Shown: positions 1-64,000 of the stretch, one piece after another
Layout: every line of letters begins with the position of its first letter
Numbering within the stretch: position 1 is the first letter of the stretch
Sequence record: OM386662.1
Source: Escherichia phage vB_EcoM_ESCO47
Strand: one strand, 5' to 3'
Length of the DNA: 64,000 nt
Notes under the pieces: generated by a model
The model's input: only the letters and a program-made list of their open reading frames with translations
What the model was told of the DNA's origin: nothing
Databases searched by the model: none
Translations under genes and position numbers: made by a program

Positions 1-39
1 TCATTACTCTTGTAACTAACGTACTGTGAGGAATACACG

Positions 40-369
40 ATGAATAAGTTGAATATTGTTAATGAACTTCGTAAATGTGCAGAACCTACTCAGGAAGGAT
101 GGGATATTTGGTACCACGGTGCTTATCTTGGAACTATTGTAAAGATTAAAGCTGGTAAATATATGATTCTTCGTGAAGATAAGGATGCTCCAGTAGGTAT
201 TCGCAATAACTTCATGGCTGCAATTGGTTCATTCGTTGATGCTGCATACGAAGTGTATAAAGAAGATTACAAAGAACTTATGGAATCACAACCAGTTATT
301 CGTTCGATTGGCGTTAACAAAGTTCAACAGAAAAGCCTATGGCAACGTGTTAAAGGATGGTTCAAATGA
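40..369 (+). CDS. hypothetical early protein
   Basis: 109-aa ATG ORF; its stop overlaps the next start (ATGA); no motif recognised. Confidence 0.5.
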
Positions 370-827
370 AAACCTTTGAAGAACGTTTAGCTTTGTTAGA
401 TAAAGCCCTATCACGTGAGACCCCTGAAAGTCTGGCTGCTAAATTACAGTCATATGGATACGAATATACGAAACAAGATGTTTTAGATGAAGTTCCTGAA
501 ATTTGTTGGGAAATTGGTCATTGGTGTAATGACCAGAAATTCCAACGACGAATTGTCTGTGCAGCCAACCGATTTAAATTAAAGGATGGTGGAACACTTG
601 TTATTCCAGGTGCTCGTCATTATTCTAAAGATATGGCTGCGGTATTAGATGCAGTTGAAGATAAGGTTGTTTCATGTCAGGTTTGTGGCGACGACCAAGG
701 CTTTATCGACCAGTATAGCAATTATTGGACTCGTAAAGAAGCAATGATTATTGCTACTTATGCCGGTCAGGTACGTATTGAACGCGGTGGTCGTGAAGAC
801 GAACTTTATTCAGAGGACCTTTACTAG
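366..827 (+). CDS. hypothetical early protein, Cys/His-rich
   Basis: ORF 357..827; ATG at 366 preferred (AAGGA 9 nt upstream, ATGA overlap with previous stop); contains CxxxxHxC and CxxC spacings. Confidence 0.5.
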
Positions 828-1105
828 TGAATCTTAAACAAATGCAGATTGATGATATTGAAACCCATATTAATCATATCAACCGCGGGAATGCCATGGT
901 GGAAGATAATTGGGGAACTTATGTTAACCAACCTGCATGGGACGCTTTAGATCACGAATATATAAACAATATTTCTCCTATTGACATTCACAAAAATATG
1001 AACGGTTTAAAACCATTTTTACGTGATATGTATATTGCTACAAACAAAGAAATTATTAGTTCGTTGGAATATCAATTAAGGAAACTAAAAGATGAGGACT
1101 CTTGA
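827..1105 (+). CDS. hypothetical protein
   Basis: 92-aa ORF with GTG start overlapping the upstream stop; alternative ATG at 842. Confidence 0.4.
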   Translation: MNLKQMQIDDIETHINHINRGNAMVEDNWGTYVNQPAWDALDHEYINNISPIDIHKNMNGLKPFLRDMYIATNKEIISSLEYQLRKLKDEDS

Positions 1106-1301
1106 TTCAAAGTCGGAATATTTTAATTCTTTAAATGACAAAACCAAAGCTTTAATACGTCATTTTATAGTTGAAATGGGCTATACCAACTCAAGCGACC
1201 TTAGAGAACATATAATTGAATGTGGTGTAGCCAAGAAATTCTCATTCACTGGAAAATGTTTAAACGTGGTAATTGCCCATTATGAACAATCTTGTAGCTA
1301 A
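1092..1301 (+). CDS. hypothetical protein
   Basis: 69-aa ATG ORF overlapping the previous ORF end. Confidence 0.4.
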   Translation: MRTLDSKSEYFNSLNDKTKALIRHFIVEMGYTNSSDLREHIIECGVAKKFSFTGKCLNVVIAHYEQSCS

Positions 1302-1390
1302 GCACAACTTCAATAAGGCTTCCGTCCACAAAGACAAGAAGAAAAACTTTAAAGAGTCTAACCGTAAGCAGAAACATAAAGGGAAAGGCT

Positions 1391-1678
1391 ATGATTACTA
1401 AGATCAAAGAACTACCGGCAACTGAACTTGTTCTGCACTGCGAATTGTTAGCCGAGTTATATTCCGTCAATAAAAATGTCTACCGTAGTGTCATTGTTGA
1501 TATGGAAGATGAAGTGTGTTCTCGCGTCAGGTTTCCTGTCGAGTTTAGTTACCATCCACCAGGTAACATTACGGTTGTTTTTGGTTCTGATTTTACCGAA
1601 GAAGAGGTCTTAGCAAAGCTCAAAGAAGAAATTGAAGCCTTTGAATTGCAAGATTATATTGACGACTATAGAGGGTAA
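1391..1678 (+). CDS. hypothetical acidic protein, possibly Arn (anti-restriction) by position and size
   Basis: 95-aa ORF just upstream of asiA, acidic C-terminus; T4 arn occupies this position; sequence not recalled. Confidence 0.45.
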   Translation: MITKIKELPATELVLHCELLAELYSVNKNVYRSVIVDMEDEVCSRVRFPVEFSYHPPGNITVVFGSDFTEEEVLAKLKEEIEAFELQDYIDDYRG

Positions 1679-1681
1679 AGT

Positions 1682-1840
1682 ATGAGCCATAACTTAGAGA
1701 ACGTAGTAGATGCCGAACGTGAAAGGGAAGCCTTAGTCTATAATGAACTATTATCTCATCTTACTACCTTACACTCGTATGAGCAGGAAGACTATACAAA
1801 ATATGTAGAAAGTGTAGAAAAATATGTTTACAATCCGTAA
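1682..1840 (+). CDS. small hypothetical ORF (52 aa)
   Basis: ATG ORF filling the arn-asiA gap; overlaps the asiA early promoter. Confidence 0.25.
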   Translation: MSHNLENVVDAEREREALVYNELLSHLTTLHSYEQEDYTKYVESVEKYVYNP

Positions 1841-1854
1841 GGATATGTTAATAT
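1826..1854 (+). promoter_or_regulatory. early promoter (GTTTAC, 17 bp, TAATAT) for asiA
   Basis: GTTTAC 1826-1831, -10 1849-1854. Confidence 0.6.
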
Positions 1855-1888
1855 ACACCTATCAACTAAATGGAATGAATAAAACATT

Positions 1889-2164
1889 ATGACTACCAAA
1901 AATATTGAAATCGTCCGTGAAATTATTACTGTTGCTTCTATTCTGATGAAATTTTCAAGGGAAGACATTGTTGAGGATCGTCAAACATTTATCGAATTCT
2001 TGAATGAGATAGGAATTAGAAATGATGGCCGACAGTTAAATCAAAACTCATTTAAAAAGCTAGTTTCGAATTTAACTGTCGAAGAAAAGAAAACACTGAT
2101 CAGTGAATTCAATGAGGGTTACGAAAATATTTATCGTCATTTAGTGATGCATTCTAACAATTGA
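1889..2164 (+). CDS. asiA: anti-sigma70 factor AsiA
   Basis: 91 aa; N-terminus VREIITVASIL..KFSREDIV and C-terminal KKTLI.EFNEG match recalled T4 AsiA; early promoter upstream. Confidence 0.9.
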   Translation: MTTKNIEIVREIITVASILMKFSREDIVEDRQTFIEFLNEIGIRNDGRQLNQNSFKKLVSNLTVEEKKTLISEFNEGYENIYRHLVMHSNN

Positions 2165-2169
2165 TTCAA

Positions 2170-2829
2170 TTATTTAGCCCTTCCTAAAATCCTGGCCGCT
2201 TGGTTACAAATAGAAGCTAAGCGGTCTTCTCCTATTATTTTAGTCCCCTTATACCAATACATTGAAACAGCCCCAGCATATACGTTGTCCAAATTAAAAT
2301 AAGGGCAACTATACATGTAGTTTAGTTCCTCAGTTTTAGACTTTGTTGGCAGAAATGCGAACTCTGTTTTAGAATCAAAGTGCCTTCCACTTAAATGAAT
2401 TAAATATTCATTCATAGTCTTATCCACCGGAAATCCACCTAAAGACTTCTCGGAAATGGTAGTAGGTAGTTTACCCTCATATGCAATAAGGTCCACAAAA
2501 TAATTTAAATTTTTAGGGCGGAAAGAATACACTGCACTAAAATCTGCACCGGAAGAGATATGAACTATCTGTAATTGTTCTAAAGCCGCAGATTCAAAAC
2601 GTTGGTCTCTTTCCTTTTGTATAACTTCTGTGTATGTGTCATATTTGGCTCTCACATAATAGTCGAGGAATATAGTTCCTTTATACCATATCAAAGCCAT
2701 AATGAATAAAAGAACAACAACGGCCACACGAGAAACAAGAACTTTCCCGGTGGCATTATCTTTGAAAATACGATCTAACAACCCAAATAGAATATCACTA
2801 GGAGAGAATGATACTCTAGGCGCTGCCAT
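2170..2829 (-). CDS. t: holin T
   Basis: 219 aa; N-terminal LLDRIFKDNATGKVLVSR followed by one TM segment as in T4 holin; adjacent to gene 38. Confidence 0.9.
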   Translation of the reverse strand: MAAPRVSFSPSDILFGLLDRIFKDNATGKVLVSRVAVVVLLFIMALIWYKGTIFLDYYVRAKYDTYTEVIQKERDQRFESAALEQLQIVHISSGADFSAVYSFRPKNLNYFVDLIAYEGKLPTTISEKSLGGFPVDKTMNEYLIHLSGRHFDSKTEFAFLPTKSKTEELNYMYSCPYFNLDNVYAGAVSMYWYKGTKIIGEDRLASICNQAARILGRAK

Positions 2830-2839
2830 AATACCTCCT

Positions 2840-3391
2840 TTATCTGAAGATATTTATCACTCTTTTAAAAAATGATTTTCGTTCTTTTTCTGGCCATGCC
2901 GGGAATTCGCCACCTAAATGCTCATGCTTTTCATAAAGAGCAAAGAAACGTTTAAGATTCTGGTAATAGAATTTCTCGTCTTTATTTGCAACAGAAGCTT
3001 CAACCAAATTAGACAAGACTTGGTACTCTTTAAAAAGTTGATCAAGTTTTCTATTTCTAAGAGTCAAACGTTTATAACACTCATCCTCTTTCCAGCCGCC
3101 ATCTATCCAAAGATCAAACTCGCCAGGCTCATCAAATGTTGCACCCTGTAAGCTTCCTATACTATCAATTTTAACGGGTTGTTTATCGAAGGTCCAAGCT
3201 AGTTTACCGCGATGATCTTCTTCGTAAATCCAATCTTGAATGCGTTCGTCAAAAACAATCGCATATCCTTCTTTATGATCAAGTGGTTTTTTAGTTGTAG
3301 AATGCGCCGGGAGCCCAATGCCTTTAACAGGTTTATATGTTTCTTCTTTATAAAATTCTTTAGTGTCAAAATAGTAGTGGTAAATTTTCAT
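2840..3391 (-). CDS. 38: gp38, T4-type long tail fibre assembly chaperone
   Basis: 183 aa (same as T4 gp38), MKIYHYYFDTKEFYKEE N-terminus; directly downstream of gene 37. Confidence 0.85.
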   Translation of the reverse strand: MKIYHYYFDTKEFYKEETYKPVKGIGLPAHSTTKKPLDHKEGYAIVFDERIQDWIYEEDHRGKLAWTFDKQPVKIDSIGSLQGATFDEPGEFDLWIDGGWKEDECYKRLTLRNRKLDQLFKEYQVLSNLVEASVANKDEKFYYQNLKRFFALYEKHEHLGGEFPAWPEKERKSFFKRVINIFR

Positions 3392-3422
3392 TATTATAAA
3401 GGGCCCGAAGGCCCTCTCCTTA
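3389..3422 (-). promoter_or_regulatory. split ribosome-binding site of gene 38: SD, UUCG hairpin, 9 nt, AUG
   Basis: mRNA reads UAA GGAGA GGGCC-UUCG-GGCCC UUUAUAAUA AUG; hairpin 3401-3414. Confidence 0.65.
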
Positions 3423-6400
3423 AGCTAAACGAACGATATAGTTAAACGCAACGTTTTTAACAGTGTTCTCTGTATTACCTGTTGCGTTAACTGTTATTGT
3501 GTGACTATGTGAGCCTAATGCAACGGTGTGTGTATGAGCACCAATACCTACAGTATGCGTATGAGCACCAACGGCCACGTTATGTGTATGTGCTCCAGCC
3601 GAAGCAGCAGTACCAGATAAAGAGTGACTGTGGTTGCCCTGACTGTCTGTTTTCGCACAATAACCAGCTCCCTGCTGGTTGGTTCCTTTAACCGTGGATA
3701 CACTTGCCGGAATGGTTACTGTTCCGTATTGGCTCCAACCACTACTGCTCATCCTTAAACCATCTGTGTGAGCATGGGCGCCGGTTGAGTTTGTGGAACC
3801 GCTCAGACTATGTGTATGCGCACCAGCTGAAGCAGCAGATTTGGTACCGTAGTCAAAACTCGAACTTGTCTTAGTACCGTAGTCAAAACTTGACGACGTT
3901 TTTGTACCTAGATCAACCGAGTTAGAAGAAGCACTATGGGTATGAGATTTAACACCATCTGCTTCTGTACTCAACACTGCACGACCACTCGGTTTACCTT
4001 TAATAGTTTGTCCACGCATATCAGGAATAGTTCCTGAAGTATATACTGCACCTAATTTAGGATACGCCGCTTTGTCAAAAGTCTGGCCTTCCATAATAGC
4101 ATAACCCACAGGAGGTGTATCAGTTGGCCATGGAATCGGAGCACCAATCGGATAACTAGAGATGATATCCGTCTTAAGACTATTTATCGTCGTATTTAGG
4201 TTAGCAAAGTTACCAGTACCACCTGTGATATTACCATCAGTACCAATTATAACGGTATTAATTTCAATTTTATTAGGTGAACGGAACGAGCCATCACGTC
4301 TAAATTGCCATGCTAAATCCGCCTTTTGTGGACCTGTTGAATCATTATCACCGCCTTCATGATAGTGAATTCTAAAATCACCCGTACTAATTAATGTACC
4401 CAAAGAATAACAACTATCGCCCTGGACATATCGTTGTTTCAAAATAGGAACGTAAGTACTTGTATCTGTACGATTAATATTCATGTAGAATGGGGCACGA
4501 ACATTTTCATTATTTTGCGAGACAAATGAACCAGCCCCTGCTGGTTTAACAATATCAGTACATTCAGCATCAATATATGTCGACTGCCCTAATTGCATAC
4601 GGAAATTAGGACTTATACGCGAATTAGTGGTCAACACAACGAGTTTTGTATCATTGTCTACGGTGACCATATTACCGCCGGCACCATCATCACCTAATGT
4701 AACGGTATGACGCATTTGTACCATGCCATTATTAAGACTAATACTTAATGGGCGGAGATTACTTATTCCACCGCTTTCACCAGCATCTTTGGGAGTTGGA
4801 ATAATATGCAATGCTGCTTCAGAGCGGCGGAAAATAGCACCGTATTCGGCATTCCAAATTCTTAATGCATCATTAGTTCCACCAATTTTAACTTGACCAC
4901 TAATAGAAGAACCGCCTGTTAAACTAAGTCCATTGCTCATGGTAACTGCACCATTTAAAGTGCTCAAACCATCAACTTTAAGACTTCCTGCAGTGTTAAT
5001 AGAGCCGTTAGCATTAACTTGTCCATTGAACTGGGATACAACAGGCCCAGTAGTTTCAGAGCCACTTGGAGCCATACGCTGTGAATAAAAATAATATCCT
5101 TGTCCATCAGAAACTTCGAATACTGTTTCGCGCGCTTTGTCACCGGTAGCATTAAAACTATTACCCCAAGCTTTAACAGTCACATAACTTTTATTCTGTC
5201 CTGCTCTAGAACCAGCTTCCCACAAGATTTGTTTTGTGCCGTCTACCCCTGTAGGAGCTTTAAATGTTAAAGCCGACGTATTATCGTCACCTGCAAAATA
5301 CATGCCGGATCGTATAGAAATACGTTGGGTTGAATAGATGGTACCATCAGCCCTAAGATTTAATTCATTATTACCGGTTTTGATGTTTAATATGCCAGGT
5401 TCAACAATAAGACCCTCGGACATAGATACTGCCATACGTCCTGTGCCACGGAAATAATGATAAAACTTACCATTACTATTATACCCAAGATGAGTTTGTC
5501 CATCACCGTTAGCATTACCATCAGGAGTTGTTTGAATTGTTAAAACAGAAGCGTTATTTCCAGGCATTACCCAGGTGGCACCAGAGTCATCTGAGCGACC
5601 GACAGTCAAACGTTTCGTACTTAAAAATACCCCATTTGTTAAAGTCGCAGTAGAAGTACCTTGTGCAACAAAATCAATTTTACCTGAAGCGATAGATTTG
5701 AATCCAGTAGATGGGTCCCCTAGAACTATATAACATTCGCCCATAGCGCCAGTTGAACCATAGTTATTAATGTTTTCATCTGCGGTAATTGTGCCAATTG
5801 CGAGAGAACGACGTAATACTAAAGATCCATCATTACGAAGACCCATCCGTTTATTAATCGCGGTGTCACCTGTCCACCAAGAAATCTCTTCGCTTTTACC
5901 AGTTTGTGAAGAAACTAATTCATGATAAATCGTGCCGCCGGATTTTGCGCGGAATTTACGAAGATAGTTAATACCGTTTTCTTCACCTGTGCCAGGATAA
6001 ACATACTGAACTAATGATTGCGAATCGTATTGTCCAAATGCTTTTGTGTCTAAAACAATGGTTTTCGTATTAACTTGTGGAGCAGAAACTATACCAGTAG
6101 CGGAGTTAATATTGCCTGACGCAGAAATATTACCTGTTGCAACAACCAAGCTACCAGAATCAACCGTAAATCCACCATCGCGTCGGAAAGTCCAATATTT
6201 CGAAGTGCCTGTTTCATCAATATAATGCATCTTCATTGAGCCTTCATTAACTAAGGTCCCTAATGAGAAAGTACCATCTTTATAACGTTGCTTAATTAAC
6301 GGGTTATATTCTGAAGTAGCGGTTGATGCGGAAATATCCATGAAAATAGGGGCTTTTGCCGTGTGTTGACCGGCCCAAGAACCAACTCCGGTGCCCTTAT

Positions 6401-6674
6401 AAGCAAATTCGATATATCCACCTGATGCAACATTTTGTGAGCCTATTAAATTAAATGTACCTGTCTGAGTATAGTTACCTACATGAGTTACATTACCATT
6501 AATATCCCCACCTTTAGCGAACCCAAGGTTAATAATATTGCCTAAATCATCTTTTGTAAAAATAGTACGATCTTTTAAGTTTATAGCCAATTCACCTTCG
6601 GCTAATTGCGCAGCTGTTGGATTAACACCAGCTACTTTGCTTCTTTTAAATTGTATTTGCTTAATAGTAGCCAT
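3420..6674 (-). CDS. 37: gp37, long tail fibre distal subunit (receptor-binding tip)
   Basis: 1084 aa; C-terminal GAHTHS/GAHAHT/GSHSHT His-box repeats and ..NYIVRLA end typical of T4 gp37. Confidence 0.9.
3500..3640 (-). repeat. His-box repeats (GAHTH / GSHSH) at gp37 C-terminal tip
   Basis: repeated GTGTGAGC / GTGTATGAGCACC motifs encoding HxH pairs. Confidence 0.7.
3844..3933 (-). repeat. 30-bp in-frame tandem repeat within gene 37 ([10 protein letters not shown] units)
   Basis: GTACCGTAGTCAAAACT recurs at 3844 and 3874, diverged third unit at 3904. Confidence 0.7.
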
Positions 6675-6688
6675 AAGTCCTCTTTAAC

Positions 6689-7351
6689 TTAATAATAGCC
6701 GAAATCTTGTACAGAATCTTTAATAACAATTTGGTCAAAACGAGGAACGTGTGAAGGATCTGACGCAGGGTTCTGGGAGAAAAAGTTTGGAGCTGTTAAT
6801 GCACCAATCATAGTATCGCCTGAACGAAGTACACGGCTGTTTGCGTTATTATTAACTGTATTTATTTGCCCATCAACATAATCTTTACGAGTAAGGTCAT
6901 TAGCCGCGATAGGAGCAACTGCATTACTTCTTATTTGACCTACTGCTGTCACAACGCCTTTTGTACTAATATCACCATTACGTGCATTAATTACAACAGT
7001 TCGGTCTGCTGAACCTTGTGATGATTTAAAACCAATACCATTCCACGAAACGATGTCGATATTTGCCATATCAAAAGTAGCTGAATCACCGTTACCTGGA
7101 TAAACACCACACTGTTGACTACTACCTACGGTAGGAACATGTACGCCTCCATTAAATCGAACAGTTGCAGCGTAAGTACCACCATTAGCTTTAGAAACGA
7201 AATCGTTATCAGCCGCTTGTGGTTTGTTATATTCAGAATATAATTTAAACGTTTTGTATAAGATGTCGTCGCCAGCTGGCATTAAAGGGAAATTACCTTG
7301 GTGCCAAATGACCGAACCACCTGTTGTTGAACCTGCTTTTAAATCTGCCAT
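6689..7351 (-). CDS. 36: gp36, long tail fibre distal connector
   Basis: 220 aa, position between 35 and 37; TATAAATA late promoter upstream. Confidence 0.85.
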   Translation of the reverse strand: MADLKAGSTTGGSVIWHQGNFPLMPAGDDILYKTFKLYSEYNKPQAADNDFVSKANGGTYAATVRFNGGVHVPTVGSSQQCGVYPGNGDSATFDMANIDIVSWNGIGFKSSQGSADRTVVINARNGDISTKGVVTAVGQIRSNAVAPIAANDLTRKDYVDGQINTVNNNANSRVLRSGDTMIGALTAPNFFSQNPASDPSHVPRFDQIVIKDSVQDFGYY

Positions 7352-7377
7352 TATTTGGCCTCCTTATAAGTATACCG

Positions 7378-7385
7378 TATTTATA
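7378..7385 (-). promoter_or_regulatory. late promoter TATAAATA for gene 36
   Basis: TATTTATA on + strand, 27 nt upstream of start. Confidence 0.55.
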
Positions 7386-7410
7386 CAAAAATGGGAGACC
7401 GAAGTCTCCC
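7386..7410 (-). terminator. hairpin terminator between genes 35 and 36
   Basis: same 18-nt GGGAGAC-UUCG-GUCUCCC module on - strand, followed by AUUUUUG. Confidence 0.55.
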
Positions 7411-7414
7411 TAAA

Positions 7415-8542
7415 TTATTCCGATGCTTCTCTAAATTCTTGACCAAATACTTTACCCGTATCAGTTGAAGATTGGGTAGGGAACGTCATAATATCTGGAG
7501 GACTTAAAGATTCTGAAACATAATTTACACGAATACCATTTACACCAAATTCTGCGGCCTTCGGTATACTTCCATTACACGAAACTTCAGTGAATATAAT
7601 ATTTCGTAATCCACCTTGACCGGCTGCCGCAGTTCGATAACAATAAATTGTGAACCCGTCAGCATCAGCAGGAATTTTAGTATACTCTTCAAATATCTTC
7701 CATTGTCCTGCTGTTCCATCAAAGTTTAAATCTTTAAATGAAATAGGAGACGTTGAAGGAGATTTAAAGAAACGTATAGAAAGTCTTGTGGTTCCTTGAG
7801 CTAACAAATCAGCGTCAGCCATCATCTGGAATTTCGTATAAAGAAAATCACCAGGCTTTAAATTGTAGTTAGCAAGAGGAGTCACTAGTGATGTTGTAGG
7901 CATCCTTTTAACTTCATTATTAGTTCCACCAACGGTAGATAAAAATGTATCCGTCGATTCAAATGTGCGAACAGGGAAACCGGTAGCACCTATATCATCA
8001 ATTGTATCATAAACGACTTCTAACGGAGTGCTATAATCAGCACGAGACTTTTTATTTCCATATTTTATATGCTCTAAAGCAATAGCGTTCTTTCCTGACA
8101 CATAAAACGCGGAATATGAAATGTCCACGATATTTAACACCGGTTGAGCCATAGGAATAACTGAACTACCTGCTTTAGTGAACCAAGTTAAAACTTCAGG
8201 CGGGAAGTTAGTCTTATTATTTGTCACAAAAGCAAATATGAATCCGGGAGCGTAAGAGTTCATAAATGCAACAAAAGCATTTGAAGTTGCGTCGTTTACA
8301 GTAGAAAAATTATAAACTTTACTTTCTACTATGGCACCTGACGACGGATTTATAATGCGAACATTTAATCCAACTGCGAAAACTTGACCACCGAGCGGAC
8401 TATCCTGAAAATTTATATACGGGTTTGTAGTTGAAAGCGGGCATGAACCCGCTATACTTAATTTAAATCTTACTGAATTGCTTTCCGATAAAAATGGCGT
8501 TTGGACGTATCCTTGTCCAAACTTAGCCATAAATTTTTCCAT
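7415..8542 (-). CDS. 35: gp35, long tail fibre hinge
   Basis: 375 aa, synteny 34-35-36. Confidence 0.85.
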   Translation of the reverse strand: MEKFMAKFGQGYVQTPFLSESNSVRFKLSIAGSCPLSTTNPYINFQDSPLGGQVFAVGLNVRIINPSSGAIVESKVYNFSTVNDATSNAFVAFMNSYAPGFIFAFVTNNKTNFPPEVLTWFTKAGSSVIPMAQPVLNIVDISYSAFYVSGKNAIALEHIKYGNKKSRADYSTPLEVVYDTIDDIGATGFPVRTFESTDTFLSTVGGTNNEVKRMPTTSLVTPLANYNLKPGDFLYTKFQMMADADLLAQGTTRLSIRFFKSPSTSPISFKDLNFDGTAGQWKIFEEYTKIPADADGFTIYCYRTAAAGQGGLRNIIFTEVSCNGSIPKAAEFGVNGIRVNYVSESLSPPDIMTFPTQSSTDTGKVFGQEFREASE

Positions 8543-8550
8543 AATACCTC

Positions 8551-11500
8551 TTATTCAATCCATTCGAATTTAACGGTTTTATTAATTGGATCTGGAACAA
8601 TTCTAACATTACCTATACGCAAGAAGTCACGAATAGTAAGGTTACCAATTACCGCGTTATCTGAAGGCAGAGCACCGACATCTGACGGTGAAGGTGGGTT
8701 ACCACTATCAAACACCATAGCAAAAGACGTCCAAGCATCTTTATTTCTCTGCCAGGTTCTAGTGTAACGTATACTACCGCCATTAGCTCCTGTCGGATAA
8801 CAAATCCAATCTTGATAAAGAGAATTTAAACTATTACCGAATTGGGTTAATGTGCCTGGATATTTAATTTCTTGAACACGATTACCTGCAGCATCCCTAG
8901 TCCAATAACCTGGGAACTGAGTATATGTCGCTTCATCATTAATATCGATAGACCAGAATCCAACCGTGCCTTCGGTAGGTTTACGAGTATAAAGATCAGC
9001 CGTTTTAGAGCCACTAGAAATGATTCGACTGTTTACAGTTAAACCACCTGAAGTAATAGTAGCACCATTTGTTATCTGTACACCGTTATCTAATCTAACC
9101 AGACCTGTAGCATTATTGATAGTCAATGGGCGTAATGAGTTAAATGTCCCAGACTGATTACCAGAATCGGTTAAAACGAAATATGAACTATTTCCGGCGT
9201 TATGAATCATAAAGCCGTAGTTACCATTAATCGCTCTAAATGCTATAGGAGATCGAGAAACAATTTCACCATTAGACGAAATAGAACCGGTAGAAGTGGT
9301 CGTACCTGTCACAGTCAAATTACCTGTTGCATTAAGGTTTACGGATGTCAATCCACCATTAACGTTCATCTGGATATTGCCAAGATTATTTCTCTGAGTA
9401 TAGAAATGATGGCTTGTTTCATCACTAACTTCAAATACTGTAGCTCGTGTTTTATCAGCACCGCTGCCAAACGTATTACCAAAAACTCGAATAGAAACGT
9501 TTTCTGTTGAACTTGTGGCGTACTGATTTCCCTTTTCGAAAATTAGACGCGGAGCAGTATCGGTATTAGCAATAGTTAATGTACTATTTGCGGATACTGA
9601 ACCACCAAAGAATCCGGTGCTTGTAGATACTAAAGGAGCACTCAGGTTCAATTGTTTAGTCAGACTTAAAGAACCATTAACTGTCTGGTCGATATCTCTA
9701 CGGATAAACTGAAGAGAATCCAGGCCATCTAACAACTCAGTATCAGCGGCTTTTGCTTTCAATGGTAAATAGTTAGCAAGCACACGGTTAAATTCATAAG
9801 GAGAAATAGCATAACTATTTTTCTCGTATAAGTTTAGATCCTGAGTATTGCCTTGTGTATCATTACCAACAAAAGTGATAGAACCGGATGAAGTTTTAAC
9901 GAATCCGCGAATCGCCGTAGTAGCAGCCCATGTTGGTTCATTCTGGACAATCCATTTTAAATTCTTAGGAGATACAGCGGTATTAGCTGAAGTACCAGTA
10001 ACTGTTTCTGCTTGGGTGGCGACTTTAATTACACCTTCAGAAGTTTCAGTGGACTTAGTCCCTAAAAGCTTTTTAGGAGTAATAAGAACATCATCTAAAG
10101 TTCCTGCATTAGATTCTGCCTGGGTCGCTACGCGAAGTGTACCACGTTGTGTTTCATTTGCTTTAGAAATATCGAGAGTATAATGGTTCCACAAGGTTCC
10201 TTCTTCAATAAGTCCGGAATCAGAATTAACACCAGTACGGTCAGAAGAATCAAAATGAGTTTTAACTTTCAAGGGAGTTGAAATTCGAGTATCATCAGTC
10301 CCAGCATCAAATTCAACTTGAGTTGCAATCTCTGCAATACCACTTAAAGCTTCTGTAGCTTTCCTGTCATTTAACGTTTTAGGCGTTACCGCACGAGTAT
10401 AATCAGTCCCAGCATCAGTCTCTGCTTGCGTAGCAATTTCAATTAAACCAATACGTCCGTCTGTAGAAGTTTTCTTATGCAGAGTTTCGGGGGTGACAAC
10501 AGCATGAGAATAACCAGCTTGAGATTGACCTGCAATTACTTCACTTTCAAGAGCCAGAATAGTAGCACCCTGTTGAGTAGAAGTCGCTTTATACTGATCG
10601 AGAGCTTTAGGCGAAATAGTTAACGTAGTTGTGTCTTTATTATAAACGTTAGTGCCTGCAGTCCCACGAGTAGCAGCAGGAGTAGCTGAAGCAGTCGATA
10701 CATATTTAACTATACCTGATAGAGTTTCTGAACCCTGACGTGCCTGTAATTTCTTAGGAGTGATAATAGTTGTATCATCGGTCCCAGCATCAGTCTCTGC
10801 TTGAGTAGCTATTTCTGCTAAACCGCGACGAGTTTCAGTCGCTGTACGCTCATTTAATTTCTTAGGTGTAACAATTGTATCATCAACAAATGTTGCAGTA
10901 GAATCCTGATTAACTTGAGCGGTAGTAGCAGTTTTTGCAATACCACGTCGAGTTTCAGTCGCTGTACGATTAGCTAATGTCTCTGGGGTAATTGCAACTT
11001 CTTTAGCCGGAGAATTTTCTAAATCAACATTTGCTTGTGCTTGGTTAGCCAAAGCAATAACACCTACACGAGCACGAGTAGTATCATTTAATGAATCAAC
11101 ACGTTCTACAGTCGGTATGTTTTGTTGAACAATCCAATAGTTGTTTCTACCGGCTTCTTCGATATAAGCTAATTCAATTACAGGAACATAAGAAGTAGTC
11201 CCATTAAATTCTAACTCTGTAACGGAAACCCAATCGGCATCAGGTGGATATTCTGAACGTTTAGGGAACTGAAGAAGTTCTACACTACTATAAATTGTAT
11301 CGGTACTTGCGGCTTTAATTTTAACCGTTTGACCTTTACGCATATAGTTTAATGAAATTTTAACAGTGTCTCCACTCAAAATTCCGGTAGGAAGAGTAAG
11401 ATTCACAGTTGATACTGAAGCATTGTTAGCACCAAACACGAGAATTTCTTCGTTAGGGCTAATTACGGTGTCAGTTCGTACAATGCGCAGTCGTGATTTC

Positions 11501-12396
11501 TGGTCACCTTCCCATACTCTCCACAAACTAGATGCTGCATCAAAAATAAAAAGAGCATCAGCAAAATTACGACCTTCAGCGATATGTGTCCCAACTTCAC
11601 GGATAGAAGTCGTATCATCAAATGTTTTAACAATTGTATGATACAAAGGGTTTAATTTATCCAAATCGACGAGATTAATTACGTCACCGTTATTAGCGTT
11701 GCGTGGCAATGTAATATTAATAGGAGCTGCACTGGTAAAACGACGAATAATAAAATCATTAGCTTGCGCCTGATAAGGTGCCGCTGGAGTTACTATAGTA
11801 GATTTGTTACCATAATCAACAAGATACATGTGCCATAAACGATTGCTGAAAACTAAAACAATCTGAGATTTAGGGTGAGTCATTAAAACCGAACGAACCT
11901 GTTCGCCTTTAAAGTTCACAATACTCTGAACTGAAGCGTTGATTTGCACTTTAACTGTGCCTGGTTTGCCACCAATATCCGCTAAAACGATTGTATCACC
12001 ATCAACAGGAGAGCTAGGCAAAGTGAAGTCCATGTCATTCCCGGCGGCTGTATTAACAGAAATCGATTCACCTGATGCTAATTGATATGACCCAGTAGAA
12101 ACGGTTATCCACTGTGCATCTGTACGAACTGCACGCCACAGACCTAAATTGAAATTACCTGCCGGAGAAGGAATATCATTAATTGCTTGATATAAGCGGT
12201 TATCATAAAGAACAACAAACCCGCGCACGTATCCGCGTGTATTACTATAATTCTGTACGGTGTTTTCTTGTACCAGGAAGTCAACGTTTACGCCATCAGT
12301 ACCAACTGTACGGTCGGCTAATGCTACGTTAACAATCTTGTCGCCACCGGCGTCCAGTCCGTCTTCGGCTCTGAACTTACGTTTGATGTCGGCCAT
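8551..12396 (-). CDS. 34: gp34, long tail fibre proximal subunit
   Basis: 1281 aa, internal roughly 40-aa repeats (..ATQAETDAGTDDT..TPKKL..), late promoter upstream, divergent from rnh. Confidence 0.9.
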   Translation of the reverse strand: MADIKRKFRAEDGLDAGGDKIVNVALADRTVGTDGVNVDFLVQENTVQNYSNTRGYVRGFVVLYDNRLYQAINDIPSPAGNFNLGLWRAVRTDAQWITVSTGSYQLASGESISVNTAAGNDMDFTLPSSPVDGDTIVLADIGGKPGTVKVQINASVQSIVNFKGEQVRSVLMTHPKSQIVLVFSNRLWHMYLVDYGNKSTIVTPAAPYQAQANDFIIRRFTSAAPINITLPRNANNGDVINLVDLDKLNPLYHTIVKTFDDTTSIREVGTHIAEGRNFADALFIFDAASSLWRVWEGDQKSRLRIVRTDTVISPNEEILVFGANNASVSTVNLTLPTGILSGDTVKISLNYMRKGQTVKIKAASTDTIYSSVELLQFPKRSEYPPDADWVSVTELEFNGTTSYVPVIELAYIEEAGRNNYWIVQQNIPTVERVDSLNDTTRARVGVIALANQAQANVDLENSPAKEVAITPETLANRTATETRRGIAKTATTAQVNQDSTATFVDDTIVTPKKLNERTATETRRGLAEIATQAETDAGTDDTTIITPKKLQARQGSETLSGIVKYVSTASATPAATRGTAGTNVYNKDTTTLTISPKALDQYKATSTQQGATILALESEVIAGQSQAGYSHAVVTPETLHKKTSTDGRIGLIEIATQAETDAGTDYTRAVTPKTLNDRKATEALSGIAEIATQVEFDAGTDDTRISTPLKVKTHFDSSDRTGVNSDSGLIEEGTLWNHYTLDISKANETQRGTLRVATQAESNAGTLDDVLITPKKLLGTKSTETSEGVIKVATQAETVTGTSANTAVSPKNLKWIVQNEPTWAATTAIRGFVKTSSGSITFVGNDTQGNTQDLNLYEKNSYAISPYEFNRVLANYLPLKAKAADTELLDGLDSLQFIRRDIDQTVNGSLSLTKQLNLSAPLVSTSTGFFGGSVSANSTLTIANTDTAPRLIFEKGNQYATSSTENVSIRVFGNTFGSGADKTRATVFEVSDETSHHFYTQRNNLGNIQMNVNGGLTSVNLNATGNLTVTGTTTSTGSISSNGEIVSRSPIAFRAINGNYGFMIHNAGNSSYFVLTDSGNQSGTFNSLRPLTINNATGLVRLDNGVQITNGATITSGGLTVNSRIISSGSKTADLYTRKPTEGTVGFWSIDINDEATYTQFPGYWTRDAAGNRVQEIKYPGTLTQFGNSLNSLYQDWICYPTGANGGSIRYTRTWQRNKDAWTSFAMVFDSGNPPSPSDVGALPSDNAVIGNLTIRDFLRIGNVRIVPDPINKTVKFEWIE

Positions 12397-12426
12397 TCGT
12401 TTTTCCTTTATTGTTTCAATAATACT

Positions 12427-12434
12427 TATTTATA
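12427..12434 (-). promoter_or_regulatory. late promoter TATAAATA for gene 34
   Basis: TATTTATA on + strand, about 31 nt upstream of start. Confidence 0.6.
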
Positions 12435-12437
12435 CCA

Positions 12438-12467
12438 GTTTACGCTTTCAAACGGTTATGTTACTAT
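12438..12467 (+). promoter_or_regulatory. early promoter for rnh
   Basis: GTTTAC 12438-12443, TACTAT 12462-12467. Confidence 0.6.
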
Positions 12468-12499
12468 AGACAAGTTGACTAACTGAACAAGAGGTTCAT

Positions 12500-13417
12500 A
12501 TGGATTTAGAAATGATGTTGGATGAAGATTATAAAGAAGGTGTTGTGCTTGCAGACTTTAGTAACATCGCGTTAGCTGCAGCATTAAACAACTTTGAAGA
12601 CGGTGATAAGATCACAGTACCTATGGTTCGCCATGTAATCTTGAATTCTATTCGTAAAAACGTTGTGATGTTTCGTAAACAAGGTTATTCAAAATTTGTT
12701 CTATGTATGGATAACGCTACTTCGGGTTACTGGCGACGTGACTTTGCATACTACTACAAGAAAAACCGTAAAACTGATCGCGAAGCTTCAAAATGGGATT
12801 GGGAAGGTTATTTCACTGCTCTCCGTCAAGTTGTTGATGAGCTAAAGAAATATATGCCTTATGTTGTAATGGACATTGACAAATATGAAGCGGATGACCA
12901 TATTGGTGTTCTTTCTAAACACTTATCCCTTTTAGGATATAAAGTTCTCATCGCTGCATCTGATGGTGACTTTACACAATTGCACAAATATCCTAACGTA
13001 AAACAATGGTCTCCACCACAGAAAAAATGGGTTAAAACTAAGAATGGTTCTGCTGAAATCGATTGCATGACCAAAATTCTTAAAGGTGACCGTAAGGATG
13101 GTGTCGCATCGGTTCGAGTTCGTGGTGATTTCTGGTTCACACGTCTTGAAGGTGAACGAACTCCAAGCATGAAAACAAGCATTATTGAAGCTATTGCTAA
13201 TGATCGTAGTCAAGCCGAAGTGCTTCTTAGCGCTGAAGAATATAAACGTTATCAAGAAAACTTGGTTTTAATTGATTTCGATTATATTCCTGACAATATT
13301 GCTTCAAACATTATAGAGTATTATAACTCTTACAAACCACAACCTAAAGGCAAGATTTATTCATATTTCGTTAAATCAGGTCTTTCTAAATTAACAAGCG
13401 TAATTAATGAATTCTGA
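12500..13417 (+). CDS. rnh: RNase H (5-prime to 3-prime exonuclease, FEN family)
   Basis: 305 aa, same length as T4 RNase H; early promoter upstream. Confidence 0.9.
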   Translation: MDLEMMLDEDYKEGVVLADFSNIALAAALNNFEDGDKITVPMVRHVILNSIRKNVVMFRKQGYSKFVLCMDNATSGYWRRDFAYYYKKNRKTDREASKWDWEGYFTALRQVVDELKKYMPYVVMDIDKYEADDHIGVLSKHLSLLGYKVLIAASDGDFTQLHKYPNVKQWSPPQKKWVKTKNGSAEIDCMTKILKGDRKDGVASVRVRGDFWFTRLEGERTPSMKTSIIEAIANDRSQAEVLLSAEEYKRYQENLVLIDFDYIPDNIASNIIEYYNSYKPQPKGKIYSYFVKSGLSKLTSVINEF

Positions 13418-13424
13418 GGTAAAC

Positions 13425-13694
13425 ATGGCTAAGAAAGAAGCAGTCGAATTTAATCAAGATGTACACGGTGAAGAACTGGCGAAACTGGTCAAGGAAGCTT
13501 CCGATAATAAACTTAAAATTTCTGGGTATAACGAACTGATTAAAGACATTCGTATTCGTGCTAAAGACGAACTTGGCGTCGATGGTAAAATGTTTAATCG
13601 TTTGCTGGCTCTTTATCATAAAGATGCTCGCGATCAATTTGAAGCCGAAACCGAAGAAGTGGTGGAATTATATGACACTGTTTTCACTAAGTGA
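13425..13694 (+). CDS. dsbA: dsDNA-binding protein DsbA
   Basis: ORF 13407..13694; ATG at 13425 gives 89 aa (T4 DsbA length) with GAGG SD. Confidence 0.8.
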   Translation: MAKKEAVEFNQDVHGEELAKLVKEASDNKLKISGYNELIKDIRIRAKDELGVDGKMFNRLLALYHKDARDQFEAETEEVVELYDTVFTK

Positions 13695-14010
13695 TATTAA
13701 ACCGGTCGATGAGGCCGGTCTCTCCGAAAAAGAGTTAGCGGTAAAACAAGACAAAGATGATATTGCTAAACTCCTTGATCGCCAAGAAAATGGCTTCTTA
13801 ATCGAGTCTATGGTAAATCAGTACGGTATGACTTATTTAGAAGCAACGACTGCTTTTCTGGAAGAGAACTCTATTCCTGAAACCCAGTTTGCTAAATTTA
13901 TTCCATCAGGAATTATTGAAAAAATTACAAGCGAAGCCGTTGATGAGAATATGCTTCGCCCTTCAATTGCTCGCGGTGAAAAAACTAATACGTTAGATTT
14001 CTTATTATGA
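13672..14010 (+). CDS. 33: gp33, late transcription co-activator
   Basis: ORF 13558..14010; internal ATG at 13672 gives 112 aa (T4 gp33 length); between dsbA and 59. Confidence 0.8.
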   Translation: MTLFSLSDIKPVDEAGLSEKELAVKQDKDDIAKLLDRQENGFLIESMVNQYGMTYLEATTAFLEENSIPETQFAKFIPSGIIEKITSEAVDENMLRPSIARGEKTNTLDFLL

Positions 14011-14660
14011 TTAAAATACGCATGCCTCCTGATGGAGAACGTTATATTAATGGAAAATCGGTATACAAACTATACTTGATGTGCAAACAACATTTCAACG
14101 GTCGGTATGACGTAATCAAATATAACTGGTGCATGCGTGTTTCGGATAATGCATATCAAAAACGCCGAGATAAATATTTCTTTGAGAAACTAGCAGAGAA
14201 ATATAAGTTAAAGGAACTCACTCTGATATTCATTAGTAACTTAGTTGCTAACCAAGATGCTTGGATTGGTGAGATATCAGACGCTGATGCATTAGTTTTT
14301 TATAGGGAATATATTGGACGTCTTAAACAAGCCAAGGAGTCGTTCGCTGAAGACGTACGTAACATCTACTATTTCAGTAAGAAAGTGGAAGTTAACGCGC
14401 TTCAAGAAATATTTGATTATAATAATAAAGTTCAGTCGAGCTACATATTCAAACTACTACAAAGTAGTATAATTTCATTTGAGACCTTCTTGTTGTTGGA
14501 CTCATTCCTGAATATTATAGATAAGCATGACGAACTAACCGATAATTTAGTCTGGCAAAACTATTCTACCAAATTAAAGGCATATCGAAAAATACTTCAA
14601 ATCGATAGTAATGCCGCTAAGAAATTGTTCATAGAAACAATCAAATCTTGTAAATATTAA
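14007..14660 (+). CDS. 59: gp59, helicase loader
   Basis: 217 aa, same as T4 gp59, directly downstream of gene 32 region. Confidence 0.9.
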   Translation: MIKIRMPPDGERYINGKSVYKLYLMCKQHFNGRYDVIKYNWCMRVSDNAYQKRRDKYFFEKLAEKYKLKELTLIFISNLVANQDAWIGEISDADALVFYREYIGRLKQAKESFAEDVRNIYYFSKKVEVNALQEIFDYNNKVQSSYIFKLLQSSIISFETFLLLDSFLNIIDKHDELTDNLVWQNYSTKLKAYRKILQIDSNAAKKLFIETIKSCKY

Positions 14661-14665
14661 GCTTT

Positions 14666-14691
14666 ATGCTTTGTGTGATAAAATTTATCGT
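14666..14691 (+). promoter_or_regulatory. possible MotA-dependent middle promoter for gene 32
   Basis: ATGCTTTG MotA-like box then TATCGT (TAnnnT) about 12 bp later. Confidence 0.3.
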
Positions 14692-14698
14692 ATAAATA
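14691..14698 (+). promoter_or_regulatory. late promoter TATAAATA upstream of gene 32
   Basis: exact TATAAATA. Confidence 0.45.
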
Positions 14699-14708
14699 AA
14701 ACATACCA

Positions 14709-14769
14709 GCTACGAGGTGTAGTGTCGTAGCACCAACTGTAAAATTTAATAATCTAAAAGGTAAATATA
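14709..14769 (+). promoter_or_regulatory. candidate gene 32 translational operator (hairpin plus A/U-rich unstructured leader)
   Basis: GCUACG..CGUAGC 6-bp stem 14709-14731, then about 35 nt A/U-rich to AUG 14770. Confidence 0.4.
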
Positions 14770-15678
14770 ATGTTTAAACGTAAATCTACTGCTGACCTCG
14801 CTGCTCAAATGGCTAAACTGAATGGTAATAAAGGTTTCTCTTCAGAAGATAAAGGCGAATGGAAGCTGAAGCTAGATGCATCAGGTAATGGTCAGGCGGT
14901 AATTCGTTTCTTGCCAGCAAAAACTGATGATGCACTACCATTTGCAATTCTTGTTAACCACGGTTTCAAGAAAAATGGTAAATGGTATATTGAAAATTGC
15001 TCTTCTACACATGGTGATTACGACTCTTGTCCTGTATGTCAGTACATTAGTAAAAATGACCTGTACAATACCAACAAAACCGAATATTCTCAACTGAAAC
15101 GTAAAACTTCTTATTGGGCTAATATTCTGGTTGTTAAAGACCCTCAAGCTCCAGATAACGAAGGTAAAGTATTTAAATATCGTTTCGGTAAAAAGATTTG
15201 GGACAAAATCAATGCAATGATTGCTGTTGATACCGAAATGGGTGAAACTCCGGTTGATGTTACTTGTCCTTGGGAAGGTGCTAACTTTGTTCTTAAAGCC
15301 AAGCAGGTTTCTGGTTTCAGTAACTACGATGAATCTAAATTCTTGGGTCAATCTGAAATTCCTCGTATTAACGACGAATCTTTCCAGAAAGAATTGTTTG
15401 ACCAGATGGAAGACCTGTCTGAAATGACTGCTAAAGACAAGTTCAAGTCCTTTGAAAAATTGACTGAATCTTTTGTTAAGGTTCTTGGTACTGCAGCAAT
15501 GGGTGGTGCAGCAGCTGCCGCAGCTAGTGTTGCAGATAAAGTTGCTTCTGATCTTGATGATTTTGATAAAGACATGGAAGCATTCAATACAACATCCACC
15601 AAATCCGCTGATGATTTCATGAGTTCTAGCACATCTTCTGATGATGGCGACCTCGATGACCTGTTAGCTGGTCTATAA
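14770..15678 (+). CDS. 32: gp32, ssDNA-binding protein
   Basis: 302 aa; [36 protein letters not shown] and acidic Ala/Asp-rich C-terminus as in T4 gp32. Confidence 0.95.
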
Positions 15679-15684
15679 TAAATC

Positions 15685-15706
15685 GGGAGACTTCGGTCTC
15701 CCTTTT
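15685..15706 (+). terminator. intrinsic terminator after gene 32
   Basis: GGGAGAC-UUCG-GUCUCCC followed by UUUU. Confidence 0.7.
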
Positions 15707-15732
15707 GAGTATCTGTAAATTGCCGAAAAGTT

Positions 15733-15761
15733 GTTTACTTCTTCCCTGGATGTGTTAGTAT
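15733..15761 (+). promoter_or_regulatory. early promoter
   Basis: GTTTAC 15733-15738, TGTGTTAGTAT -10 region 15756-15761. Confidence 0.6.
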
Positions 15762-15790
15762 AGACCTATCAACAACATGAGGAAATCAAA

Positions 15791-16183
15791 ATGGAAATCG
15801 GAAAATCTTATATCATTAACCCTTTATTTAAAGACGACTTTGTTCAAGAAGCACCGCACAATAACGCTAAGATGTTAAAATTGATTGAACTCCATGGGCC
15901 CAGTTTTGTTGTAAACGGAATGGAACCTGATTATGATAGCGATACGCTAAACGTAGTAAGTGTAACTATGGAAGACGGTACTGTATGTTCTGCCGGCGGT
16001 GAAATTGAAACTTATTTTGAGATTTATTACGATGAGTTCAAATACTTTACTGAGGTAGATTTAGTAAAGCCTCAACCTACTAACAAAGGTATAGCTTTAG
16101 GTGTAACAAAAATCCATTGTATCGTAGATGAAACCAATGTCGACGAAGTCATCGAACTTTTGCAAAAAACTTTTAAAAAGTAG
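15791..16183 (+). CDS. hypothetical early protein (frd.x position)
   Basis: 130-aa ATG ORF with early promoter and GAGGA SD. Confidence 0.6.
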   Translation: MEIGKSYIINPLFKDDFVQEAPHNNAKMLKLIELHGPSFVVNGMEPDYDSDTLNVVSVTMEDGTVCSAGGEIETYFEIYYDEFKYFTEVDLVKPQPTNKGIALGVTKIHCIVDETNVDEVIELLQKTFKK

Positions 16184-16212
16184 TTTATAACAAGATAGGG
16201 CTATGTTATAGT
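16183..16212 (+). promoter_or_regulatory. early-promoter-like module (GTTTAT variant) overlapping a palindrome
   Basis: GTTTAT 16183-16188, TATAGT 16207-16212. Confidence 0.4.
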
Positions 16213-16246
16213 AGCCCTATCTAATAAAAGTGAAGAGGAGAATAAA

Positions 16247-17926
<1,680 letters not shown>

Positions 17927-18181
17927 ATGATTTTACGTTTTATTAATTCATATGGCACCACAATTTTTGAAATAAAAAATCCTACCGAACTAGATATCCC
18001 TTCACCGAATAGTGAAATCACAGTTAAAGGTGAACGATTCATTTGTTATTCACACGAACGAATTTATGAATATCGCGAATTTTGTGGTGGTTACGGTATG
18101 GAAAAAGAACCATTGGTTTATTTCGATATCACGGTCTTGACACCTAAAGAATACAAAGAAATTATTGCTGAGGATAATTAA
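17927..18181 (+). CDS. hypothetical protein (nrdA.1 position)
   Basis: 84-aa ORF starting at td stop. Confidence 0.6.
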   Translation: MILRFINSYGTTIFEIKNPTELDIPSPNSEITVKGERFICYSHERIYEYREFCGGYGMEKEPLVYFDITVLTPKEYKEIIAEDN

Positions 18182-18268
18182 CGCTTCAGTTTAAAAGTGT
18201 ATAATAAATTAACGGGATAAATACTATCCCGTTTGGAGTAATGATTACCAACCTATGCTGAGGAATAT

Positions 18269-20524
18269 ATGCAAGTAACTAAGAGCAGTGGTGTATCCCA
18301 AAATTTTGATGCACAGAAAATTATTCAAGTCTTAACTTGGCAATGTGAAGGAACACAAATTGACCCATATGAATTGTACGAAGAAATTAAGACCCATCTT
18401 GTCGACGGGATGAGCACCAAAGATATCCAGAAGATTTGTATTAAAGTTGCAGCTAACTCGATTTCTGTCGAAGAACCTGATTATCAGTATGTCGCTGCCA
18501 AAGGGCTAATGTTTGCACTTCGTAAAGATGTATATGGGCAGTTTGAACCGCCTGCTTTTATCGACCATATTTCTTATTGTGTTAATGAAGGCAAATATGA
18601 TCCTGAGTTGTTGTCTAGATATTCTGCAGAAGAAATCATTTATCTTGATTCTCGGATTAAACATGAGCGAGATTTTGATCTGACTTATGCTGGTGCTATG
18701 CAGCTTAAAGAAAAATACCTGGTTAAAGATAAAACAACTGGTAAGATTTATGAAACTCCACAGTTTGCTATCATGGCTATCGGTATGGCCTTACATCAAG
18801 ACGAAACTCATGACCGTTTGAAACATATTATTCGTTTTTATGATGCCGTTTCTACTCATCAAGTTTCATTGCCTACTCCAATTATGGCAGGTGCTCGTAC
18901 TCCGACTAGACAGTTTTCCAGCTGTGTAGTTATTGAATCCGGTGATTCGTTGAAGTCTATTAACAAAACGTCAGCATCAATTATCGAATATATTTCCAAA
19001 CGAGCTGGTATTGGTATTAACGTTGGTATGCTTCGCGCTGAAGGTTCTAAAATTGGCATGGGTGAAGTGCGTCATACAGGTGTTATTCCGTTCTGGAAAC
19101 ATTTCCAAACAGCAGTAAAATCTTGTTCTCAAGGTGGTATTCGTGGTGGTGCTGCAACCGCATATTATCCGATGTGGCATTTGGAAGTAGAGAACCTGTT
19201 AGTTCTTAAAAATAACAAAGGTGTTGACGAAAACCGTATCCGTCATATGGACTATGGAATTCAGATTAATGACCTTATGATGGAACGCCTTGGTAAAAAT
19301 GATTATATTACTTTATTTAGCCCTCACGAAATGTCCGGCGAATTGTATTACTCGTTCTTTGAAGACCAAGATAAGTTCCGTGAGCTTTATGAAAAAGCAG
19401 AAAAAGACCCGGCAATCAGAAAGAAACGAATCAAAGCATTAGAACTTTTTGAATTGTTTATGACTGAACGTTCAGGTACTGCTCGAATTTATCCACAGTT
19501 TGTTGATAACACGAATAACTACACTCCGTTTATTCGTGAAAAAGCTCCAATTCGTCAGAGTAACTTATGTTGTGAAATCGCTATTCCGACTAATGATGTT
19601 AACAGTCCTGACGCTGAAATTGGTTTATGCACGTTATCTGCTTTTGTATTAGATAAATTTGATTGGCAAGACCAAGATAAAATTAATGAACTTGCTGAAG
19701 TACAAGTACGTGCACTTGATAACCTGTTAGACTATCAAGATTATCCGGTTCCAGAAGCTTTAAAAGCTAAAAAGCGTCGAAATCTCGGTGTCGGTGTTAC
19801 TAACTATGCAGCTTGGTTAGCTTCTAACTTTGCCTCATATGAAGATGCTAACGATTTGACCCACGAATTATTTGAGAGATTACAGTATGGACTCATTAAA
19901 GCTTCAATCAAGTTGGCCAAAGAAAAAGGACCTTGCGAGTATTATTCAGACACTAAATGGTCTCGAGGCGAATTACCTATCGACTGGTACAATAAAAAGA
20001 TTGACCAAATCGCAGCTCCAAAATACGTTTGTGACTGGTCGGGGCTACGTGAAGACCTTAAGCTCTTTGGCATTCGCAACAGCACATTATCAGCTCTTAT
20101 GCCATGTGAATCAAGCAGCCAGGTTTCCAACTCTACAAACGGTATCGAGCCTCCACGTGGTCCGGTAAGTATTAAAGAATCTAAAGAAGGTAATTTCCGC
20201 CAGGTAGTTCCTAATATCGAACACAACATTGGTCTTTATGACTACGCCTGGAAACTTGCTAAGAAAGGTAATAAACCTTATTTGACTCAAGTTGCTATTA
20301 TGTTGAAATGGGTATGTCAATCGGCTTCAGCCAATACGTACTACGACCCAGAGAATTACGAGAAAGGTAAAGTGCCAATGTCTGTAATGCTTGACGATTT
20401 GCTTTACTTCTGGTACTTCGGCGGTAAAAACCTCTACTATCATAATACTCGCGATGGTTCTGGTACTGACGACTATGAACTAGAAACTCCAAAAGTTGAT
20501 GATTGTTCAGCTTGTAAGCTTTAA
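18269..20524 (+). CDS. nrdA: ribonucleotide reductase large subunit
   Basis: 751 aa; class Ia RNR alpha motifs (..NLCCEI.., C-terminal CxxC tail). Confidence 0.95.
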   Translation: MQVTKSSGVSQNFDAQKIIQVLTWQCEGTQIDPYELYEEIKTHLVDGMSTKDIQKICIKVAANSISVEEPDYQYVAAKGLMFALRKDVYGQFEPPAFIDHISYCVNEGKYDPELLSRYSAEEIIYLDSRIKHERDFDLTYAGAMQLKEKYLVKDKTTGKIYETPQFAIMAIGMALHQDETHDRLKHIIRFYDAVSTHQVSLPTPIMAGARTPTRQFSSCVVIESGDSLKSINKTSASIIEYISKRAGIGINVGMLRAEGSKIGMGEVRHTGVIPFWKHFQTAVKSCSQGGIRGGAATAYYPMWHLEVENLLVLKNNKGVDENRIRHMDYGIQINDLMMERLGKNDYITLFSPHEMSGELYYSFFEDQDKFRELYEKAEKDPAIRKKRIKALELFELFMTERSGTARIYPQFVDNTNNYTPFIREKAPIRQSNLCCEIAIPTNDVNSPDAEIGLCTLSAFVLDKFDWQDQDKINELAEVQVRALDNLLDYQDYPVPEALKAKKRRNLGVGVTNYAAWLASNFASYEDANDLTHELFERLQYGLIKASIKLAKEKGPCEYYSDTKWSRGELPIDWYNKKIDQIAAPKYVCDWSGLREDLKLFGIRNSTLSALMPCESSSQVSNSTNGIEPPRGPVSIKESKEGNFRQVVPNIEHNIGLYDYAWKLAKKGNKPYLTQVAIMLKWVCQSASANTYYDPENYEKGKVPMSVMLDDLLYFWYFGGKNLYYHNTRDGSGTDDYELETPKVDDCSACKL

Positions 20525-20575
20525 GAATTTTAATTATAATTGACTCATGGATGAGTCACTATTGAGAGAATATAA

Positions 20576-21754
20576 ATGAGTACAGTTTTTAATACACAAC
20601 AAGTTGATGTTTTGAACGAACCTATGTTCTTCGGTTCAGGTCTCGGTCTTGCACGTTACGATATTCAACGACATAAAGTTTTTGAAGAGCTTATCGAAAA
20701 GCAGCTCTCGTTCTTTTGGCGTCCCGAGGAAGTAAACTTGATGTTGGATTCAGCCCAGTTTAATAAGCTTCCACAGTTCCAACAGGACATCTTTACCAAC
20801 AACCTTAAGTATCAATCATTATTAGATTCTATCCAAGGCAGAGCACCATCTGCGGTACTTATGTCATTGCTTTCAGACCCTTCATTAGATACATGGGTCG
20901 CTACATGGACTTTCAGTGAAACTATTCACTCTCGTTCATATACTCATATTATGCGAAATCTTTATACAGATCCATCGAAAGTATTTGATGAGATTGTATT
21001 AGATGACGCAATTATGAAGCGTGCCGAATCTATCGGACGATATTATGATGATGTTCTGGTTAAAACTCGAGCTTGGGAAAATTCTAAAGAATTTGTAGAA
21101 CAAGCTAAAGAATCTCCTGATGCCGACCTTCGTTTAAACCAAGCTATTAAACAAGAGTCTGAAGCTAAACGAGACCTAATGAAATCTCTTTATCTTTGTT
21201 TGCATGTCATCAATGCATTGGAAGCTATTCGTTTTTACGTGTCTTTTGCTTGTACTTTCAACTTCCATAAGAATATGGAAATTATGGAAGGCAATGCGAA
21301 GATTATGAAGTTCATTGCTCGTGATGAACAGCTCCACCTCAAGGGCACTCAATATATTATTCGTGCTTTACAAGACGGTGAAGACGGTGATGAATGGGTC
21401 AAAATTGCTCAAGAGTGTGAACAAGAAGCAGTTGATATTTTCATGGAAGTTAACGCTCAAGAAAAAGAATGGGCTGAACACTTGTTTAAAGATGGTGCTC
21501 TTCCAGGCCTAAATGTTAAAATCCTAAGTGAATTTGTAGATTATCTAACCGTGTCTCGTATGCGTAGTTGCGGTCTACCATGTCCTCTTAAAGACATATC
21601 AACTCGTCATCCTATTCCATGGATTCGTGAGTATTTGAACTCTGATTTGGTTCAAGCTGCACCACAAGAAGTTGAGATCAGTTCTTATCTTGTCGCTCAA
21701 ATTGATAATGACGTCAACCAAGATGTAATAAATTCATACAAAAAATATTTCTAA
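20576..21754 (+). CDS. nrdB: ribonucleotide reductase small subunit, uninterrupted
   Basis: 392 aa contiguous; di-iron ligand-like ExxH regions. Confidence 0.95.
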   Translation: MSTVFNTQQVDVLNEPMFFGSGLGLARYDIQRHKVFEELIEKQLSFFWRPEEVNLMLDSAQFNKLPQFQQDIFTNNLKYQSLLDSIQGRAPSAVLMSLLSDPSLDTWVATWTFSETIHSRSYTHIMRNLYTDPSKVFDEIVLDDAIMKRAESIGRYYDDVLVKTRAWENSKEFVEQAKESPDADLRLNQAIKQESEAKRDLMKSLYLCLHVINALEAIRFYVSFACTFNFHKNMEIMEGNAKIMKFIARDEQLHLKGTQYIIRALQDGEDGDEWVKIAQECEQEAVDIFMEVNAQEKEWAEHLFKDGALPGLNVKILSEFVDYLTVSRMRSCGLPCPLKDISTRHPIPWIREYLNSDLVQAAPQEVEISSYLVAQIDNDVNQDVINSYKKYF

Positions 21755-21784
21755 GGAAGGGACTTAGGTCCCTCTTATATTATG
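21753..21784 (+). promoter_or_regulatory. candidate split RBS of denA: SD, hairpin, 8 nt, AUG
   Basis: AAGGA 21753-21757, hairpin AGGGAC-UUAG-GUCCCU 21758-21773, CUUAUAUU, AUG 21782. Confidence 0.45.
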
Positions 21785-22192
21785 AAAGATATCGCCGCAG
21801 AATATTCTTTTATTAAATATACAGAGTTAGAATTATTGGAAGACGCGACAATTAAAACGGTTGAAGTCCCTAATAAGAAAAACGTTATCTATGCGATTGT
21901 AATAGATGATGAACTCATGTATATTGGTAAAACTAAGAATCTAAAGAAACGCATTAACTATTATCGAACTGCTATAAATCGAAAAGACCAGACTTCAGAC
22001 TCTAGAAAATCTTTAATGATTTTAGACGCGTTAATGCAAGGTCTAAAGGTCGAATTCTGGGCCCGCCAATGTTTCGACCTATCGGTCACCAACGAACTCG
22101 GTTCTATGACCATCGCAACGATGGACCTTGAAGAGCCACTGTTTATTAAGAAGTTCAACCCGCCTTGGAATATCCAATACAAGAAAAAGTAG
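21782..22192 (+). CDS. denA: endonuclease II (GIY-YIG)
   Basis: 136 aa (T4 length); IYAIV..YIGKT..YY GIY-YIG motif. Confidence 0.9.
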   Translation: MKDIAAEYSFIKYTELELLEDATIKTVEVPNKKNVIYAIVIDDELMYIGKTKNLKKRINYYRTAINRKDQTSDSRKSLMILDALMQGLKVEFWARQCFDLSVTNELGSMTIATMDLEEPLFIKKFNPPWNIQYKKK

Positions 22193-22221
22193 TTTACATA
22201 CCACATGGACTGTGGTATAAT
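22192..22221 (+). promoter_or_regulatory. early promoter for rnlA
   Basis: GTTTAC 22192-22197, TGTGGTATAAT 22216-22221. Confidence 0.65.
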
Positions 22222-22238
22222 TTTTAAAAATCAAATGA

Positions 22239-23372
<1,134 letters not shown>

Positions 23373-23374
23373 TG

Positions 23375-23404
23375 GTTTACAAACGCCAAGGATGGTGTTA
23401 CTAT
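23375..23404 (+). promoter_or_regulatory. early promoter for alc
   Basis: GTTTAC 23375-23380, TACTAT 23399-23404. Confidence 0.6.
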
Positions 23405-23432
23405 GGACATATCAATTACCTAGGAGAACATT

Positions 23433-23933
23433 ATGAACATGCAATTGATTACTAATGATATGGTTGTAGCAGCATTTGGGGATTCAACCGACGGCATCCA
23501 AGTCTTTAAGAAAGGACGTGCAGTTGGTTACCTCACTGATCTTCGTACTACCCTGGCTAAAAATGCTAAAAAGAAGGTGAAGCAAAAGGAATACTCTACA
23601 CGATATGTTGAAGAAAAACGCGAAGCAATGCCGGAAGCAGTAAACGCAATGGTAGAGTTCCTTCAAAACAATCTGTCTAAATATGACGCTAATGTGTTCA
23701 TTAATATTAGTCAACCTAATGTTCATATTGCTGATAACAAATTTTATATCATTTGCGATCCTTTGTCTGATAAATTCAATCGTCTCGGAATTTCAAGCCC
23801 TTATCATACAGCAGAAGAGTTGTGTGTACTGTTTGAGACTTATAAAATCCAATGTGATGGTCCTAAGACAGTCTTGATTAATGGTTTGTCCCGAGACGAA
23901 ATCATTGAGATTATTGAAAAATGCTTAAAGTAA
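23433..23933 (+). CDS. alc: Alc, inhibitor of host transcription on dC-DNA
   Basis: 166 aa, position between rnlA and spanins as in T4; early promoter. Confidence 0.75.
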   Translation: MNMQLITNDMVVAAFGDSTDGIQVFKKGRAVGYLTDLRTTLAKNAKKKVKQKEYSTRYVEEKREAMPEAVNAMVEFLQNNLSKYDANVFINISQPNVHIADNKFYIICDPLSDKFNRLGISSPYHTAEELCVLFETYKIQCDGPKTVLINGLSRDEIIEIIEKCLK

Positions 23934-24277
23934 ATCCGATTTATGCTGTCATCGGAGCATTTGCTCTGGTTTCAGTGGTTACAATAGTTTTCTTAAATCA
24001 TAAAGTTGACTCGTTAACAACCGAATTGACCACAGTTAAACAGGTCGCTAAAAACAACGCTGAAGCGTTAGATTCATTCAAGATTCAATATGAGTCCATT
24101 AAAACCATGACTTATAAGAATCAGGCATTAGTTGAGCAAATTAAGGCTGAAAATGAAAAACTCCGGAAGGATGCGAAGAAGAGCAGCGTGGTGGCAAAGA
24201 AACCAGGACTCGTCGAGAACCAAATCAACAAGTCCTTTAACGCCTATGCAGAAGACCTCAGGAAGCTTTCAGAATGA
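23921..24277 (+). CDS. i-spanin (inner-membrane spanin, pseT.3-type)
   Basis: 118 aa; N-terminal TM segment AVIGAFALVSVVTIVFL then coiled-coil-like periplasmic domain; adjacent lipoprotein gene. Confidence 0.7.
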   Translation: MLKVNPIYAVIGAFALVSVVTIVFLNHKVDSLTTELTTVKQVAKNNAEALDSFKIQYESIKTMTYKNQALVEQIKAENEKLRKDAKKSSVVAKKPGLVENQINKSFNAYAEDLRKLSE

Positions 24278-24564
24278 TTAAATTATCTGTACTTGTATTA
24301 TCTATTGGTCTTTTGGTTGGATGTGCTCAGGACATTCCTGTAAGCCCTAAAGAGACTTTACACCCATCATGGCCTAGTCCTATTGCAGAGTATAACCAAA
24401 AATGGCAAGTTAAAGTCATTGACGGTATTCCATGGGTAGGTATGCCTTTTGAAGACTCTCAAGAATTCCGAATCTGGATGAATGACGTAAAAAGATATGT
24501 ACATGACCAGAAAACTATGATATGTTATTATCGTAGTGGTTTAAAAGAGGACAAATGCAAATGA
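24274..24564 (+). CDS. o-spanin (outer-membrane lipoprotein, pseT.2-type)
   Basis: 96 aa; signal peptide with lipobox LVGC (MIKLSVLVLSIGLLVGC), Pro-rich; overlaps i-spanin stop. Confidence 0.7.
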   Translation: MIKLSVLVLSIGLLVGCAQDIPVSPKETLHPSWPSPIAEYNQKWQVKVIDGIPWVGMPFEDSQEFRIWMNDVKRYVHDQKTMICYYRSGLKEDKCK

Positions 24565-24779
24565 CACCTACTCAACTAGAACATCTTAAAGGGTTGATCT
24601 ATGAGTCTGAAATGGCCGCAATGATTTACGGACGGCAGATTCAACGTTTAGAATCTTTACCTCCTTCAGGTGACCCACTGATAGTTCAGTCTAGAGCTAA
24701 TCTTAAAAATGAGTACCAAAACAAGTGGGGCAAAGCGGCCAATGCACTTCATGAGTACATTCAAACTCTAGTAAAATAG
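24555..24779 (+). CDS. hypothetical protein (pseT.1 position)
   Basis: 74-aa ATG ORF. Confidence 0.55.
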   Translation: MQMTPTQLEHLKGLIYESEMAAMIYGRQIQRLESLPPSGDPLIVQSRANLKNEYQNKWGKAANALHEYIQTLVK

Positions 24780-24826
24780 TTGTACAAACTCTTGGGAGCA
24801 GAGTATAATGCTCCTATGGACAATAA

Positions 24827-25743
<917 letters not shown>

Positions 25744-25744
<1 letters not shown>

Positions 25745-25935
25745 TGAAACTATTATATGAAGTGATTGAGGCCATCGAACAGCATAAAGAATATTTGTTT
25801 GTAGCCTGGCCTTTAGTAAATGGACAGTTCGGTATTGATGTGCTGGACTATGAGCATGAAGAACGTTTGGACGGTGGTATATTTGATAACGTCGACCAGG
25901 CAATTGAATGGTTAAATGAAAACTATGTACGATAA
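25744..25935 (+). CDS. hypothetical protein (cd.x)
   Basis: 63-aa ORF. Confidence 0.5.
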
Positions 25936-26140
25936 ACATCATGAAATCGAAGATGAAGCATACAAAATGCTTCGTAAACTAGTGGGACTTAATATGAGTC
26001 CTACATTAATCAACAAACTCGCAGGAATTCGTAATGATCTGAATACTCGTTACAAAGGCGAATATCATGTAGAGTTTGTTCCTGTAGGTGAACCGACCGA
26101 GCGATTTGTTGTTCGAGTTAAAGTAAATACTGTACACTGA
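25916..26140 (+). CDS. hypothetical protein (cd.x)
   Basis: 74-aa ORF. Confidence 0.5.
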   Translation: MKTMYDKHHEIEDEAYKMLRKLVGLNMSPTLINKLAGIRNDLNTRYKGEYHVEFVPVGEPTERFVVRVKVNTVH

Positions 26141-26147
26141 GGTAATT

Positions 26148-26423
26148 ATGTTCCCAACTTATTCTGAAATTGTAAAGGTAGTCTTCAGTCAGATTATTGC
26201 TAATAATATGTTTGAAGTGCTTGATAATGCAGCCGAACTCAGAGTTCATGCTCAACTAACTCATGTACTCAATGCTTTGCTCCCGGACCAAGTAGATTCT
26301 ATTGCTATTACTCTTCTCCCTGGGTCTGCACACGTCATAGTGGTATTTGATCTTGACGGCGATTTAGTTATCCAATGTGATATCAATTTCGGTACACAAA
26401 AAATTGAATGCAAAGCAATTTAA
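26148..26423 (+). CDS. hypothetical protein (cd.x)
   Basis: 91-aa ORF. Confidence 0.55.
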   Translation: MFPTYSEIVKVVFSQIIANNMFEVLDNAAELRVHAQLTHVLNALLPDQVDSIAITLLPGSAHVIVVFDLDGDLVIQCDINFGTQKIECKAI

Positions 26424-26425
26424 TG

Positions 26426-26455
26426 GTTTACAACATGGTGGAGTTGTGATACTAT
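26426..26455 (+). promoter_or_regulatory. early promoter
   Basis: GTTTAC 26426-26431, TGTGATACTAT 26450-26455. Confidence 0.6.
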
Positions 26456-26483
26456 AACTCTACCAACAAATGAGGAAATAGAA

Positions 26484-26720
26484 ATGCTAAGTGAAAACCC
26501 AATTACAGTACACGAATTTCAGATTAAAGTAAAAGAATTTGCTCAAGCACTCATCAATAAAGTGTCTGAACGTTTCCAAGATGCAACATTACGAGTTATT
26601 CAAGAATCTCCACGTTCTTTTCTCATAATCGTTAATCCTAAAGACGGTGACCAAATTACTAATCTTAAATTAGGCAGTGATGGTCTTGTTGAAGCAACTC
26701 GAGTATATGGAACACTATAA
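26484..26720 (+). CDS. hypothetical protein (cd.x)
   Basis: 78-aa ORF with early promoter and GAGGA SD. Confidence 0.55.
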   Translation: MLSENPITVHEFQIKVKEFAQALINKVSERFQDATLRVIQESPRSFLIIVNPKDGDQITNLKLGSDGLVEATRVYGTL

Positions 26721-26828
26721 TGAGAGCTATCTCATTACTATCGAGAATGGTCATAAATCTGAGCACTACCAACTTAGCCTGTCTAATCCGGTTAAAGGTA
26801 TTGTTGTTTATATCTCCTAAGGATTGTT

Positions 26829-27821
26829 ATGTTACCTGTCATCAGAAAACTTATTTCTCCAAAAGAACTGGCTGAGATTATTCCTTTGTCGGAAGCTTAC
26901 GCATCACAAGTGGCTTCTCATCGCGAACAAGTTAATTCGATTATGAACGGTGAAGACCCACGCAAACTTATTGTTGTAGGTCCTTGTTCAATTCATGACC
27001 CTATTGCTGCTGTTGAATACGGCAAACGTCTGGCTGAACTTCAAACTCGTCTTCCTAATGTTCTGTTAGTGATGCGCGTTTATTTTGAAAAGCCTCGAAC
27101 TACCGTAGGTTGGAAAGGTCTTGTAAATGATCCATATCTTGACGGAAGTTTTGATATGAACCACGGTCTTATAGTTGCACGAACATTGTGTCGTAAACTT
27201 CTGCGTATGGGACTTCCATTAGCAACTGAAGTATTAGACCCATTCACGATTAAGTATCTTTCTGGTATTTTCTCATGGGTTGCTATTGGCGCCCGTACGA
27301 CTGAAAGTCAGACACATCGTGAAATTGCTTCAGGTCTACCGATGTGCGTAGGCTTCAAGAACGCAACCAATGGTTCTATTAAAGTAGCTACAGACGCGAT
27401 GTATAGTGCCGCCCAGCCTCATCGGTATATGGGTATGGACGTCGATGGTACTGTAGGCATTGTTGAAGCTGAAGGTAATCAGAATACGCATATCGTATTG
27501 CGTGGTGGGACTAACGGTCCGAACTATCATTCTTCTGATATTCAAGAAGCTTCTAACAAAGCAAGTGCGGTAGGTCTGAATCATTATGTAATGGTTGACT
27601 GTAGCCATGCAAACGCTGGTGGGTATTATAGCAATCAAATTGATATTGGTAAAAATTTAGCAGCTAATGATTTGGTCAAAGGAATTATGATAGAATCATT
27701 CCTACATGAAGGAAATCAAAAAATTTCTGATAATATGTCCTATGGCGTTTCCATTACCGATGCGTGCATCAGTTGGGAACAAACTAAAGAGCTGTTAACT
27801 TATATTAATAAGGTTCAATAA
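26829..27821 (+). CDS. 3-deoxy-D-arabino-heptulosonate 7-phosphate (DAHP) synthase, class I (AroG/AroF/AroH-like)
   Basis: 330 aa; near-identical blocks to recalled E. coli AroG: GPCSIHDP, RVYFEKPRTTVGWKGL, WVAIGARTTESQ.HRE.ASGL, VGFKN, CSHAN, ESFLHEGNQ, ITDAC; AAGGA SD; phage-like codon usage. Confidence 0.9.
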   Translation: MLPVIRKLISPKELAEIIPLSEAYASQVASHREQVNSIMNGEDPRKLIVVGPCSIHDPIAAVEYGKRLAELQTRLPNVLLVMRVYFEKPRTTVGWKGLVNDPYLDGSFDMNHGLIVARTLCRKLLRMGLPLATEVLDPFTIKYLSGIFSWVAIGARTTESQTHREIASGLPMCVGFKNATNGSIKVATDAMYSAAQPHRYMGMDVDGTVGIVEAEGNQNTHIVLRGGTNGPNYHSSDIQEASNKASAVGLNHYVMVDCSHANAGGYYSNQIDIGKNLAANDLVKGIMIESFLHEGNQKISDNMSYGVSITDACISWEQTKELLTYINKVQ

Positions 27822-28402
27822 TGAAAGCTAGCACATATCTTCAAATTGCTTATTTGATTTCTCAAGAATCAAAATGTTGTTCATGGAAAGTTGGTGCCGT
27901 CATTGAAAAAGATGGACGCATTATCTCTACTGGATATAATGGTTCACCTGCAGGTGGCGTTAACTGTTGCGAACAGGCATCCGAAAATGGTTGGTTGAAG
28001 AATAAACCGAGTCCGGTCATCGTTGCTGGACATAAAGAAGGCACTACGGCATTTGGACGGGCAGATAATTTTGTTTTGGCTAAAGAACATCGAGCGGCTC
28101 ATAGTGCATGGTCTGCTAATAATGAAATCCATGCTGAACTGAATGCAATTTTATTTGCAGCTCGTAAAGGTAATTCTATTGAAGGTGCTACGTTGTATAC
28201 GACGCTTTCTCCGTGTCCTGATTGCACTAAAGCTATTACACAGTCGGGTATTAAAAAGGTTGTATACGCAGAATTATATGACAGATCTCCTGAAAATTGG
28301 GCAGACATTCTTAAACAAGCTGGTATTGAAGTAATTCAGTACTCTCGTAATAATCTTCGTTCTCTGAATTGGGAACAAATCCGAAACTTTTGTGGTGAAT
28401 AA
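27821..28402 (+). CDS. cd: dCMP deaminase
   Basis: 193 aa (T4 length); zinc motifs HAELNA and SPCPDC. Confidence 0.95.
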   Translation: MKASTYLQIAYLISQESKCCSWKVGAVIEKDGRIISTGYNGSPAGGVNCCEQASENGWLKNKPSPVIVAGHKEGTTAFGRADNFVLAKEHRAAHSAWSANNEIHAELNAILFAARKGNSIEGATLYTTLSPCPDCTKAITQSGIKKVVYAELYDRSPENWADILKQAGIEVIQYSRNNLRSLNWEQIRNFCGE

Positions 28403-28403
28403 T

Positions 28404-28700
28404 ATGATTTTAACTGAACAAGAAACTACGGTTCTTCGTGAACGTATTAAAACTATTCTGTCTGTAGGCGTTCATTGTGTTGTATTTGAAAAGGCTAATG
28501 GTGATGTTCGTACGATGTTTGCCTCCCGCGATGAACTTGAAGTCAAATATGAAAATAGAAATCCGGCAACAGAAGTTCGTTCTGAACCTCGTGAATCAGT
28601 TCGAGCATTCGATACCAAGTTAGGTCAGTGGCGTTCTTTTCGCCTTGATAAAGTAATTTCGGTTGATGGTACTCCGGTAGAACGTTTGCTTCTTCTGTAA
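28404..28700 (+). CDS. hypothetical protein (31.x position)
   Basis: ORF 28392 starts at GTG; first ATG at 28404 gives 98 aa. Confidence 0.5.
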   Translation: MILTEQETTVLRERIKTILSVGVHCVVFEKANGDVRTMFASRDELEVKYENRNPATEVRSEPRESVRAFDTKLGQWRSFRLDKVISVDGTPVERLLLL

Positions 28701-28702
28701 TT

Positions 28703-28727
28703 TGCTTTACGTTTAATATGTTATTAT
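28703..28727 (+). promoter_or_regulatory. MotA-box middle promoter for gene 31
   Basis: TGCTTTA 28703-28709, TATTAT 28722-28727. Confidence 0.45.
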
Positions 28728-28757
28728 TAATCTATCGTTAAACAAAAAGGAAATAAG

Positions 28758-29090
28758 ATGTCTGAAGTACAACTCCCAATTCGTGCTGTTGGTGAATATG
28801 TTATTCTGGTTTCTGAACCCGCTCAAGCAGGTGATGAAGAAGTTACCGAATCAGGACTTGTGATTGGTAAACGTGTTCAAGGTGAAGTTCCTGAACTATG
28901 TGTAGTTCATTCTGTAGGTCCTGATGTTCCTGAAGGTTTCTGTGAAGTTGGTGATTTGACTCCACTACCAGTTGGACAAATTCGAAATGTTCCACATCCA
29001 TTTGTGGCTTTAGGACTTAAACAACCTAAAGAAATTAAACAGAAATTTGTCACTTGTCATTACAAAGCAATCCCGTGTCTTTATAAGTGA
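28758..29090 (+). CDS. 31: gp31, GroES-like co-chaperonin
   Basis: 110 aa; [34 protein letters not shown] matches recalled T4 gp31; MotA-box middle promoter upstream. Confidence 0.9.
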
Positions 29091-29216
29091 TATAAATAAT
29101 AATATGAATTGAGTTCCAATTCTATGAGGTAGTCTACAACTGAGAGATCTGTCGAAAGAAGATGAAATTCAGAAGAACGTGACTACCAAGTTTTAATCTC
29201 TAACGAGAATTTTTAA

Positions 29217-29465
29217 ATGATTAAACAATTACAACACGCTCTCGAACTGCAACGCTCTGCATGGAACAACGGTCACGAAAACTACGGTGCATCAATTGAT
29301 GTTGAAGCCGAAGCACTGGAAATCCTGCAGTATTTCAAACATCTGAATCCTGTCCAAGCTGATCTTCGTGATGTTCTGGCTCAGAAAGATGAACTGAAAT
29401 ATGCTAAGCCTCTGGCTTCTGCCGCACGTAAAGCAGTTCGTCATTTTGTTATTACTTTGAAATAA
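29217..29465 (+). CDS. rIII: RIII lysis-inhibition accessory protein
   Basis: 82 aa (T4 RIII length), position downstream of gene 31. Confidence 0.75.
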   Translation: MIKQLQHALELQRSAWNNGHENYGASIDVEAEALEILQYFKHLNPVQADLRDVLAQKDELKYAKPLASAARKAVRHFVITLK

Positions 29466-29628
29466 TTGCTATCATGCGTCAGCAAAAGGTTAGCTGTGTA
29501 AGTCATGGTAGGTATGATGACAGGTTTATGGTTATCCTGTCGGTAAATATACAAAACCTATGTTCCCCTCGAGGGCTTACGCAGGCAATGTCAATAAGTC
29601 CTGCATTTTCATTTAAAGAGAATTTATA

Positions 29629-29808
29629 ATGGCAAAACAAGCTAAAGCAAAGAAAGCAGTTGAAAAGAAAGTTGATGGTACCTCTAAACGCGCTGGATAC
29701 AAGCGTGGGTCGAACTCTCGTATTAATCAAACCGTTGAGAAGATCATGCGCAGAGCACGTGCAGTTCTTCGAGATGATGCTTCTCGTTTTGGAAAGGTTG
29801 TTGCATAA
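29629..29808 (+). CDS. small basic protein (59 aa)
   Basis: ATG with AAGAGA SD, Lys/Arg-rich, followed immediately by a UUCG hairpin terminator; below the ORF-track size cutoff. Confidence 0.45.
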   Translation: MAKQAKAKKAVEKKVDGTSKRAGYKRGSNSRINQTVEKIMRRARAVLRDDASRFGKVVA

Positions 29809-29813
29809 TTTTA

Positions 29814-29835
29814 GGGAGACTTCGGTCTCCCTTTT
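29814..29835 (+). terminator. intrinsic terminator (identical hairpin to 15685)
   Basis: GGGAGAC-UUCG-GUCUCCC plus UUUU. Confidence 0.7.
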
Positions 29836-29872
29836 GTGCGTTTAGGGCAGAAAAAGTTTAAAAAAAAAAGAT

Positions 29873-29901
29873 GTTTACTCTCCTGTAGGATGTGTTACTA
29901 T
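29873..29901 (+). promoter_or_regulatory. early promoter
   Basis: GTTTAC 29873-29878, TACTAT 29896-29901. Confidence 0.6.
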
Positions 29902-29942
29902 AGACTTGTACCACCTAATCAATAAAACAACCGGAGAATAAA

Positions 29943-30314
29943 ATGAACACTATCAATTTAAATGCTACAATTAAATGCCGTGACCATGATGGATATAAAT
30001 CTCAAGTTGTTAACGAGTTACAGTGGATGGTTCGTTCAGTTCAAGGTGATGTGGTTTATTGTACAACTCCTGATGGCCCTTCAGACGATTTTTGTTATCA
30101 TATCGAAATCGAAAACTTTTTCACTGGTGAAATTTACCGTCTGAATTCTACAGTTTATGGCTGTATTCGTTCTAAAACTTACGAAGATGAAGAAACTGGT
30201 TACTCTGAAGATGTTGTATGGTACGAAAACGCCAGAAATCGCGCAGAGACATTAATCGAGAAGATTAAAGCAAAAGGTGTTATTGATTCAGCTAAGTGGA
30301 CAAAAATCAAATAA
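29943..30314 (+). CDS. hypothetical early protein (30.x)
   Basis: 123-aa ORF, early promoter and GGAGAA SD. Confidence 0.6.
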   Translation: MNTINLNATIKCRDHDGYKSQVVNELQWMVRSVQGDVVYCTTPDGPSDDFCYHIEIENFFTGEIYRLNSTVYGCIRSKTYEDEETGYSEDVVWYENARNRAETLIEKIKAKGVIDSAKWTKIK

Positions 30315-30318
30315 AAAT

Positions 30319-30347
30319 GTTTACTTTGGTACAGGATATGTTATTAT
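30319..30347 (+). promoter_or_regulatory. early promoter
   Basis: GTTTAC 30319-30324, TATTAT 30342-30347. Confidence 0.6.
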
Positions 30348-30388
30348 ATACCTGTACCAACAAACAACTTAAACATCTGGAGAATAAA

Positions 30389-30754
30389 ATGAACTACACC
30401 AACTTCGAACGCAAATATGTTTCTAACGGTATCGCTGGTTCTATTGATACGATTTGCTTATGGAAACATAACAATGGTTCAGTATGTGAAATTGAGCAGT
30501 ATATGACACCTAATTATGTTTATATGCGATTTGAAAATGGTATCACCCTTTCAATTACAATGGAAGGTTCCAACTTCAAAATCGCTCTGGATGATGACTT
30601 CCGTCAACGTGATTTAGGTACTCATCCTTGTTGGAATGGTGATAATCGTAAGCTTCTGGTTAAAACTTGGATTCGCCATATTCTGAGTAATAGAGCTAAA
30701 CCTGAACATCTTGAAGCAATCTTTGATGTAGTTCTTAACGAATTCGATATTTGA
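30389..30754 (+). CDS. hypothetical early protein (30.x)
   Basis: ORF 30296..30754; ATG at 30389 chosen because the early promoter and GGAGAA SD lie directly upstream. Confidence 0.6.
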   Translation: MNYTNFERKYVSNGIAGSIDTICLWKHNNGSVCEIEQYMTPNYVYMRFENGITLSITMEGSNFKIALDDDFRQRDLGTHPCWNGDNRKLLVKTWIRHILSNRAKPEHLEAIFDVVLNEFDI

Positions 30755-30765
30755 TCTAACAAACA

Positions 30766-30779
30766 GGGGCTTCGGCCCC
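30766..30779 (+). terminator. UUCG hairpin after ORF 30389..30754 (weak U tract)
   Basis: GGGGC-UUCG-GCCCC. Confidence 0.35.
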
Positions 30780-30795
30780 TATTGAGGAAATTAAA

Positions 30796-30990
30796 ATGAA
30801 TTTATTTGTATCGCAAACTGTCCGGTTAAAAGGCGATGGAATTCCCGGAATGATTTCTAAAGTGTTACCTGCATTTAAATTGGGAGATATTCAGATCAAA
30901 GAAACCTATGTGGTCTTATGGGTAGACGGTACTGAAGATGTTCGTATGGGTTCTGAATTAGCAGTAATCAAATGTTTAAAGCGAGGATAA
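30796..30990 (+). CDS. hypothetical protein
   Basis: 64-aa ORF with GAGGAAA SD. Confidence 0.45.
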   Translation: MNLFVSQTVRLKGDGIPGMISKVLPAFKLGDIQIKETYVVLWVDGTEDVRMGSELAVIKCLKRG

Positions 30991-30991
30991 T

Positions 30992-31102
30992 ATGATTAAG
31001 AAGCTAATCCAAAAATTGCTTGGCACTGAAATAGTTGAAGTTACTTATCGTGTGACTGACGTAAGCCCACGGACCCGAAATATTGGACCGTACTAAAACA
31101 AT
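30992..31102 (+). CDS. small hypothetical ORF (36 aa)
   Basis: ATG with GAGGA SD 6 nt upstream, fills gap; speculative. Confidence 0.3.
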
Positions 31103-31115
31103 TGAGAGATTCATT

Positions 31116-31952
31116 ATGAAACCCGTGATTTTAACCGATATTGATGGAGTATGTTTGAGCTGGCAGTCAGGTCTTCCATATTTTGCACAAAAATATAATC
31201 TGCCTTTAGAACATATCCTTAAAATGATTCAAGACGAAAAGTTTATTGCTCCTGGTAAACTTTTCAATACTGACGATAATCTTGGTAAACAATTAATCGA
31301 AAAATATAATTGTTCTGATTTTATTCGTTATTTAGCTCCATATACTGACGCTTTGCGTGTAATCAATAAGCTCAAATCCGACTACAATTTTGTAGCTGTA
31401 ACGGCTCTAGGTGATTCAATTGATGCCCGTTTGAATAGACAATTTAATCTAAACGCATTGTTCCCTGGCGCTTTCTCAGAAGTTATGATGTGCGGTCATG
31501 ATTCTTCAAAGGAACAATTGTTTAAAAAGGCTAAAGAGAAATATAATATTGTATGTTATGTCGATGATTTGGCTCACCACTGTGACCATGCATCAGAAAT
31601 TCTTAATGTGCCGGTATACTGGTTAGCTCGTGGTGAACGTGATGCAATTCCACGTACTGCACAACGTGTTTATACGTGGGACGATATTGAGCATCGTTTG
31701 GTTCCACCCGAGCATAATTCAGATTCAGATCGTGAAGACCTTTTAAAACGATTGGCGGATTTGCTTAAAGAATCCGGTGCAACAAGTCCAGGTGCGTGGC
31801 CTAATCAAATTGGCGCTCCGTCGAATCCGTATACCTGGCGAACCCCAGGACCAACCGATATGCAGCCTCATTGGCGATACACTAATGTAGGCGAACATCC
31901 TGTTCCTCCGTATTGGGCAGTTCCACAAGGTTACGGCACAACTAAGGGTTAA
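31116..31952 (+). CDS. HAD-superfamily-like protein with Pro/Trp/Tyr-rich C-terminal tail
   Basis: ORF 31083 starts at TTG; ATG at 31116 with GAGAG SD; N-terminal ILTDIDGV (DxDG HAD motif I); tail ..PGAWPNQIGAPSNPYTWRTPGP.. Confidence 0.6.
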   Translation: MKPVILTDIDGVCLSWQSGLPYFAQKYNLPLEHILKMIQDEKFIAPGKLFNTDDNLGKQLIEKYNCSDFIRYLAPYTDALRVINKLKSDYNFVAVTALGDSIDARLNRQFNLNALFPGAFSEVMMCGHDSSKEQLFKKAKEKYNIVCYVDDLAHHCDHASEILNVPVYWLARGERDAIPRTAQRVYTWDDIEHRLVPPEHNSDSDREDLLKRLADLLKESGATSPGAWPNQIGAPSNPYTWRTPGPTDMQPHWRYTNVGEHPVPPYWAVPQGYGTTKG

Positions 31953-31954
31953 TT

Positions 31955-32224
31955 ATGTTTGTAGTTCATGATATTACAGACGGCAAAAACACAACGCGTG
32001 ACTACGGTCATGTTAACATGTTCTTTCGAGACTGGCCATTGTTTCGTTCAGTAAAAGACGCAGAAATATTTAAAGAGTGTGTTGAACAAGGGTTCATCTA
32101 CATTTCAGAATATTATGTTGAAGGTCTCGGTAAATGGATTACAACTTATCAGAAAACGCTGAAATCGCTTCTAGATGAAGTGGCTTATAATAGAACCGTA
32201 ACCAAAATCGAGGACATCAAATGA
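31955..32224 (+). CDS. hypothetical protein (30.1 position)
   Basis: 89-aa ORF, stop overlaps gene 30 start. Confidence 0.55.
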   Translation: MFVVHDITDGKNTTRDYGHVNMFFRDWPLFRSVKDAEIFKECVEQGFIYISEYYVEGLGKWITTYQKTLKSLLDEVAYNRTVTKIEDIK

Positions 32225-33714
32225 TTTTAGATATTTTAAACCAAATAGCCGCGATCGGTTCTACTAAAACAAAACAGGAAATCATTAAGAAAAATAAGGA
32301 CAACAAATTACTTGAACGTGTGTATCGTTTAACATATGCACGTGGTATCCAGTATTATATTAAGAAATGGCCAGGACCAGGTGAAAGGTCTCAAGCGTAT
32401 GGTCTTCTTGAATTAGATGACATGTTGGATTTTATTGAGTTCACATTAGCCACTCGTAAACTCACTGGTAATGCTGCAATTAAAGAGCTCATGGGTTATA
32501 TCGCTGACGGTAAACCTGATGATGTAGAAGTCCTTCGTCGTGTAATGATGCGCGACCTTGAAGTAGGTGCTTCAGTGTCTATCGCGAATAAGGTGTGGCC
32601 TGGACTTATTCAATTGCAACCACAGATGTTAGCATCGGCATATGATGAGAAATTGATTACTAAAAATATTAAATGGCCCGCATTTGCCCAATTAAAAGCA
32701 GATGGTGCTCGTTGTTTCGCTGAAGTTCGCGATGATGGTGTTCAATTCTTTTCTCGTGCCGGTAACGAATACCATGGTCTTACTCTATTAGCGGATGAAC
32801 TGATGGAAATGACTAAAGAAGCTCGTGAAAGACACCCTAATGGGGTTTTAATCGACGGTGAATTAGTTTATCATTCATTTGATATTAAAAAGGCTGTGAG
32901 CTCAGGAAATGACCTGTCGTTCTTATTTGGTGATAATGAAGAATCCGAAGAAGTACAGGTTGCAGACCGTAGCACTTCAAATGGTTTAGCAAATAAATCT
33001 CTTCAAGGGACTATTTCTCCTAAAGAAGCTGAAGGTATGGTTCTTCAAGCCTGGGACTATGTTCCTTTAGATGAAGTCTATTCTGATGGCAAAATTAAAG
33101 GTCAGAAATACGATGTTCGTTTTGCTGCTCTTGAAAATATGGCTGAAGGCTTTAAGCGAATTGAGCCAATTGAAAATCAGTTAGTTCGTAATCTTGATGA
33201 AGCTAAAGCGGTTTATAAAAAATATGTTGACCAAGGTCTTGAAGGTATTATCCTTAAAAACCGTGATTCATATTGGGAAAACAAACGCTCTAAGAACCTA
33301 ATTAAATTTAAAGAAGTTATTGATATCGCTTTAGAAGTTGTAGGATACTATGAACACTCTAAAGACCCTAACAAATTAGGTGGCGTCGAACTCGTATCAC
33401 GTTGTCGTCGTATTACAACCGATTGTGGTTCAGGTTTTAAAGATACAACTCATAAAACAGTTGATGGTGTAAAGGTTCTTATTCCTTTAGACGAGCGTCA
33501 TGATTTGGACCGTGAACGATTAATGGCCGAAGCTCGTGAAGGTAAATTAATTGGACGTATCGCTGATTGTGAATGTAATGGTTGGGTTCATTCTAAAGGC
33601 CGCGAAGGTACTGTAGGTATTTTCCTTCCAATTATTAAAGGGTTCCGTTTTGATAAAACAGAAGCGGATTCGTTTGAAGACGTATTTGGACCATGGTCCC
33701 AGACAGGTTTATAA
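32221..33714 (+). CDS. 30: ATP-dependent DNA ligase
   Basis: 497 aa; adenylation motif KADGARC; synteny. Confidence 0.95.
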   Translation: MILDILNQIAAIGSTKTKQEIIKKNKDNKLLERVYRLTYARGIQYYIKKWPGPGERSQAYGLLELDDMLDFIEFTLATRKLTGNAAIKELMGYIADGKPDDVEVLRRVMMRDLEVGASVSIANKVWPGLIQLQPQMLASAYDEKLITKNIKWPAFAQLKADGARCFAEVRDDGVQFFSRAGNEYHGLTLLADELMEMTKEARERHPNGVLIDGELVYHSFDIKKAVSSGNDLSFLFGDNEESEEVQVADRSTSNGLANKSLQGTISPKEAEGMVLQAWDYVPLDEVYSDGKIKGQKYDVRFAALENMAEGFKRIEPIENQLVRNLDEAKAVYKKYVDQGLEGIILKNRDSYWENKRSKNLIKFKEVIDIALEVVGYYEHSKDPNKLGGVELVSRCRRITTDCGSGFKDTTHKTVDGVKVLIPLDERHDLDRERLMAEAREGKLIGRIADCECNGWVHSKGREGTVGIFLPIIKGFRFDKTEADSFEDVFGPWSQTGL

Positions 33715-33902
33715 TGAAAGCTTATTTAGAAACAGTAGTTGTCGCCAATAAAGACGGTAGTGATGTTTCTGCCTCTTGTTCCCAAATTGTATTAGATTTT
33801 CCTAATAACGATTCCTATCATATTTTTATGGACAATTTTGATAAGTACGAAAAAGGCCCTAATTTTGAAGTTTATCGTACTTTGCTCCCGATTGTGGATT
33901 AA
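33714..33902 (+). CDS. hypothetical protein
   Basis: ORF 33693..33902; ATG at 33714 overlaps ligase stop (TAATG); followed by UUCG terminator. Confidence 0.45.
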   Translation: MKAYLETVVVANKDGSDVSASCSQIVLDFPNNDSYHIFMDNFDKYEKGPNFEVYRTLLPIVD

Positions 33903-33921
33903 GAGCCTTCGGGCTCTTTTT
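33902..33921 (+). terminator. intrinsic terminator upstream of alt
   Basis: AGAGCC-UUCG-GGCUCU plus UUUUU. Confidence 0.65.
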
Positions 33922-33957
33922 GGCATAAATATAAATTATTACTAAAAGGAAAACACT

Positions 33958-36045
33958 ATGTCTGAACAATTAAATGAAGTGTTTGAATCCGAAGGCAGTC
34001 TTCCTGTCGTCAATTTGAACCCTAAAGCTAAAGTTCCACAAGTCTGGAAAATTGGTGATGTTGATACAAATATTGTAGTTCGTTTATTCTCTTACCTTTC
34101 CGAAGGCGACGCTGTAAAACAAGTTAAACTTGGGGACAAATACGCTCATGTTGTTATTATGAGTCTGTCTGAAAAGGGTAATCTTGCTGAATTGAAAAAT
34201 GGCCTTGGTCCTGCTCCTATTGATGCAATCAACACCATTTTCAATACAGTATATGAACAGGTTAAAGCTCTTCGTATGGATGCAGTTCTGTTCCGATTCC
34301 CTACCAAGAAATTGAAAGGACGTGGACAGCAGCTTCAAACTCTTCTTGCTCGTTTAGTTTCTACTAAAACCGGCGGTCGTTTTAAAGTATTGTCTGCAAT
34401 GTATCAATTCACAGGTAAACACACCTATGTGATGATGGTTCGTAAAAATGCCAACATTGAAGATATTAAAGGCATCCCTAACATTAACACAGAGTTGTAC
34501 ACGAAAGTAGATTCTGATGTTGGTGAAGTTTATGTGAGTAAAAAGACTGGCGAAAAGGTCACCAAAGAAACGGCTATCGCCGGTTCTATTGCTGCTGTAG
34601 AAGAAAAACGTAAAGATAAGCCTGTTATTGCTCGTACTAAAATTTCTCGTCGTGCTATTGCAGCAAGTCAATCTTTAGAAGCCGACCGACAAGAAGGTGA
34701 GTTATTCCAGAAATACGAAAATTCTGCTAAAGAAGTTAGTGGCCCAGCTACAGCCGAATTACTTCCTGAAGCATATGAAATCGTACTAGCCCAAGCATCG
34801 TCCACAGCAAAAGGCACTTTAGTTGCTGATATCGAAAATAAGATTTATAATCGTATTGATGAATCCTTTAAATTTGCTGATGAAGTTTCTTATGGTAGTG
34901 TTATTAAGCCGTCTTTAGAAAAGTTTGCTAAGAAAATTAAAACCGAAAAAACAACATCTGTTAAAGCATTAGCTGCTTTTGTTGAAGCTGCAAACGAAAT
35001 TGCAGACTCTATTAAAGACGAATGGTTTGAAGATTTTAGACGAGATAATTTCCAACTGGCTGACGACGTTTTAGCTGAAGTATCTGAAAGAACTTGGAAA
35101 CAACGTAAATCAGCATTCTTGTCTAATGTGATGTATACTTATGCACGAGAATCGGCTAGAGGTACCTTTAATATAACAATGAATCGGGACCCTAAACAAT
35201 ACTCTGTTGCTGAAAAACGAGCTATTCGTGAATATGCCTCTTCTGCGTATACTGATATCAATAATATGTTGTTAGGTCGTTATAAACCAGATTTTTACGA
35301 TGTTGCAGATGAAGATGAAGTTAAACGCGCTATTGATGGTCTTGATTCGGCGTTTTTAAATGGAGACCGTTTACCTGAAGGGCTAACGTTATATAGAGCT
35401 CAGTCTATCAGAATGCCTATTTACGAAGCGATGGTTAAAAATAAGGTATTCTACTTCAGAAACTATGTTTCCACTTCACTAGCTCCTATTATTTTCGGCG
35501 GGTTTAAAGAGAACGTTGCCATTGGACTTGCTCCTGAAGAAGTTCGCAAAGATCTTAACATTGACAATAATGACGAAGGTGTTACTATTTCTCCTAGTCT
35601 AGTAAGAACAGCTATGCATGCGCCAGAACAAATCCGTGTTAACGTTGGATGGGCTATTGATGGCGCCCATAAAGTTAACGTGATTTATCCAGGACAGTTG
35701 AGTAATCACCCTAATGAGCAAGAAATTATTTTGCCTAGAGGCATTCTCTTGCAGATAAATAAAATTACAGATGCGTCATCTGACACTGGTGCAGGTTTAG
35801 AATCCAACCTTAAATTTATTCAAGCTGAAGTCATGTCCTCAGACCAGTTGGACGAAGCTGTCATTTACGATGGTGACGTTCTCATGGAAACAGGCGAGGT
35901 GGTTGCTATGACGGGTGAAATCGAATCAGATGAGCCGGTATCGTTCTCCTCATTTGTAGAAAAAACTAGTGCACCTAAAGGTTTGAAATTGCTGGCATCT
36001 TTAATGGATTTAGAATCAGTTCCATTTAAATTTGTCCAAGGATAG
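33958..36045 (+). CDS. alt: Alt, packaged ADP-ribosyltransferase
   Basis: 695 aa; ART-like triad near C-terminal half (YRAQ.., ..STSLA.., ..EQEIILPRG); position between 30 and 54. Confidence 0.75.
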   Translation: MSEQLNEVFESEGSLPVVNLNPKAKVPQVWKIGDVDTNIVVRLFSYLSEGDAVKQVKLGDKYAHVVIMSLSEKGNLAELKNGLGPAPIDAINTIFNTVYEQVKALRMDAVLFRFPTKKLKGRGQQLQTLLARLVSTKTGGRFKVLSAMYQFTGKHTYVMMVRKNANIEDIKGIPNINTELYTKVDSDVGEVYVSKKTGEKVTKETAIAGSIAAVEEKRKDKPVIARTKISRRAIAASQSLEADRQEGELFQKYENSAKEVSGPATAELLPEAYEIVLAQASSTAKGTLVADIENKIYNRIDESFKFADEVSYGSVIKPSLEKFAKKIKTEKTTSVKALAAFVEAANEIADSIKDEWFEDFRRDNFQLADDVLAEVSERTWKQRKSAFLSNVMYTYARESARGTFNITMNRDPKQYSVAEKRAIREYASSAYTDINNMLLGRYKPDFYDVADEDEVKRAIDGLDSAFLNGDRLPEGLTLYRAQSIRMPIYEAMVKNKVFYFRNYVSTSLAPIIFGGFKENVAIGLAPEEVRKDLNIDNNDEGVTISPSLVRTAMHAPEQIRVNVGWAIDGAHKVNVIYPGQLSNHPNEQEIILPRGILLQINKITDASSDTGAGLESNLKFIQAEVMSSDQLDEAVIYDGDVLMETGEVVAMTGEIESDEPVSFSSFVEKTSAPKGLKLLASLMDLESVPFKFVQG

Positions 36046-36074
36046 TTTACAAACACATGGATGTGTGATACTAT
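36045..36074 (+). promoter_or_regulatory. early promoter
   Basis: GTTTAC 36045-36050, TGTGATACTAT 36069-36074. Confidence 0.6.
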
Positions 36075-36103
36075 CATCCCATCAACAACATGAGGAAACC
36101 GTT

Positions 36104-36397
36104 ATGAAATCTATGCTTCGCTTTAATGGTCAAGAACTAGTAGTTGAAGATGCTATCCCAGCGGATGATGTTTTTAACGAAGCTGTTATTGACGAATTGA
36201 ATCGAGTATTCCCAGGTGCATTCCATATTGCTATGGAACCTCTTAAAAACTTTCGTGACCCTGAGCACACTGATCAAATTTTTATCGGTGTAGTGGCAGG
36301 TCATTTAGAAACAGAGGTACCAATGGTCGTATTAGTTAAATACTCTAAAGATGATACTCCATTCCGAGCACCAGCATTCCTTTCATTCCGTAAATAA
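36104..36397 (+). CDS. hypothetical early protein
   Basis: ORF 36032..36397; ATG at 36104 chosen (early promoter 36045-36074 and GAGGAAA SD upstream); terminator follows. Confidence 0.55.
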   Translation: MKSMLRFNGQELVVEDAIPADDVFNEAVIDELNRVFPGAFHIAMEPLKNFRDPEHTDQIFIGVVAGHLETEVPMVVLVKYSKDDTPFRAPAFLSFRK

Positions 36398-36406
36398 ACC
36401 CCTAAA

Positions 36407-36429
36407 GGGAGACGTTGTCTCCCTTTTTT
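36407..36429 (+). terminator. intrinsic terminator after the alt-proximal ORF
   Basis: GGGAGAC-GUU-GUCUCCC plus UUUUUU. Confidence 0.65.
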
Positions 36430-36430
36430 C

Positions 36431-37393
36431 TTATAGTCCTAAAACTCTTGATGTAGAATTCACCACACCTGTCAATGTGTTTATATTAGACACACCTCCA
36501 GCAGTCCCACCTAATCTAGAAAGTCTTGATACTGCACTTCCTAGACCAGAATCATTCTGATTATTTCCAAACATTCCTGAAACACTACTAATAAGTCCTG
36601 ATTCCAGCCATTCTAAAGCAGCCTGTCTATTTACAGCACCTGATTGCATAACGCGATAAGCAAATGTTACATCAAAAACTGTTATCTGATTATCACCATC
36701 ATACGTTAACTCAGGAGAAGAGACACTAACAGGAATACATCCGGTGAACATGACAGCGGTATGTGGTAAACCATTTCGTGCATGTAAATTAACCTGAATA
36801 TCTGCTTCGACGTCTTGTGGTAAAGCACGAAGACCTGTTACAGGGTCTTGGACTGAGTTTACCCAGTCTTGCATTGCTCTAAAGTTAGATGCTTCGGAAT
36901 CCATTCTAAAGCTTATTACTAATGGGTCCATTTCTCGGCCTGTAATTCGGATGTTCGGGGAGTTATAGTTGAAATCCGTTTCATAAGATAATCGGTTCTC
37001 AGGCATTTTTACAGAATAAATCATTAAACCTGTATTATTATATGCCATATTGAAGAAGTCTATCAGATAAGCTCCTACTGTGAACTCACCTAACAAGCTT
37101 TGTACCGTACGTTGACTCATTGCTCCAATCAGATATTTACTTATACCTGATTTTCGAATTAATTTCTGTGTTCCCGCTGTAATCAGGGTTGTTATGCCCT
37201 GATTGATATCACCTTGAGTCAATCCTAGCCAATCGGAATCCAACCCTAAGTTATTATAAGCAAAACTACCAATTGACGAAATTAGTGAAGACGATTTGGT
37301 TGATGGTGTAGTAGCAAATACACAACTAAACATATTGTTTCGTTGGAAATCTGCATTTATAGCTTGGTTATTAAATTCTTCTAAAGAGTACAT
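36431..37393 (-). CDS. 54: gp54, baseplate tail-tube initiator
   Basis: 320 aa (T4 length), synteny. Confidence 0.85.
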   Translation of the reverse strand: MYSLEEFNNQAINADFQRNNMFSCVFATTPSTKSSSLISSIGSFAYNNLGLDSDWLGLTQGDINQGITTLITAGTQKLIRKSGISKYLIGAMSQRTVQSLLGEFTVGAYLIDFFNMAYNNTGLMIYSVKMPENRLSYETDFNYNSPNIRITGREMDPLVISFRMDSEASNFRAMQDWVNSVQDPVTGLRALPQDVEADIQVNLHARNGLPHTAVMFTGCIPVSVSSPELTYDGDNQITVFDVTFAYRVMQSGAVNRQAALEWLESGLISSVSGMFGNNQNDSGLGSAVSRLSRLGGTAGGVSNINTLTGVVNSTSRVLGL

Positions 37394-38502
37394 TAGAAAG
37401 TCCCCGCATAAAGTGAAGAACGGTTTAATGTAATAATTTCTCGCATTGTTATCTCTAACGTAAATGTTGATGGTAAGTTAGGAGCAACAGCAAGACCATT
37501 AAATTGTCCATTTGGAGTTTTATCAAAACGTACGCTTTGAATTTGACATGGGCCAAATACGTCAGTTAATCCATCAAATTTAGACGTATAACCAAAGTTT
37601 TTAACCATCCAAATTGTAGGGTTGCTTACAACTAATACATTTGTTAATGACGCAGTAATCTTTTCAAACAATGTCTTATTTTTTACTGCATCGGCTGGCG
37701 TCATAGGCTCAATAAACGTTGAACGGTACCATTCGTCTAAATAACTTTTAATCTCTTGGGCGTATTGTGATTTACCTGTCTCACCATATGAGAAATAATT
37801 AAAATATTGGTAAATGTTTATAATAGCCATAAGGTCTTCAGTTGAACGTGGAGTTAAATCCCAGGTAAAGACTTTAGTACGGTTCTCAGCACCGCCATAC
37901 ATACTACGAGAAGTCGTATAAATCTGTTCGTTATTATCGGCCATAAGCCCTTGAGTAATAGAATCTAATGCACCAAAAACTGCAGTAGAAGCAATGTTAC
38001 TTAAAACACCAGTAGCAGTACCTCCACCTTTAGTAATAAGGCTATCACCGATATCATTAAAACGATGTGAAGTTGTATCAACATCAGATTTGGAACGCGG
38101 CAAAAGGATATTGGCAACAGGAGTTTTATTTATAGTAGATTTATTAGCTCCGGCAGGAAGCAGTCCGTTTGAGAATTTAGTCACCGCATCTTTCACGTTA
38201 TCAGTTAAATCTGATATGATACCATTAGATGAAGTCCCAACGTATGCCGGACGTAAATTCCTGAGGGATCCTGAATCGCGTGCAGACATATTGTACGCGG
38301 TAAATAATAATCCATTCTTATAAAGGTCTGTTACCTGGAAGTCTCCTGTGGAGTCATTTCCGGCTGCTCTTCCTGTAGGAAATTGGGCAACATACGTTTT
38401 AGTAGTTGTTTCGGTTTTAGTGCTTTGCCCGGCACTTTCTGAGACTGGGATTGCTTTATTTAAATCCTTTGCATCTACTACTATTTCTTTTACACTAATC
38501 AT
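37393..38502 (-). CDS. 48: gp48, baseplate tail-tube cap
   Basis: 369 aa, synteny 29-48-54. Confidence 0.85.
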   Translation of the reverse strand: MISVKEIVVDAKDLNKAIPVSESAGQSTKTETTTKTYVAQFPTGRAAGNDSTGDFQVTDLYKNGLLFTAYNMSARDSGSLRNLRPAYVGTSSNGIISDLTDNVKDAVTKFSNGLLPAGANKSTINKTPVANILLPRSKSDVDTTSHRFNDIGDSLITKGGGTATGVLSNIASTAVFGALDSITQGLMADNNEQIYTTSRSMYGGAENRTKVFTWDLTPRSTEDLMAIINIYQYFNYFSYGETGKSQYAQEIKSYLDEWYRSTFIEPMTPADAVKNKTLFEKITASLTNVLVVSNPTIWMVKNFGYTSKFDGLTDVFGPCQIQSVRFDKTPNGQFNGLAVAPNLPSTFTLEITMREIITLNRSSLYAGTF

Positions 38503-38510
38503 AATAATCC

Positions 38511-40283
38511 TTAATTAACACCGGTGGCACGGAAAATTCCAGGAGCCGTTGTACTTGTTACAGGGGTCATATTCTGGACTACGGTATTCTTTTTGACGAC
38601 ATTATTTGTGTTACTAATCGCCGCTACCGGTTGCTGTTGTTTAGATTCAGAAGCACGTCCTTTCTCTATTGACTGGACTTGTTTTGCTTCCGGAGATTTA
38701 GACGAAGATTCAGGCTTAACTGTTGTCTGAGCCTTTTTGGCTTCAGCCATTTTATTATTTAGCTTTTCAAATCTAGCATCTAATTCCTTTTTAACAACAG
38801 GAGTTTTATTAAGTTCAGGGTCTTTAATAAGTTTACTTAAATCAGCATAAGACTTCTCGACGTTTTTAGCATTTTCCGGATTAGACATATCGATTTTATC
38901 GATATAATCCTCAAATCTAACCAGTGCCGCACGAGTTTCATTAGCTTTTATATACGCTTCTTTACGCTCCTCTTCAGGTAACTCTTTTAATTTTGACGAT
39001 TCCGCAGCACGCTCATCGCTTGTACTAAACTCTTCTTTATTGTCATTACCACGAACCCAGTTAGTAACGAATGTTTTGCCGCGTTGTAACATATCAAGAC
39101 CTTTAGAAACGGTTCCTAATTCCCCGTCGTCACGCTTCATTTGATATTTAGCGACTTTCTCTTGGTCTTCTTTCTTTAATTTGTTCCCAGTAGTTTCTTG
39201 GAATCCCTCTAAAGCACGTCCTTCTATTTCGTCCGCGGTATCACCAAAACCTATAGCACGCAATATAGACGCGGAGAGTTTAGCCATTCCTAATTGAATT
39301 AGTTCACCTAAGTTCATTAACGCTGTTCCTACACCTTTGACAATAGCAACGGTTAAACCACCCCAGTCTCCAGCTTCCCACAATTGTTTTATCGAGTCAA
39401 TAGAAGTAAATATATCACTTAAGAATTTACCCCATGTACCAGCTTCATCGGAGAATTTAGTAAAGTTTTCATCAAATAAATCCCAGGCAGAAGTGAACTT
39501 GTCTGTCCAATATTTGAAATGGACTATCAATAAATCAATACCGATAACAATACCAAGAATAAGTGCGGCCATTTTTGCTGCTTCAATAGCAGCCGTTATA
39601 GTGTATTTGAAAAGCATCCCAGCAATTCTGTCTGAAATTGATATTGATTTACTAAACCCGGTTTGAACTGTTTTGGTGAGCATTGCAATTTTATCGCTCA
39701 ATTTAAAGCTAATTCCGCCTTTAGAATCGGAAGTAGAATTAGCACTTTCTTGAACCGGGGCTGGGAAGAAATCTTCGTCTGGCTTATTATCAATCTTTTC
39801 AGGTGTAGGGAATGCTTTAAACAACTCATCAGAAGTTTCATTCTCAACCACTTTAACAGGTATTGCGTTCTCAATTACTTCAAGAGAGGTGCCTCCTGTA
39901 TTTTGAATAGCGGTAGATGTTTGTAATTTTTGCTCTAATAATGTAGCTAATCGGTCTAACTTAGAGCTTATTGCACTAGAAACTTCGTTTATACTTTTAG
40001 TGACTTCAGTTTGGTTTTCAATAACTTCTGCGATAAGCTCTGTGCCTTCAGCAGTATTATCTGTCGAATTCTTTAAGTCTCCAATTGATTCAATAATTCC
40101 ATTGCCTTTATCTTCTACACTTTGTGATGTGAGTTCAGACGCGGCTTGGACATCGTCTAGTTTTGATGAAATGTTATTCAATGCTTCTAATGAATCGGTA
40201 GCTGCTGTTGCAGCTACTTTTTGTGGTTTATTATCGGCAATGACCTTATTTCTACGCATGGATTTCATTTCTTCAGGTTTCAT
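38511..40283 (-). CDS. 29: gp29, tail tape-measure / baseplate hub protein
   Basis: 590 aa (T4 length), low-complexity coiled regions. Confidence 0.85.
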   Translation of the reverse strand: MKPEEMKSMRRNKVIADNKPQKVAATAATDSLEALNNISSKLDDVQAASELTSQSVEDKGNGIIESIGDLKNSTDNTAEGTELIAEVIENQTEVTKSINEVSSAISSKLDRLATLLEQKLQTSTAIQNTGGTSLEVIENAIPVKVVENETSDELFKAFPTPEKIDNKPDEDFFPAPVQESANSTSDSKGGISFKLSDKIAMLTKTVQTGFSKSISISDRIAGMLFKYTITAAIEAAKMAALILGIVIGIDLLIVHFKYWTDKFTSAWDLFDENFTKFSDEAGTWGKFLSDIFTSIDSIKQLWEAGDWGGLTVAIVKGVGTALMNLGELIQLGMAKLSASILRAIGFGDTADEIEGRALEGFQETTGNKLKKEDQEKVAKYQMKRDDGELGTVSKGLDMLQRGKTFVTNWVRGNDNKEEFSTSDERAAESSKLKELPEEERKEAYIKANETRAALVRFEDYIDKIDMSNPENAKNVEKSYADLSKLIKDPELNKTPVVKKELDARFEKLNNKMAEAKKAQTTVKPESSSKSPEAKQVQSIEKGRASESKQQQPVAAISNTNNVVKKNTVVQNMTPVTSTTAPGIFRATGVN

Positions 40284-40813
40284 TCAAGCAATCCAATAAT
40301 TTCTGCTATACCCTTAATAGGACCATTAGGGCCTGGAATAGCAATAGTTGTCGAAAGGTCTTCTGCCCATTTGATTACAAAAGCAGGCATCTCAAGGAAA
40401 GAAATTTCTTTCTCTTCGTCATTAACTTTTATTAAGCAATTTGATAGCATTTCACTGATTGTAGCGAATTGTTCAAATTTGCCTGGGGGTCTAAAATAAA
40501 AAGTATTACCTTGAAATTGGAATTCTGTTCGTTGGCATACATAGACGTCATCTAGTTTATAAGTGAATCCATCTTTTTCAACTTCAGACTTAAGTTTGTT
40601 ATTAAATTCCAATATGTGTAGACATGCAAAATCAAAATCTGCTGGACTCATATTTTTACAAATAGAATCAGCTAAGATTTTCATGTTTTCGTCAGGACCT
40701 TTAACGTCCTTTAAAAGATTATAATGTTTGAGCCCTAATTTGGGAATCATTACCTTTTTATTAGACTGTGGTAGAATTATTTTCTTTAGAGGTAGAATCA
40801 GATTTAAGTTCAT
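40280..40813 (-). CDS. 28: gp28, baseplate distal hub
   Basis: 177 aa (T4 length). Confidence 0.8.
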
Positions 40814-41933
40814 TTTTAACCTTAACTGGGTTAACAGGTTCTAACACCATTGAGTTGGTAAACATGTACAGATGAGTTTGTGAGTTGTTATTTGATAACT
40901 CATGAATAACTTCATCGACGTAAAATTCGGATTTGAATTGGTTCTTTTGGTCAACAAATATAATTTTAGTAGCAGGCGTTATGTTAAAATTACCTGTAGT
41001 AGTGCATTTAGCATATCCGTCATATTGAGCCATTGTCTGAAGACGACTTGCTTCTTCAAATCCATTACGATAGGTCATTTCGGAATATCCACCGGATCTT
41101 GACACAACAATAGCATTATCACCATCGCCTGTAACAATAACCGGAATAGATGTATCTAAAAATGAATGAGCGAATATCGTGGCGTTTTTAATAGGGTCTC
41201 TTGTAAATTGGTTAGCTTTAGTCATCCAGGTGAAATCCCATACTAATGGATACTCAAGCTCTTGAATATACTGACCTACGGTATTTGGCTCGCCTACAAT
41301 CATCTTAATGCCTTCCTGGCCAATAAGAGTATCGTAGTCAATCATGTTTACGCCTAAAATATCTTGCCATACGAATACGAACTTATCACTCGCTGTAGCA
41401 AGTCCTAATTCTCTGACATATGCCAAATAATCATCAAATGTGCTTGTCCAAGGAATATCAGGAACATAAGCATTAATAGTGTTTATTGGCGGAGTAATTA
41501 ACGTACGGTCTTTATATATTACACCTAACATTTCACGTATAGATTCTCCTGCGTCCGGGAAGAACGGTCGCCCAAATTTAAGGTTCTCTATAGAATGTAT
41601 TGTTCCAAGCTCAATTGCAATAATATTGTCACCTTTTGAGTCCACAGACACAGAATAATGTCTACATCCGTAAATTCGAGTTCTAACTTGGAGAGGTGTG
41701 TTTGAATTTGAAACAGAGATTTGGACTATCTGTCTACCATCCATTTTAGTGTGGAGGTTTTTAGTGTCATAAAATTGAAGAATCCCTTCATTTCTTCCAT
41801 ATAGTGAATCTCGCATGGTTAAAGTTGTTATTGTTGCTGCGAGTTCAACATATCTATTTTCTTGCCAAGCCGAATAATCTTGGTATAATTTAACACTTAA
41901 GTTAGGATATCCTGGACGTTGGAATACTGTCAT
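40761..41933 (-). CDS. 27: gp27, baseplate hub
   Basis: 390 aa, synteny. Confidence 0.85.
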
Positions 41934-42682
41934 TTTTTATGGTCCTTTTCTACTAATGTTAAAGCAATACCACGTTCAACAGGAATCATTTGCATAATAG
42001 AATCCAATGTGTATTGACTCTTTACTAGTGAATGGTTTATCTGATAGAATGTAAAAATCTCATCAGGGTTAACTAACAATTTAAAAACCTCTAAGATGTC
42101 AGTATATGTTTTAACATGACGTTCACAACAACATAATCTAAGGGTCAAATTAATAGGGTTCATAGAAGCAATAACCTTCTCGAGTGAGTCAATGTCTATT
42201 GCTTCTATTACTTGGATTTGGTTCTCTTCAGTCAAATCATTCCATGGGTACCATTCATCATTATAATATATTTCTTTTATGTTTTCACTTATCATTAATG
42301 CCTTGTTGTCATAAAACTTTTCAGGGAAAGAAAAACGTATTTTTATACCAGCAACATCAAGTTCAGGTTCGACTAGTTCTTTTTGATATATCTCAAATGG
42401 TGCAGTTTTTTCTTTAGAGCATTTAGGGCAAGTGAAAATAACGGGAACTTTTGTTTTGCCTATAGAGCCTGCAAAAACTTGCAGGAATATAAATGGTTGC
42501 CATGTTTTAGGGTATTCGTTAAAATAATCATCAATCAGATCGGCAATTATTTCTTTTTGTTCTTGCGGCGAACGATGTTCGATATCATTTCTAACTAGTA
42601 AAAAGTCTCTATAATCCGCCACAGTGAACGGCTTGAAACGATGAACACCATCCGGTAATTTACAACGAATTATATTAGCCAT
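41930..42682 (-). CDS. 51: gp51, baseplate hub assembly catalyst
   Basis: 250 aa; divergent from gene 26 with shared late promoter palindrome. Confidence 0.8.
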
Positions 42683-42699
42683 AATTACTCCTTTTCTAT

Positions 42700-42707
42700 T
42701 ATTTATA
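42700..42707 (-). promoter_or_regulatory. late promoter TATAAATA for gene 51
   Basis: TATTTATA on + strand; overlaps the gene 26 promoter in the palindrome TATTTATAAATA. Confidence 0.55.
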
Positions 42708-42711
42708 AATA
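42704..42711 (+). promoter_or_regulatory. late promoter TATAAATA for gene 26
   Basis: exact TATAAATA 19 nt upstream of ATG, GGAG SD between. Confidence 0.6.
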
Positions 42712-42729
42712 CACAATAAAGGAGTTAAC

Positions 42730-43356
42730 ATGTACAAATATACGTTTACCGTACGTTTAGGCGATAAAGAAGTGAATTGTAGAGCCTTTACTTTAAAAGA
42801 ATATTTAGGACTTATAGGTGCGCGGGCTACCGGTACTATTGAATCAGCAGTGAACAATATTATCACTAATTGCTCTAACGCTAAAAACTTGACTAAACAA
42901 GAAGCCGAGTTATTGTTGGTAAATTTGTGGGCACATTCGTTAGGTGAAGTGAATCAAGAACACACCTGGAATTGTTCCTGTGGGCATTCATTTCAAGTCT
43001 ATATGAATTTATTGCACACTCAATTGGATGAACAGGCCGATCCCTGGTATTCGTTTAGTGGTATTAAAATTAAGTTCCGTCAACCTAAATTATTTGACGA
43101 TAAAAATATCGCATTAATGATTGCTTCATGTATTGAGGCTGTTTTTGTCAATGGAGAGTCCATCCCTGTTGAAGATTTAACTGAAGCGGAAATAAACGAC
43201 CTTTACGGCCTTATAACAGAAGATGACATGATCAATATTAAAAATCTTTTGGTATCGCCATCAATTTATCTGGCAACCCCTATTAAATGTCCCAAATGTG
43301 GGGCGTCACACGTTCACACAATACGAGGCCTCAAAGAATTCTTTGAGTTACTATAA
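42730..43356 (+). CDS. 26: gp26, baseplate hub subunit
   Basis: 208 aa (T4 length); TATAAATA plus GGAG upstream. Confidence 0.8.
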   Translation: MYKYTFTVRLGDKEVNCRAFTLKEYLGLIGARATGTIESAVNNIITNCSNAKNLTKQEAELLLVNLWAHSLGEVNQEHTWNCSCGHSFQVYMNLLHTQLDEQADPWYSFSGIKIKFRQPKLFDDKNIALMIASCIEAVFVNGESIPVEDLTEAEINDLYGLITEDDMINIKNLLVSPSIYLATPIKCPKCGASHVHTIRGLKEFFELL

Positions 43357-43358
43357 TG
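43325..43358 (+). promoter_or_regulatory. split RBS of gene 25: SD, hairpin, 8 nt, AUG
   Basis: GAGG 43325-43328, hairpin CUCAAAG-AAUU-CUUUGAG 43330-43347, UUACUAUA, AUG 43356. Confidence 0.6.
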
Positions 43359-43754
43359 TCTAATATCAATAAACTTTATTCAGATATCGACCCGGAAATG
43401 CGTATGGATTGGAACAAGGACGTTGCTCGTTCTTTAGGACTTCGTTCTATTAAAAATAGTCTTCTTGGCATAGTGACAACTAGAAAAGGCTCGCGCCCCT
43501 TCGACCCTGAATTTGGATGCGATTTGGTCGACGAACTTTTCGAGAACATGACACCGCTTACAGCCGATACGATTGAGCGTAATATCCAGGCAGCAGTCCG
43601 TAACTATGAGCCGCGCATCGACAAACTTTCTGTAAGTGTAACGCCAGTATATGATGACTATACAGTTATAGTAGAGATTAGATTTTCGGTCGTAGATAAC
43701 CCTGATGATATCGAACAAATCAAACTTCAGTTAGCATCAAGCAATAGAGTGTAA
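43356..43754 (+). CDS. 25: gp25, baseplate wedge (sheath initiator)
   Basis: 132 aa (T4 length); TAATG overlap with 26. Confidence 0.85.
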   Translation: MSNINKLYSDIDPEMRMDWNKDVARSLGLRSIKNSLLGIVTTRKGSRPFDPEFGCDLVDELFENMTPLTADTIERNIQAAVRNYEPRIDKLSVSVTPVYDDYTVIVEIRFSVVDNPDDIEQIKLQLASSNRV

Positions 43755-43779
43755 TGCTTCAAGCAAAACTGTGTATAAT
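43755..43779 (+). promoter_or_regulatory. MotA-box middle promoter for uvsY
   Basis: TGCTTCA 43755-43761, 12 bp, TATAAT 43774-43779. Confidence 0.55.
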
Positions 43780-43834
43780 GGTTTTAGGTCCTTCCGATAC
43801 AGCCGGGAGATTATTAGTTAAAAGAGAGAATATT

Positions 43835-44248
43835 ATGAAGCTGGAAGATTTACAGGAAGAGTTAGACGCAGACTTAGCTATTGATACGACAAAGTTGCAA
43901 TATGAGACGGCGAATAATGTTAAGTTATACAGCAAATGGCTACGTAAGCACTCATTTATTCGTAAAGAAATGTTGCGTATAGAGACTCAGAAGAAAACTG
44001 CTCTAAAAGCAAGATTAGACTACTACTCGGGACGAGGTGACGGTGATGAATTCAGTATGGACCGATACGAGAAATCTGAAATGAAAACTGTCCTGGCTGC
44101 AGATAAAGATATTCTTAAGGTAGAGACATCTTTACAATACTGGGGAATTTTACTTGAGTTCTGTAGTGGTGCACTTGACGCAGTTAAGTCTCGTAGTTTT
44201 GCACTTAAACATATCCAAGATATGAGAGCCTTTGAAGCGGGGCAATAA
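43835..44248 (+). CDS. uvsY: UvsY recombination mediator
   Basis: ORF 43754..44248; ATG at 43835 gives 137 aa (T4 length) and lies downstream of a MotA-box middle promoter. Confidence 0.85.
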   Translation: MKLEDLQEELDADLAIDTTKLQYETANNVKLYSKWLRKHSFIRKEMLRIETQKKTALKARLDYYSGRGDGDEFSMDRYEKSEMKTVLAADKDILKVETSLQYWGILLEFCSGALDAVKSRSFALKHIQDMRAFEAGQ

Positions 44249-44472
44249 TGCGTTATTCAATTGAAGATGCCTTTAATAATGATGAAGAATTTGAAACTGA
44301 AATTAAATTCTTAATGGAAAAGTATCGTCTACGTCGTCAGGATATTCGTATCCTGGCAGACCACCCTTGTGGCGAAGACGTCCTTTATATTAAAGGGAAG
44401 TTTGCCGGGTACATCGACGAGTATTTTTATACAAAAGATATGGGTATCGATATGTGCATGCGAGTGGTATAA
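44248..44472 (+). CDS. hypothetical protein (uvsY.-1 position)
   Basis: 74-aa ORF overlapping uvsY stop. Confidence 0.55.
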   Translation: MRYSIEDAFNNDEEFETEIKFLMEKYRLRRQDIRILADHPCGEDVLYIKGKFAGYIDEYFYTKDMGIDMCMRVV

Positions 44473-44475
44473 ATA
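44468..44475 (+). promoter_or_regulatory. late promoter TATAAATA for small ORF 44505
   Basis: exact TATAAATA 30 nt upstream of ATG. Confidence 0.5.
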
Positions 44476-44504
44476 GATATGTAATTTCAACTTAGGAGGC
44501 AATC

Positions 44505-44672
44505 ATGTCAGATAAGATTTGTGTTGTCTGTAAAACTCCAATCGATTCTGCATTGGTTGTTGAAACAGACAAAGGTCCAGCACATCCTGGTCCTTGTTAT
44601 AATTATGTCAAACAATTGCCGGTTTCAGAAAGTTCAGAAGAGCAATTGAACGAAACCCAACTTTTACTATAG
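44505..44672 (+). CDS. small Cys-containing protein (55 aa)
   Basis: ATG with AGGAGG SD, TATAAATA 30 nt upstream, hairpin terminator downstream; CxxC...HxxC spacing. Confidence 0.55.
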   Translation: MSDKICVVCKTPIDSALVVETDKGPAHPGPCYNYVKQLPVSESSEEQLNETQLLL

Positions 44673-44696
44673 TGTTACCTTTTTTGCCTATGGTTT

Positions 44697-44727
44697 TTGG
44701 CCCTTCCAAAAAGGTCGGGCCTTTTTT
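44697..44727. terminator. hairpin with flanking A/T runs between convergent small ORF 44505 and uvsW.1
   Basis: GGCCC..GGGCC inverted repeat with AAAAA and TTTTTT tracts. Confidence 0.5.
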
Positions 44728-44729
44728 AA

Positions 44730-44963
44730 TTAGAAGTCTTCTTCCTCATCCTCATCATCGTCGCCTTCAAGTTCGGCACGCTTACCTGCTAAGGCATCCC
44801 TGACAGAAATATCATCTGTATCTTTTAATTCCGTTTCTTTTATACGTTTCTTATAATAAGCTTCCAATTCTTCAAGCCCTTCTAAGGTATGACAACTAGC
44901 AATTTTACCCATGAATTCGTCAATAGATGCTTCGTATAAAAATTGTTTAAATTCAAGTACCAT
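44730..44963 (-). CDS. UvsW.1 accessory protein
   Basis: 77 aa acidic ORF immediately downstream of uvsW. Confidence 0.6.
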   Translation of the reverse strand: MVLEFKQFLYEASIDEFMGKIASCHTLEGLEELEAYYKKRIKETELKDTDDISVRDALAGKRAELEGDDDEDEEEDF

Positions 44964-44988
44964 TTTTATCTCCTAAGGGCCGAAGCCC

Positions 44989-46503
44989 TTATAAATTAAT
45001 TGTTTTCATTACATAGTTAAATTTCTCATCAGCGTAACGTTGGATACGATCAATACCGTGTTTTAACAAGTAATTAAGATGAGTATACTTCTTTTTAGTA
45101 TTTAATGATTTAGGTTTTACACCTGCGTCATCGATGAGATCCCAAACTGTAGCAACAGCTTTAGAACCATGCTTACGAAGCACACGACCTACGGTTTGAA
45201 GTACGATAATTTTTGATTTAACACCATGGGCGAAAATAACATGATGAAGATTCTTGACTGAAATACCAGTAGAGAATACTCCATATGATGCGACAATAAT
45301 AATGCCTTTACCATTTTCTGCCATGACTTTAAGCGCGTTACGTGTTTCAGTATCAACTTCACCTGATACGTAATAAACTTTTTCGTATCCAAGCTCTTTA
45401 ATAGCTTCAAATATTTCTTTACCGTGTGTAACATGTTTAAACATTACAAAGGCGTTCTCGTCTTTCTTAGCCAATTTGACTGAAAGTTGAGCAATCCACT
45501 TTGTACGTCGTTTTAGTCCGGTAATAATTTTAACTTCTTCTTGGTATGTTTTACCTTTTAATTTAATGGTGAATTCGTCCGGATAACGAAGGAAAATACT
45601 ATTAATCTTAAGCTCAGTTACCTGTCCGTCTTCCATTAATTTAGACGTGCTAACAGGACGGAAGATTTCGCCGAACATACCTACGTACTGCATTACATTG
45701 GCTTTTCCGTCTCTTAATGAGCCAGATAAACCGAATTTAAACATGCAATTATTTAATCCTGAGATGATTGAAGAAATACTTTTGCCTGTTGCTAAGTGGC
45801 ATTCATCGTTCATCATCATACCGAACTGAGAGAACCATTCTTTAGGCTGCTTAACTACCGTTTGCCATGTGCCAACAATAATTGGAGCGTCGTTTTTAGA
45901 TTTGTCCACTTTATCAGCACCACCGCCAATTTTCTTAATCATCGAATGACTAAACAAGCGATAATCAACAAAATCATTAGCCATCTGGGTTGTCAATGCT
46001 GTTGTAGGGACGATAATGAGAATTTTACCTTCATAGTTCTCTAGATAATACCGAGCTAAAAGTGCTTGGATTAGTGATTTACCTGCTGATGTCGGAAGGT
46101 TTAAAATTCGACGACGATTAACTAGTCCTTCATATACTGCATCTTTTTGATACCAATGTGGTTCGATTTTGGCGTTGCCCGAATAAATTTCTTGTTTAGA
46201 AAGCCACGCGTCAAAATCTTCCCTGGTAAGGTCTTCGGTCTCAAAGATTTTAGGGTCAATCCATACAGAATAACTCATATTGTTACAGAACTTTTTTATT
46301 TGTCCTACAAGTCCATATGGTAACAAACGATTGTAATCTAAAAGACGAATTCTACCATCCCAGTTCCCATATTTGTAACGCGGGTTAAATTTATACCCGT
46401 CAGCTTCAAAGCTAAAAAAGTCACGAAGTTCGTAAAACGTACTTTCGTCGCATTCAATGCGAACGTGACTAAAATCATAAAAATGTACTTTAATGTCAGT
46501 CAT
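44989..46503 (-). CDS. uvsW: UvsW helicase (SF2)
   Basis: 504 aa; Walker A NLPTSAGKS and DECH box; late promoter upstream. Confidence 0.9.
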   Translation of the reverse strand: MTDIKVHFYDFSHVRIECDESTFYELRDFFSFEADGYKFNPRYKYGNWDGRIRLLDYNRLLPYGLVGQIKKFCNNMSYSVWIDPKIFETEDLTREDFDAWLSKQEIYSGNAKIEPHWYQKDAVYEGLVNRRRILNLPTSAGKSLIQALLARYYLENYEGKILIIVPTTALTTQMANDFVDYRLFSHSMIKKIGGGADKVDKSKNDAPIIVGTWQTVVKQPKEWFSQFGMMMNDECHLATGKSISSIISGLNNCMFKFGLSGSLRDGKANVMQYVGMFGEIFRPVSTSKLMEDGQVTELKINSIFLRYPDEFTIKLKGKTYQEEVKIITGLKRRTKWIAQLSVKLAKKDENAFVMFKHVTHGKEIFEAIKELGYEKVYYVSGEVDTETRNALKVMAENGKGIIIVASYGVFSTGISVKNLHHVIFAHGVKSKIIVLQTVGRVLRKHGSKAVATVWDLIDDAGVKPKSLNTKKKYTHLNYLLKHGIDRIQRYADEKFNYVMKTINL

Positions 46504-46532
46504 GTCAAATTACCATGTAATAAATATAGTTA

Positions 46533-46540
46533 TATTTATA
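46533..46540 (-). promoter_or_regulatory. late promoter TATAAATA for uvsW
   Basis: 30 nt upstream of start. Confidence 0.55.
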
Positions 46541-46553
46541 ATGAGGAAATACC

Positions 46554-47222
46554 ATGATCGATAAAGACTATATTGAAGAGTTACGTGCTCTTTCTGATAA
46601 AAAGGAAGCCAAAGCTAAACTGTTTGAATATGCGGGACAATTTGGCATTAGTGTTAAGAAAACAAAATCATTCGATAATATTGTTATTGATATCGAAGAA
46701 GCTCTTAACGCACTGGCTGATGAACCATTACCTGAAACTGATGGATTATCTATCACCGATTTAATTACTGCCGCAGATGATGTAGACGGTGTTAATTTCA
46801 CCAACGAAGAAGTTAAAGAAGAAGCTATTCTGTTGTTTGACTCTCCAACAGAACAAGTTGAAGTATTAGAAGTTGTCGAACAAGAAAAAGAATTCGACCA
46901 TGATAAATTCGAAGAAGCAATTACTCAGGTTGTTGAATCCGAAAAAGAGCCTGAGACAGAGGTAAATAAAGAAGTAAAATTTGTTCTGCCTGAAAATTTT
47001 AGTCCTACACTCATTAAATTAGGCAAAGGCCTAGGATATGTTACTGTTCCTTGGTGGATTTATCAATGGATAACCGAAACCCCAGATTGGAAATCTCGCC
47101 CAACTAGTTTTGTGCATGCTTCTGCTCACCAAACATTATTTAGCTTAATTTATTATATTAATCGCGATGGATCAGTTCTAATTCGTGAAACTCGTAATTC
47201 TTCTTTCGTAACATTAAAATAA
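46554..47222 (+). CDS. inh: Inh, inhibitor of prohead protease
   Basis: 222 aa acidic protein directly upstream of hoc. Confidence 0.6.
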   Translation: MIDKDYIEELRALSDKKEAKAKLFEYAGQFGISVKKTKSFDNIVIDIEEALNALADEPLPETDGLSITDLITAADDVDGVNFTNEEVKEEAILLFDSPTEQVEVLEVVEQEKEFDHDKFEEAITQVVESEKEPETEVNKEVKFVLPENFSPTLIKLGKGLGYVTVPWWIYQWITETPDWKSRPTSFVHASAHQTLFSLIYYINRDGSVLIRETRNSSFVTLK

Positions 47223-47231
47223 GGATAACTT

Positions 47232-48362
47232 ATGGCTTTTACAGTTGATATAACTCCTAAAACACCAACAGGGGTTATTGATGAAACCAAACAGTTTACT
47301 GCTGCACCTAGTGGTCAGGCTGAAGGTGGAACTATTACCTATGCATGGAGTGTAGATAATGTTCCTCAGGAAGGATCAGAGGCAACTTTTGATTATGTGT
47401 TAAAAGGACCTGCTGGTCAAAAGACTATTAAGGTAGTTGCAACAAATACTATTCCTGATTCTGAAGCTGAAACAGCTGAAATTAGTACAACTATTACAGT
47501 TCAAAACAAGACACAGACAACTACCTTGGCAGTAACTCCTGATAGCCCCGCGGCTGGAGTAATCGGAACAGCCGTTGAATTTACCGCTGCTTTAGCTTCG
47601 CAGCCACCGGACGCAAACGCTACTTATCAATGGTATGTAGATGATTCTCCTGTGGACGAAGCAACTTCTGCTACATTCAATTACACTCCTACCACAAGCG
47701 GAGTTAAAACAATTAAGTGTGTGGCTCAAGTAACCGCGACAGATTATGATGCAAAGGAAGTTACTTCGAATGAAGTATCATTAACGGTTAATAAGAAGAC
47801 AATGAATCCACAGGTTACATTGACTCCTCCTTCTATTAACGTTAAGCAAGATGCTTCAGCTACATTTACCGCTAATGTCACTGATACTCCAGAAGAAGCG
47901 CAAATTGAGTATTCATGGAAGAAAGATTCTTCTCCTGTAGAAGGGACAACTAATGTATATACCGTTGATACCTCATCTATTGGAAGTCAAACTATTGAAG
48001 TTACTGTAACTGTTACTGCTACTGATTATGATAGCAAAACTATTACAGCAGAAGGTCAAGTTCAGGTAACCGATAAAGTTGCTCCGGAACCAGAAGGTGA
48101 ATTACCTTATGTTCATCCTCTTCCACATCGTACTTCAGCTTACATCTGGTGCGGTTGGTGGGTTATGGATGAAATACAAAAAATGACTGAAGAAGGTAAA
48201 GATTGGAAAACTGAAGATCCAGATAGTAAATACTACCTGCATCGTTACACTCTTCAGAAGATGATGCAAGACTATCCGGAAGTTGATGTTCAAGAATCAC
48301 GTAATGGATACATCATCCATAAAACTGCTTTGGAAACTGGTATCATCTATACATATCCATAA
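47232..48362 (+). CDS. hoc: Hoc, highly immunogenic outer capsid protein
   Basis: 376 aa (T4 length), repeated Ig-like beta-rich modules, terminator after stop. Confidence 0.85.
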   Translation: MAFTVDITPKTPTGVIDETKQFTAAPSGQAEGGTITYAWSVDNVPQEGSEATFDYVLKGPAGQKTIKVVATNTIPDSEAETAEISTTITVQNKTQTTTLAVTPDSPAAGVIGTAVEFTAALASQPPDANATYQWYVDDSPVDEATSATFNYTPTTSGVKTIKCVAQVTATDYDAKEVTSNEVSLTVNKKTMNPQVTLTPPSINVKQDASATFTANVTDTPEEAQIEYSWKKDSSPVEGTTNVYTVDTSSIGSQTIEVTVTVTATDYDSKTITAEGQVQVTDKVAPEPEGELPYVHPLPHRTSAYIWCGWWVMDEIQKMTEEGKDWKTEDPDSKYYLHRYTLQKMMQDYPEVDVQESRNGYIIHKTALETGIIYTYP

Positions 48363-48365
48363 TCG

Positions 48366-48395
48366 AAAGGGGCTTCGGCCCCTTTCTTCGTTTTT
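48366..48395 (+). terminator. intrinsic terminator after hoc
   Basis: GAAAGGGGC-UUCG-GCCCCUUUC then U-rich. Confidence 0.65.
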
Positions 48396-48463
48396 AAAGC
48401 ATACAAAACACATCTTGAGATTGATGTATATAATGGCACAAACCAAATAATACGGGATTGATT

Positions 48464-48658
48464 ATGAGAGTTGAAGTTGAAGTTTATACATTACATGAGG
48501 CGGGATTTTCATTCGTAGAAATTGCTCAAAAAATCGGTTTACAACCTAAAGAAGTTGGATTACTATGGACTAAAGCCGAGACAGCTCGGTCAAAGTTTAA
48601 AGCAAAAGAAAAAGTTGTATACCGTAAACGTCTGATTAATAAAAAGGTGAAGAAATGA
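48464..48658 (+). CDS. hypothetical protein (24.3 position)
   Basis: ORF 48458 starts at TTG; ATG at 48464 gives 64 aa; basic C-terminus. Confidence 0.5.
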   Translation: MRVEVEVYTLHEAGFSFVEIAQKIGLQPKEVGLLWTKAETARSKFKAKEKVVYRKRLINKKVKK

Positions 48659-48906
48659 GTTTTGCACAGGAATTAAGAGAAAGGGCTCTGGCCACTAAAG
48701 CCAATTTGTTGAGTGATTTTATTACTAACTTCTCAGTAATAGCAGAGAAAGCTGCTGACAAAGGTCAGACATAATTCACGTACTATCCATCAAAGAATGA
48801 TTTAACTATCACCGAGCAAATCGGGCAATGGTTACGTGATAATGGCTTTCAGTATAAAATTAATCATGACCAGCGTGATGGGCACTGGATAGAAATCAAG
48901 TTCTAA
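48655..48906 (+). pseudogene. 24.2-like ORF interrupted by in-frame TAA (ochre) at 48772-48774
   Basis: ATG 48655 opens 39 codons, then TAA, then 43 further sense codons in the same frame to TAA at 48904-48906; no start codon for the downstream part. Confidence 0.35.
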
Positions 48907-49025
48907 TATGCTTTACATTTTTTGATGGTATAATGAATCTAGGTTCTATCCATTCAAATTAAACATCTGGTCAGAGACAGAGTCTCTGCTAATTATTTTG
49001 ATATTATTATTTATAATGGTGATTT

Positions 49026-50024
49026 ATGTTTAAGAAATACAGCAGTCTTGAAAACCACTACAACTCTAAGTTTATTGAAAAACTCTACACTAATGGTTTG
49101 ACTACTGGTGTTTGGGTAGCACGTGAGAAAATCCATGGGACTAACTTCTCGTTAATAATTGAACGTGACAACGTCACATGCGCCAAGCGCACAGGCCCTA
49201 TTCTTCCAGCAGAAGATTTTTATGGTTATGAAATCGTACTCAAGAAGTATGATAGAGCTATTAAAGCCGTTCAGGAATTCATGTACACAGCTCGAGCCGT
49301 ATCATATCAAGTATTCGGTGAATTCGCTGGCGGTGGAATCCAGAAAGGTGTTGACTACGGTGAAAAAGATTTTTATGTGTTCGATATCCTTATCAATACA
49401 GAAAGTGGTGATAATACGTATTTGACCGATTACGAAATGCAAGATTTCTGTAATGAATTCGGTTTTAAAATGGCACCAATGCTTGGTCGTGGAACATTTG
49501 ATGCTCTTATCACTATTCCAAACGACCTTGATTCCGTCTTAGCCGCTTATAATGCTACTGCGTCAGAAGACCTTGTCGAAGCAAATAATTGTGTATTTGA
49601 TGCTAATGTTATTGGTGATAATACTACGGAAGGTTATGTTCTGAAGCCTTGTTTCCCTAAATGGCTGCCAAACGGTACTCGTGTAGCTATTAAGTGCAAG
49701 AACTCTAAATTCAGTGAAAAGAAAAAGTCTGATAAGCCTATTAAAACTCAGGTTCCATTAACAGAAATTGACAAAAACTTGCTTGATGTTCTAGCTTGTT
49801 ATGTTACATTAAATCGTGTTAATAATGTTATTTCTAAGATTGGGACTGTAACGCCAAAAGATTTTGGCAAAGTGATGGGATTGACTGTTCAAGATATTCT
49901 GGAAGAAACTTCTCGTGAAGGTATTGTATTAACATCATCTGATAATCCGAATCTTGTTAAGAAAGAATTAGTCCGAATGGTGCAAGATGTTCTGCGTCCT
50001 GCATGGATTGAATTAGTATCATAA
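49026..50024 (+). CDS. rnlB: RNA ligase 2
   Basis: 332 aa; N-terminal KIHGTN adenylation lysine motif. Confidence 0.9.
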
Positions 50025-50025
50025 C

Positions 50026-50060
50026 AAAAAAAAAAGGGACCGTAAGGTCCCTTTTTTTTT
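50026..50060. terminator. bidirectional terminator between convergent rnlB and gene 24
   Basis: A10 GGGACC-GUAA-GGUCCC T9. Confidence 0.75.
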
Positions 50061-51342
50061 ATTCATCTATAATAATTTTAGGCAATTTAACACCGAGTAA
50101 AACAGACAAGTCCGAACGTCCTGCCATTTTATCCATGTCCCCGCCATCAATTATTCTCGCTTCTTTTTCATCTTTTGCTACTGTGTAAGGATTTGCTGAT
50201 AAAGCATATCTAACCAATAATCCGATAGACGGTTGCAAGCTTTCTGGATCAACTACAACTTTAAATGCACCAACATGTTCCGGGTCATCTAAATCTACTC
50301 CTTCAGTGTATGGAGCATAAAAGATGGACCCTACAATTTCTTTTTCGCCGATATTTTCTACAACACCCACAACAACATAATCTAACGGACTGTTGGTATC
50401 GCAGTAAAGAGGTAATCCATTTGCCAAGAATCCATAAGCATTTTGTGAAAGATACTTGTCATCTTCTGGCTTATGTTTTAACCAACCAGAAGCAGCAAGA
50501 ATAGCAGCTGCACGAGCTGAGGCTACACAAAACGTTGCAGTATAAGTTGTCTCTTTTTGAATGTGTGATACCATTTCACACACCATTCGATATAATGAAC
50601 GACCTGCTTCTGGAGCGGATGCATAGCTCAAGTCAATAAATCCGGTGTCAGTAATTCCAGTAACTTTATAACGTTTCGATACAGTAATTAAAGACTGAAG
50701 AATATCTTTATTAATTTCATCAGCCATTTCAGTTGCAAGCAAATCTTCTAAGAAGTTAGGGGCATCAAATCCATTCGCTTCCAAGTCTTGCGCTAATTCA
50801 ACCGTGAGACCAGTTTTAAGTTTACGGGATTTGACTGAAGTTTGCCATTTATTAATCTGGAATCTTGCATCCGCAATTTTGCTATCAGAGCTTTCAAATT
50901 TGCTTGTTGACGCTGCGTCAGAAAATAGACGAACCTTTAAAAGAACGACTGCAATCTGAAGAGCTAACTCTAAGTCGCTTTCTTCAATATCAGCAAATGG
51001 AGTATCTTCTAACACTTTATAGACGATATTATTATATTTGAATAAATCGCCTTTATCGAGAGTTAATTTAGACTCTTCTGTTAATTCTGTGATTTGTTCT
51101 CGGTCTACATATCCAGCTTCGCCTGCATAAGTAGCACCAGTTTTAAATGTGAATTCGTTATCTGGGTTAAGATATTTGATACCATAAAAAGCAGCAACAG
51201 GTTGATTAGTTCTTTGTGTTGCTACAATGTCAGAATATATTAATTTGGTCGTAGCGCGAGTCAAAGCAACGAGATTTGGGCGACCAATTGAGTTGCTAGT
51301 AGACGTTGTAGATTCACGCAATAATTTTTGGATTTTACTCAT
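50059..51342 (-). CDS. 24: gp24, capsid vertex protein
   Basis: 427 aa (T4 length), paralogous fold to gp23; late promoter upstream. Confidence 0.9.
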   Translation of the reverse strand: MSKIQKLLRESTTSTSNSIGRPNLVALTRATTKLIYSDIVATQRTNQPVAAFYGIKYLNPDNEFTFKTGATYAGEAGYVDREQITELTEESKLTLDKGDLFKYNNIVYKVLEDTPFADIEESDLELALQIAVVLLKVRLFSDAASTSKFESSDSKIADARFQINKWQTSVKSRKLKTGLTVELAQDLEANGFDAPNFLEDLLATEMADEINKDILQSLITVSKRYKVTGITDTGFIDLSYASAPEAGRSLYRMVCEMVSHIQKETTYTATFCVASARAAAILAASGWLKHKPEDDKYLSQNAYGFLANGLPLYCDTNSPLDYVVVGVVENIGEKEIVGSIFYAPYTEGVDLDDPEHVGAFKVVVDPESLQPSIGLLVRYALSANPYTVAKDEKEARIIDGGDMDKMAGRSDLSVLLGVKLPKIIIDE

Positions 51343-51369
51343 TGCATTTTTTCCTTATGTGATATAGAT

Positions 51370-51377
51370 TATTTATA
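51370..51377 (-). promoter_or_regulatory. late promoter TATAAATA for gene 24
   Basis: 28 nt upstream of start. Confidence 0.6.
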
Positions 51378-51383
51378 AAGATT

Positions 51384-51413
51384 GTTTACAACGTATTTGG
51401 TATGTGATACTAT
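51384..51413 (+). promoter_or_regulatory. early promoter
   Basis: GTTTAC 51384-51389, TGTGATACTAT 51408-51413. Confidence 0.6.
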
Positions 51414-51443
51414 AGACTTATCAACTACAGAGGAGTAAACAAA

Positions 51444-51713
51444 ATGACTAAAGCACGTTTCTTACGAGATACTTTAAAAGTTCTGGAAGCTGAAGCAGTT
51501 AAGTTAGTAGAAAAATATGGTGCAAAAGTTAATGGTAATGCCTTCAACAAAGTATGGATGAAAGTTGATTCTGAAGCTCGAGCTAAAGGTTATTGGGCCA
51601 CTGATAAACTTGCATCATTCAAAAACAAAGACGGTTCTCCAGCATATGTCCAAAAAGGTATGCCTAATTGGCAAAATATTTTGAAAACTTACATCGAAAT
51701 TGCACAGAAATAA
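51444..51713 (+). CDS. hypothetical early protein in the 24/23 intergenic slot
   Basis: 89-aa ATG ORF with early promoter and GAGGAG SD. Confidence 0.55.
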   Translation: MTKARFLRDTLKVLEAEAVKLVEKYGAKVNGNAFNKVWMKVDSEARAKGYWATDKLASFKNKDGSPAYVQKGMPNWQNILKTYIEIAQK

Positions 51714-51746
51714 AACCAAAAATGGGAGACCGAAGTCTCCCAAAAA
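51711..51746 (-). terminator. terminator downstream of gene 23 (A/T runs on both sides)
   Basis: GGGAGACCGAAGTCTCCC on + strand gives GGGAGAC-UUCG-GUCUCCC on - strand, flanked by AAAAA and AAAAAT. Confidence 0.65.
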
Positions 51747-51766
51747 TAAGATTTAATCAATTAAGA

Positions 51767-53335
51767 TTAGATGCCTTTTACATATACACGGCGGAAGTAA
51801 GCATTCTTACCAAGGCTGTTCAGGATAGACGGCGAACCGGACTGGATGCGAGCACCTGGAGCCTGCTGGGAACTTTCAGCAAACGGGTTAACACCGATAC
51901 CGTAACGAGTTTTAAAGCCCATTACCGGCTGGAAGTTCTTAGGATCGGAACCACGCAGTGGGGTGAGTGCAACGTAAGGAGCATAGTAAATACCTGCATC
52001 CATTTCGTTAGCGCCTTTGTAACCAACGGTGAAGTAATCCTGTTTAGCATACTGGTCGATGTATACGCGGTATTTACCACCAAGTACACCGGCGAATACA
52101 GACTTAGTAGTGTCGGTATTAAAACCAGAAGCCAGACCCTGTGCAGCGTAAGAAATACCAGTATCAACTGAAGCCAGTACGTTAACTACGTTACGGGAAG
52201 CGATAATGAAGTTACCTTCACCACGGCCGGTTTGACGAGCAATTTCAACTGCTTCTTTATCAATCTGGAACAACAGAGCTTTAAAGCTCTCACCAGCCCA
52301 ACGAGCACCACGGATATCAATCGGATCCTGGAAGTCAAATACACCAGCTTTAGCACCAGCAGTATTGGTCATACCGGATTTACCAACCTGTGCAGAGTAG
52401 TTAATCCAATCAACAACTTCACGGTTGATTTCAAGCATGATTTCAGTAGCCAGAATACCACTCAGTTCAGCATCTGCATCCATACCGTGTACTGCACGAA
52501 GATCCTGTGCCAGTTCGATAGAGTAAGCAGCTTTCAACTGACGGGATTTAGCTTCGATAACTTGTTTATCGATACGGAAGCCCATTTCGTTCCAAGGGTT
52601 ATCACTAGAACCATTGAAGCCTTCCTGAAGTTCAGCGATAGAAGTAGCCATACCTTCAGCGATTTCAACGAGTTTACCAGCTTCAACTTGTTTCAGAACT
52701 TCTTCATCAAGTAGTTTAGGGGTGGTAGCTGCAGCATCAATAGTAACAGCTTCAACAGCCTGCAGATATGCAGAACCGGTTTCAGTGAAGAAATGATAAT
52801 AAATGTCGCCAACTACAGTGGTCAGACCAGCTGCAACAGGAGCGAATGCTTGAGCGGCACCTTTACCAGAATACATTGCATCCGGAGCATACATCGGATG
52901 GAAAGCTTCTTTAGCACCGGCAGCGACAGGGTCTTTACCATATACTGCGCGAAGAGCAAATACCTGACCGGTAGGGCTGTTCATAGGCTGAACACCGCAA
53001 ATATCAAAAGCGATCAGATTAGGGATAGCACGACGAACCATACCCATAACTGCCGGACCGATCTGGGTTACTGCACCAGAGGTTTGACCTGCTGCGATGT
53101 TCTGAGCATTATAACCGTGGTCACCGCCAATTTCTGCTTCGGTCAAGAAAGAACCAAATGCCTGAGCGATTTTTTCGTCTTTATATTCAGGGGATACTTC
53201 GAAATCTTTTTCCTGGTTTTCGAAGATTTTAGCGATAATAGCCTGCTTGCTATTAGCGATTTCCGGCAGGCCTTCACCTTCCAGCAGTTCTTTCCATTTG
53301 TCTACGAGCTGAGCTTTAGTTTTGATAGTAGTCAT
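51767..53335 (-). CDS. 23: gp23, major capsid protein
   Basis: 522 aa; AAEIGGDHGYNAQNIAAGQTSGAVTQIGPAVMGMVRR matches recalled T4 gp23; GC-richer codon usage. Confidence 0.95.
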   Translation of the reverse strand: MTTIKTKAQLVDKWKELLEGEGLPEIANSKQAIIAKIFENQEKDFEVSPEYKDEKIAQAFGSFLTEAEIGGDHGYNAQNIAAGQTSGAVTQIGPAVMGMVRRAIPNLIAFDICGVQPMNSPTGQVFALRAVYGKDPVAAGAKEAFHPMYAPDAMYSGKGAAQAFAPVAAGLTTVVGDIYYHFFTETGSAYLQAVEAVTIDAAATTPKLLDEEVLKQVEAGKLVEIAEGMATSIAELQEGFNGSSDNPWNEMGFRIDKQVIEAKSRQLKAAYSIELAQDLRAVHGMDADAELSGILATEIMLEINREVVDWINYSAQVGKSGMTNTAGAKAGVFDFQDPIDIRGARWAGESFKALLFQIDKEAVEIARQTGRGEGNFIIASRNVVNVLASVDTGISYAAQGLASGFNTDTTKSVFAGVLGGKYRVYIDQYAKQDYFTVGYKGANEMDAGIYYAPYVALTPLRGSDPKNFQPVMGFKTRYGIGVNPFAESSQQAPGARIQSGSPSILNSLGKNAYFRRVYVKGI

Positions 53336-53352
53336 TTGTGTTAACCTTTAAA

Positions 53353-54165
53353 TTAGAAACGAGATGCGACTTTCGCATATAAACTTACATTAGAATTCTG
53401 TTCTACCGGAGTTTCGGTATTCCCAACTGCTTCGGTAACAAAATTAAGACCGGCAGCGTCATTGTCAACGGTATTTATACTTTCAGTAATGGCGGTTTCT
53501 TCTTTAGTAGAACCTTTAACCATTTCTACGATAGCCGACAGTTTAGTACCAAATACGTCGGAATAATCCATTCCTTCAACCAGACCAATAACTTTTTCTT
53601 TCTGAGATTCGGTCAGGTCTTTAACGCTTTCAATAATAGCGGTTTCACGCTGAACGTAATTAATATACGCATCACGTTTGGTAACTTCTTCGAACAAATG
53701 AGCAGTTTCTGCTTTATGTTCAGCCAGCTCTTCTTCCATTTCTGCAACTACATCAACGGATTCTTCTGGAACAACAACATTGTGTTCAACGAACAGTTCT
53801 TTAAGACCACCAAGCATGGATTCGAACAAATCAGCTTTAATGCCTTTATCGACTGCGATTTGGTTTTCGGCAAGCCATTCTTTGGCAAGATGATCAAGGA
53901 ATTTAGAAGCTTGTTCAGTCAATTTTTTATCAGCTTTGTCTTCAGCGTCTTCCTTAGCCTTTTCAACTTCCTCTTCGGCTTTTTCTGCAATAGCTTTGAT
54001 ATGGGATTCAGCCAGTTTAACGGCTTCCTGCTTAACGGTGGCTTCGAATACAGTGCTGAAATTAGCTTTAACGTCCGGAGACAGGTCAACTGATTCGAAA
54101 ACACTATTAAGAGCAACTGAAGTCTCGATATTCTGAGCTTCTTTCAAAAGTTGTTCTTTAATCAT
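53353..54165 (-). CDS. 22: gp22, prohead core scaffold
   Basis: 270 aa, Glu/Lys/Ala-rich helical protein, synteny. Confidence 0.85.
   Translation of the reverse strand: MIKEQLLKEAQNIETSVALNSVFESVDLSPDVKANFSTVFEATVKQEAVKLAESHIKAIAEKAEEEVEKAKEDAEDKADKKLTEQASKFLDHLAKEWLAENQIAVDKGIKADLFESMLGGLKELFVEHNVVVPEESVDVVAEMEEELAEHKAETAHLFEEVTKRDAYINYVQRETAIIESVKDLTESQKEKVIGLVEGMDYSDVFGTKLSAIVEMVKGSTKEETAITESINTVDNDAAGLNFVTEAVGNTETPVEQNSNVSLYAKVASRF
53472..53479 (-). promoter_or_regulatory. candidate late promoter for gene 23 (inside gene 22 3-prime end)
   Basis: TATTTATA on + strand about 140 nt upstream of gene 23 start. Confidence 0.35.
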
Positions 54166-54195
54166 TTTAGTGTCCTGTGGTTTAGATTACATTAT

Positions 54196-54203
54196 TATTT
54201 ATA
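54196..54203 (-). promoter_or_regulatory. late promoter TATAAATA for gene 22
   Basis: 31 nt upstream of start. Confidence 0.55.
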
Positions 54204-54840
54204 ATGCTTTTAAACTCTCTGCGAGAGCTTTAAATGCTTCATCAGCACTGTTTTTGGTGGAATCCACCATTGTTTCTGATTCTGAAATTTGTTTTGGAGT
54301 AACCCAAGCATCTGGAGCAGAAGGTCCCCATACGGCGTCAACGCCTACGGTTAATTTAAAACCTTCGTTAACAATACGGTATCCTTTGTTGGTTTCAGTT
54401 AAAGAACCTAGACCACGAGAGGAAACGCCTGGAATCCAACCTGCACGTATATTAGCTGCTAATTTATCACCGGGACCATGGTCACCTTCAATAATTCTAG
54501 CACGCCCATATACATCATTTCCTTTCCACCACATATCTTCGATAATGATAGCGGCTTGCATAGGGTCAACGTTTGCACGAGGTGGATGATTTAATTCTCC
54601 AAGGGCTTGTTTAGTAACAACTTGCTCTTTAATATAATCCGAAACAGCTTTTTCTAAAACACGTTTAGGATATAAGCGTTTATTACGGTTAACTACTTCC
54701 GCCTGAAGAAAAATACCTTCTATATAAAGCCCTGGTTTTAAGCCAGAATCTTTTCCATCGTGAGATTCCAACATTGGAACACCGTCGATAATCTCACCGG
54801 GTTGACCCCAAGTTTCAATAAGTAACTCGGGAGTATTCAT
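54199..54840 (-). CDS. 21: gp21, prohead protease
   Basis: 213 aa, synteny 20-67-68-21-22-23. Confidence 0.9.
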   Translation of the reverse strand: MNTPELLIETWGQPGEIIDGVPMLESHDGKDSGLKPGLYIEGIFLQAEVVNRNKRLYPKRVLEKAVSDYIKEQVVTKQALGELNHPPRANVDPMQAAIIIEDMWWKGNDVYGRARIIEGDHGPGDKLAANIRAGWIPGVSSRGLGSLTETNKGYRIVNEGFKLTVGVDAVWGPSAPDAWVTPKQISESETMVDSTKNSADEAFKALAESLKAL

Positions 54841-55265
54841 TAACTTAATCCTAATGCTTGACGACGTTTAATAGCTTTTTTACGCTTACGCTGAGCACGA
54901 GCCTGACCAGATGGGTTGGCTTTTTTAGCTTTAACGACCTTACGAGCGATTTGTCTACGTTTTGCTTTAGAAAGACCCGTAGTTTGGAACGCATTACGTT
55001 CGCGAGTTTTACGGTCTTTAGTGCGGGTAATTTCACCGCGAGAAGAAACGTGTTTAACAATAAACTCATTTAGCTGTTCTTCGTTAATAATAGAAGCCAT
55101 TGCGATAGCTAAATCCGTTTCAGTTTCAAGCATGTTCTCGATAATATTATTTATATCATTATTATCGAGAGCAGAAGACAATGCATCGATACGGCCCTGT
55201 GCTTCAGGAATAAGTGCTTCGACATTTTCGAGTACTAATTCATAAGATTCAGGGATTAAATACAT
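54840..55265 (-). CDS. 68: gp68, prohead core protein
   Basis: 141 aa, basic C-terminus. Confidence 0.75.
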
Positions 55266-55498
55266 TATTCGTCCTCGTCGTCTTCGTCATCTTCCGACTC
55301 ATCTTCGTCTTCATACTCATCTTCGTCTTCAGACTCATCTTCGTCTTTAGGTTCTTCGCCTTCAATCATAAATTGCCTAGCAATTTCTACTTTGCGAGCT
55401 TCAACCAAACTAGTCGCTTTCGCCGCCATCGCACTTTCAAAAAATTTACGAGCAGCAACGAGGTCGTTTGATTTAATAGCCTGAATTAAATCGTCCAT
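55265..55498 (-). CDS. 67: gp67, prohead core protein
   Basis: 77 aa with Asp/Glu-rich C-terminal tail. Confidence 0.7.
55266..55345 (-). repeat. imperfect tandem repeat encoding the acidic tail of gp67
   Basis: TCATCTTCGTCTTCA units recur three times. Confidence 0.6.
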
Positions 55499-57069
55499 TA
55501 AAAATCCTCTTGTTCTTGATCGGGGTCTTGGAAACGAGCCTCTTTCGACTCTTCTTCAATCTGCTTAGCCTCTTGTTCAATTTCCTCATCAGACATCTGA
55601 AGAATATCTTTCATTGCTGATCTATGAGAAATATATTTACCAATAAATGGTTCGGCCATCTGAAGCATGTTAATGCGTCGCTCCAGAATTTCAGCATCTT
55701 TTAATTCCGAGAAATAACTATCCCGATGAAATTTTATCTTAATATTATTTATTTCATCGTTCCACTCGTCTTCCGTAATAATTCCTTTAAGAATTAAATT
55801 AGTTTTAAGCGGGTCTAGGAATATCTCTTCAAATTTATGTTGCAGCTCACGAATAAATTTACCAAATGTCAATTCATCTCGTGTAATAGAAGTACCAGCA
55901 TCAAACTGTATACCACCTTGGTCGCTTGGAATACGGGTAATAGGAATACGTAAAGCCATATAAAGCGCATTACGGAACCAACGTACATCTTCCATATTTC
56001 CAGTATTATCTGCACCCGGTAATGTATCAACTTCTGTTACTGCTTTACCATCACGTCGTTGTAACCAATAATCTTCGGTCATCGACATAATATGCTGTTG
56101 GTTTTTAATCTTGCCTGTAGTAGCATCATATGCAATACGGTTTTTCATCGTATTCATAACATGTTGCATATGTTCTGCTGCTTTTCTTGAAGGCATATTA
56201 CCTGTATCAACGTACCATACACGACGATCGGGAGCACGAGTAATACGATAAATTACGACAGCATCTTCAAGAAGTTTTAATTGGTTCGCCGGCTTAATAG
56301 CCCGATGCAAATAACCAATGATATTTTTACCACAACAATCAACTAAACCAGAATGGGCATAAACAATCGCGGCTTTAGGGATTTTTATTTTTGTGCCAGC
56401 TTCATATATGCGACCATCACAAGCATAAGATTCGTGTGATGTGTCATAAATGAAATATTCTTTATAACCCTTGACTATTTTAACACCAGCTTCAGTGGTT
56501 GTAATAACTTCACGGACATATTGAACTTGACGTGGGTCTAAACGACGAAGCTCTTTAATACCTTCTTTAGGGCGTTTAGGGTCAATAATTTTATGGAAGA
56601 AAATTCGAGAATCTACGTACCAACGTCTAAAATGGTCTGAACCTTTACGTTGGAAAGATAAATGATTTAACACTTCGTTAAATTCATCCAACATCATTGA
56701 TTTGATATTTGGACTAAATTTTGTGTTGTCTAAATTTATAGAAACGACTTCTGTATCATCTTCATACACGATAGCATCGGAAACTATTTCAGAGACTGCA
56801 TTATCCACTTCATAGTTCGTCATCAAATTTCGATACGTATCGATTAATTCACGGGTTGATTTGAGCCCTGGTTCTTGGCTACCGAACATTCTCTGAAACA
56901 TAGCATTATATGTTTGCTGTGCTTCATTTTCAGATACTTCGTATTCTCTAGCACCGTCGTCTATTTTTGGAGCGGTAATAGATTCTAAATTTTCTTTTTC
57001 TTTTTGTTGATAATCACGTTCGTCCATTTTTGCCCATGGAGCAAACAAACTTAAGATATTAAATTTCAT
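55498..57069 (-). CDS. 20: gp20, portal vertex protein
   Basis: 523 aa, late promoter 29 nt upstream. Confidence 0.9.
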
Positions 57070-57097
57070 TGTATTCTCCGAATGGGAATTATAGTTA

Positions 57098-57105
57098 TAT
57101 TTATA
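57098..57105 (-). promoter_or_regulatory. late promoter TATAAATA for gene 20
   Basis: 29 nt upstream of start. Confidence 0.6.
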
Positions 57106-57153
57106 ATGGACTACTCCGCATCAGCAGGAAATGGGGATTTCTCCCCATCATAA

Positions 57154-57645
57154 TTATTCCCACCAATCGAATGCAAGAGTCACTTCAAATGTTTCAATCT
57201 CGTTATTACTATCCCAATCAAGAGATACTTCGCCTACGTTAATAGGCCACATGCCGACGATTTCAACTTCTTTAGTGATAGTTTTAGCATCACGGGCGAA
57301 TTGACGAACAACAGCAGTCTTTTTATATTCAGCCGGTTTACCACCAGTGATTTCATTGCCTTGTCCAGCAGCAATACCCTGCCAATCAACAAATTTCTGA
57401 CGAATGGTATGAGCGTCGTCATTCATTACAGTAATAGTCCAATCATCAAATGTACGGTCACCAGCGACATTGATTTTACGGTTCATATATGAAACAGGAA
57501 CCTTTTCAACAATACCAGCCGGAAGAGCAGTAGCACGACATTGGAAGCTAAAGTTTTGCCCAAGATAAGAGATTTCTACTTCGAATAGGTTAGGGCGAGC
57601 GAAATCACCGGATTCGAAGGCGCGAGTTACGTCATCTACAAACAT
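57154..57645 (-). CDS. 19: gp19, tail tube protein
   Basis: 163 aa (T4 length). Confidence 0.9.
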   Translation of the reverse strand: MFVDDVTRAFESGDFARPNLFEVEISYLGQNFSFQCRATALPAGIVEKVPVSYMNRKINVAGDRTFDDWTITVMNDDAHTIRQKFVDWQGIAAGQGNEITGGKPAEYKKTAVVRQFARDAKTITKEVEIVGMWPINVGEVSLDWDSNNEIETFEVTLAFDWWE

Positions 57646-57717
57646 ATTAGCCTCTGTAGTATTATGGGCTCTAGATTAACCAGATGCCCATAGAATTAAT
57701 TTTTAATCGATATAGTA

Positions 57718-57725
57718 TATTTATA
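57718..57725 (-). promoter_or_regulatory. late promoter TATAAATA for gene 19
   Basis: in 18-19 intergenic region. Confidence 0.5.
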
Positions 57726-57757
57726 TGGCCTACGCTAATAGGCCATCAGGCTATCTC

Positions 57758-59737
57758 TTAACCCACAACACCAATCAGTTCATCGAAATCTGCACCAGTC
57801 GCAGTAGCAACAAAGTTCAGAGTGATGTAATTTATCGATCGCGACGGTTGCAAGTAGAAAGTAGCAACAAATTCATTACGATCGATAACAGCCGGTGTGT
57901 TGTTGGTAGTATCACAGACAACTTTAAAGTTATATACACCACCGAGTGCTTTAATACCCTGCAAATACTGAGACGTTTCTGTACGGAATGCAGAACGAGT
58001 AAATGCGTTGTTCAGTTCGAACAGACGGTATTTAGAGGCATTACCAATATTGGTCTTAACCATGTTGAACAAACGACGAACGTTAATACGATCAAATGGA
58101 GAAGGAACAGATGTAGCGGTTTTATCGCCATACAGAACAAATCCATCACCACCGGTACCGGTAACAGGGTTAATGCCTTCCTGGTATAAACGATCACGTT
58201 GTGCTTGGCGAGTTTCTATAGCCAATTTAATAACATTAAGAATCTGGCCACGATTATAACCAGCCGGAGACATCCAAGGATGAGAAATATTGTCGGTACG
58301 AGCACAAAGACCTGCGATATCAGCTGCTAACGGAACCCAACGATTCACATCGTTATATTTGTCATACTGATACTTATAGTTACCGTCAATAGCAGCGTAT
58401 GTCGAGCTTACGTTAAAGTTATTATCGGTGTATGTACCAGCAGCAGTACGCCAGTCAACAAGATTGTCAACAGCACGATTAACAGGAACACCAACGACTG
58501 TTTCACGAGGCGGTGAGCAAAGTACCAGGCAGTCTTGACGAGAATCACCTATTGCAACAACGTGTTTCTGAACAGTAGACGCAACTTCTAAAGATTCACC
58601 TGCACAAGCACCAGCAATAAACAACTGAGCATTAACTGATTCACGGTCAGCGAAAAAATCCCACGCTTCCATTAAATCGCCTGCTTGAACAGTTTCGTTA
58701 GAAGATAAACCGCCGCTCAATTTAATAACACCGGAAAAACCTTTCGGCCAACCCTGGGAAGTAGCGAAAATATAGTTGCTTGCTCCTTTAGCGAAGAAAT
58801 CATCGATAAAGATATTGCTACCGTAAATATCACGTTCACCGCGTTTAGTAGAAAGAACTATACTCTGTACAACTGCGTCATTACGACGAACAATAATTGC
58901 GTACTGATCATCAGTTTGCGGCCCGTATCCAAAAATAGCTTTAGCGGTAGAATAACGAGTACCACCATCAGGATAAACTTTAAGCTGAGCAGAAGCTCCT
59001 AATGCATAATCAGCTTTAGAAACTATTTCGATTTCGATCTGGTCGCCTAATTCACCTGGATAAAGAGCAACAACACCTGGAAGACCATATTTTTTAATAG
59101 CTTCCTGGAATTGAGTAGAAGTGATAGCTTCTTCGGATGTTTCGACTTCAGTCAAAAGAATCCCGGAATCAGTTACAATAGAACCAATTGTAATAACACC
59201 GGAAATACCAGAAGAAGAGTTAGAAACTTCAGCTGTCCAGTTAGAACTTAGTGCCGGGTATTCATTAATTTCTTTAGCTTTAGCTATAATTTTAGCTGTC
59301 GGGATAAAAATGCTTAAAATTTTACCGTCCGCGTCAACTGAAGTAATAACGCCTTCACTTTCAACGATAGTAGTTGAATATTTGACGACAATTTTTTCGC
59401 CAACCGTATAGTTACTACCAGCGGCAGAAATTGTGTATTCAATATTGCCTGCAACAGGAGAAGAGTTCTTAGCAGTTTCACGATCTACTGCACGAACAAC
59501 ACGAAGATCATTACCGTATTGCAGGAAGTTCATTGCCGACATAAAATAATCAGCGGTTTCGTTATTAGGAGTACCAAACATATCAACTAACGCAACTTCA
59601 TCAGTGACTTGTTTAATCTGGAATGCAGGTCCCCATTGGAATTTTCCAACCAGGGCAGCAGTACCAGTGGAGTTATTAACTACAGTACTCTGTACCGTAG
59701 TTTCTTTGAGCTCAACGCCCGGAGAGAGAAGTGCCAT
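57758..59737 (-). CDS. 18: gp18, contractile tail sheath
   Basis: 659 aa (T4 length), late promoter upstream. Confidence 0.9.
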   Translation of the reverse strand: MALLSPGVELKETTVQSTVVNNSTGTAALVGKFQWGPAFQIKQVTDEVALVDMFGTPNNETADYFMSAMNFLQYGNDLRVVRAVDRETAKNSSPVAGNIEYTISAAGSNYTVGEKIVVKYSTTIVESEGVITSVDADGKILSIFIPTAKIIAKAKEINEYPALSSNWTAEVSNSSSGISGVITIGSIVTDSGILLTEVETSEEAITSTQFQEAIKKYGLPGVVALYPGELGDQIEIEIVSKADYALGASAQLKVYPDGGTRYSTAKAIFGYGPQTDDQYAIIVRRNDAVVQSIVLSTKRGERDIYGSNIFIDDFFAKGASNYIFATSQGWPKGFSGVIKLSGGLSSNETVQAGDLMEAWDFFADRESVNAQLFIAGACAGESLEVASTVQKHVVAIGDSRQDCLVLCSPPRETVVGVPVNRAVDNLVDWRTAAGTYTDNNFNVSSTYAAIDGNYKYQYDKYNDVNRWVPLAADIAGLCARTDNISHPWMSPAGYNRGQILNVIKLAIETRQAQRDRLYQEGINPVTGTGGDGFVLYGDKTATSVPSPFDRINVRRLFNMVKTNIGNASKYRLFELNNAFTRSAFRTETSQYLQGIKALGGVYNFKVVCDTTNNTPAVIDRNEFVATFYLQPSRSINYITLNFVATATGADFDELIGVVG

Positions 59738-59765
59738 TTTAATTCCTCTTAATTTGCTTTATTTT

Positions 59766-62078
<2,313 letters not shown>

Positions 62079-62087
62079 TTTAACCTC

Positions 62088-62909
62088 TTATTGTTTTCTA
62101 GGACCAGGCGGAGTAGGTGGTGACGGTATAGGAATATCATGAGTGTATGACTTATCAACTTCGCCATTCCAGTCTTGTACTTCAACATCTCTCGGCACAA
62201 CTTCTGTGTCTACCGATTCAAAAATACTCTCGGCTGTTTCAAGTTCTCTAGCATTAGCATGAAAATCAAGATACGTTGTTTTAATAAGACCTTCAGCTTC
62301 TCCAACAGGAGGATACATCCAACCGTTTACCTCAAATGTAAGGCTCCATTCTAGTCGACGACGAGATAAATTATCCCCGTCAATTTGTTCATCCATTGAT
62401 GCAGCCATCCACACTACTTTAATATCCCTTTCAAACGGAATATCTTGTCCGTATTGTTCAGTCATTGTGGTGTTAAAATGCGGTTGGAAATACGGGATAA
62501 TTTGCTCTACGATTTGAAACATGTCATCTTCATAACGAGTAAAGATGCTTAATTCAAAAATCATTTTAATTGGTGAAGGGTTATATTGGTCAACGATATC
62601 ACTAGTTGATTTACTCAAAAGTGTGTTGTTCAATATATTCGTTTTAAACGTAGGGTTATAAACGAAGTCCACCATTTGGAGATTTATGCGTGGCAGAATA
62701 GTTTCAACTTTAGCCACATCTTCTTGTGAGTTTATAGAAGTCCACTTATTAAGTTTCATCATAAAGTGCTCTTTAGATGCATAAGTAATAGGGACCCGAA
62801 TTAAAGTGTTGCCTGATGATAATTGACGGTTGACTTGGATATTTGAAAACAAGTCACCCATCAGTGTAATATATCGTCTGAATGACGAGTTATAAAAATA
62901 ACCAAACAT
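62088..62909 (-). CDS. 15: gp15, tail sheath stabiliser / tail terminator
   Basis: 273 aa, synteny. Confidence 0.8.
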   Translation of the reverse strand: MFGYFYNSSFRRYITLMGDLFSNIQVNRQLSSGNTLIRVPITYASKEHFMMKLNKWTSINSQEDVAKVETILPRINLQMVDFVYNPTFKTNILNNTLLSKSTSDIVDQYNPSPIKMIFELSIFTRYEDDMFQIVEQIIPYFQPHFNTTMTEQYGQDIPFERDIKVVWMAASMDEQIDGDNLSRRRLEWSLTFEVNGWMYPPVGEAEGLIKTTYLDFHANARELETAESIFESVDTEVVPRDVEVQDWNGEVDKSYTHDIPIPSPPTPPGPRKQ

Positions 62910-62957
62910 TATTTCTCCTAACCGGCCTTTCGACCGGTGTTTGCTTTATCTTATTTA

Positions 62958-63719
62958 TTAATTCATGAACTCATCATCAAATGGTGATTGTTTACCTCTG
63001 TTATTAACTACAACATACGGCTCAACAAATTCTGAGGCCTCTTTATTGATCTGATCAACTTCGGAATACTCATCAATATCAATATCATGAATTCCATTAA
63101 GATTTCTAACAGGATTAAGTTCAAGATCACTAAATTCAGGGATATTAATTCCATCATTTTTCTGGAGAACCGGATTAATCTCTTCACCTGAGTAGATAAA
63201 TTTACCTGCCGTAATTTTACGAATAGCGTTTTTACCGACTTGATAGAACGGGTCATATGGTTCAACCCAATTAATTTCAAACAAGCTATTGTCCATTGGG
63301 AAGTATATTAAATCACCTTCTTTAGGCTCCTGGCCGTTGACCTGATGTTTGAAAAGACCTGGGTTGATAGATAATGTAACTTCGTCTTGTACTTGCATTC
63401 CGAAGTTGCTGAAGAACGATTTCGCTCCTTCATAACCTTCAAAAGAGTTCAAATACGCTGCGAACTTCCAAGCTTTAGTGAATTTATTTTTAAGGTCTTC
63501 ACCAAAAATAAGGTCCGCTGCAACATATTCACGTGGAACATAAAAACATTCTATCCCACGCATCTGTATACTTTCTGCTACTAACACATCAGCTAGGGTT
63601 TGACTATTTTCGTATTTGTTGAAGTTCACGTATTTGTTTAAAATCTCGGTTTCATTTGTCTGAGCATAACCACCGCGATTTTCTAGTTTAGCGAATAGAT
63701 TTTTATCATAAGTGGCCAT
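62958..63719 (-). CDS. 14: gp14, neck protein
   Basis: 253 aa, synteny. Confidence 0.8.
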
Positions 63720-63723
63720 AGTT

Positions 63724-64000
63724 TTAACCTATCAAGATGCCTGCTGGCGGATCAAGTAAATACAATTCTTCGCGTAAAGCTTCTTTTTCTAATCGAGCTT
63801 CTTCAATTAATCTCACCCCATCTACAGTAACACCGCCGGGCAGCATCATACCCTGATGTTTAGCTAAAATTTGTCCATTTAGTTCTTTAGCTAAAGCTGT
63901 TGCATAATCTTTAACCCAACGATTGTTATATGCACCTTGCTTCATTCCAGGATCTTCACCAACACGACGTCCGACTAAGTTGCGGTCTGGGTTATTGTAT
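63724..64000 (-). CDS. 13: gp13, neck protein (C-terminal part; CDS runs off window edge)
   Basis: reading frame open with no stop from 63945 to 64000; position upstream of gene 14. Confidence 0.65.

Follow-up and report, generated by a model that had tools for sequence, protein, structure and literature searches.

A probable recent nonsense mutation in the gene 24.2 homologue of Escherichia phage ESCO47

Gene 24.2 of phage T4 (NP_049791.1; phrog_2416; precomputed Pfam PF26862) is a known conserved hypothetical gene, which lies in the T4 genome in the order hoc, 24.3, 24.2, rnlB, 24. Its product, gp24.2, is a protein of 92 amino acids with a 9-residue N-terminal extension and a C-terminal W...G...DQRDG.W.EI.F motif. 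Within the genus Mosigvirus, intact homologues are encoded by RB69 (AAP76091.1) and by vB_EcoM-172859UKE1 (UKE1; QZI80113.1). A literature search on gp24.2 and on 24.2/rnlB found nothing relevant. In phage vB_EcoM_ESCO47 (ESCO47), the homologous gene shares with T4 the gene order, the C-terminal motif, and about 55% identity over residues 2-83, and it shares with the intact Mosigvirus genes its length and its neighbours. It differs from them in one decisive base, a T at a position where the intact Mosigvirus genes carry a C, and as a consequence of the resulting stop codon only 39 of 83 residues would be made. This situation recalls the classical amber and ochre mutants of T4, in which likewise a single transition converts a glutamine codon into a stop codon and yields a truncated polypeptide, but those are conditional-lethal laboratory mutations kept on a suppressor host, whereas the ochre codon described here would be a spontaneous change in a dispensable gene.

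The DNA analysed here, referred to as the window, is a stretch of 64,000 nucleotides from the sequence record of ESCO47 (OM386662). This phage, with a genome of 162,477 bp, was isolated from horse dung, plaque-purified, and sequenced by Illumina MiSeq (2x250), with SPAdes as the assembler. It replicates on the avian-pathogenic E. coli (APEC) strain BEN4358 and is one of eight phages in a cocktail (PMC10269720). The paper describing it makes no mention of a stop codon in 24.2. It lists ESCO47 as a Mosigvirus in its tables, yet one sentence on synteny refers to "Dhakavirus ESCO47", a minor inconsistency (PMC10269720). By megablast, the window belongs to the genus Mosigvirus (RB69-like), and its best relative is UKE1, with 94.7% identity over 20 kb.

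The gene order in the window is that of T4. Members of the gp24.2 family are found between 24.3, which encodes a DUF2774 protein, and rnlB, downstream of hoc, as in T4, Merlin, Virsaitis27, and HMGUkp2, and the interrupted frame of ESCO47 occupies this same position. Hoc, gp24.3, the 39-residue stump of gp24.2, and RnlB of the window are exact protein matches to the GenBank entries UPW39467.1 to UPW39470.1. The features of the locus are the following:

47232-48362: hoc, encoding the Ig-repeat protein Hoc, a single intact ORF of 376 aa (ORF list and Pfam)
48464-48658, plus strand: gene for the gp24.3 homologue (DUF2774, 64 aa; Pfam DUF2774 E=8.6e-31; phrog_1566; exact match to UPW39468.1)
48644-48650, plus strand: Shine-Dalgarno-like AAGGTGA, 4 nt 5' of ATG 48655, read from the sequence and of putative function
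48655-48774, plus strand: truncated 24.2 ORF, 39 codons and the premature TAA, encoding the predicted N-terminal two-helix segment alone (product UPW39469.1)
48772-48774, plus strand: premature ochre codon, CAA (Gln40) to TAA through a C-to-T transition at 48772, from alignments with relatives
48775-48906, plus strand: 24.2 remnant, codons 41-83 and the original TAA, predicted to be untranslated; conserved beta-alpha-beta-beta C-terminal part (W59, G64, DQRDG72-76, I81)
48972-48988, plus strand: terminator-like hairpin CAGAGAC-AGA-GTCTCTG with a T-rich tail, between 24.2 and rnlB, from a consensus scan and of putative function
49026-50024: rnlB, encoding an Rnl2-type RNA ligase (ORF list and Pfam)
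Strand opposite to 24.2: gene for the gp24 vertex protein

The TGA stop codon of the gp24.3 gene visibly overlaps the start codon of 24.2 (ATGA). The terminator consensus scan returned 4 sites, compared with 0.2 expected in shuffled sequences. Directly 3' of the 24.2 stop codon, at 48909-48934, there is a TGCTTTA-N13-TATAAT element, which is not among the sites listed by a sigma-70 scan. It resembles a T4 MotA-dependent middle promoter (MotA box) and would drive rnlB. Given this MotA-like element and the terminator-like hairpin at 48972-48988, expression of rnlB should be independent of 24.2. Another strong terminator-like hairpin, GAAAGGGGCTTCGGCCCCTTTC followed by a T-run, is located 3' of hoc at 48365-48386. 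The annotation of UKE1 splits hoc into two CDSs, with 259 and 186 aa (L009 48174-49591; MZ234025.1 109673-111090), and since the window has one intact ORF of 376 aa at this place, hoc may be disrupted or rearranged in UKE1.

From ATG 48655, the 24.2 frame of the window runs through 39 sense codons to TAA 48772-48774 and then through 43 further sense codons to a second TAA at 48904-48906. Its conceptual translation reads MSFAQELRERALATKANLLSDFITNFSVIAEKAADKGQT up to the first stop and FTYYPSKNDLTITEQIGQWLRDNGFQYKINHDQRDGHWIEIKF between the first and the second, and on re-reading, the coordinates and translation that a first-pass annotation had given for this interrupted ORF proved exact. The program-made ORF list contains, for this frame, the 39-codon ORF only. 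Reading the remainder of 24.2 beyond the premature TAA, we found ATC, ATT, and ATA in frame but no ATG, GTG, or TTG, in agreement with the earlier statement that the downstream part has no start codon of its own, and expression of the C-terminal half by re-initiation is thereby ruled out. At the local base composition, about 5-6% of stops would be followed by at least 43 open codons through chance, so that by itself the open frame is weak evidence. The case is decided by homology, namely by the single uninterrupted 83-codon CDS that relatives have at the same place.

In these relatives, 24.2 is annotated as one uninterrupted CDS of 252 nt; two of their records leave the gene unannotated, though it is intact there. 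Intact Mosigvirus 24.2 genes share 90-97.6% DNA identity and 94-99% protein identity with the window copy. Each of the 20 full-length relatives inspected, which comprise 17 tabulated Mosigvirus loci and three more (L030-L032), has CAA (Gln) at codon 40, and so do two partial contigs, both of which had been retrieved with a search pattern containing CAA. Compared with the 17 tabulated loci, the gene (252 nt) has a single base that is private to the window, T48772. An allele-specific megablast was made against the INPHARED collection, without the ESCO47 record, using 55-nt queries in which the variable base lay inside every 28-nt seed word; the C allele was found in 42 phage records and the T allele in none. 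Searches with degenerate patterns did not detect the TAA allele in JGI metagenome contigs or GTDB genome contigs, while the pattern for the CAA allele matched 4 metagenome contigs. The TAA pattern was likewise not found in the viral contigs of IMG/VR, but the CAA allele is absent there too, so this negative result carries no weight. Because relatives carry CAA, because the allele searches retrieved the C allele only, and because no other base of the gene is private to the window, the TAA at codon 40 is, as far as sequence comparison can tell, a single C-to-T transition that has so far been seen in this phage alone. The ochre codon reported to split the ORF thus stands where relatives have CAA, and homologues do not end at the position of the first stop but run through the full length. 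This also lends support to the first of the explanations offered in the first-pass annotation, a nonsense mutation that created a pseudogene.

The profile of phrog_2416 matched the conceptual 83-aa translation over positions 1-83 (E=2.8e-34), and T4 gp24.2 (54.9% identity in tblastn) as well as more than 500 other T-even-type records aligned with it over residues 2-83. The initial description of a small 24.2-like ORF between hoc and rnlB is borne out by this identity with T4 gp24.2 and by the shared gene order. In a family alignment that took in sequences from Mosigvirus, Tequatrovirus, Moonvirus, Winklervirus, and a Klebsiella phage, the invariant positions were mostly located past the stop (Y44, W59, G64, D72, Q73, D75, G76, and I81). 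Far from lacking conservation, the segment downstream of the stop is conserved better than any other part of the family. The C-terminal motif (W59, G64, D72-Q-R/K-D-G76, I81) is present in the DNA at 48775-48903 and, being 3' of the premature stop, would remain untranslated. An uninterrupted frame of about 83-120 codons is expected for the gp24.2 family, and in the window this frame is broken by the TAA at codon 40. The window copy of 24.2 is therefore an apparent pseudogene allele, a disrupted member of the gp24.2 family. According to an AlphaFold2 model of an intact homologue with 95% identity (pLDDT 75), the protein begins with two helices (residues 3-13 and 17-35), followed by a strand (40-43), a helix (50-62), and two further strands (66-72 and 76-82); the stop would thus remove the entire predicted alpha/beta part, composed of strand, helix, and beta-hairpin.

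Purifying selection on 24.2 is strong overall, with pN/pS values of 0.04-0.15. For codons 41-83, pN/pS was 0.040 between the window and its relatives and 0.037 among the relatives. The window copy thus shows no excess of non-synonymous change, which indicates that the lesion is recent or else an artefact. We consider it likely that the ESCO47 homologue of T4 24.2 recently acquired a nonsense mutation at 48772, which turned CAA into TAA (Gln40 to ochre). As expected for a recent nonsense pseudogene, the gene is a single base off the intact orthologues, it shows no further decay, and its downstream part has no start codon. Under this interpretation, translation would begin at ATG 48655, coupled to the overlapping stop codon of 24.3, and would presumably terminate efficiently at UAA-U after 39 residues, yielding a product that consists only of the poorly conserved N-terminal helical segment. 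For lack of a start codon past the stop, residues 40-83, which form the conserved C-terminal domain, would not be synthesised, and for this reason the ESCO47 allele of this small accessory gene would be null or cause a severe loss of function. The phage seems to tolerate the lesion, which suggests that the gene is dispensable: ESCO47 is a plaque-forming phage that multiplies on its hosts and belongs to a therapeutic cocktail.

The full 83-aa gp24.2 could in principle still be produced if the UAA were leaky or if an ochre suppressor tRNA were provided by the phage or the host. The frame past the premature TAA is indeed open and undecayed, and ESCO47 reportedly has 3 tRNAs (PMC10269720), compared with 2 in UKE1, the extra one lying outside the window. 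A programmed recoding site would be expected, however, to have a conserved stop, a leaky context or a stimulatory element, and a cognate suppressor tRNA. The stop is missing from every relative examined, hence there is no conserved recoding site, and its context, UAA-U, is the commonest one among genuine terminators in the window (23 of 63 long-ORF stops). In E. coli, termination is most efficient in this very context. Moreover, 47 of the window's 63 long ORFs use TAA as their stop codon, so that an efficient ochre suppressor would extend most phage proteins. No tRNA genes were detected in the window, and the whole UKE1 genome was found to contain no suppressor tRNA but only tRNA-Met(CAT) and tRNA-Arg(TCT). 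Readthrough, which the first-pass annotation had listed as another option, is thus disfavoured by the non-conservation of the stop, by its context, and by the failure to find a suppressor tRNA in these searches, and we regard production of the full-length protein as extremely improbable. The lesion in ESCO47 24.2 is most probably an ordinary strain-specific gene inactivation rather than a recoding site.

A different question is whether the T is real. The true ESCO47 population might have CAA, with the T in the consensus being an error or a minority variant that became fixed in the amplification for sequencing. It fits such an origin that the TAA allele is known from one record only and that the sequence past the stop is wholly undecayed. 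In addition, the window contains a second single-base lesion, located in a homopolymer run, which could hint at imperfections of the assembly:

16247-16488, plus strand: disrupted DUF5417 gene, between the gene for the gene-32-like ssDNA-binding protein and frd

This gene is frameshifted by a 1-nt deletion in an A-run near 16349, where the window reads GAAGAAAATTACG and UKE1 reads GAAGAAGCTTTACG. The Pfam profile of DUF5417 matches with its positions 1-41 in the ORF 16247-16474 and with its positions 52-90 in another frame, in the ORF 16360-16488. At this site, the window is one base shorter than more than 130 Mosigvirus records, and the shifted product is deposited in GenBank as ESCO47_00184, a unique protein of 75 aa. 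On the other side, the consensus was built by SPAdes from MiSeq reads (2x250) of a purified phage, a setting in which substitution errors are rare (PMC10269720), and for this reason a sequencing error behind T48772 is unlikely. Beyond the two lesions, the UKE1 CDSs that could be matched in the window (85 of the approximately 90 annotated) revealed no in-frame stop or frame break, the in-frame stop being confined to 24.2. Furthermore, independent truncating lesions of 24.2 occur in other isolates and assemblies, demonstrating that such alleles do exist. Taken together, we judge it unlikely that the population carries CAA, and we retain the recent nonsense mutation as the preferred explanation. 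Several small UKE1 CDSs have no counterpart in the window (near window positions 16480, 24780-24960, and 30750-31110; L009 15475-15729, 24073-24563, 30539-31153, and 31606-32064) and represent gene-content differences of T-even hyperplastic regions.

The other truncated alleles came to light in the 90%-identity protein cluster of the 39-aa stump. This cluster holds three of them, which differ from one another in sequence background and all have CAA at codon 40:

L031 1000-1140: AAG to TAG at codon 47 (amber), contig from run SRR15275230
L030 88-249: GAG to TAG at codon 54 (amber), contig of ENA ERZ27233373
L032 801-962: +1 T frameshift after codon 49, isolate phage AV116 (OR352946.1, WPK35435.1)

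As in the window, 24.2 is inactivated past the N-terminal helices in these phages, which are otherwise intact; their lesions differ from the ochre codon of the window and are independent of it. Truncated alleles amount to about 4 contigs, compared with more than 460 contigs in the cluster of intact proteins. They are thus rare yet recurrent, a pattern that fits a dispensable accessory gene. A T4-type 24.2 homologue encoded on a Logan contig of 3808 nt (P0005) leaves the family after approximately residue 35 and ends at 59 aa, and its sequence is consistent with a frameshift.

Recurrence of this kind could also mean that loss of the C-terminal domain is selected, for example because it permits escape from a host defence or immunity system sensing this domain, or that the N-terminal peptide of 39-53 aa functions on its own. 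Four independent lesions within codons 40-54 in Mosigvirus (ochre 40, amber 47, frameshift after 49, and amber 54) as well as the apparently frameshifted T4-type allele would be compatible with this idea. However, clustering within codons 40-54 is expected from the way in which the alleles were retrieved, since all of them are members of one 90%-identity cluster whose representative has 53 aa and since very short ORFs go uncalled, and it is probably an ascertainment effect. The scarcity of truncated alleles relative to intact ones and the strong overall purifying selection on 24.2 also speak against selected loss, and defence-related models (PADLOC) gave no match to gp24.2. We consider selected loss or a stand-alone peptide very unlikely.

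The truncated product is already present in GenBank, where it is mis-described as a separate protein of 39 aa, "hypothetical protein ESCO47_00233" (UPW39469.1), which we located through a protein cluster look-up; no contigs encoding the 39-aa product were found in an index that does not include ESCO47. This entry is the N-terminal stump of gp24.2 and merits a disrupted-gene flag. Beyond such annotation hygiene, the finding has little consequence. Nevertheless, ESCO47, a phage of an anti-APEC cocktail, would constitute a natural knockout, suggesting that plaques can form on its laboratory hosts without the C-terminal domain of gp24.2, and together with the three other truncated alleles it provides a small hint of conditional dispensability, which might guide a functional screen.

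With regard to the function of gp24.2, Pfam searches gave a match to DUF4304 below threshold and nothing else. A Foldseek comparison of the gp24.2 model with the PDB returned an R3H domain as the best match (E=0.012, TM 0.44-0.54). An exhaustive HMMER search over 1.84 billion representative proteins yielded 6 gp24.2 matches only. Two giant proteins, P0007 (2776 aa) and P0009 (6651 aa), each contain 6-7 separate stretches that match approximately residues 16-73 of gp24.2 (E=1e-5 and 2e-4), which suggests that they may contain a repeated domain distantly related to gp24.2.

Follow-up and report, generated by a model that had tools for sequence, protein, structure and literature searches.

The major capsid gene (gene 23) of a Mosigvirus-like, T4-type coliphage is distinguished from the genes around it by codon adaptation to the host, not by GC3. 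Its codon adaptation index (CAI) is 0.710, compared with 0.702 for a reference set in which 30 genes of E. coli K-12 (for ribosomal proteins and elongation factors, plus rpoA) are pooled, 0.442 for ordinary E. coli genes, and 0.396 +/- 0.076 for the other genes of the window, i.e., the 64-kb stretch of the ~168-kb genome that was analysed, whose 78 genes form the comparison background. Gene 23 ranks first of the 78, and the runner-up reaches 0.601. The codon bias of gene 23 is very probably the outcome of selection for efficient translation with host-optimal codons, of which the local rise in GC content is a by-product; the host-optimal bias of the capsid gene is a real effect that has long been known.

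Identity and setting of gene 23

The following features of gene 23 and its surroundings are referred to below:
51767..53335, minus strand: gene 23, major capsid protein precursor, 522 aa (open reading frame and Pfam Gp23, PF07068)
50059..51342, minus strand: gene 24, vertex protein, a paralogue of gp23 (Pfam Gp23, E = 1e-97)
53472..53479, minus strand: T4-type late promoter motif TATAAATA (exact motif match)
53345..53349, minus strand: Shine-Dalgarno-like AAAGG, putatively functional, 9 nt before the gene 23 ATG
51723..51742, minus strand: intrinsic-terminator-like hairpin TGGGAGAC-TTCG-GTCTCCCA followed by a T run (consensus match only)

The Gp23 profile PF07068 matches the minus-strand open reading frame with E = 2.6e-121 over profile positions 1-375 of 376, and the coordinates assigned to gene 23 in the initial annotation proved exact. 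The counterpart in relatives is annotated as the major capsid protein, and gp23 is 90% identical in amino acid sequence to gp23 of T4. The NCBIfam search gave no match for gp23 or orf89, and a PDB sequence search with orf89 gave chance-level matches only. The order of the head genes, 20-67-68-21-22-23-24 (neighbours identified by Pfam and PHROG), is common to T4 and to MZ234025, the closest database phage; gene 23 is a core gene that keeps its position and synteny in every relative compared, and no integrase, transposase or homing endonuclease gene adjoins it in the window.

The candidate late promoter TATAAATA is located 137 nt 5' of the ATG of gene 23, within the 3' end of gene 22, and its motif occurs 17 times in the window against 7.1 expected; its promoter function is presumed from the T4 late-promoter consensus. 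The hairpin, with an 8-bp stem that includes five G-C pairs, lies 25 nt past the stop codon of gene 23, between that gene and orf89, which are convergent, and its form suggests that it acts as a terminator.

Codon choice and base composition

Codon usage in gene 23 is heterogeneous with respect to the rest of the window (chi2 = 260, df 41, p = 1e-33), and when the amino acid sequence is held fixed in simulation a CAI of only 0.409 +/- 0.019 is expected, from which gene 23 departs by z = 16. The bias runs evenly through the gene (CAI 0.62-0.79 per 50-codon window), the cleaved N-terminal propeptide included. Codon fractions follow those of the E. coli reference set family by family: CTG, CAG, ATC, ACC, TTC and AAC are enriched, as are GGT, CGT and GCT; GCG, GTG, ACG, GGA, GGG, ACA, TTA, ATA, AGA, AGG, CGA and CGG are never used; and the G-ending codons GCG, GTG, ACG, GAG and GGG are depleted. 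The preferences common to gene 23 and the highly expressed genes of E. coli are CTG, CGT, GGT, GCT, ACC/ACT, ATC, TTC, AAC, CAG, GAA, AAA and TCT/TCC, but gene 23 is viral and lies within an AT-rich genome in which the remaining genes favour the opposite, A-ending codons. A phage-like residue that sets gene 23 apart from the E. coli set remains in GAT (0.69), CCT (0.50), CTT (0.24) and TAT (0.50). Abundance of host tRNAs is represented here by the codons that the ribosomal-protein and elongation-factor genes of E. coli use, together with the tRNA gene numbers given in PMC4032129 for CUG and CGU, which Table 1 of that paper shows as tRNA-favoured in E. coli.

The total GC content of gene 23 (0.462 versus 0.383) is the highest among the 78 genes, and the 1-kb bin 52001-53000 (GC 0.457) is the maximum of the window. 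Amino acid composition accounts for 0.041 of the GC excess of 0.079: gp23 contains 13.4% Ala and 10.0% Gly, versus 7.1% and 6.3%, and GC1 and GC2 of the gene are 0.603 and 0.420, versus 0.498 and 0.368 in other genes. With the amino acid sequence fixed, an excess is also present at synonymous first positions (GC1, z = 4.8) and at third positions, where the GC3 expected from the amino acid sequence and pooled codon usage is 0.278 +/- 0.018 (z = 4.6, the largest deviation in the window).

The initial annotation had attributed to gene 23 far more G/C-ending codons than its flanking genes, and had named the distribution of GC3 among neighbouring genes as the measure of this. GC3 is indeed higher in gene 23 (189/521 = 0.363) than in the four immediate flanking genes (257/995 = 0.258; Fisher p = 3e-5), but against the window value of 0.284 it ranks only 7/78 (z = 1.3), or 2/46 when only genes of 150 aa or more are counted (z = 2.2). 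Because gene 23 therefore falls inside the distribution for the window, the claim is marginal by its own measure and weak overall, whereas the per-gene CAI proposed alongside it makes the gene a clear outlier. Raw GC3 was rejected as a discriminating statistic: several small genes (a spanin-like gene, an endonuclease gene and a gp33-like gene) have GC3 of 0.40-0.45 and yet a low CAI. As for the codons singled out by eye, enrichment holds for CGT, GGT, CTG and ACC but not for GCA (0.29 versus 0.31), and three of these five (CGT, GGT and GCA) end in T or A, the G/C-ending label being the only error of description.

There is no general GC shift in gene 23. At four-fold degenerate sites GC is 0.237, versus 0.233 in the rest of the window (p = 0.88), although the four-base distribution differs (p = 6e-5), T rising from 0.50 to 0.61 and A falling from 0.27 to 0.15. 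In the NNY families the fraction of C is 0.53 in gene 23, versus 0.34 (p = 4e-5).

Copy number, phage tRNAs and gp23 of other phages

The genes that follow gene 23 in CAI are the rIII homologue (0.601), gp22 (0.599), gp32 (0.590), gp19 (0.567), gp67 (0.538), an unnamed small open reading frame at 29943-30314 (0.529) and gp18 (0.527). With the exception of the unnamed frame and the rIII homologue, which is small, all of these encode abundant proteins. Among 22 structural genes, CAI is correlated with virion copy number (Spearman 0.90, p = 1e-8), expression level being represented by T4 virion stoichiometry, with copy numbers taken from T4. The product of gene 23 is counted at ~930 copies per capsid and that of gene 24 at ~17-fold fewer; the figures of 930 and 55, like the copy numbers of the prohead core proteins (gp22, gp67, gp68, gp21 and Alt), are general background values. 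Gene 24 is unremarkable in CAI (0.368) and in GC3 (0.251). It offers an internal control, being of low copy number but matching gene 23 in Pfam family, in strand and in late timing. Tail copy numbers were those of PMC3004832 Table 1, and that of Hoc was from PMC3012670.

A survey of 74 phages that compared structural with non-structural genes, and that cites precedents in T7 and lambda, found that host CAI is raised in structural genes when amino acid sequence and GC3 are controlled (Lucks et al. 2008, PLoS Comput Biol, PMC2266997). The present phage conforms to that pattern, in that genes of high-copy virion proteins carry host-preferred codons and translational selection is the reading given to them; it differs in showing a graded relation to copy number inside one phage (rho 0.90), and goes beyond the survey in that the CAI of the capsid gene equals the level of host ribosomal-protein genes.

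The codons that T4-type phage tRNAs decode account for 3.4% in gp23 but 28% elsewhere, the lowest share of all genes (p = 1e-22), and gp23 therefore depends on host tRNAs. This avoidance is stronger than in gp23 of T4 (8/236 versus 34/244 codons). A tRNA scan of the window found none; the phage tRNA genes considered are those of a relative and of T4, the numbers being two in Mosigvirus relatives and eight in T4. As discussed in PMC4032129 (Kunisawa 1992; Bailly-Bechet 2007), phage-encoded tRNAs offset codon mismatch with the host. The problem that such compensation addresses, an AT-rich phage codon demand set against host tRNA supply, is shared by gp23, but its solution is the opposite one, near-avoidance of the codons that phage tRNAs read. 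Such near-total avoidance might possibly insulate gp23 from the gain and loss of phage tRNA genes, of which T4 has so many more than the Mosigvirus relatives.

In T4, gene 23 has a GC content of 0.451, a GC3 of 0.346 (highest of 51 genes) and a CAI of 0.683, versus 0.374 +/- 0.080 for other genes, so that the orthologue displays the same codon anomaly when recomputed. The phage studied here differs from T4 in its Mosigvirus-like lineage, its slightly higher genome GC, and the fewer tRNA genes of its relatives. Cowe & Sharp reportedly examined codon usage in gene 23 of T4 in 1991 (J Mol Evol 33:13-22, cited in PMC3152331). The gp23 gene of Krischvirus GEC-3S has a CAI of 0.756.

The use of CAG or CAA for Gln, CTG for Leu, and AAA or AAG for Lys varies sharply among gp23 genes of coliphages, Acinetobacter, Vibrio and Aeromonas phages, and cyanophages: CAG is 0.71-0.88 and CTG 0.52-0.79 in coliphages, the fraction of CAG in an Acinetobacter phage is 0.00 and in a Vibrio phage 0.15, and cyanophage S-PM2 has an AAA fraction of 0.06. 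These switches would fit the optimal codons of the respective non-enteric hosts. GC3 is not raised in gp23 of the Acinetobacter or Vibrio phage; total GC of gp23 exceeds that of the rest of the genome in 7/7 phages examined, even where GC3 is not raised. It is possible, though we would not yet lean towards it, that gp23 combines a universal bias (NNC in two-codon and NNT in four-codon families) with a few host-diagnostic switches that are usable for host assignment. The g23 gene is the standard environmental marker for T4-like phages, and its codon choices, if this suggestion is true, could assign hosts to uncultured members of the group from amplicons alone.

Genes of higher CAI show a smaller synonymous difference from T4 (pS; rho = -0.59, p = 5e-5), an overall correlation that is supportive; because gp24, hoc and gp31 are as low as gp23 despite an ordinary CAI, it is not decisive for gp23 alone. 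The use of dN/dS versus MZ234025 as a test of reduced dS in gp23 was rejected, the genomes being recombination mosaics: dS is ~0.05 from 32 to 50 kb and between 0.1 and 1.1 from 50 to 64 kb, a mosaic from which it follows that recombination among T4-like phages occurs here. Database relatives likewise match the 50-64 kb block at 90.5% and the 30-50 kb block at 96%, the former being the more diverged.

Probable translational selection and its alternatives

The product of gene 23 would constitute the largest synthesis demand of the phage (~930 copies for each capsid, times the burst size), and late gene 23 mRNA would take up a large share of host ribosomes, so that selection for fast, ribosome-sparing elongation would have fixed the codons of the most abundant E. 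coli tRNAs at nearly all degenerate positions. The codons so favoured would be NNC in two-codon pyrimidine families and for Ile, CTG for Leu, CAG for Gln, NNT (or GCA/GTA) in four-codon families, CGT/CGC for Arg and GGT/GGC for Gly; A-ending and rare codons, frequent elsewhere in the AT-rich genome, would be shut out, the eight codons read by phage tRNAs among them. The GC bump would then consist of two roughly equal parts, one from an Ala/Gly-rich protein (codon positions 1 and 2) and the other from those optimal codons that add GC (CTG, CAG, ATC, ACC, TTC and AAC, plus the first positions of Leu and Arg codons). The selective agent is probably elongation efficiency mediated by tRNA abundance. 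The suggestion in the initial annotation that gene 23 is adapted to abundant host tRNAs is borne out by a CAI at the level of the reference set and at the top of the 78 genes, by the correlation with copy number (rho 0.90) and by the unremarkable gp24; its rejection of a foreign origin is upheld by the unchanged GC of four-fold sites, the same anomaly in T4 gene 23, and the conserved synteny.

If the GC bump were purely a matter of amino acid composition, with no selection at synonymous sites, the raised GC1 and GC2, the 13.4% Ala and 10.0% Gly, the composition-derived 0.041 of the 0.079 excess, and the elevated total GC of gp23 in all seven phages, even those with GC3 not raised, would be explained; composition is a real contributor, but as the sole cause it is highly unlikely, insufficient alone to account for the deviations that remain in GC3 (z = 4.6), synonymous GC1 (z = 4.8) and CAI (z = 16) with the amino acid sequence fixed, or for the codon heterogeneity (p = 1e-33). 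Horizontal acquisition of gene 23, or of the head module, from a GC-richer phage or host whose composition was retained could draw on the greater divergence of the 50-64 kb block (90.5% versus 96%) and on the mosaic dS versus MZ234025, but gp20, gp21, gp22 and gp24 of the same diverged block have ordinary GC3 and CAI, the gene 23 anomaly is shared by T4 and GEC-3S, gene order is kept, and there are no flanking mobility genes. The GC of four-fold sites (0.237 versus 0.233) is unchanged and therefore the most neutral sites bear no donor signature; such an origin is extremely improbable, and the GC bump is not to be taken as horizontal transfer. Just as improbable is a local mutational or repair bias, whether transcription-associated mutation or GC-biased gene conversion: heavy late transcription of gene 23 and the recombinational mosaicism of the region might promote either, but a bias of this kind should reach all degenerate sites, yet GC at four-fold sites is flat and G-ending codons are depleted, and the gains are codon-specific, match host optimal codons and vary in direction with the host (CAG is 0 in the Acinetobacter phage).

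Selection on codon choice could also act for reasons other than speed or ribosome economy. Translational accuracy, i.e., avoidance of missense errors and misfolding, is an unlikely but not a far-fetched reason: capsid assembly is sensitive to misfolded subunits, gp23 requires GroEL and gp31, and the optimal codons of E. coli are also those most accurately read. In an Akashi-type test, in which invariance was judged across seven gp23 orthologues, the frequency of optimal codons is 0.645 at 124 invariant sites versus 0.651 at 381 variable sites (Mantel-Haenszel OR 0.92, p = 0.74), a null result by which the accuracy variant is not favoured, although the test has modest power, the bias being close to saturation; the bias is also uniform along the gene, through the cleaved propeptide. 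Selection at the level of mRNA (structure, stability or nuclease avoidance) in place of tRNA matching is conceivable for a gene that has its own putative late promoter and terminator, but it is very improbable, for it would predict neither the family-by-family match to E. coli ribosomal-protein genes nor the host-linked switches.

Under translational selection with host-optimal codons, gene 23 is a textbook case of such selection on a viral gene, with host-optimal codons in the midst of an AT-rich genome that lacks them. The bias confirms the identity of gene 23 and points to very high expression. The relation of CAI to copy number provides an internal calibration that could rank the expression of unknown open reading frames in the phage. 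The codon bias also accounts for three long, spurious antisense open reading frames that a gene caller might report.

Gene order and expression signals around gene 23

The window is part of the genome of a T4-like coliphage whose closest database relatives are Mosigvirus phages of E. coli, which share 94% identity with it in the gene 23 region; the figure is 96% between 30 and 50 kb and 90.5% between 50 and 64 kb. The major capsid gene, a 522-aa ORF with exactly the bounds given in the initial annotation, matches the Pfam family Gp23 (PF07068) end to end (E=2.6e-121), and its product is 93.7% identical to its best database match and 90% identical to T4 gp23. It occupies its canonical place in the order of head genes, which was fixed from Pfam and PHROG matches and by reference to T4 and to MZ234025, the closest database phage:

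55498-57069, gp20
55265-55498, gp67
54840-55265, gp68
54199-54840, gp21
53353-54165, gp22
51767-53335, minus strand, gp23
51444-51713, plus strand (opposite to gp23), small ORF of 89 aa between genes 23 and 24
50059-51342, same strand as gp23, gp24

A T4-type late-promoter motif, TATAAATA, is located at 53472-53479, 137 nt 5' of the gene 23 ATG; a Shine-Dalgarno-like AAAGG lies 9 nt 5' of the ATG; and the stop codon is followed by a G+C-rich hairpin and a T run (51742-51723). Judged by these consensus matches, gene 23 appears to form a late transcription unit of its own with strong expression. The motif occurs 17 times in the whole window (7.1 +/- 2.8 expected), mostly directly 5' of late structural genes, further examples on the minus strand being:

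54196-54203, minus strand, late-promoter motif
57098-57105, minus strand, late-promoter motif
57718-57725, minus strand, late-promoter motif
59765-59772, minus strand, late-promoter motif

The small ORF at 51444-51713 occupies the slot of the homing endonuclease segD in T4; it matches phrog_6003, a family with no assigned function, and has no Pfam or NCBIfam match and no meaningful PDB match. It has no synonymous differences from MZ234025, whereas flanking genes 24 and 23 have dS of 0.14 and 0.23, a contrast suggesting that the ORF recently underwent a sweep or exchange.

Base composition and codon choice

Composition was computed per codon position for 78 non-overlapping ORFs called in the window. 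The local GC bump reported at gene 23 is real: the bin 52001-53000 has the highest GC of all 1-kb bins (0.457), and gp23 has the highest GC of the 78 genes (0.462, against 0.383 for the pooled rest), with GC1 of 0.603 against 0.498, GC2 of 0.420 against 0.368, and GC3 of 0.363 against 0.284. The excess of 0.079 divides into 0.041 from amino-acid composition (Ala 13.4% vs 7.1%, Gly 10.0% vs 6.3%) and 0.038 from synonymous choice, the latter acting at position 3 (+0.085) and, through Leu CTN and Arg CGN, at position 1 (+0.029).

The assertion that gene 23 uses far more G/C-ending codons holds only weakly: its GC3 exceeds that of the pooled rest and of four flanking genes (0.258, p=3e-5), and its excess over the value predicted from its amino acids and the pooled codon usage (0.278 +/- 0.018) has the highest z of all genes in the window (4.6), but it ranks seventh of 78 (z=1.3; second of the 46 genes of at least 150 aa, z=2.2) and lies inside the window's distribution, the outcome that the initial annotation had named as refuting its claim. 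As a description of the bias, "G/C-ending" is mistaken. Of the five codons offered as examples, three (CGT, GGT and GCA) end in T or A, and GCA shows no enrichment (0.29 vs 0.31). Codon usage departs strongly from that of the other genes in the window (chi2=260, df 41, p=1e-33), yet GC at four-fold degenerate sites does not (0.237 vs 0.233, Fisher p=0.88); at these sites T is raised (0.61 vs 0.50) and A lowered (0.15 vs 0.27, p=6e-5). GC3 is higher because C increases in the two-codon pyrimidine families (0.53 vs 0.34, p=4e-5), together with Ile ATC (23/36), Gln CAG (0.81 vs 0.33) and Leu CTG (0.52 vs 0.09). The G-ending codons GCG, GTG, ACG and GGG are absent, and GAG (1/34), GTC (1/37) and GCC (3/70) nearly so.

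GC3 is higher still (0.40-0.45) in several small genes whose E. coli CAI is only 0.35-0.42; high GC3 is therefore decoupled from host adaptation in this phage genome. These genes comprise an Rz-like spanin, an endonuclease, an ORF with no assigned function and a gp33-like late transcription factor:

23921-24277, plus strand, small high-GC3 gene
21782-22192, plus strand, small high-GC3 gene
16247-16474, plus strand, small high-GC3 gene
13558-14010, plus strand, small high-GC3 gene

Three ORFs of 160-183 aa share the codon-aligned antisense frame of gene 23:

51668-52171, plus strand, antisense ORF
52232-52714, plus strand, antisense ORF
52793-53344, plus strand, antisense ORF

Their stops are reverse complements of the sole CTA (52712-52714) and TCA (52169-52171) codons of gp23, which has no TTA. 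They were rejected as genes, being a by-product of its codon bias.

Relation to host codon usage, tRNAs and protein abundance

The CAI weights rest on a reference of 5185 codons in 30 genes of E. coli K-12, namely those for ribosomal proteins plus tufA, fusA and rpoA. When GC3 and CAI are computed per gene, gp23 has the highest CAI of the 78 genes (0.710), equal to that of the pooled reference set (0.702) and far above 28 pooled ordinary E. coli genes (0.442), the other 77 window genes (0.396 +/- 0.076, runner-up 0.601) and the expectation with its amino acids fixed and window codon usage (0.409 +/- 0.019, z=16). Its CAI is even along its length (0.62-0.79 across all 50-codon windows), and its codon fractions track the highly expressed set family by family. 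Next come the rIII homologue (0.60), gp22 scaffold (0.60), gp32 (0.59), gp19 (0.57), gp67 (0.54), the small ORF 29943-30314 (0.53) and gp18 (0.53), all abundant proteins except the small rIII homologue and ORF 29943-30314.

CAI and copy number per virion or prohead rise together across 22 structural genes (Spearman 0.90, p=1e-8). Copy numbers are T4-type values, some of which (the prohead core, and the figures 930 and 55) are general background. Those of tail proteins are from PMC3004832 (Table 1) and that of Hoc from PMC3012670. The adjoining paralogue gp24 (CAI 0.368, GC3 0.251) is a natural control, sharing the fold family, strand and late timing of gp23 but present in ~55 copies.

There are no tRNA genes in the window. 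The Mosigvirus relative MZ234025 has two (11502-11656 of its locus L006; anticodons CAT and TCT), keeping only the AUA-Ile-type and AGA-Arg tRNAs among the eight of T4 (5174-6531 of T4 locus L007; TCT, CAT, TGT, TGA, TGG, TCC, TAA and TTG). Codons read by the eight (AGA, ATA, ACA, TCA, CCA, GGA, TTA and CAA) make up 3.4% (8/236) of the relevant families in gp23, the minimum among 78 genes, against 28% in the rest of the window (p=1e-22); thus, the capsid gene appears to be coded for tRNAs of the host rather than those of the phage. The initial annotation is partly confirmed as an observation, the GC bump and codon bias being real, and supported in its interpretation: the CAI, its correlation with copy number and the paucity of phage-tRNA codons all favor adaptation of a highly expressed late gene to host tRNAs. 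The codon bias of gene 23 adds a further clear-cut example of an effect that was already on record. Codon patterns of T4 genes were reportedly analysed by Cowe and Sharp in 1991, a study cited in PMC3152331. Raised host CAI in structural genes, with amino acids and GC3 controlled, has been described in 74 phages (Lucks et al. 2008, PMC2266997), and the interplay of phage tRNAs with codon usage has been discussed (Chithambaram et al. 2014, PMC4032129).

Other hosts, rival explanations and divergence

Gene 23 of T4 (GC 0.451; GC3 0.346, top of 51 genes; CAI 0.683 vs 0.374 +/- 0.080) and of Krischvirus GEC-3S (CAI 0.756) shows the same anomaly. In T4-like phages of other hosts, gp23 likewise has more C in NNY codons, more T and less A at four-fold sites, and a preference for GGT and CGT, while other preferences change:

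Fractions of selected gp23 codons, by phage and host
Coliphages (window, T4, GEC-3S): CAG 0.71-0.88, CTG 0.52-0.79
AB1I1M-1 (Acinetobacter): CAG 0.00, CTG 0.00
TCU-VP04-AIR2 (Vibrio): CAG 0.15
PX29 (Aeromonas): CTG 0.90, CAG 0.21
S-PM2 (Synechococcus): AAA 0.06

GC3 is not raised in gp23 of the Acinetobacter phage (0.25 vs 0.24) or the Vibrio phage (0.38 vs 0.39); total GC of gp23 is nevertheless above that of the remaining genome in each of the seven phages, in these two because the protein is rich in Ala and Gly. We infer that gp23 codon preferences match each phage's own host. Across loci L008-L012 (Acinetobacter, Aeromonas, Vibrio, Synechococcus and Krischvirus phages), Gln CAG/CAA, Leu CTG and Lys AAA/AAG switch so sharply with host that they look diagnostic of it.

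A host-dependent codon switch with flat GC3 is what adaptation to host tRNAs predicts, and what neither GC drive nor foreign origin predicts. Mutational bias or gBGC raising the GC of gene 23 is contradicted on two counts: many G/C-ending codons are depleted, and the direction of the bias depends on the host. Foreign origin, which the initial annotation had already disfavored, is contradicted by unchanged four-fold-site composition, ordinary neighbour genes, conserved synteny and the matching pattern of T4 gene 23. Amino-acid composition, although it contributes to the GC bump, is refuted as its sole cause by simulation with the amino-acid sequence fixed, and selection on mRNA structure does not predict the family-by-family agreement with host ribosomal-protein genes.

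In an Akashi-type test, optimal codons were no commoner at 124 invariant sites (0.645) than at 381 variable ones (0.651; OR 0.92, p=0.74). Accuracy-driven selection thus gains no support, and the result fits gene-wide selection on elongation efficiency. Synonymous difference between the window phage and T4 decreases with rising CAI (rho=-0.59, p=5e-5), but gp24, hoc and gp31 differ from T4 as little as gp23 does, and recombination mosaicism dominates the comparison with MZ234025; as evidence for translational selection, dS is supportive only. Divergence of 30000-64000 from MZ234025 and T4 is a recombination mosaic. Relative to MZ234025, dS is ~0.05 over 32-50 kb, 0.14-0.5 over g24-g67, 0.11 in g20 and 0.5-1.1 over g19-g14. 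Relative to T4, gp24 (97% amino-acid identity), gp31 (97%) and Hoc (86%) are unusually close, with dS of 0.5-0.64 against >1.3 for most genes.
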